Below are positions 1-13,333 of a stretch of 13,333 nucleotides of DNA, piece after piece (positions within the stretch are counted from its first letter, which is position 1; every line of letters starts with the position of its first letter). Below the pieces are notes generated by a model. It was not told the origin of the DNA, ran no database searches, and saw only the letters and a program-made list of their open reading frames with translations. The position numbers were made by a program, and so were the translations under genes. Source of the stretch: Armatimonadota bacterium (lineage in GTDB: Bacteria; Sysuimicrobiota; Sysuimicrobiia; Sysuimicrobiales; Humicultoraceae); the NCBI GenBank assembly GCA_037446215.1, contig JBBIJB010000062.1:1-13333 (forward strand). The letters run 5' to 3'.

Positions 1-30
1 TATGACCAGCTTCCGTGCATCTACCTTCAT
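1..30 (-). CDS. N-terminus of the next gene (MKVDARKLVI...), probably an exported protein; OmpH/Skp would fit the synteny but cannot be shown
   Basis: GGGGAGGG RBS followed by ATG at 30; basic then hydrophobic residues typical of a signal peptide; the frame runs off the window. Confidence 0.6.
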   Translation of the reverse strand, partial: MKVDARKLVI

Positions 31-44
31 CGCATACCCTCCCC

Positions 45-79
45 AGCGACCTGCCGTGTCCGCCACGAGCGACCTGCCG
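45..79. repeat. Exact 12-bp direct repeat AGCGACCTGCCG x2 (23-bp period)
   Basis: Copies at 45-56 and 68-79, between the putative promoter and the RBS of the next gene. Confidence 0.7.
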
Positions 80-114
80 GAAGCCGTCTCGAGTTCGGCG
101 CGCACCGGCACGCC

Positions 115-137
115 CTAATTGTACCGTGATGTGTCAA
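115..137 (-). promoter_or_regulatory. Candidate promoter region for the downstream gene (TACAAT -10-like element)
   Basis: Minus strand TTGACACATCACGGTACAATTAG; GGTACAATTAG matches GGTATAATTAG at 11652-11662 in 10 of 11 positions. Confidence 0.45.
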
Positions 138-144
138 ACACCGG

Positions 145-170
145 CTGAGGCCCATAGGAGGCGGCCTCAG
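145..170 (-). terminator. 8-bp hairpin overlapping the stop codon, possible weak terminator
   Basis: CTGAGGCC (145-152) / GGCCTCAG (163-170); followed on the minus strand by CCGGUGUUUG, only a weak U tract. Confidence 0.4.
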
Positions 171-1435
171 AGGTTGCTCACCATGCGCAGCCAGACATAC
201 CCCCGGGAGGTCCCGACCGCCTCCCACGAGAGGAACTCGTTCATCCTGTACGTGACCGCTCCTTCGATCTCTCCGCTCTGCGGGGAGTAGGCGCCGCGCA
301 GCGTGAGGTCGGGCGAGAGCCGGTAGACGATGAACGGCTCCGCGCCCTCTCCGCTGAGCCGGCTGAGCACGCCCACCGACAGGTGGGTGCCTAGTTCCAG
401 CCTCACGCCCAGGGCCCAGCGCCACGCGAGGCTGGACGGGACCAGCGTCATCTCGACGAAGGGCTCCAGAGATCCGAATGCCCGGCCCACCTGGGCCCGG
501 ACGTCGGCGGGCGGGGCGTCGGCCCCGAAGTTCAGCCTGGCCTCCAGACGTGCCCGGTAGAGCGTTGACTCCGCGAGCAGCGTCAGGTTCGTCTGCTCCG
601 CCACCCTCAGCGTCGGACGAGCGACGATGCCGTACTCGATTGCCGGGGGATAGGCCTTCAGCCGCTCGGCGATCATCGCTTCCAGCTTCGCGCGGTGCGC
701 GGCGGCAAAGGCGACGGGCAGCCCCCTCAGCGGCTCGGCCATCGAGATCGCCTGAGGCGTGTGGCCGTCCAGCAGGAGCAGCGGCACCGAGCTCGACCTG
801 AACCTGACCCCGATGTCCCGGATGACCAGCGGATCCTTCGCGGTCACGCTTACGGCGAGCGCGCCCGGAGGATCGCCCGACAGGCGGGCGGCCGCGGTGA
901 AGCCGGGAGCCGCGGCCTCCACGAGCTCCCGAGCCCTGCTCTCCACCACGGGGAGGGCCCACTCAAGGGCGTCGAGCGGCAGCCTCACGAGCAGGCCTCG
1001 CATCTGTGGTATGGACGGCTCCAGGACCGCGGCGACGAGGGGCCGCGCCTCGGGGTGGATCCCCTGATAGGCAAAGGTGACCGGCAGCTCGCCCAGTACC
1101 GGGTGGCGCGGCTGGAGTGCTACCGAGACCGCCGTGACCGCTCCCGCGGAGAACCGTATGGCCGCGACCGTGTATCCCCACACCACGCGGTTCACGACGT
1201 CCCGAAGAACCCCTGCCAGTGCCGTCTCCTGCCTCGCGACGAGCTCGATCTCCCTGCCGACGAGCAGGCGCTCTCCCGCGGCGGCGATCGTCTCCGCGAC
1301 GCGGCGGACCACCAGAGGGTGGGGTTCCCCGCCCTCGAACGAGATGCGGATCTCCACGCGCCGCACCGGCTCGGCGGCGCGCGTGGGCACAGCGGTTCCG
1401 AGCAGCATGACGACAAGCAGCGCCGGAACCAGCAC
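167..1435 (-). CDS. Uncharacterised exported/outer membrane protein: three POTRA-like repeats plus a C-terminal beta-strand-rich domain
   Basis: 422-aa ORF 35 nt after the bamA stop, with natural protein composition. Signal-peptide-like N-terminus (…TAVPTRA/AE), three ~88-aa beta-alpha-alpha-beta-beta units, about 10 amphipathic strands ending YVWLRMVSNL. Start is uncertain (possibly CTG at 1498). Confidence 0.8.
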   Translation of the reverse strand: MLVPALLVVMLLGTAVPTRAAEPVRRVEIRISFEGGEPHPLVVRRVAETIAAAGERLLVGREIELVARQETALAGVLRDVVNRVVWGYTVAAIRFSAGAVTAVSVALQPRHPVLGELPVTFAYQGIHPEARPLVAAVLEPSIPQMRGLLVRLPLDALEWALPVVESRARELVEAAAPGFTAAARLSGDPPGALAVSVTAKDPLVIRDIGVRFRSSSVPLLLLDGHTPQAISMAEPLRGLPVAFAAAHRAKLEAMIAERLKAYPPAIEYGIVARPTLRVAEQTNLTLLAESTLYRARLEARLNFGADAPPADVRAQVGRAFGSLEPFVEMTLVPSSLAWRWALGVRLELGTHLSVGVLSRLSGEGAEPFIVYRLSPDLTLRGAYSPQSGEIEGAVTYRMNEFLSWEAVGTSRGYVWLRMVSNL

Positions 1436-1470
1436 CGCGGTCCGCGGTCCGAGTCGCGCGGCAGCGGCCC

Positions 1471-3348
1471 CTAGAAGGGATGTCCTATGCTGATCCAGGT
1501 CTGCGTGCCCTCCGAGCCGATGGCGTAGTCGATGCGGATCGGACCCACCGGGGTCTTGACGCTGATGCCCGCGCCGTAGCCGAGCAGGATCGACGAGGAG
1601 ATAGGCGCGCTTCCCACGTCAACGTAGAGGATCCCGACGAACTCCTTGAGCATGGTCGCCAGTCCGCCCAGAGGTACGCGGGTCTCGAGGTTCACGAGCC
1701 CGAAGGTCGGCTGGCGCAGATATCCAAACGGATAGGCCCGCAGCGATGACGGCCCCCCCAGCGTGAAGAGCTCGTGGTAGGGCAGGGTGCCGTGGCTGAA
1801 CCCGACGGCGGCGCGGCCTACAAGTGTGAACGAGCCCGCGGGGATGTAGCGGGTGTACTCCAGGTAGTACTTGCCGAAGCTGAAGTCGCTCCCTATGAGC
1901 GGAAGGGCCAGATCGATCGACGCTCCGAAACGCTCACCCTTCGTGGGGCTGGTGCGGCTGTCGCGGGAGTCCCGAACACCCGAGAGCTGGAGCGACACCG
2001 TCCTTCCCGACGTGATGTAGGTGGGCGGCGGCTTGGGGCAGGCCGGATCGTCGGGATCGGTGTCGCATGGGGGGACGGTCGGGTCGACCGGAAGCAGGTC
2101 GACCAGCGCTCGCTCGCTCTTCAGCTTGAGGGCGGCATGGGTGATGGGGTCGATCGGTCGCGTCAAGGCGATCGAGCTGCCCAACCTGTTGAGATGGAAT
2201 CGCGAGACGATAGTCTTGTCCGCCGCGTACTCGGTCTCGGTTGAGTTCGCCTCGTAGAGGGACGCTTCAAGCGCAGTACCGCGCGCGTCCAGCCACGGCT
2301 TGCGGTAGGTGATCGAGAAGTTGCTGGCCACCGGCGCGGTCAGGGAGGGCACGTTTCGGTCGCCGAGCCCGCGCTCGTACCTGACCGAGAGTTGCTCGAG
2401 GCGTCCCTTCCAGTTCTTCTCCGTGTACTCCAGCATCCCGACGATTCCTGTGCGCTCGCTGTAGCCCAGCGCGAAGCGGGCCTGCTGGGAGGGCTGCTCC
2501 TTGACCTCTATCTCGACGATGACCTGGTCGGGAGACGACCCGGGGAGAGGGCGGGCCTGGATGCTCTCGAACAGCTCCAGGTTGAATATCCGCTGCAGGT
2601 CGGCGTTGAGCTCGTTCACGTTGAAGACGCGTCCCGGCACTACGACCGCCCCGCGGTCCAGCACGTAGCGTTGGGTCTTGACGACGCCCTTGTACTGCAC
2701 CGCCTCCACCCGGCCCTCGTTTATCCGAACCCGCAGCCTGGCGTTGACGTCGCCGGTCACGCCGACGTCGGCTATGCGCGCCAATACGAACCCACGTTCC
2801 TCGTAGAGCTTCTCCACCGCGCGGGCGCCGTCGCGAAGGCGGATCACGTTGAGCACCTGCCCGACCGGCACGTTGAGGGCCGTGACTATCTCCGGGGTGT
2901 TGATCACCGTGTTGCCCTCGACCGAGATCTGCGCGATCGGGGGGTTCTCAACGACGAGGAAGACGACCCGCACGCCGTCCCTGTAGGGCTCTATTCGCAC
3001 GTTGGCGTCGGCAAACCAACCCGTGGCCACCACCGCGGCCAGATCTGCTCGCAGCCGCTCGTCCGAGAGCAGCTCCCCGGTGCGCACGCCGACCGAGTCG
3101 AGGACCACGGAGACGGGCACCCGTTCGAGCCCGCGCACGGCGACGTCCGTTATCTTGGGCGTGGGCGTAGGAGAAGGAGCCGGCGCCGCGGGTGACGGCG
3201 TAGCGGTGGGTCCCGGGGTCGGCTGCGGAGCCGGAGCCCCCCAGGCGGCAGGTGAGAGCGTCGCAAGGATCAGGGCTCCCAGAGCCGCCCAGGCGATCGT
3301 CGTCCTTCGATACGCCGCGCTACGGGGAGATCGCGAAAGGTGGTGCAA
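1471..3348 (-). CDS. bamA: BamA/TamA (Omp85) family outer membrane protein assembly factor with three POTRA domains
   Basis: TTG start behind AAGGAGG; signal peptide; three POTRA starts (ITDVAVRGLERV, IAQISVEGNTVI, VEAVQYKGVVKT); barrel motifs EKNWKGR, YRKPWL, RDSRDSRTSPTKG, FTLGGPSSLRAY, GAGISVKTPVGPIRIDYA; C-terminal ISIGHPF. Confidence 0.93.
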   Translation of the reverse strand: MHHLSRSPRSAAYRRTTIAWAALGALILATLSPAAWGAPAPQPTPGPTATPSPAAPAPSPTPTPKITDVAVRGLERVPVSVVLDSVGVRTGELLSDERLRADLAAVVATGWFADANVRIEPYRDGVRVVFLVVENPPIAQISVEGNTVINTPEIVTALNVPVGQVLNVIRLRDGARAVEKLYEERGFVLARIADVGVTGDVNARLRVRINEGRVEAVQYKGVVKTQRYVLDRGAVVVPGRVFNVNELNADLQRIFNLELFESIQARPLPGSSPDQVIVEIEVKEQPSQQARFALGYSERTGIVGMLEYTEKNWKGRLEQLSVRYERGLGDRNVPSLTAPVASNFSITYRKPWLDARGTALEASLYEANSTETEYAADKTIVSRFHLNRLGSSIALTRPIDPITHAALKLKSERALVDLLPVDPTVPPCDTDPDDPACPKPPPTYITSGRTVSLQLSGVRDSRDSRTSPTKGERFGASIDLALPLIGSDFSFGKYYLEYTRYIPAGSFTLVGRAAVGFSHGTLPYHELFTLGGPSSLRAYPFGYLRQPTFGLVNLETRVPLGGLATMLKEFVGILYVDVGSAPISSSILLGYGAGISVKTPVGPIRIDYAIGSEGTQTWISIGHPF

Positions 3349-3350
3349 CG

Positions 3351-3418
3351 TCTTCCTCCTTAGGAGAAGAGAGCGGCCGCTGAGCCCCGCTCTTCGCCCC
3401 GGCAGTGAGGCCGGGCGC
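3351..3418 (-). promoter_or_regulatory. Structured 5' leader of bamA with an RBS-sequestering hairpin
   Basis: Minus strand UCUUCUCC-UAA-GGAGGAAGA (3351-3370) pairs over the SD; further stems at ~3370-3393 (AGAGCGG/CCGCUCU) and ~3398-3415 (CCCGGC/GCCGGG). Confidence 0.5.
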
Positions 3419-3486
3419 GGAGCCAGTCTATCCCAGCAGCACCTGCCAAGGGTATCACCCGGATCTCGCGGTACGCAAGCCCGCGG

Positions 3487-4158
3487 CTACTGACCGGCCG
3501 ACCTCCGCAGGGAGCGTTCCGCGGCCAGCACCAGGTCGATCACGTCGGCCTCGCTCAGCAGCGGGGCCTGCGCGGCTGACGGCTGCGGCGCGGCCGGCAC
3601 GGGCGCCGGCGCGGGGACGGCTCCTGCCGGAGCGTGCGGCGCAACCGCTGTCGCCTTCAGGATCGGGGCGGGACCCGGAGGGCGCGCGGCCTCGGTGAGC
3701 GCCCGTGCCGCGGCCGGCGGCGAAACCGCGGCCCTCGGGGCGTAGACGATTACCCGGACCTTTGGCGCCTGCGGAGTCGGGGCTTGCGCCGTCACCATCT
3801 TGAGCACGGACCCGCTCCCGCCCTCCAGCCGCACTACCGCCGGGGCACCATCGCCGACTTTGGCAAGGGGCGCTCGGAGGTGCGGCAGCGGGAGCAGCAG
3901 CAAGGCGGCCACGCCGGCCGCCAGGAAGAGCGCGGCCAGTGGGAGCGCGTAGCGCGGTGCGTCTTGCGGGGATCCTGCGTCGCTCGATCCCGAAGCCGCC
4001 AGGCTCTCTTCCCTGGCCCGCGCCACCTCCGCCCCGGCTAGCAGCAGGGTCAGCGCGCTCTTGCCGGGATCGCCGCTCTCAAGCTGATGCCTGGCACGAT
4101 CCAGCCACCTCTCGGCCAGCTCGACTCGCTCAACCAGCTTTTCGGGTCGCTCATTCAT
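3487..4158 (-). CDS. Hypothetical single-pass membrane protein (candidate anti-sigma factor)
   Basis: ATG at 4158 behind GAGGGA, 27 nt after the sigma stop. Charged helical N-terminus, one hydrophobic segment (YALPLAALFLAAGVAALLLLPLP), Pro/Ala-rich linker, C-terminal amphipathic helix LLSEADVIDLVLAAERSLRRS. Confidence 0.75.
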   Translation of the reverse strand: MNERPEKLVERVELAERWLDRARHQLESGDPGKSALTLLLAGAEVARAREESLAASGSSDAGSPQDAPRYALPLAALFLAAGVAALLLLPLPHLRAPLAKVGDGAPAVVRLEGGSGSVLKMVTAQAPTPQAPKVRVIVYAPRAAVSPPAAARALTEAARPPGPAPILKATAVAPHAPAGAVPAPAPVPAAPQPSAAQAPLLSEADVIDLVLAAERSLRRSAGQ

Positions 4159-4185
4159 GGAAGATCCCTCACCCACGTCACAGTC

Positions 4186-4869
4186 CTAATATCCGGAGGC
4201 GTGCCGTGGCTGGTGCATCGGCTCCAGGCCCAGGATCGTCCTGAGGCGGGTGGTCGCCTGCTTCTGCAGCCTGTAGAAGTGGGACAGGCTGATGTGGAGC
4301 TCGCGGGCGATCGTGCGGGCTTCCCTGGAAGCAACCACCGCCTCCATGACGGCCCTCTCGCGGGGCGGCAGCCGCCGGATCGCGGCGAGGGCGGACTCGA
4401 CCACCGAGCGGTCCTCGACGCCCCCTATCTCGGCCGCGGCGGCGGGATCGGCAAGGGATGCCAGGGGCGACAGGTCTTCCGCGGTGCCGATAACCTGGTC
4501 GAGCGAAACCTCAACCTTTACGCGATCCAGCGCGTTGAGAACGCGCCCCCTTATCCGATAGGTGGCGAAGGTAGGGAAGCGAACCTGCCGGCCCGGGTCG
4601 AAGCGCTCGACGGCCTCGATGAGCCCGACGGCTCCCTCCTGGATCAAGTCCATCAGGAGGGGCTCCGGGGGCCTCATCTGCATCACGATCTTGAAAACGA
4701 GCGGCTGGTAGGCCTCGATCAGCCGCAGCCGGCTCTCCGCGCTGCCGGCCAGCCTGTATTCGCCCCAGAGGGCGGCCTCCTGCTCGGGGCGGAGCAGCTC
4801 AACCTTCTGCAGCTCTCGAAGGTAGTCGGCGAGTGACGCAGGGGTTCCGGCGCGGCGCCAGCGCATCAT
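4186..4869 (-). CDS. RNA polymerase sigma-70 family factor, group 3-like (FliA/WhiG/SigD-type region 2)
   Basis: Region 1.2-like LADYLRELQKVELLRPEQE; region 2 DLIQEGAVGLIEAVERFDPGRQVRFPTFATYRIRG; region 4 LPPRERAV...IARELHISLSHFYRLQKQATTRLR. Start could be 4869 or 4866. Confidence 0.93.
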   Translation of the reverse strand: MMRWRRAGTPASLADYLRELQKVELLRPEQEAALWGEYRLAGSAESRLRLIEAYQPLVFKIVMQMRPPEPLLMDLIQEGAVGLIEAVERFDPGRQVRFPTFATYRIRGRVLNALDRVKVEVSLDQVIGTAEDLSPLASLADPAAAAEIGGVEDRSVVESALAAIRRLPPRERAVMEAVVASREARTIARELHISLSHFYRLQKQATTRLRTILGLEPMHQPRHASGY

Positions 4870-4875
4870 CCTCTG

Positions 4876-4902
4876 CTTCTACTCACGGGGGCGATCTCCT
4901 GT
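4876..4902 (-). promoter_or_regulatory. Candidate SigH-like promoter (AGGA-N17-GAA) upstream of the sigma gene
   Basis: Minus strand ACAGGA GATCGCCCCCGTGAGTA GAAG, with the same spacing as Bacillus SigH promoters (AGGA-N17-GAAT). Confidence 0.4.
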
Positions 4903-4947
4903 GGGAGTAAGACCGACAATCGGAGAGACGGCACCGCTCTTAGGGCA

Positions 4948-7900
4948 TCAGAACCGCGCGGTGTACCAGAGGACCGCCTCGCGGAAGCCCGCGGAGTCTA
5001 TCCGGAGCGAGAACTGCCACTGCCTTGCGAACCGGTACTCCAGCGCCCAGAGGTAGCGCGTCTTCTCCTCGAAGGTCGTCGTCAGCGTGAGGTAGAGCTC
5101 CGGGAACAGCGCCTTTCCCAGTCGCAGGGCCAGCGGCCCCTTGAAGTCGTACTCGACCACGAACTCGCTCAGCCCTATCGCCTTCCCGAGAGCCAGGCTG
5201 ATCTGCCCGAACAGGATCCTGCCGAGCTCGGTCCCGATCGCTCCGGCCACGTCGCCGCCAAGCAACCGGGTTATGCTGGCCTGCCGTCCCAGCAGCCCCA
5301 CGATCTCGGCCCTGGGGAGATCGGGGTCGGAGCGAAGGTCCAGCGTTAGGGCATCGGGCGGTGTGCCGCGGACCGTGAGAAACACCTGCGTGGCGCCCAC
5401 CCTGGTCTCGGCGGTGGCTGCGACCGTCGGGTAGATCCCCATGTGCGGAGAGAAGACCGCGGTTCCCTCGCGTAGGTCGAAGGAGGTGCCCAGCGCGACG
5501 ATCGTCCCCTGCTGCGCCGCGATGCTCCCTTCCAGCGTGGGGCTGCGCAGCGTTCCCACCAACTCCACGGCTCCACCCGGCCGGATGTCGAGCTTGAACC
5601 CGCCGACCCTGGCCGACAGGTTGCTGCCCGCTTCCAGCGACAGCCCCCGGAAGGCGAGCCTGGAGGAGGCGGCCGGCGATGCGCCCGTGCCGGGGGAGAC
5701 GATGACCGCGCCGTCGGCGAGGAGGAGGTGCCCCTCCACCGTCACGGGTCGGCGTCCGTCCGCCAGGCTCCCACGGAGCTTCAGCGTGCCGGTGGCGTGA
5801 AGGTCTATCATGGGGGGGACCACCACCCTCGCGCTTGTCGCGCGGAGGGAGAGCGGTGCCTCGTCGGAGATGCTGAGCGCGAGCCCGCTCGTGGGGTGCG
5901 CAACGACGCGGGCCGCACCCTCGAGCCTGACCGTGCCCGCGCCCATCCTGGCGCTGCCCTCGGCCACCCGGATCGTGGAGTCCTCGAAGCGAACGTCGAG
6001 CCTGAGGGACTCGATCGGCGTCTGGACGCCCCGTAGCCGGAGCAGACCGTCCTGGATCCTTATGCCGCCTGTCAGATGGGGAGACGCCACGGTGCCGTCG
6101 ATCAGCAGGGCGCCCTCGACCGCCCCCCTCCCCTCCACTATCTGATCCGAGGCAAGCCGCAGGAGGCCGAGGTTCACGTCGGCGAGCGTGAGGCGAAGAT
6201 CGATCGGGCGCCGCTCGTCGAAGCGAAGGAGCGCCGGGTTGAAGGGAAGGCTCCCGACGGCCCGGAGCTTGTGGCCGTCCTGCACGAGCAGGGCGTGCTG
6301 GATCTGCAGCAGTCCATCCTTGTAGAACGCGTTCGCGATGAGCGCGTCGAAGGTGGCCCCGGCAATCCCGCCCTTGGTGACATCGAGGGCAAAACCGATC
6401 TCCGGAGCGGCCAGCGTCCCTCCCATCTGCGTGGTGAAGTTGAGCCGGCCGACCAGCGGCCGTCGCAGGCGCATGGCGGACCTCAACAGGTCCATGTCCA
6501 GGTCGCTGCCGCCGACCTCTATCTGGCTCTCGCCCCTCAGGTTCAGCCGGCCGGTCGCCGCGACACGGCCGGTCGCCGGCAGTATCTCGAAGCTCTCGAT
6601 CGATACGGTCCCTTCTCGGAGCGCCAGGTTCACCCGTCCCCCGAGGAGCGGATAGTCCCCGAGGCGCCCGCTGTCCATCCGAAGGTCGATCCTGGCCGAC
6701 GGGTTCGCGATGGGGCCGACGGCTGAGAGCTCACCGGAGATCCGCCCCTCTACGGGCACACCGGGCCTGATGTTTCCGACGGCCAGAAGCGTCGAGATGC
6801 GGCCCTCCTCGGCGGTCAGGCTCAGGTTGATCGGGTGAGACGCTGCCAGCGAGATCTCCCCGGCCAGGCGGTACCGCTCGTCCCCTGCGCGCAGCGATAG
6901 GGGTTCGAGGCGCAGCGTCCGTGCCTCGAACCGGGCCTGGACCGACGCCTCGTCGAATCGCCGTCCGTTCACAACGAGATCCGGGGAGACCGCGCTCAGC
7001 GCGATCGAAGGCGACTCCGGGCGGCCGGTGATCCGGCCGGTGATCTCCACCCGGCCCTCCAGCCCGACAGGGCTTCCTCCGACCACCGCTATGTCACGAA
7101 GGTGGATGGAGCTGCCCGAGAGGCTCAGCCTGAGACCGGCCCGCCTGTCGTATGTGCCGGCGACGCCGAGGAGGGAGCCGCCGGTGCGCAGATTGGAGTC
7201 GTCCACTGCCAGGACAGCACCGTCCCAGCGGAACACGGCCTCTGCCCTCTCGATGGGCTGCCCGAACGCCGCGCCGTCGCGCACCGTCAGGCTTCCCGAC
7301 GCGGTGGGCCGGGCAGGGGTGCCTCCGACCGCCACCCGACCCTCAACGGTGCCGGAGAGCGCCTCGGGCAGCCCGAGCAGCCGGCCGAGCGTGGAGACCG
7401 AGCCACGATCGAGGCTGACGTCGAGAGCCAGGCGTGATGAGGGCCGGAGTGGGATCGTCCCCGAGATCTGGAACCGGGAGAAGCCCTGGCGCAGAGCCGC
7501 GCTTTCGAGCACCAGGCCGCTCCGACCGGCACGCAGTGAGCTCCTTGCCGAGTCGATCGGGAGGTCGCCGAGACGCCCTCCGAAGAGATGGACCTCACCG
7601 GCGAGGGCGGGATCCGCGATCGATCCCGACACGGTTCCCGAGAACCCTACGCGTCCGGTCGGAGCGCCGAACCCGGCCGGAAGCGGCAGCGCCGCCAGGT
7701 CGATCTCGCCTGCCTCCACCCGAAGCCCCAGCCCGCCCGGACCGGTCAGCCTTCCGGCCGCGACGGCCCAGGCCGCGCCGCGCCTGAGCCTCAGATCGTG
7801 AAGCAGCAGGCCGCTCCGGCTCGAGGTGAAGGTCGCCGTGGCCGTATCGAACGCCTCGCCGGCCAGACGGGCATCGGAGGCGACCACCATGCCCGTCACC

Positions 7901-9336
7901 GACAGCCCGCTGGGGGTCCTGAGCAGGGCAACCGCCCCGTCCAGCCGCCCGGCCACCCGGGGCAAAGACGCGCCCGACGCCGCCGCCACCGTCGCGGCAT
8001 CGGCATCGTCGAACCTCAGGGTGAGGAACTGGTGGCCCGCGGCCAGGCTTCCCCAGGCGCTGCCCGAGAGTGTCGCCCCCTCGAGTTGACCACTGAATCT
8101 GTCGAGGCTGAAAGCTCCCCCCAACAGCGAGAACTCGGCGGCTATGCCCTCGAAGCCGTAGCCGTCTATGCGGCCGCGGGCGGTGGCGAGACGCCCCTCG
8201 ATCTCGGGAGACCGAAGGGAGCCCACGATGCGCACGTCTCCGGAGGCGACCCCGGCCAGCCGGTGGGCCGCGCTGGGGAAGAGGAGCCTCGCGAGCATCC
8301 TGAGGTCTACGCCCTTCGAGCGCGCCACTATGTCTCCGCTGGGCTCTCGAGCCAGGACGACCTCCCCGGCCACCTCCAGGGGCGAGCCGTTCAGTCGTCC
8401 TGTCAGGCCCTGCGAACGCAGCCGCCGGCCTAAGACGCGGAGGTCCCCGGTGACGCCGTCGACGACGATGCGCTGCGCCGGCACCGAGGCACGCCCTCCC
8501 CTCACCTTGATCAGCCCGAAGACGTCTGTGGTCGATCGGCCGGCGCGCCGGATGGTCAGGATGTGGATCGCCGCGTCGAAACGGCCGGCCGAGATGACGA
8601 ACCGCGGCGTGTTGAAGAGGTAGTGCCCCCAGGCGGCCGCGTCGCTCCCCATAACGGCGAGGTCAAGGTCCAGGATCCTGGTTGGGAGGTGGTATGCCCC
8701 GCGCACCTCCACGGGCTCCCTGGCTCCGCCCCGCTCCTCGACCGCGGCGCCCTGGAACTCGATCCTCCCGGCCGTACCGAAGTCGGCCGAGCCGGAGAGG
8801 CCGAGCAGGTGCGCTTCGAAGCTGTCCGGGGCCAGTCTGCGGTGGTCCGAGAACCTCACCACCCCGCCCTTGACGACCACGCTGCCGCGGAACGCGCCCG
8901 CCGCCTGTGGTCCCGCGGTGCGGGAGAGGAGTGAGGTCACGTTCCAGACCCCGGCGGGGTCGCGGCTCAGGGTGAGGACGGGATCTTCCAGGATGACCCG
9001 CTCGATGCCGCCTCCAACCCCGCGCCTTGACAACGCCTCCCTCGCGAGGCGCAGCAGGTCGGCGCGCAGGGTGATTCTACGCGCGACCAGCAGGGGGCTG
9101 GAGGAGCCGGGCAAATCGGCGAGCACGACGTCCTCCAGCACGAGGCCGCTGCGTAGCCCGCCATGGACGCGGGCCACCTCGACCTTGCGCCCGAGCCCCG
9201 CGGAGAGGACAACGGCGGTCAGGTCAGCGATCCGCGAGGAGAGCGACACGACGGCCCATGCCGCGGCCCCGGCCGTTACGGCCGCCGCGACAACTATCGC
9301 TATCGATGTCGTCAGTCGACGCCTGCCCGACCGCAA
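4948..9336 (-). CDS. tamB: Translocation and assembly module TamB (AsmA-like, DUF490 C-terminus)
   Basis: 1462 aa; TTG start behind AGGAGGAGAGG; N-terminal membrane anchor; many Gly-rich amphipathic beta repeats with G-T/S-x-x-x-P-x-L-x-G motifs; DUF490-like LDLRSDPDLPRAEIVGLL; ends in amphipathic strands ...WYTARF; close to an Omp85 gene. Confidence 0.9.
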   Translation of the reverse strand: MRSGRRRLTTSIAIVVAAAVTAGAAAWAVVSLSSRIADLTAVVLSAGLGRKVEVARVHGGLRSGLVLEDVVLADLPGSSSPLLVARRITLRADLLRLAREALSRRGVGGGIERVILEDPVLTLSRDPAGVWNVTSLLSRTAGPQAAGAFRGSVVVKGGVVRFSDHRRLAPDSFEAHLLGLSGSADFGTAGRIEFQGAAVEERGGAREPVEVRGAYHLPTRILDLDLAVMGSDAAAWGHYLFNTPRFVISAGRFDAAIHILTIRRAGRSTTDVFGLIKVRGGRASVPAQRIVVDGVTGDLRVLGRRLRSQGLTGRLNGSPLEVAGEVVLAREPSGDIVARSKGVDLRMLARLLFPSAAHRLAGVASGDVRIVGSLRSPEIEGRLATARGRIDGYGFEGIAAEFSLLGGAFSLDRFSGQLEGATLSGSAWGSLAAGHQFLTLRFDDADAATVAAASGASLPRVAGRLDGAVALLRTPSGLSVTGMVVASDARLAGEAFDTATATFTSSRSGLLLHDLRLRRGAAWAVAAGRLTGPGGLGLRVEAGEIDLAALPLPAGFGAPTGRVGFSGTVSGSIADPALAGEVHLFGGRLGDLPIDSARSSLRAGRSGLVLESAALRQGFSRFQISGTIPLRPSSRLALDVSLDRGSVSTLGRLLGLPEALSGTVEGRVAVGGTPARPTASGSLTVRDGAAFGQPIERAEAVFRWDGAVLAVDDSNLRTGGSLLGVAGTYDRRAGLRLSLSGSSIHLRDIAVVGGSPVGLEGRVEITGRITGRPESPSIALSAVSPDLVVNGRRFDEASVQARFEARTLRLEPLSLRAGDERYRLAGEISLAASHPINLSLTAEEGRISTLLAVGNIRPGVPVEGRISGELSAVGPIANPSARIDLRMDSGRLGDYPLLGGRVNLALREGTVSIESFEILPATGRVAATGRLNLRGESQIEVGGSDLDMDLLRSAMRLRRPLVGRLNFTTQMGGTLAAPEIGFALDVTKGGIAGATFDALIANAFYKDGLLQIQHALLVQDGHKLRAVGSLPFNPALLRFDERRPIDLRLTLADVNLGLLRLASDQIVEGRGAVEGALLIDGTVASPHLTGGIRIQDGLLRLRGVQTPIESLRLDVRFEDSTIRVAEGSARMGAGTVRLEGAARVVAHPTSGLALSISDEAPLSLRATSARVVVPPMIDLHATGTLKLRGSLADGRRPVTVEGHLLLADGAVIVSPGTGASPAASSRLAFRGLSLEAGSNLSARVGGFKLDIRPGGAVELVGTLRSPTLEGSIAAQQGTIVALGTSFDLREGTAVFSPHMGIYPTVAATAETRVGATQVFLTVRGTPPDALTLDLRSDPDLPRAEIVGLLGRQASITRLLGGDVAGAIGTELGRILFGQISLALGKAIGLSEFVVEYDFKGPLALRLGKALFPELYLTLTTTFEEKTRYLWALEYRFARQWQFSLRIDSAGFREAVLWYTARF

Positions 9337-9388
9337 GGACCTCTCCTCCTACCGGCAGAGCGCCCTTCTCGCCTGCTGGCGCGGATGC

Positions 9389-11173
9389 CTATCGCACTAC
9401 GATGGGTATCCGCTCAGACCCCTGAATCACCCAGTCGGTCCGCGCGGCGCGCAGGGCCTGCACGTCGAACTGCGTGAAGTCGGTCTGCGTGGTCGGAAGC
9501 CCGAAGGGCAGGATCCTGACCAGGATATCGGTGTTCCGACCGAAGTTCTCGAATATCGCGAGCGCGTCTTCCAGGTCGCCTATTCCCCAGGGCTCGGGCT
9601 CCGAGGAGAGTGCCCTGGCGAGCTTGGCCTCGACCGGGACCTCGGGCTCGTCGATCCCGGCCGACCGCACGACAACCACCGCCGGGCCCCTGGGGAAGTT
9701 GCCCGGGACGTGAACCTCGATGTTCCTGGTGACCCGCCTCTCGGCAAGGTGAGGTTGCATGGTCACCCGCAGGCGGAGCGTCCCGCCCGGCCTGATCTCC
9801 CGCGACTCGATCTCCACCCCCACGATCACGGCGGTCTTCCGAGCGCGCGAGATCGACGTCTCGACGGTGAGATCGAGCGGCTCCAAGCGGCGCAGCTCGT
9901 TGTAGAAAGCGAGATCGATCGCGTCGATTATCTCCAGGACGGAGGCGGTGGCGACGTCGCGCGTGCTGAAGAAGACGTTCTCACGCACGATAGGGGAGGG
10001 CAGTCCTTTTGCCCGGAGCGTGGTCCGCACCGTGGCGGTTCCCTCTCCGCCGCCCTGGCTGCGGGCCCGCTCGATGGCCGAGAGCGCCACGAGCGGCGCA
10101 AACAGCCGGGCCATGTCCCGCCGCCGGACCATCTGGGCCCCCAACTGGACCCGGTCGCCCGACTCCTCGTCGGTCACCATGACCCGGATGTTGAACAGGC
10201 GCGGCAGCTGCCCCAGGGTGCCGGCAATCGCGCCGCTCCTGTCCTGGTCGACTATCCCTATCATAGCCCCCAGGTTGCCCACCTTGAACGGGCGCGGCAT
10301 CGTGCGCACCACGGTGACGATCTCCGAGGCCGTCATGACGTACTCCACGTCGCCTAGGTTGTCCCAGGGGTGCCCGCACACCAGCACCCTGTTCCCGACG
10401 CGGACGGTCACGGTGCATATCCCCCCGAAGTCGATGTCGCCCCGGACCTGCTGTATCCCCACTGAGCTGCCCGCGGCAACCGGGGCCGCGGCGAAGTCGC
10501 CCCGACCGCCGTGGCCCTGGAGGAGCTCGTGGCCCATCGGCTTCAGCATGTCAGAGAGGATGCGGGAGGCGCGCGGCGTCAGCCCGCGCGCGAACGCGGC
10601 GACCGCGGGCGTCGCCACCGCGAGCCCGTCGGACCGCATCCGTGCCAGCAGCGCGACCTGTTGCGGGGTTGCGGCGATCGCGAACCTGTCGAACTCCCCC
10701 CCGCCGATAGCGACCGGCCGGGAAGAGCGGTAGAGCGGCATGCCCACTCCTCCGGACCGGCGCCGGTCCAGGAGCTTCAACATCTCCTCGATCGGCGTCG
10801 CCAAGGCGATGTCGCGCTTGGGCGCCTGCCAGGTGAATGAGGCGCTCAGCGCGCCGATCAACCTTCCGCCGATGTACATTGGGCTTCCGCTCATTCCGGC
10901 GGCGGTGCCGCCGGTCTGCTCGGCCAGCGGGCCGAACATCCGGAACAGGATGAGACGGTCGACTCCTACCGGTCCTCCTCCTGCCTGCAGGATGTCCACG
11001 ATCTCGAACTGGAACTCCTCGATGCGCTGGCCCTGGACCACCGTCCGCCCTACGCCGCGCATCCCCGGCCGTATCTCGGAGAGCGTCATGATCGAGGGGC
11101 CCTGCTGCGGGGCGCCGGCCACCGGGGCTGCCAGCAGGAGCACCAAGATGAGAACCCTGAGGCGACTGGCCAC
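9389..11173 (-). CDS. Exported SpoIVB peptidase S55 domain-containing serine protease
   Basis: Start reassigned to GTG at 11173 behind an AGGGAGGGAG RBS; signal peptide MASRLRVLILVLLLAAPVAGA. SpoIVB-type motifs AAGMSGSPMYIGGRLIGALS (GMSGSP at 10880-10897) and CTVT...LVCGHP (GHP at 10367-10375); beta-rich C-terminal domain. Confidence 0.88.
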   Translation of the reverse strand: MASRLRVLILVLLLAAPVAGAPQQGPSIMTLSEIRPGMRGVGRTVVQGQRIEEFQFEIVDILQAGGGPVGVDRLILFRMFGPLAEQTGGTAAGMSGSPMYIGGRLIGALSASFTWQAPKRDIALATPIEEMLKLLDRRRSGGVGMPLYRSSRPVAIGGGEFDRFAIAATPQQVALLARMRSDGLAVATPAVAAFARGLTPRASRILSDMLKPMGHELLQGHGGRGDFAAAPVAAGSSVGIQQVRGDIDFGGICTVTVRVGNRVLVCGHPWDNLGDVEYVMTASEIVTVVRTMPRPFKVGNLGAMIGIVDQDRSGAIAGTLGQLPRLFNIRVMVTDEESGDRVQLGAQMVRRRDMARLFAPLVALSAIERARSQGGGEGTATVRTTLRAKGLPSPIVRENVFFSTRDVATASVLEIIDAIDLAFYNELRRLEPLDLTVETSISRARKTAVIVGVEIESREIRPGGTLRLRVTMQPHLAERRVTRNIEVHVPGNFPRGPAVVVVRSAGIDEPEVPVEAKLARALSSEPEPWGIGDLEDALAIFENFGRNTDILVRILPFGLPTTQTDFTQFDVQALRAARTDWVIQGSERIPIVVR

Positions 11174-11210
11174 TGCGACTCCCTCCCTAACTAGCGCGGC
11201 ATAACTAACG

Positions 11211-11245
11211 CGCACAGCCGTCGGGATGATCCCGTCGCCTGTGCG
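11211..11245 (-). terminator. Imperfect 14-bp hairpin, possible terminator/attenuator or mRNA-stabilising stem
   Basis: cgcacag-c-cg-t-cggga-tga-tcccg-t-cg-c-ctgtgcg; on the minus strand it is followed by CGUUAGUUAU. Confidence 0.5.
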
Positions 11246-11276
11246 TGAGCCCGATAGAGCGTGTTCGTACCTGTAC

Positions 11277-11588
11277 CTACCTGGGTTCCAGGCGGACCAC
11301 AACCGTCCCAAGCTCTCTGATGACCGTGCCCGCCGAAACCAGGACCTCCAGGACGCGGCCGTCCACGGTGGCCCTGGCGGCAACCGCGCGGCCGGTCGCG
11401 GTCCGTACGTAGAGGAGCGGCTCGCCCTCGGCCACGCCGTCACCCGGCTTGACGAGCCCCTCGGCCAGGACCTCTCCCATCAGGGTGGCCTTCACTTCTA
11501 CCGGCTGTCTGGGCGCCGCGAGGGAAGAGGCGGCGGCGAAAGCGACGGCCGCTGCCACAAGAATCGCAACCGGAACCCGCAGGCGCAC
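11277..11588 (-). CDS. Small exported biotinyl/lipoyl-like (barrel-sandwich hybrid) domain protein lacking the attachment lysine
   Basis: Start reassigned to GTG at 11588 behind a GGAGGAGAGG RBS (ORF track starts at 11642). Signal peptide MRLRVPVAILVAAAVAFAAASSLA; the pattern G-V-x-x-x-L-VKPGDGVAEGEPLLYV...ATVDGRVLEVLVSAG matches the lipoyl/biotinyl fold. Confidence 0.75.
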   Translation of the reverse strand: MRLRVPVAILVAAAVAFAAASSLAAPRQPVEVKATLMGEVLAEGLVKPGDGVAEGEPLLYVRTATGRAVAARATVDGRVLEVLVSAGTVIRELGTVVVRLEPR

Positions 11589-11654
11589 GGCTACCTCTCC
11601 TCCCTCGGCCCCGCCGGCGGCAGCACCGCGGCGCCGGGCCACTCCTGTCCACTA

Positions 11655-11663
11655 ATTATACCA
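11655..11663 (-). promoter_or_regulatory. Extended -10 housekeeping sigma promoter element (TGnTATAAT)
   Basis: Minus strand reads GGATGGTATAATTAG in the intergenic gap after wecB, a perfect TGnTATAAT in otherwise GC-rich DNA. No clear -35 element. Confidence 0.7.
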
Positions 11664-11695
11664 TCCGTAGAGGCAGGGCGCGCTTTCGGCGCTGC

Positions 11696-12859
11696 TCAGG
11701 GGGCGAACTCCCCAGGCCGCTCCTGCGGGAACCCGAGGAAGCGGGCGACCTCCGCCGCGATCCTCGAGGCGGCGTGCCCGTCCCCGTAGGGGCTGCGGGC
11801 GGTGGCCATCGCCGCGTGGGCCGCTGGGTCCCGGAGGAGGCGCGCGGCTCGCTCGACGATCCTCTCCCGCGACGTTCCGACCACCTCGACCACGCCCGCC
11901 TCGACTCCCTCAGGCCGCTCGGTGACCTCTCGCAGGACCAGCACCGGCACCCCGAGGGAGGGAGCCTCCTCCTGGACGCCTCCTGAGTCAGTGAGGATGA
12001 TGTGCGCCGCCGCCATCAGACGGACGAAGGGCCCGTAGTCAGGGGGGTCTATCAGGTGCGCCCTGGCGTGCCCTCCGAGGACCTCCTCGGCCACGCCGCG
12101 CACGGCCGGGTTGGGGTGGACCGAGAAGACCACGACGGTGTCGGGAAACCTCTCAAGCAGGTCGCGCAGCGCCAGATAGACCTGCCGGAGGGGTTCGCCC
12201 CAGCTCTCCCTTCGGTGGGTGGTGACCACCAGGAGGCGCCGACCCTCCAGAGGGGGCAAGCCTGCGGGCAGCCCCACCTCGGGCCTGCCCGCGACGTCGA
12301 GCAGCGCGTCGATTACCGTGTTTCCGGTCACGAGGACCCTATCGGCGGGCACGCCTTCCCCCAGCAGGTTGTCCCTGGCGCCGGGCGTGGGCGGGAAGTG
12401 CAGGTCGGCCAGCACCGAGGTGAGGCGCCGGTTGATCTCCTCGGGGAAGGGCCGATACCTGTCGTGTGTGCGCAGCCCGGCCTCCACGTGGCCGACCGGG
12501 ATCCGGAAGTAGAAGGCCGACAGAGCGCCGAGCATCGTGGAGAGGGCGTCTCCCTGGACCAGGACCATCGCGGGGTGCATCTCCGAGAGCACTGGGGCAA
12601 GCCCGGAGAGCGCCCTCGTGGAGATGTCGAACAGTGACTGCTCGTGCAGCATTATGTCCAGGTCGCGGTCCGGGGTGATCGCGAAGAGCCGCAGCACCTG
12701 GTCCAGCATCTCGCGGTGCTGGCCTGTAACGACGATCTGGGGCCGGAGATACGGACTCTCCCTCAGGCGCGCCGCCACCGGGGCCATCTTGACGGCCTCC
12801 GGCCGGGTGCCGAATATCAGCATGATCGGAGCGCGGGGATCCGCCCCGGGGCCGCTCAC
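11696..12859 (-). CDS. wecB: UDP-N-acetylglucosamine 2-epimerase (non-hydrolysing)
   Basis: Motifs IFGTRPEAVKMAP, TGQHREML, VQGD, GHVEAGLRT, PFPEEINR, TGNTVIDAL, TDSGGVQEEAPSLG, TERPEG, PYGDGHA. The GTG start overlaps the upstream stop (GTGA, 12856-12859). Confidence 0.97.
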   Translation of the reverse strand: MSGPGADPRAPIMLIFGTRPEAVKMAPVAARLRESPYLRPQIVVTGQHREMLDQVLRLFAITPDRDLDIMLHEQSLFDISTRALSGLAPVLSEMHPAMVLVQGDALSTMLGALSAFYFRIPVGHVEAGLRTHDRYRPFPEEINRRLTSVLADLHFPPTPGARDNLLGEGVPADRVLVTGNTVIDALLDVAGRPEVGLPAGLPPLEGRRLLVVTTHRRESWGEPLRQVYLALRDLLERFPDTVVVFSVHPNPAVRGVAEEVLGGHARAHLIDPPDYGPFVRLMAAAHIILTDSGGVQEEAPSLGVPVLVLREVTERPEGVEAGVVEVVGTSRERIVERAARLLRDPAAHAAMATARSPYGDGHAASRIAAEVARFLGFPQERPGEFAP

Positions 12860-13333
12860 CTCGGCAGCAGCCCCATCCGCCTGGCCGTCACCAGGAGCAC
12901 CCCGGCGATCACGCCTAGCGTCCAGATCGACGCGGAGCGGTTCACACCGGCGAGCGCCAGTGCCCCGAACCCGAGCAGGGCGCTGATCATGTAGAGGATG
13001 AAGACGGTCTGCCGCTGCGTGAGGCCCCTGTCGAGGAGCCTGTGGTGGAGGTGCCCTCGATCGGGAAGGAAGATGGCACGACCGCTCCTGAACCGCCTGA
13101 GTATGGCGAACGCCGTATCGGCTATCGGCACTCCCAGCGCGAGGATCGGCACCGCGAGCGATATCATCGTGTAGGACTTGTAGAGGCCCATGACCGAGAG
13201 TCCCCCCAGCACGTAGCCGAGGAACATCGATCCGGAGTCGCCCATGAAGATGCGCGCGGGGTTGAAGTTGTGGCGCAGGAACCCGAGCGCGCTCCCCACC
13301 AGCGCCGCGGCGAGGAGCACCGCGGCCGCGTCG
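12856..13333 (-). CDS. tagO: MraY/WecA/TagO family (glycosyltransferase family 4) undecaprenyl-phosphate GlcNAc-1-phosphate transferase, C-terminal part; 5' end lies outside the window
   Basis: Hydrophobic multi-pass protein with the family motifs HNFNPARIFMGDSGSMFLG and DRGHLHHRLL. The frame stays open to the window edge and the gene is directly upstream of wecB. Confidence 0.92.
   Translation of the reverse strand, partial: DAAAVLLAAALVGSALGFLRHNFNPARIFMGDSGSMFLGYVLGGLSVMGLYKSYTMISLAVPILALGVPIADTAFAILRRFRSGRAIFLPDRGHLHHRLLDRGLTQRQTVFILYMISALLGFGALALAGVNRSASIWTLGVIAGVLLVTARRMGLLPR

Follow-up and report, generated by a model that had tools for sequence, protein, structure and literature searches.

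A gene on the reverse strand at positions 167 to 1435 of the window (the whole analyzed stretch of contig JBBIJB010000062.1, 13,333 nucleotides) encodes a 422-residue protein, designated X here, which is probably a secreted outer membrane protein that joins three POTRA domains to a small beta-barrel of ten strands. Judged by its named relatives in Negativicutes, its domain architecture, its size and its gene order, X is very probably orthologous to SonA of Acetonema longum (F7NM22 / WP_004097360.1, 426 aa; Nat Commun 2026, PMC13018214). Taken as a full explanation, the reading of X as SonA's ortholog in Ca. Sysuimicrobiota and as an auxiliary of outer membrane protein biogenesis is likely. SonA was first described in February 2026 as a BamA-operon protein of diderm Firmicutes, reported only from Negativicutes and linked there to spore germination (PMC13018214). 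The initial annotation had termed X uncharacterised, a description overtaken by that report, in which the architecture and operon position had already been published as SonA.

The open reading frame begins with GTG, ends with a stop codon at 167-169 and gave a stop-free translation of 422 aa. Residues 1-20 (1376-1435, reverse strand) form a putative signal peptide with a hydrophobic helix at residues 2-13, modeled at low pLDDT. The N-termini of relatives have a classical n-region, h-region and AxA, and by the -3/-1 rule X would be cleaved after T-R-A. The AlphaFold2 model of full-length X, built from an alignment of 63 sequences (A1), had a mean pLDDT of 93.1 and a pTM of 0.79 and consisted of three beta-alpha-alpha-beta-beta units followed by ten strands (DSSP). 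X matched no family in Pfam (E <= 0.01) or NCBIfam searches, and the sole match in a PDB sequence profile search had an E-value of 1.5. A profile search with a wider alignment (A2) yielded chiefly the close relatives already found and added no names. In the ESM Atlas, the clusters similar to X were without names, apart from a weak lipocalin-like match. The family comprised 120 homologous clusters at 90% identity and 277 representatives at 50% identity. Given the conservation of the family and the profile-level relationship between units 1 and 2 (see below), the architecture of X reflects more than chance.

The family relationship to Negativicutes proteins was found over the full length of X. 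BLASTP aligned residues 17-422 of X with residues 20-430 of a Selenomonas ruminantium protein (E = 1e-34), and hhalign aligned A1 with a Propionispora protein over 405 columns (probability 100%, E = 1e-43). Further, X matched the homolog at the corresponding operon position of a Negativicutes-like contig (L070) with an E-value of 1e-32. The named relatives belong to Selenomonadaceae, Mitsuokella and Propionispora. These full-length homologs in named Negativicutes contradict the earlier suggestion that X is lineage-specific. Identity to the named Negativicutes relatives compared was about 26%, and A. longum SonA itself was compared by its published description. X and SonA are similar in length (422 and 426 aa), and both possess a Sec signal peptide, three beta-alpha-alpha-beta-beta POTRA domains and a ten-strand barrel. 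In both, the gene lies directly between bamA and skp, a small gene encoding a transmembrane helix (sonB) precedes bamA, and tamB and lpx genes are nearby. They differ in phylum (Ca. Sysuimicrobiota for X and Firmicutes for SonA) and in the kind of evidence: the outer membrane location and bilayer insertion of SonA have been shown in print, whereas X is known from sequence and indirect indicators.

We examined the gene neighborhood of X in the window and in related loci. X starts 35 nucleotides past the stop codon of bamA (1471-3348, reverse strand), directly after it as initially annotated. This bamA encodes an Omp85 protein of 625 aa with three POTRA domains (PF01103, E = 3e-32; three PF07244 matches) and was the only PF01103 gene found in the genome, in which no TamA was found. 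Upstream of bamA, the gene at the sonB position (3487-4176, reverse strand) encodes 229 aa with an N-terminal helix, one transmembrane helix, a Pro/Ala-rich tail and no cysteine; its N-terminal 50 aa resemble the equivalent gene of L070 (E = 7e-7), and its placement is kept in most related loci. Between this gene and tamB (4948-9336, reverse strand; 1462 aa with a C-terminal PF04357 match) lies a gene for a sigma-70 family factor (4186-4869, reverse strand; PF04542, E = 8.9e-17; TIGR02937, E = 5.9e-23), which occupies the matching position in L070. The genes form a collinear cluster, tamB-sigma-small gene-bamA-X-skp-lpxD, and the order in L070 is tamB-sigma-213aa-bamA-(X homolog)-skp-352aa-skp-lpxD-...-lpxC. 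The synteny survey proposed in the initial annotation gave a consistent result: bamA was directly upstream of the X homolog in 39 of the 40 related loci with an upstream flank, and skp was downstream in all 42 with a downstream flank, one example of the bamA-skp order being locus L009. The one locus without bamA upstream (L035) is a 3.9-kb contig with a 123-aa upstream frame that showed no likeness to BamA. Gene linkage thus ties X to bamA, tamB and skp.

The presence of X in Ca. Sysuimicrobiota is newly reported here. X was detected in 54 of the 94 genomes of this phylum. It was not found in any of the 36 genomes of three families, in which bamA abuts skp, and X is therefore dispensable in nature. 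In families f4 and f5, tamB and bamA are present but X is missing. SonA is likewise missing from some members of its clade without loss of bamA.

The N-terminal part of X consists of three POTRA-like domains at residues 24-110 (1106-1366), 113-200 (836-1099) and 203-291 (563-829), all on the reverse strand. The units begin with RRVEIRISFEG at residue 25, LGELPVTFAYQG at 114 and IRDIGVRFRSSS at 205, and their beta-alpha-alpha-beta-beta elements fall within residues 26-109, 119-199 and 207-290 in the AlphaFold2 model (pLDDT 93), where the initial annotation had placed three strand-helix-helix-strand-strand units. A separate model of the N-terminal part reached a pLDDT of 95.6. Units 1 and 2 aligned with each other over 86 columns (hhalign probability 95.6%, E = 1.1e-8); unit 3 had no detectable sequence kinship to the other units in hhalign (E = 0.02-0.07) and was assigned by its topology and invariant alignment columns. 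Unit 2 contains an invariant W159 and an L-P-x-x-A-x-x-W motif. The internal motif noted earlier (LL-x-G/R-L/R-P/E-like) was recovered in the alignment consensus as an L-x-G-L-P-V-like motif in units 2 and 3 and is looser in unit 1. Unit 3 is the best-conserved part of X (IRDIGVRFRSSSIP, EPLRGLPV and ADS) and is joined to the barrel by a 2-residue linker.

Structural comparison supported the POTRA fold at the level of superposition on solved POTRA domains. With the whole model as the query, Foldseek returned 86 PDB chains at E <= 1e-3, and all of the matches listed were chains of BamA, TamA or TOC. The N-terminal part alone returned 69 chains at this threshold over about 280-310 columns, and among the matches listed all were POTRA domains of BamA, TamA, TOC or cyanobacterial Omp85 (E = 2e-7 to 4e-5, probability 0.92-1.00), in line with the initial proposal. 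In single-domain comparisons with VIA, the arm matched POTRA1 of TamA (Z 6.1, rmsd 3.5, 82 aligned) and POTRA4 of Haemophilus influenzae BamA (Z 5.5, rmsd 3.1, 75 of 87 aligned). For the whole arm TamA ranked first with 217 aligned residues and a Z of 7.1, the highest value obtained for the POTRA part and below the tool's caution line of 8. Judged by their titles, 23 of the 50 listed entries were POTRA proteins; the others were Tctex, SPFH and baseplate alpha/beta sandwiches. PF07244 did not match X, and in a genome-wide search this model matched nothing beyond the three POTRA domains of BamA.

The last part of X (residues 293-422; 170-559, reverse strand, residue 293 corresponding to nucleotide 559) forms a ten-strand beta-barrel that ends in W-L-R-M-V-S-N-L-COOH. 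DSSP placed its strands at residues 293-303, 311-318, 323-332, 337-348, 352-359, 365-374, 377-384, 389-397, 402-409 and 414-421 of the AlphaFold2 model, and the strand sequences listed in the initial annotation all fall on these ten strands. X resembles the Omp85 proteins BamA, TamA and Toc75 (PF01103 and PF07244), its top structural matches, in that tandem N-terminal POTRA domains are followed by a C-terminal barrel, and it shares an operon with bamA. However, the barrel has ten strands rather than sixteen, there is no L6 loop, neither PF01103 nor PF07244 matched X, and there is no conserved VRG(F/Y), as had been noted from the sequence; an RGY occurs at residues 411-413, but residue 413 varies among family members. 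When A1 was compared with the neighboring BamA, and the units and barrel of X with a 35-row alignment of BamA from the phylum, the best hhalign E-values were 0.13-0.38. X was thus no longer considered a recent, truncated paralog of BamA. These differences, together with the linkage to bamA, tamB and skp, agree with the initial view of a distinct class that combines POTRA domains with a small barrel.

Other known proteins share one part of X. KdgM and NanC (12 strands) and the designed barrel TMB10_163 (8uzl) resemble the barrel (Z 11-12.7, rmsd about 3 Å over 124-129 residues), but they have no periplasmic domain, and the identity of 11-14% gives no sign of common descent; KdgM and NanC are, unlike X, open channels with longer loops. 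TpsB proteins (FhaC, CdiB) and FtsQ/DivIB share the POTRA fold (VIA Z 5.0-5.2 for CdiB and 5.3 for FtsQ). In contrast to X, TpsB proteins have 16-strand barrels with a plug helix, FtsQ is an inner membrane division protein, and neither lies in a bamA-skp operon.

In the reading that we prefer, X would be exported by Sec, and its last 130 residues would fold into a closed barrel of ten strands that spans the outer membrane, its lumen occupied by a network of conserved Arg, Glu and Asn and its loops very short on both sides. The barrel would hold the three-POTRA arm in the periplasm. X would be made from a transcription unit shared with BamA and Skp chaperones and would most likely be a non-essential auxiliary of outer membrane protein biogenesis, a second POTRA platform beside the three-POTRA BamA. 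A functional link of X to BamA, Skp or TamB is putative; in the SonA report, co-immunoprecipitation of BamA found no partners (PMC13018214). More tentatively, a SonA-type "mini-Omp85" and the block tamB-sigma-sonB-bamA-sonA-skp-lpxD may predate the split between Firmicutes and Sysuimicrobiota. SonA might then be an ancestral second outer membrane subunit of BAM/TAM in Terrabacteria (Bacillati), replacing BamB-E, docking Skp-client complexes or TamB, and lost repeatedly. Negativicutes are described as being without BamB-E (PMC13018214).

The position of tamB in the conserved cluster of both phyla raises the alternative that X is an outer membrane receptor for TamB, a functional analog of TamA whose three POTRA domains dock the C-terminal DUF490 end of TamB, the product of the fourth gene upstream, with BamA acting separately. 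This alternative is consistent with the single Omp85 gene and absence of a detected TamA in the genome, with the rank of TamA (which also has three POTRA domains) as the top VIA match of the arm, and with the "possible interactions with TamB" raised by the authors of the SonA study (PMC13018214). We nevertheless consider it unlikely. The genomes of f4 and f5 retain tamB and bamA without X, and a lumen-filled ten-strand barrel would be unable to accept the end of TamB as the 16-strand TamA does, as judged from the title of PDB entry 9xdc ("TamAB hybrid barrel state"). Further, no positive sign of contact with TamB was obtained. Co-folding of the two proteins (X residues 22-422; the C-terminal 363 residues of TamB) was run twice without controls, scored 0.00 both times and speaks neither for nor against contact.

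That X works on its own as a "pioneer" insertase or membrane primer, inserting itself into a naive membrane and starting outer membrane biogenesis as in the germination model of A. longum, is quite improbable. This model draws on the spontaneous insertion of SonA and BamA into liposomes at 30°C, the up-regulation of sonA during germination and the unaided folding of small barrels with short loops, all as given in PMC13018214. However, the same paper states that the presence of SonA is not correlated with sporulation (PMC13018214), the published accounts of Sysuimicrobiota examined do not mention sporulation, and neither the lateral-gate nor the L6 features of Omp85 insertases occur in X.

Several properties of the barrel suggest that X, as a probable ortholog of SonA, is embedded in the outer membrane through this domain. 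The best VIA matches were membrane barrels (Z 12.7-10.6), led by 8uzl (Z 12.7, rmsd 3.1, 129 aligned) and including KdgM (Z 12.0) and NanC (Z 11.2); the soluble ten-strand barrels nitrobindin, Rv2717c and RsfG, at 10.3-10.6, trailed the top membrane barrels by no more than about 2. The hydrophobic face, which spans 46 positions, was 0% charged in A1 and 5% charged in A2, and 17-24% of its residues were aromatic; the polar face was 37-40% charged in these alignments. The polar face includes invariant Gly, Arg and Glu residues. Aromatics lie at the strand ends on one side (Y293, Y346, Y371, Y396 and W404) and on the opposite side (F303, W340, Y358, Y383 and F390). The mean identity in structural alignments was 9.6% for 28 membrane barrels and 5.7% for 21 soluble barrels, these labels being assigned from entry titles (Mann-Whitney p = 1.3e-6), as an inward-pointing polar face would predict. 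In A1 the polar face was only marginally better conserved than the hydrophobic one (entropy 1.30 vs 1.68, p = 0.054), and the wider A2 showed no difference; conservation was therefore given no weight in deciding which face is buried. Among 318 full-length family members the C-terminal residue was always hydrophobic (L in 177, F in 125, and I, M, W, V or A in 16). We infer that the polar face of the barrel points inward and the hydrophobic face outward. A soluble periplasmic barrel of the lipocalin/FABP/nitrobindin type, serving as a lipid or lipoprotein carrier targeted to BamA by the POTRA domains, would fit the scores of the soluble barrels, the short loops of the model on both sides, an alternating pattern that also suits a hydrophobic interior and the lipocalin-like assignment of the nearest Pfam-bearing ESM Atlas cluster (weak score of 0.78), but it is highly improbable given the aromatic rings at both strand ends, the hydrophobic C-terminal residue, the higher identity to membrane barrels, the invariant residues of the polar face and the recovery of the A. 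longum homolog in the outer membrane fraction and its protection by liposomes (PMC13018214).

A full-length homolog within a matching, collinear set of envelope genes in another phylum, itself uncultured, makes the SonA family both older and broader than "diderm Firmicutes". Its presence in Sysuimicrobiota supports the remark in the SonA report that the role of SonA is independent of sporulation (PMC13018214). The three families in which bamA abuts skp provide natural contrasts between presence and absence of X within one phylum. The locus adds evidence that Sysuimicrobiota are diderms that have LPS and an envelope locus like that of Firmicutes, a point that the literature on the phylum that we examined does not mention. 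The orthologs of X from hot springs, with their very confident models, could suit structural work. Distant relatives of X carried the taxon labels "Firmicutes bacterium" and, for one metagenome-assembled genome, "Patescibacteria group bacterium".

AlphaFold2 modelling of the 422-aa protein encoded at 167-1435 (minus strand), using an alignment of 63 homologs, gave a very confident structure (pLDDT 93.1, pTM 0.79). The model comprised an N-terminal hydrophobic helix representing a signal peptide, three β-α-α-β-β units within residues 26-109, 119-199 and 207-290, and ten strands from residue 293 to 421. The initial annotation had described three POTRA-like repeats followed by a β domain; its three unit starts and all ten of its strand strings coincided with the modelled elements, and its coordinates for the strands (559 down to 167) were correct. 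A Pfam/NCBIfam scan assigned the protein to no family, and a sequence search of the PDB found no relative (a single match at E 1.5). The duplication of units 1 and 2 was recognizable (hhalign E 1.1e-8, 86 columns); unit 3 had diverged so far that hhalign detected no relation to the other units.

When the whole model was compared with the PDB using Foldseek, 86 chains matched at E ≤ 1e-3, and among the matches listed all were BamA, TamA or TOC-complex proteins. This result was possibly driven by the barrel, and we therefore folded residues 22-292 alone, using 35 sequences from related loci (pLDDT 95.6). This part matched 69 chains at E ≤ 1e-3; every match listed was an Omp85 protein that carries POTRA domains (E 2e-7 to 4e-5), the alignments covered all three units, and the POTRA reading of the repeats was thus upheld. 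VIA-align gave weaker support than Foldseek. Its best match was TamA (Z 7.1), 23 of the 50 entries listed were POTRA proteins as assigned from their titles, and Tctex, SPFH and baseplate sandwich entries were interleaved at Z 5-6.6. Because Foldseek matched POTRA proteins and the Pfam POTRA model, run over the source genome, matched BamA only and not the 422-aa protein, we concluded that the repeats have a POTRA fold, yet form a separate sequence family.

The best VIA match of residues 293-422 was the designed barrel TMB10_163 (Z 12.7, rmsd 3.1, 129 aligned), with further membrane-barrel matches to a Legionella porin (Z 12.3), KdgM (12.0) and NanC (11.2); soluble ten-strand barrels were close behind (Z 10.3-10.6). 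Mean identity in the structural alignments was 9.6% for 28 membrane barrels versus 5.7% for 21 soluble barrels, with labels that we assigned from the entry titles (p 1.3e-6), which is expected if the polar face of the model points inward. The orientation of the faces was judged indirectly, by sequence patterns and structural alignments. Strand positions alternated strictly between two faces. On the hydrophobic face (46 positions), charged residues accounted for 0% in the 63-sequence alignment and 5% in the wider family alignment, and aromatic residues for 17-24%; aromatic residues lay at both strand ends, much as outer-membrane proteins have two girdles of them. The other face was 37-40% charged, and the invariant or near-invariant residues (R296, E298, N302, G317, E324, G343, E391, R397, E405, R417 and N421) were mostly on the polar face; the difference in entropy between the faces was marginal (p 0.054 in the 63-sequence alignment, none in the wider one). 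Further, the family ends in W-L-R-L-[IV]-[GS]-x-[LF]-COOH. Of 318 full-length members, 302 have L or F as the last residue, and this residue is hydrophobic in every one of them. Together with published data on a homolog, these patterns indicate with good confidence that the barrel is embedded in a membrane.

The architecture and the operon are already known as of 2026, having been published for SonA of Acetonema longum (PMC13018214, Nat Commun, February 2026), and the initial description of the protein as uncharacterised has thus been superseded. The suggestion that it is lineage-specific did not hold either, since full-length homologs are named from Selenomonas and Propionispora. We tested the link to SonA through such named Negativicutes relatives in place of F7NM22 (SonA) itself. 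The 422-aa protein shared 26% identity with one from Selenomonas ruminantium (E 1e-34), its residues 17-422 aligning with residues 20-430, and its 63-sequence alignment matched a Propionispora protein at E 1e-43 over 405 columns (hhalign). A distant relative, P0152, matched the profile of that alignment at E 4.5e-57, and its own relatives are named from Selenomonas, Mitsuokella, Selenomonadaceae and Propionispora. A metagenome contig with a relative of the P0152 type (L070) had the order tamB-sigma-213aa-bamA-homolog(433 aa)-skp-352aa-skp-lpxD-...-lpxC, in which the 433-aa homolog matched our protein over its full length (E 1e-32). The order reported in passages of PMC13018214 is sonB-bamA-sonA-skp1. 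Because architecture, size, gene order and sequence all agree, the 422-aa protein is very likely orthologous to SonA. What is new is that this protein, together with its entire collinear envelope block, also occurs in another phylum; two later papers of 2026 each mention SonA once. In a text search, 'outer membrane', 'diderm', 'BamA', 'lipopolysaccharide' and 'Gram-negative' were absent from two papers on the phylum, and the passages on hypothetical proteins of the cluster in the 2016 eLife work do not describe a protein of this type.

All long ORFs of the window, an entire contig (13,333 nt, about 70% G+C), are on the minus strand. In order of transcription, they are wecB (11696-13333; Pfam/NCBIfam), a gene for a 684-aa protein (9389-11443) just upstream of tamB, tamB (4948-9336; 1462 aa, PF04357 at E 1.1e-40), a sigma-70 family factor (4186-4869; Pfam/NCBIfam), a 229-aa gene to which the same scan assigned no family (3487-4176), bamA (1471-3348; PF01103 and three POTRA matches) and the gene studied here, which starts 35 nt past bamA. 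The wecB frame (545 aa) is still open where the contig stops, and its epimerase domain begins at frame residue 189, which implies a long N-terminal extension unless translation really starts at the GTG at 12859. The 684-aa protein had a marginal SpoIVB/peptidase S55 match (26.5 bits versus a cut-off of 25) covering residues 120-204 only, an odd one given that the two papers on the phylum do not mention sporulation.

Among 44 related public loci, bamA was directly upstream in 39 of 40 with an upstream flank and an OmpH/Skp gene downstream in 42 of 42 with a downstream flank (37/38 and 40/40 without L013 and L043). The full order was tamB-sigma-229aa-bamA-(422-aa gene)-skp-skp-skp-lpxD-(508aa)-lpxC. 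The sole locus with a non-bamA frame upstream (L035, 1-2816 of a 3.9-kb contig) also had an extra 141-aa ORF between the 422-aa gene's homolog and skp, and may reflect a rearrangement or a chimeric contig.

At the level of 90%-identity clusters the protein had 120 relatives, all lacking Pfam domains. When 1.84 billion representatives were searched with a profile, 277 matched at E ≤ 1e-3, and 219 did so at 1e-10; all full-length relatives were about 410-470 aa, and none of the 150 matches listed was a longer or 16-strand form. Several members of the family, the Selenomonadaceae proteins P0307, P0314, P0324 and P0213, are named 'acylphosphatase' by NCBI, which looks like a misannotation of the β-α-α-β-β units; a Pfam scan of two other Negativicutes-type members (P0152 and P0390) found nothing. 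In Ca. Sysuimicrobiota, the phylum of the source organism, formerly called CSP1-3, the wide profile detected the protein in 54 of 94 genomes, namely 32/33, 19/22, 1/1 and 1/1 in families f1, f2, f6 and f7, and in none of f4 (0/23), f5 (0/12) or f3 (0/1). Without two unpublished genomes (G015 and G024), the tallies were 52/92 overall and 30/31 in f1. Inspection of three f4 and f5 genomes (G028, G032 and G036; loci L080, L081 and L082) showed an otherwise intact cluster, with skp directly after bamA and no trace of the gene in bamA-skp gaps of roughly 60-165 nt. G036 also lacked the sigma and 229-aa genes, and tamB abutted bamA. BamA function does not depend on the gene, given that entire families have lost it cleanly.

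The analysis shows the fold, family, operon position and loss pattern of the protein. For SonA, passages of PMC13018214 report its presence in outer-membrane fractions and its protection from trypsin once incubated with liposomes, and its unaided insertion into a bilayer is shown there; in the same passages, co-immunoprecipitation of BamA recovered no partners and SonA occurrence did not correlate with sporulation. We propose that Sec would export the 422-aa protein and that a plugged ten-strand barrel, its loops minimal, would hold it in the outer membrane. Its three POTRA domains would extend into the periplasm next to BamA, which likewise has only three, and the protein would probably be an auxiliary factor for OMP biogenesis that is co-expressed with Skp chaperones. 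BamA was the only Omp85 protein found to be encoded in the source genome (91% complete), and tamB lies in the same cluster. A function as TamB receptor, analogous to TamA, is a less likely alternative. Still less probable is a self-inserting 'pioneer', the model put forward in PMC13018214.

In one related locus (L009), a 508-aa ORF without a Pfam family (5235-6761, minus strand) lay between lpxD and lpxC; tblastn detected it there in 17 of the 44 loci, lpxC directly followed lpxD in 11 others, and the rest were too short. The middle skp gene of L009 (8293-9426, minus strand) encodes 377 aa with an OmpH domain in the last ~120 residues only and a long N-terminal part of no family, and L070 has its family-less 352-aa gene at the equivalent place.

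The 229-aa protein, at the sonB position, combines a helical N-terminal segment with a single TM helix and a tail rich in Pro and Ala. It contains no cysteine and therefore cannot be a lipoprotein. Its gene is always preceded by a sigma-70-family gene (the two lie at 3487-4176 and 4186-4869 here and in 3564-4921 of L070), and for this reason the products suggest a sigma factor with its anti-sigma factor more than an 'OM lipoprotein'. By position, the genes at this site may be homologs of sonB, and the N-terminal 50 aa were similar to those encoded at the corresponding place on L070, the Negativicutes-like contig (E 7e-7).

Follow-up and report, generated by a model that had tools for sequence, protein, structure and literature searches.

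A candidate sigma/anti-sigma module between tamB and bamA in an outer-membrane biogenesis cluster of a CSP1-3 bacterium

The sigmaE-RseA-DegS-RseP system of Escherichia coli uses a single-pass inner-membrane anti-sigma factor, is encoded by an autoregulated operon and is linked to the assembly of outer-membrane proteins. The gene of its site-2 protease, rseP, lies directly upstream of bamA in E. coli and provides a precedent for a signalling gene beside bamA. In Bacillus, the promoters read by sigmaH have a spacer of 11-12 nt, and to our knowledge this sigma factor has no dedicated membrane anti-sigma. In the peptidase SpoIVB, His236 comes before Ser378 (PMC12502668). In Veillonella, a SpoIVB-domain protein of unknown role, Vpar_0521, is encoded a few genes from TamB (Vpar_0526) and BamA (Vpar_0527); it has been found in the outer-membrane fraction, and diderm Firmicutes are reported to conserve it (Poppleton 2017, PMC5491611). 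In the main text of Antunes 2016 (PMC5007114), the word "sigma" has 0 occurrences.

The stretch of DNA analysed here (the window; 13,333 nucleotides) comes from the candidate phylum CSP1-3 (Sysuimicrobiota) and is an outer-membrane biogenesis cluster, with all its genes on the minus strand (Table 1). The host is an uncultivated soil and hot-spring bacterium. The ORFs and their translations confirm that the S55 protease, tamB, sigma, single-pass and bamA genes, from which a preliminary description of this DNA had built an envelope-signalling cascade, are all present, co-oriented and adjacent, and the span assigned to that cascade, 3487..11173, is exact, running from the stop of the single-pass gene to the GTG start of the S55 gene. 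The bamA gene falls just beyond this span. What that inventory of genes missed is a conserved ORF for an exported protein of 103 aa, located between wecB and the S55 gene.

Table 1. Genes and promoter-like elements of the window, in the order in which they are read.
Feature	Position	Strand	Remarks
wecB (UDP-GlcNAc 2-epimerase)	11696..13333	-	5' end beyond window edge
TGgTATAAT box, extended -10, sigmaA type	11655..11663	-	5' of small ORF
Small exported protein, 103 aa	11277..11588	-	signal peptide and biotin/lipoyl-like barrel domain
Exported S55-like serine peptidase, 594 aa	9389..11173	-	partial PF05580 match; GTG start
TamB, 1462 aa, N-terminal membrane anchor	4948..9336	-	PF04357
Bipartite promoter-like motif, sigmaH-like	4874..4904	-	conserved 5' of sigma gene
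Sigma-70 family factor, 227 aa	4186..4869	-	Pfam regions 2 and 4
Single-pass membrane protein, candidate anti-sigma, 223 aa	3487..4158	-	ATG start; without family
SigmaA-like promoter 5' of bamA	3449..3478	-	TTGCGT, 18-nt spacer, TGaTACCCT
BamA/Omp85, 625 aa	1471..3348	-	PF01103; TTG start after AAGGAGGA
Conserved exported protein, 422 aa, downstream of bamA	167..1435	-	without family

Most of the genes that surround the sigma factor belong to recognized families. WecB matches TIGR00236 (E 3.8e-133, 444 bits versus a cut-off of 210) and PF02350; 46/48 CSP1-3 loci have a wecB homologue upstream of the S55 gene, and in relatives the upstream order is glmU-prs-GT4-wecB. The small ORF matches PF00364 (E 6e-5, 23.2 bits versus a cut-off of 22.1) and has homologues directly 5' of the S55 gene in 49 of the 79 loci scanned, all of them of CSP1-3 type. 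TamB carries the C-terminal TamB (DUF490) domain (PF04357, E 1.1e-40, 140.5 bits versus a cut-off of 22.4, residues 1132-1462) together with an N-terminal anchor, a hydrophobic segment in a DUF748-like N-terminus. BamA has both POTRA repeats (PF07244, in three stretches) and the Omp85 barrel (PF01103, E 3e-32, 112.9 bits), with a score of 188 bits for the BamA equivalog TIGR03303 that is under the cut-off of 297. The 422-aa protein gave no match in searches of Pfam and NCBIfam; its homologues are found downstream of BamA across the CSP1-3 loci, followed by an OmpH/Skp gene in at least one relative (L036).

The arrangement around the sigma gene is conserved. Where related CSP1-3 loci include all of TamB and 700 nt or more beyond it, the sigma gene directly follows TamB in 32/33; with at least 1400 nt downstream, both the sigma and the single-pass gene follow in 27/28, and with at least 3400 nt, sigma, single-pass gene and BamA all follow in 23/23. 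The order TamB-sigma-single-pass-BamA is not due to chance. The pair is absent as a unit from two loci in which TamB abuts BamA, namely that of Ca. Sysuimicrobium calidum (CSP1-3; L048), with the order S55-TamB-BamA, and that of a Halanaerobiaceae MAG (L052), where S55, TamB, BamA and OmpH are directly adjacent; the evidence for this absence comes from a single CSP1-3 genome and a very distant outgroup. Profile searches with each of the two proteins found no relative of either in loci L048-L079. In a tree of TamB, L048 branches as sister to the 36 remaining CSP1-3 rows (SH-aLRT 98) and one state change suffices, in a topology where L048 and L052, both on long branches, join each other, as flagged by the tree tool, and where L026 is counted as carrying the sigma gene, yet its contig ends at TamB. 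The linkage of three genes that had been put forward earlier thus holds for two of them: the sigma and single-pass genes are gained or lost together, but the S55 gene also occurs without them.

The sigma factor consists of a region 1.2-like N-terminus, region 2 (Pfam, E 8.9e-17), a short linker, region 4 (E 4.3e-4) and a conserved C-terminal tail, HQPxxxxGY. No model of region 3 matched, and the linker between regions 2 and 4 has only about 45 residues. The superfamily model TIGR02937 alone passes (81.3 bits versus a cut-off of 42.9); among the best 25 of 53 NCBIfam matches, each named sigma equivalog is under its cut-off. Residues 13-116 match the models of RpoS, WhiG, RpoH and SigB/F/G with E values of 1e-18 to 1e-21, far under the cut-offs. 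In regions 1.2 to 2 the protein resembles non-ECF sigmas, in line with the preliminary description, and it may belong to group 3 as proposed there, but it reaches no named equivalog. Judged by its sequence, it is a member of the sigma-70 family that falls into no named subfamily. A search retrieved 671 relatives, of which the top 120 are 55-85% identical. In one source, sigma relatives bear the label "sporulation-specific sigma factor".

The single-pass gene starts 27 nt after the stop of the sigma gene. Its product has a cytoplasmic helical hairpin (residues ~8-60), a transmembrane segment (residues ~70-92; 3883-3951) and a periplasmic part made of a variable Pro/Ala-rich linker and an invariant C-terminal helix, LLSxADVIDLVLAAERSLRR (3490-3561); the alignment also shows a conserved motif just outside the membrane. 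It belongs to no Pfam or NCBIfam family, although a profile search gathers 388 representatives at E <= 1e-3. When the sigma factor and the single-pass protein were modelled as a complex, the score was 0.77 (runs of 0.82, 0.76 and 0.77), against 0.07 for the best of three controls. This score is a model confidence in support of binding, and the mark that it passes is reached by 116/157 solved complexes and 2/215 mismatched pairs in a calibration made without user alignments. Complexes of sigma and anti-sigma factors of other families have already been solved, so that part of the pass may reflect likeness to these. At least 67% of contacts recur between runs, with a partner pLDDT of at least 74, and the N-terminal hairpin of the single-pass protein is placed on sigma regions 1.2-2.2; the interface takes in residues 11-23, 44-55 and 73-85 of the sigma factor and residues 13-18 and 31-47 of its partner. 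The modelled interface overlaps invariant columns of both alignments.

It could be argued that the single-pass protein instead serves the TamB-BamA machinery, as an envelope scaffold or assembly factor, that its gene happens to follow that of the sigma factor, and that the complex model is a false pass. The periplasmic C-terminal helix, and not the N-terminus alone, is the most conserved part of the protein, 0/28 members match a known anti-sigma family of Pfam (zf-HC2, RskA, RsgI_N, RseA_N and others) at E <= 1, and the mismatched pairs that reached the mark, like the calibration without user alignments, point the same way. Nonetheless, the N-terminal hairpin does not vary at the positions that make contact in the model, the gene occurs only together with that of the sigma factor, and all three controls stay at or below 0.07; we regard a scaffold as very unlikely. 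Given the 27-nt gap, the co-inheritance of the two adjoining genes (both in 27/28 loci, neither in L048 and L052) and the difference between 0.77 and 0.07, the role of membrane anti-sigma proposed in the preliminary description is plausible for the single-pass protein, with the adjacent sigma as its modelled target, and the protein is likely to be a new kind of membrane anti-sigma factor.

The motif upstream of the sigma gene reads CAGGA(G/C)(A/T)T - N - GT(C/A)GAA, with a spacer of 11-12 nt in CSP1-3, as in sigmaH promoters. It occurs in 28 of 35 stretches upstream of sigma versus 100/7000 (1.4%) random 210-nt stretches of the same loci, and in 0/33 upstream of the single-pass gene and 0/26 upstream of bamA. 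Over 1.55 Mb, both strands included, scores of at least 19 are given only by the 28 seed sites and two isolated non-seed matches, both on the minus strand (19.6 in L004 and 19.5 in L048). The copy in the window scores 20.3, the lowest but one of the seed sites, and has a mismatch, A for the consensus C, in the -10 part. Compared with the sigmaH consensus RNAGGAWWW / RNNGAATWW (PMC8510167), the AGGA (-35) and GAA (-10) cores are invariant in 28/28 sites and a purine stands at R in 26/28 sites at -35 and in 18/28 at -10 (this R being read at column 1 of block b2, three bases before GAA), whereas the W positions are G/C-rich in CSP1-3. SigH is absent from the best 25 NCBIfam matches of the sigma factor of the window. 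The motif is a putative autoregulated promoter of the sigma gene, and from its position it may be read by this sigma factor; because its GAA ends 7 nt before the sigma ATG at 4869, a leaderless transcript would be needed.

With only one strong motif site per ~20-kb locus, the regulon of the sigma factor may lie elsewhere. One possibility is that the pair is real but is a passenger between tamB and bamA and regulates something unrelated to the outer membrane, for instance a stationary-phase or developmental programme as Bacillus sigmaH does, which would fit the resemblance of the motif to the sigmaH consensus, the sporulation label of the sigma relatives and the lack of a second strong motif site before any cluster gene. 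It would also fit the sigmaA-like promoter that bamA has of its own, since the pattern TTGCGn ... TAnnnT is seen by eye in 9/24 spacers between the single-pass gene and bamA. In the other 15/24 spacers (55-140 nt), no such promoter was seen by eye, and there bamA must be transcribed from upstream. Moreover, the pair keeps its position between tamB and bamA in 32/33 loci, across lineages in which TamB differs by more than 50%, which would be difficult to account for if the arrangement were not under selection. We consider a role unrelated to the outer membrane unlikely. In the window, the spacer before bamA holds GC-rich inverted repeats in addition to the sigmaA-like promoter, and read-through into bamA is therefore putative.

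At the upstream end of the cluster, TGnTANNNT is found at the position 5' of the small ORF in 24/56 rows (some loci counted twice), and most of the others have GGTATAAT or GCATAAT by eye. The TGgTATAAT box of the window probably starts a transcription unit of small ORF, S55 gene and tamB.

The S55-like protein has an N-terminus like a signal peptide, and its mature form starts about 10 residues before a Ser half-barrel (GMSGSP), which is followed by an insert of ~110 aa, a beta-rich domain and C-terminal beta/alpha domains. The protein matches PF05580 at 26.8 bits versus a cut-off of 25, but only over HMM positions 114-195 of 210, a restriction to the Ser-bearing half of the domain that the preliminary description had overlooked. 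The protein has neither a full-length S55 domain nor the score of a SpoIVB equivalog (TIGR02860, 28.7 bits versus a cut-off of 305). In 44 sequences from several phyla, Ser95 (10889-10891), His268 (10370-10372), Lys297 and Asp311 (10241-10243) are invariant, with Ser95 before His268 and Asp311 and with no invariant His or Asp ahead of Ser95. No PDZ domain, which SpoIVB has N-terminal to its protease domain, is listed even at E <= 1 in Pfam. The PDB entry of SpoIVB, 9lnf, matches only residues 35-119 by profile (E 1.7e-7), while Foldseek aligns it over 121 columns (E 7e-4, probability 1.00). A second AF2 model (pLDDT 86, pTM 0.84) shows confident strands at residues 237-320. The peptidase may have a chymotrypsin fold whose two barrels stand in permuted order, in which the His region would be the second barrel and Ser, His and Asp would come together. 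Fragments of the His region gave weak PF05580 matches in 5/25 cases (HMM positions 12-101, E 0.0037-0.16, all under the cut-off), and SpoIVB did not appear among PDB sequences at E <= 10 when a profile was built from 33 such fragments. The peptidase is thus like SpoIVB in being an exported serine peptidase with a homologous Ser-bearing half of the protease domain, and unlike it in the absence of PDZ, in the Ser-before-His order and in ~270 extra C-terminal residues. The SpoIVB-type role once ascribed to it is not supported. Differences from the SpoIVB-sigmaK checkpoint extend to the locus, which has no SpoIVFA, SpoIVFB or BofA gene, and to the sigma factor, which, as far as can be told from its sequence, is not a pro-protein.

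In the cascade originally envisaged, this peptidase would make the periplasmic site-1 cut in the anti-sigma, and an unlinked site-2 protease would free the sigma factor, which would adjust the expression of outer-membrane genes. In its favour, 27/28 CSP1-3 loci with enough flank have the genes for the peptidase, TamB, the pair and BamA side by side, the GMSGSP Ser, His268 and Asp311 are invariant, the signal peptide would bring the peptidase into the same compartment as the outer part of the anti-sigma, and the conserved motif outside the membrane and the invariant C-terminal helix could be recognized there. Against this, S55-like genes are found beside tamB-bamA without the pair (L048, L052), beside mlaE, mlaF and mlaD in two Synergistota MAGs (L054, L076; order S55-MlaE-MlaF-MlaD) and, among Actinomycetota and further MAGs, monoderm lineages included, in contexts unrelated to these; no pair was found near any of the S55 genes of the pair-less loci (L048-L079), and the protease is not co-inherited with the sigma pair. 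The peptidase has no PDZ or other known sensor domain, its gene, the small ORF and tamB seem to be served by one housekeeping-type promoter, apart from the sigma motif, and a gene for a site-2 protease is found neither in the window nor in the examined flanks. The full cascade is, for these reasons, distinctly unlikely: its sigma/anti-sigma pair is supported, but the protease as trigger and first step is not. The S55-like peptidase appears to belong to an older small ORF-S55-tamB unit with a housekeeping-type promoter, and it probably acts on envelope or lipid-transport proteins without a specific tie to the sigma module.

Compared with the described systems, the locus is closest to sigmaE-RseA in its candidate single-pass anti-sigma, whose N-terminus would bind sigma in the cytoplasm and whose periplasmic part would sense, in the putatively autoregulated sigma/anti-sigma operon and in the link to outer-membrane assembly. 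It differs in that the sigma factor is not a typical ECF, its N-terminus being like region 1.2 and its best partial matches being those to RpoS, WhiG and RpoH; in that the candidate anti-sigma lacks any known domain, RseA-like or other; in that no PDZ protease, RseB or RseP gene occurs in the locus; and in that the module sits inside tamB-bamA. The similar gene order that the preliminary description mentions for diderm Firmicutes is borne out in Veillonella, where a SpoIVB-domain protein near TamB and BamA is in print (PMC5491611), Vpar_0521 being likened to the S55-like protein by description only, and the available text of PMC5491611 and PMC5007114 reports no sigma or anti-sigma at that envelope locus. 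A sigma/anti-sigma module inserted between tamB and bamA appears to be undescribed.

The reading that we favour, at a probability of about 0.5, is that of an outer-membrane cluster with an inserted, lineage-specific sigma/anti-sigma module, the S55-like peptidase being outside the switch. A two-gene module of sigma and single-pass protein would have been placed between tamB and bamA; in the model, the hairpin of the single-pass protein would cover sigma regions 1.2, 2.1 and 2.2, the face that binds core polymerase, and hold the sigma factor inactive at the inner membrane. A periplasmic cue may act on the outer part of the single-pass protein, with its invariant helix at the extreme C-terminus, and the freed sigma factor would read its own sigmaH-like promoter, giving more sigma and single-pass protein. 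Unless a terminator intervenes, this promoter would also raise the expression of bamA and of the 422-aa gene downstream.

The window, 13,333 bp at about 70% G+C, carries all of its credible genes on the minus strand. Its ORFs, their translations and family searches show that the gene list and coordinates of the preliminary description were correct; absent from that list was the small ORF between wecB and the gene of the S55-like protein, an exported peptidase with a partial match to the SpoIVB family (PF05580). An Rfam scan of the window gave no matches, and a generic scan for sigma-70 promoters and terminators gave one promoter-like site against 0.6 expected and two terminator-like sites against 2.9 expected. 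For the 422-aa protein the ESM Atlas offers only unnamed clusters, one of them auto-named DUF3570, and for this protein and the single-pass protein (the candidate anti-sigma factor) it returns 'hypothetical protein, commonest Bacillota'; these matches are leads only.

Genes of the window, in the order of transcription
Feature	Coordinates	Strand	Evidence
wecB	13333-11696	-	TIGR00236, E 3.8e-133
Small ORF, 103 aa, exported	11588-11277	-	biotin/lipoyl-like barrel domain, PF00364, 23.2 bits against a cut-off of 22.1 (weak but above threshold)
S55-like exported protein, 594 aa	11173-9389	-	translation
TamB	9336-4948	-	
Sigma-70 family protein	4869-4186	-	
Single-pass protein	4158-3487	-	
BamA	3348-1471	-	
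Exported 422-aa protein, no known family	1435-167	-	

Metagenome-assembled genomes labelled Armatimonadota supply most relatives of the sigma factor, the single-pass protein and the S55-like protein. According to the abstract of PMC11604079, CSP1-3 has no isolate. Gene order was compared in 79 loci (L001-L079) obtained by a scan with the S55-like protein alignment, with one genome per species, and all ORFs of these loci were searched with the proteins of the window. The first 48 loci, together with L050 and L056, belong to CSP1-3 / Candidatus Sysuimicrobiota genomes, including Ca. Fervidifonticultor, Calidihabitans, Geohabitans, Sysuimicrobium, 'Armatimonadetes bacterium CSP1-3' and 'Bacillati bacterium ANGP1'. 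Where TamB is whole and the contig extends at least 700 nt beyond it, the sigma gene comes next in 32 of 33 loci; with at least 1400 nt the sigma and single-pass genes follow in 27 of 28, and with at least 3400 nt the sigma gene, the single-pass gene and BamA follow in all 23. On the upstream side wecB is found in 46/48 loci, and the small ORF lies directly upstream of the S55 gene in 49/79, every one of CSP1-3 type; glmU, prs and a family-4 glycosyltransferase gene are more distant upstream genes in relatives. The 422-aa protein is kept 3' of bamA in CSP1-3 loci, followed in L036 by an OmpH/Skp gene.

Regions 2 and 4 were identified in the sigma factor, which begins with a region 1.2-like N-terminus; the stretch separating the two regions is only about 45 residues long. 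One of its relatives, P0099, is encoded on a 3.15-Mb contig. The superfamily model TIGR02937 is the only one that it passes; the best partial matches are to RpoS, WhiG, RpoH, FliA and SigB/F/G and the full-length matches to SigK and SigE only, all of them far below the cut-offs. For the single-pass protein, family searches in Pfam and NCBIfam gave no match; a first search found 32 relatives, and a profile search 388 representatives at E <= 1e-3, including 70 at E <= 1e-30. Its alignment begins with an invariant N-terminal helical hairpin (AExWLxRARxQ...G...LTLLLAEAE..RARE), which is followed by the transmembrane segment and, outside the membrane, by a short conserved motif next to that segment and a variable Pro/Ala-rich stretch. 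The last helix, LLSxADVIDLVLAAERSLRR, is again invariant. The hairpin and transmembrane segment are common to shorter relatives of 170-250 aa, and a similar terminal helix occurs in four of the 12 relatives printed (database proteins P0375, P0388, P0402 and P0408) and in the longer P0416. In another database protein, P0371, a truncated sigma factor (regions 1.2-2 and part of the linker) is joined to the hairpin and transmembrane segment; this fusion probably reflects a frameshift or an assembly error affecting the two neighbouring genes in a genome of ANGP1 type.

The preliminary description had proposed that the single-pass protein is a membrane anti-sigma factor, and had suggested modelling the sigma factor with its N-terminus. 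The model, built from the sigma factor (31-row alignment) and residues 1-70 of the single-pass protein (28-row alignment), supported the proposal with a score of 0.77 (runs 0.82, 0.76 and 0.77), against 0.07 for the best of three controls. The mark for this score is reached by 116 of 157 solved complexes versus 2 of 215 mismatched pairs, counts that hold only roughly here because of the user-made alignments in the run. At least 67% of contacts are shared between the runs, the partner pLDDT is 74 or higher, and the modelled interface places sigma residues 11-23, 44-55 and 73-85 against hairpin residues 13-18 and 31-47. Sigma factors bind core polymerase mainly through region 2.1-2.2, and many anti-sigma factors act by covering it. 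The model supports, rather than shows, binding of the predicted hairpin to the sigma factor, and resemblance to solved sigma/anti-sigma complexes may contribute to its score.

The spacers upstream of the sigma gene are divergent and have a common bipartite motif, CAGGA(C/G)TT and GTCGAA separated by 11-12 variable bases; the spacer of the Bacillus sigmaH consensus is 11-12 nt. The cores of the motif match that consensus, given as RNAGGAWWW / RNNGAATWW in the relevant passage of PMC8510167. A loose pattern of the motif was found in 28 of 35 regions upstream of the sigma gene (34 loci and the window), against 100 of 7000 random 210-nt windows of the same loci, and in none of 33 regions before the single-pass gene or 26 before bamA. 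When 1.55 Mb were scanned with a weight matrix, essentially only the 28 seed sites scored 19 or higher; two others reached 19.5 and 19.6. At 14 or more there were 61 matches (28 seeds and 33 non-seed sites, against 9-17 in shuffled sets), of which several non-seed ones are conserved coding sequence and none is a further copy before a cluster gene. In most of the loci the sigma gene has a start codon that aligns with residue 12 of the window's protein, 39-61 nt downstream of the motif. In the window itself (4864-4904, minus strand) the codon of residue 12 is TCA, the ORF begins at an upstream ATG and the GAA of the motif ends at 4877, 7 nt from this ATG, indicating either a leaderless transcript or a promoter weakened in this lineage. 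The tamB-sigma spacers of L022 (about 16352-16430) and L027 (about 16280-16380) are full of long inverted repeats, purine-rich and then pyrimidine-rich, made of GGGAAAAG-type units and their complement.

The window has two other promoter-like sites. The first is a TGgTATAAT box at 11655-11663 (minus strand) before the small ORF, which recurs there in relatives, often near the start codon. It is a perfect TGnTATAAT box despite the 70% G+C, and several relatives have it a mere 12-20 nt ahead of the small-ORF start, a distance which may point to short-leader or leaderless transcripts being frequent in the phylum. The second, TTGCGT-18-TGaTACCCT, precedes bamA, and inspection by eye showed the same in 9 of 24 spacers. 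Between the single-pass gene and bamA (3349-3486, minus strand) there are, beside this sigmaA-like promoter, two GC-rich inverted repeats (around 3385-3425) that could be a terminator or an attenuator. Taken together, the promoter sites suggest three transcription units: the small ORF, S55 gene and tamB from a housekeeping-type promoter, the sigma and anti-sigma genes from the sigmaH-like motif, and bamA with the 422-aa gene, transcribed either by read-through or from the bamA promoter.

Loci without the pair of sigma factor and single-pass protein place the neighbouring genes in a wider context. L048, from Ca. Sysuimicrobium calidum, was examined with Pfam: its BamA gene starts within the end of the TamB gene, and there is neither a sigma nor a single-pass gene. 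L052, from a diderm Firmicutes genome (Halanaerobiaceae MAG), has in this order murA-like, mreB, S55-like, TamB, BamA and OmpH genes, and the pair is absent. Profile HMMs of both proteins of the pair, run against all ORFs of the 79 loci, retrieved nothing in L048-L079 at E <= 1. In two Synergistota MAGs (L054:9983-14544 and L076:9425-13990) the S55-like gene is directly followed by mlaE, an ABC ATPase gene and mlaD, an order which suggests that the peptidase family is tied to lipid-transport systems rather than to sigma signalling; in L053 a MlaD-domain gene lies two genes from the S55-like gene. A peptide-chain release factor gene precedes the S55-like gene in L058, L067, L071 and L076 (Synergistaceae/Synergistia). 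The Pfam scan covered 22 distant loci, ten short or duplicate ones having been set aside, with two upstream and three downstream neighbours each (103 proteins). No sigma gene was detected in this range in any of the 22, and no outer-membrane genes in the others among them, which come from Actinomycetota, Coriobacteriia, Patescibacteria, Phycisphaerae, Opitutaceae and others.

A TamB tree with 38 rows and L052 as its root has L048 as sister to the other 36 CSP1-3 rows (SH-aLRT 98), a placement in which two long branches, L048 and L052, meet, as flagged by the tool; the tree labels L026 as sigma-bearing, although its contig stops at TamB. A single gain or a single loss of the pair is enough to account for this tree. 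The simplest reading is that the pair entered an old S55-tamB-bamA core within CSP1-3; loss of the pair in the Sysuimicrobium line is the alternative and retains some probability.

The peptidase itself differs from SpoIVB. PF05580 recognises its Ser-bearing half only (HMM positions 114-195 against residues 30-114), and the solved SpoIVB structure 9lnf matches residues 35-119 with a profile E of 1.7e-7. A first AlphaFold2 model, from 27 close sequences, had a pLDDT of 62, with residues 214-326 below 50, while a second, from 44 diverse sequences, reached a pLDDT of 86 and a pTM of 0.84, with residues 237-320 as strands. Foldseek placed 9lnf on top with the first model (E 7e-4, 109 columns) and at a probability of 1.00 over 121 columns with the second; the full-length second model gave mostly low-probability multidomain matches, of which only 9lnf (1.00) and TEV protease (0.90) are credible. 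Across the 44 sequences, which come from several phyla, the invariant columns are AAGMSGSP (with Ser95), Gly107, Ala108, Pro127, Gly235, Gly245, His268, Gly274, Lys297, Gly306, Asp311 and Gly463. SpoIVB, in the sections of PMC12502668 that describe it, has His236 before Ser378, a two-barrel protease domain and a PDZ domain, whereas the S55-like protein has Ser95 before His268, and no PDZ domain was found in it; it is not a SpoIVB. Among 25 fragments of the His region, five gave weak matches to PF05580 HMM positions 12-101; a profile of 33 such fragments did not retrieve SpoIVB from the PDB sequences, nor did the window's own fragment match a protease there. The protein is probably an active, and probably a permuted, S55-like peptidase. 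In 16 of 48 CSP1-3 loci (L004-L015, L030, L037, L042 and L043; e.g. L004:11808-13568) a second S55-like paralogue, about 37-39% identical to the window's protein, stands in tandem with the first copy, on its tamB side; the window has one copy. Given that Ser, His and Asp are invariant across phyla in an order opposite to that of SpoIVB, the family is worth study in itself, and it adjoins TamB-BamA or MlaEFD in three diderm Terrabacteria lineages. No description of a reversed Ser-His order in SpoIVB relatives was found in the titles and abstracts of the literature searched.

The preliminary description had joined these genes into a cascade running from a SpoIVB-like protease through a membrane anti-sigma factor to the sigma factor. 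Its sigma/anti-sigma half is supported by the linkage of the two genes, their joint presence or absence and the complex model, whereas the protease step lacks such support. Compared with the pair, the S55-like gene is older, more widely distributed and independent; its product has no sensor domain, and it is apparently transcribed with tamB. Co-option of the peptidase within CSP1-3 as a site-1 protease is improbable.

A SpoIVB-domain protein near TamB and BamA in Veillonella was reported in 2017 from the outer-membrane fraction and described as conserved among diderm Firmicutes, its function not being explained in the relevant sections of that paper (PMC5491611). A published link of a sigma/anti-sigma pair to tamB-bamA in Terrabacteria was not found in the literature searched (supplementary files aside). 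The main text of Antunes 2016 (PMC5007114) nowhere uses the word 'sigma', and that of the Sysuimicrobiota paper contains none of the terms 'sigma', 'outer membrane', 'BamA' and 'diderm'. What we rate as new is a candidate membrane switch of sigma and anti-sigma factor, in which the anti-sigma family is new and the place of the genes both new and conserved. We give about one chance in four to the joint reading in which a switch of this new family is wired into the CSP1-3 tamB-bamA operon; the invariant amphipathic C-terminal helix would report from the periplasm on the state of TamB/BamA, either by docking or by being cut by the neighbouring permuted S55 peptidase, and the freed sigma factor would feed back on bamA transcription via the sigmaH-like promoter.

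How diderms outside Proteobacteria sense and correct defects of outer-membrane assembly is largely unknown, and a pair fixed between tamB and bamA phylum-wide is a concrete, testable candidate for such a sensing circuit. The single-pass anti-sigma factor would define a new family and, if the joint reading is true, the pair would belong to an envelope-homeostasis circuit of diderm Terrabacteria that is independent in origin from sigmaE/RseA.
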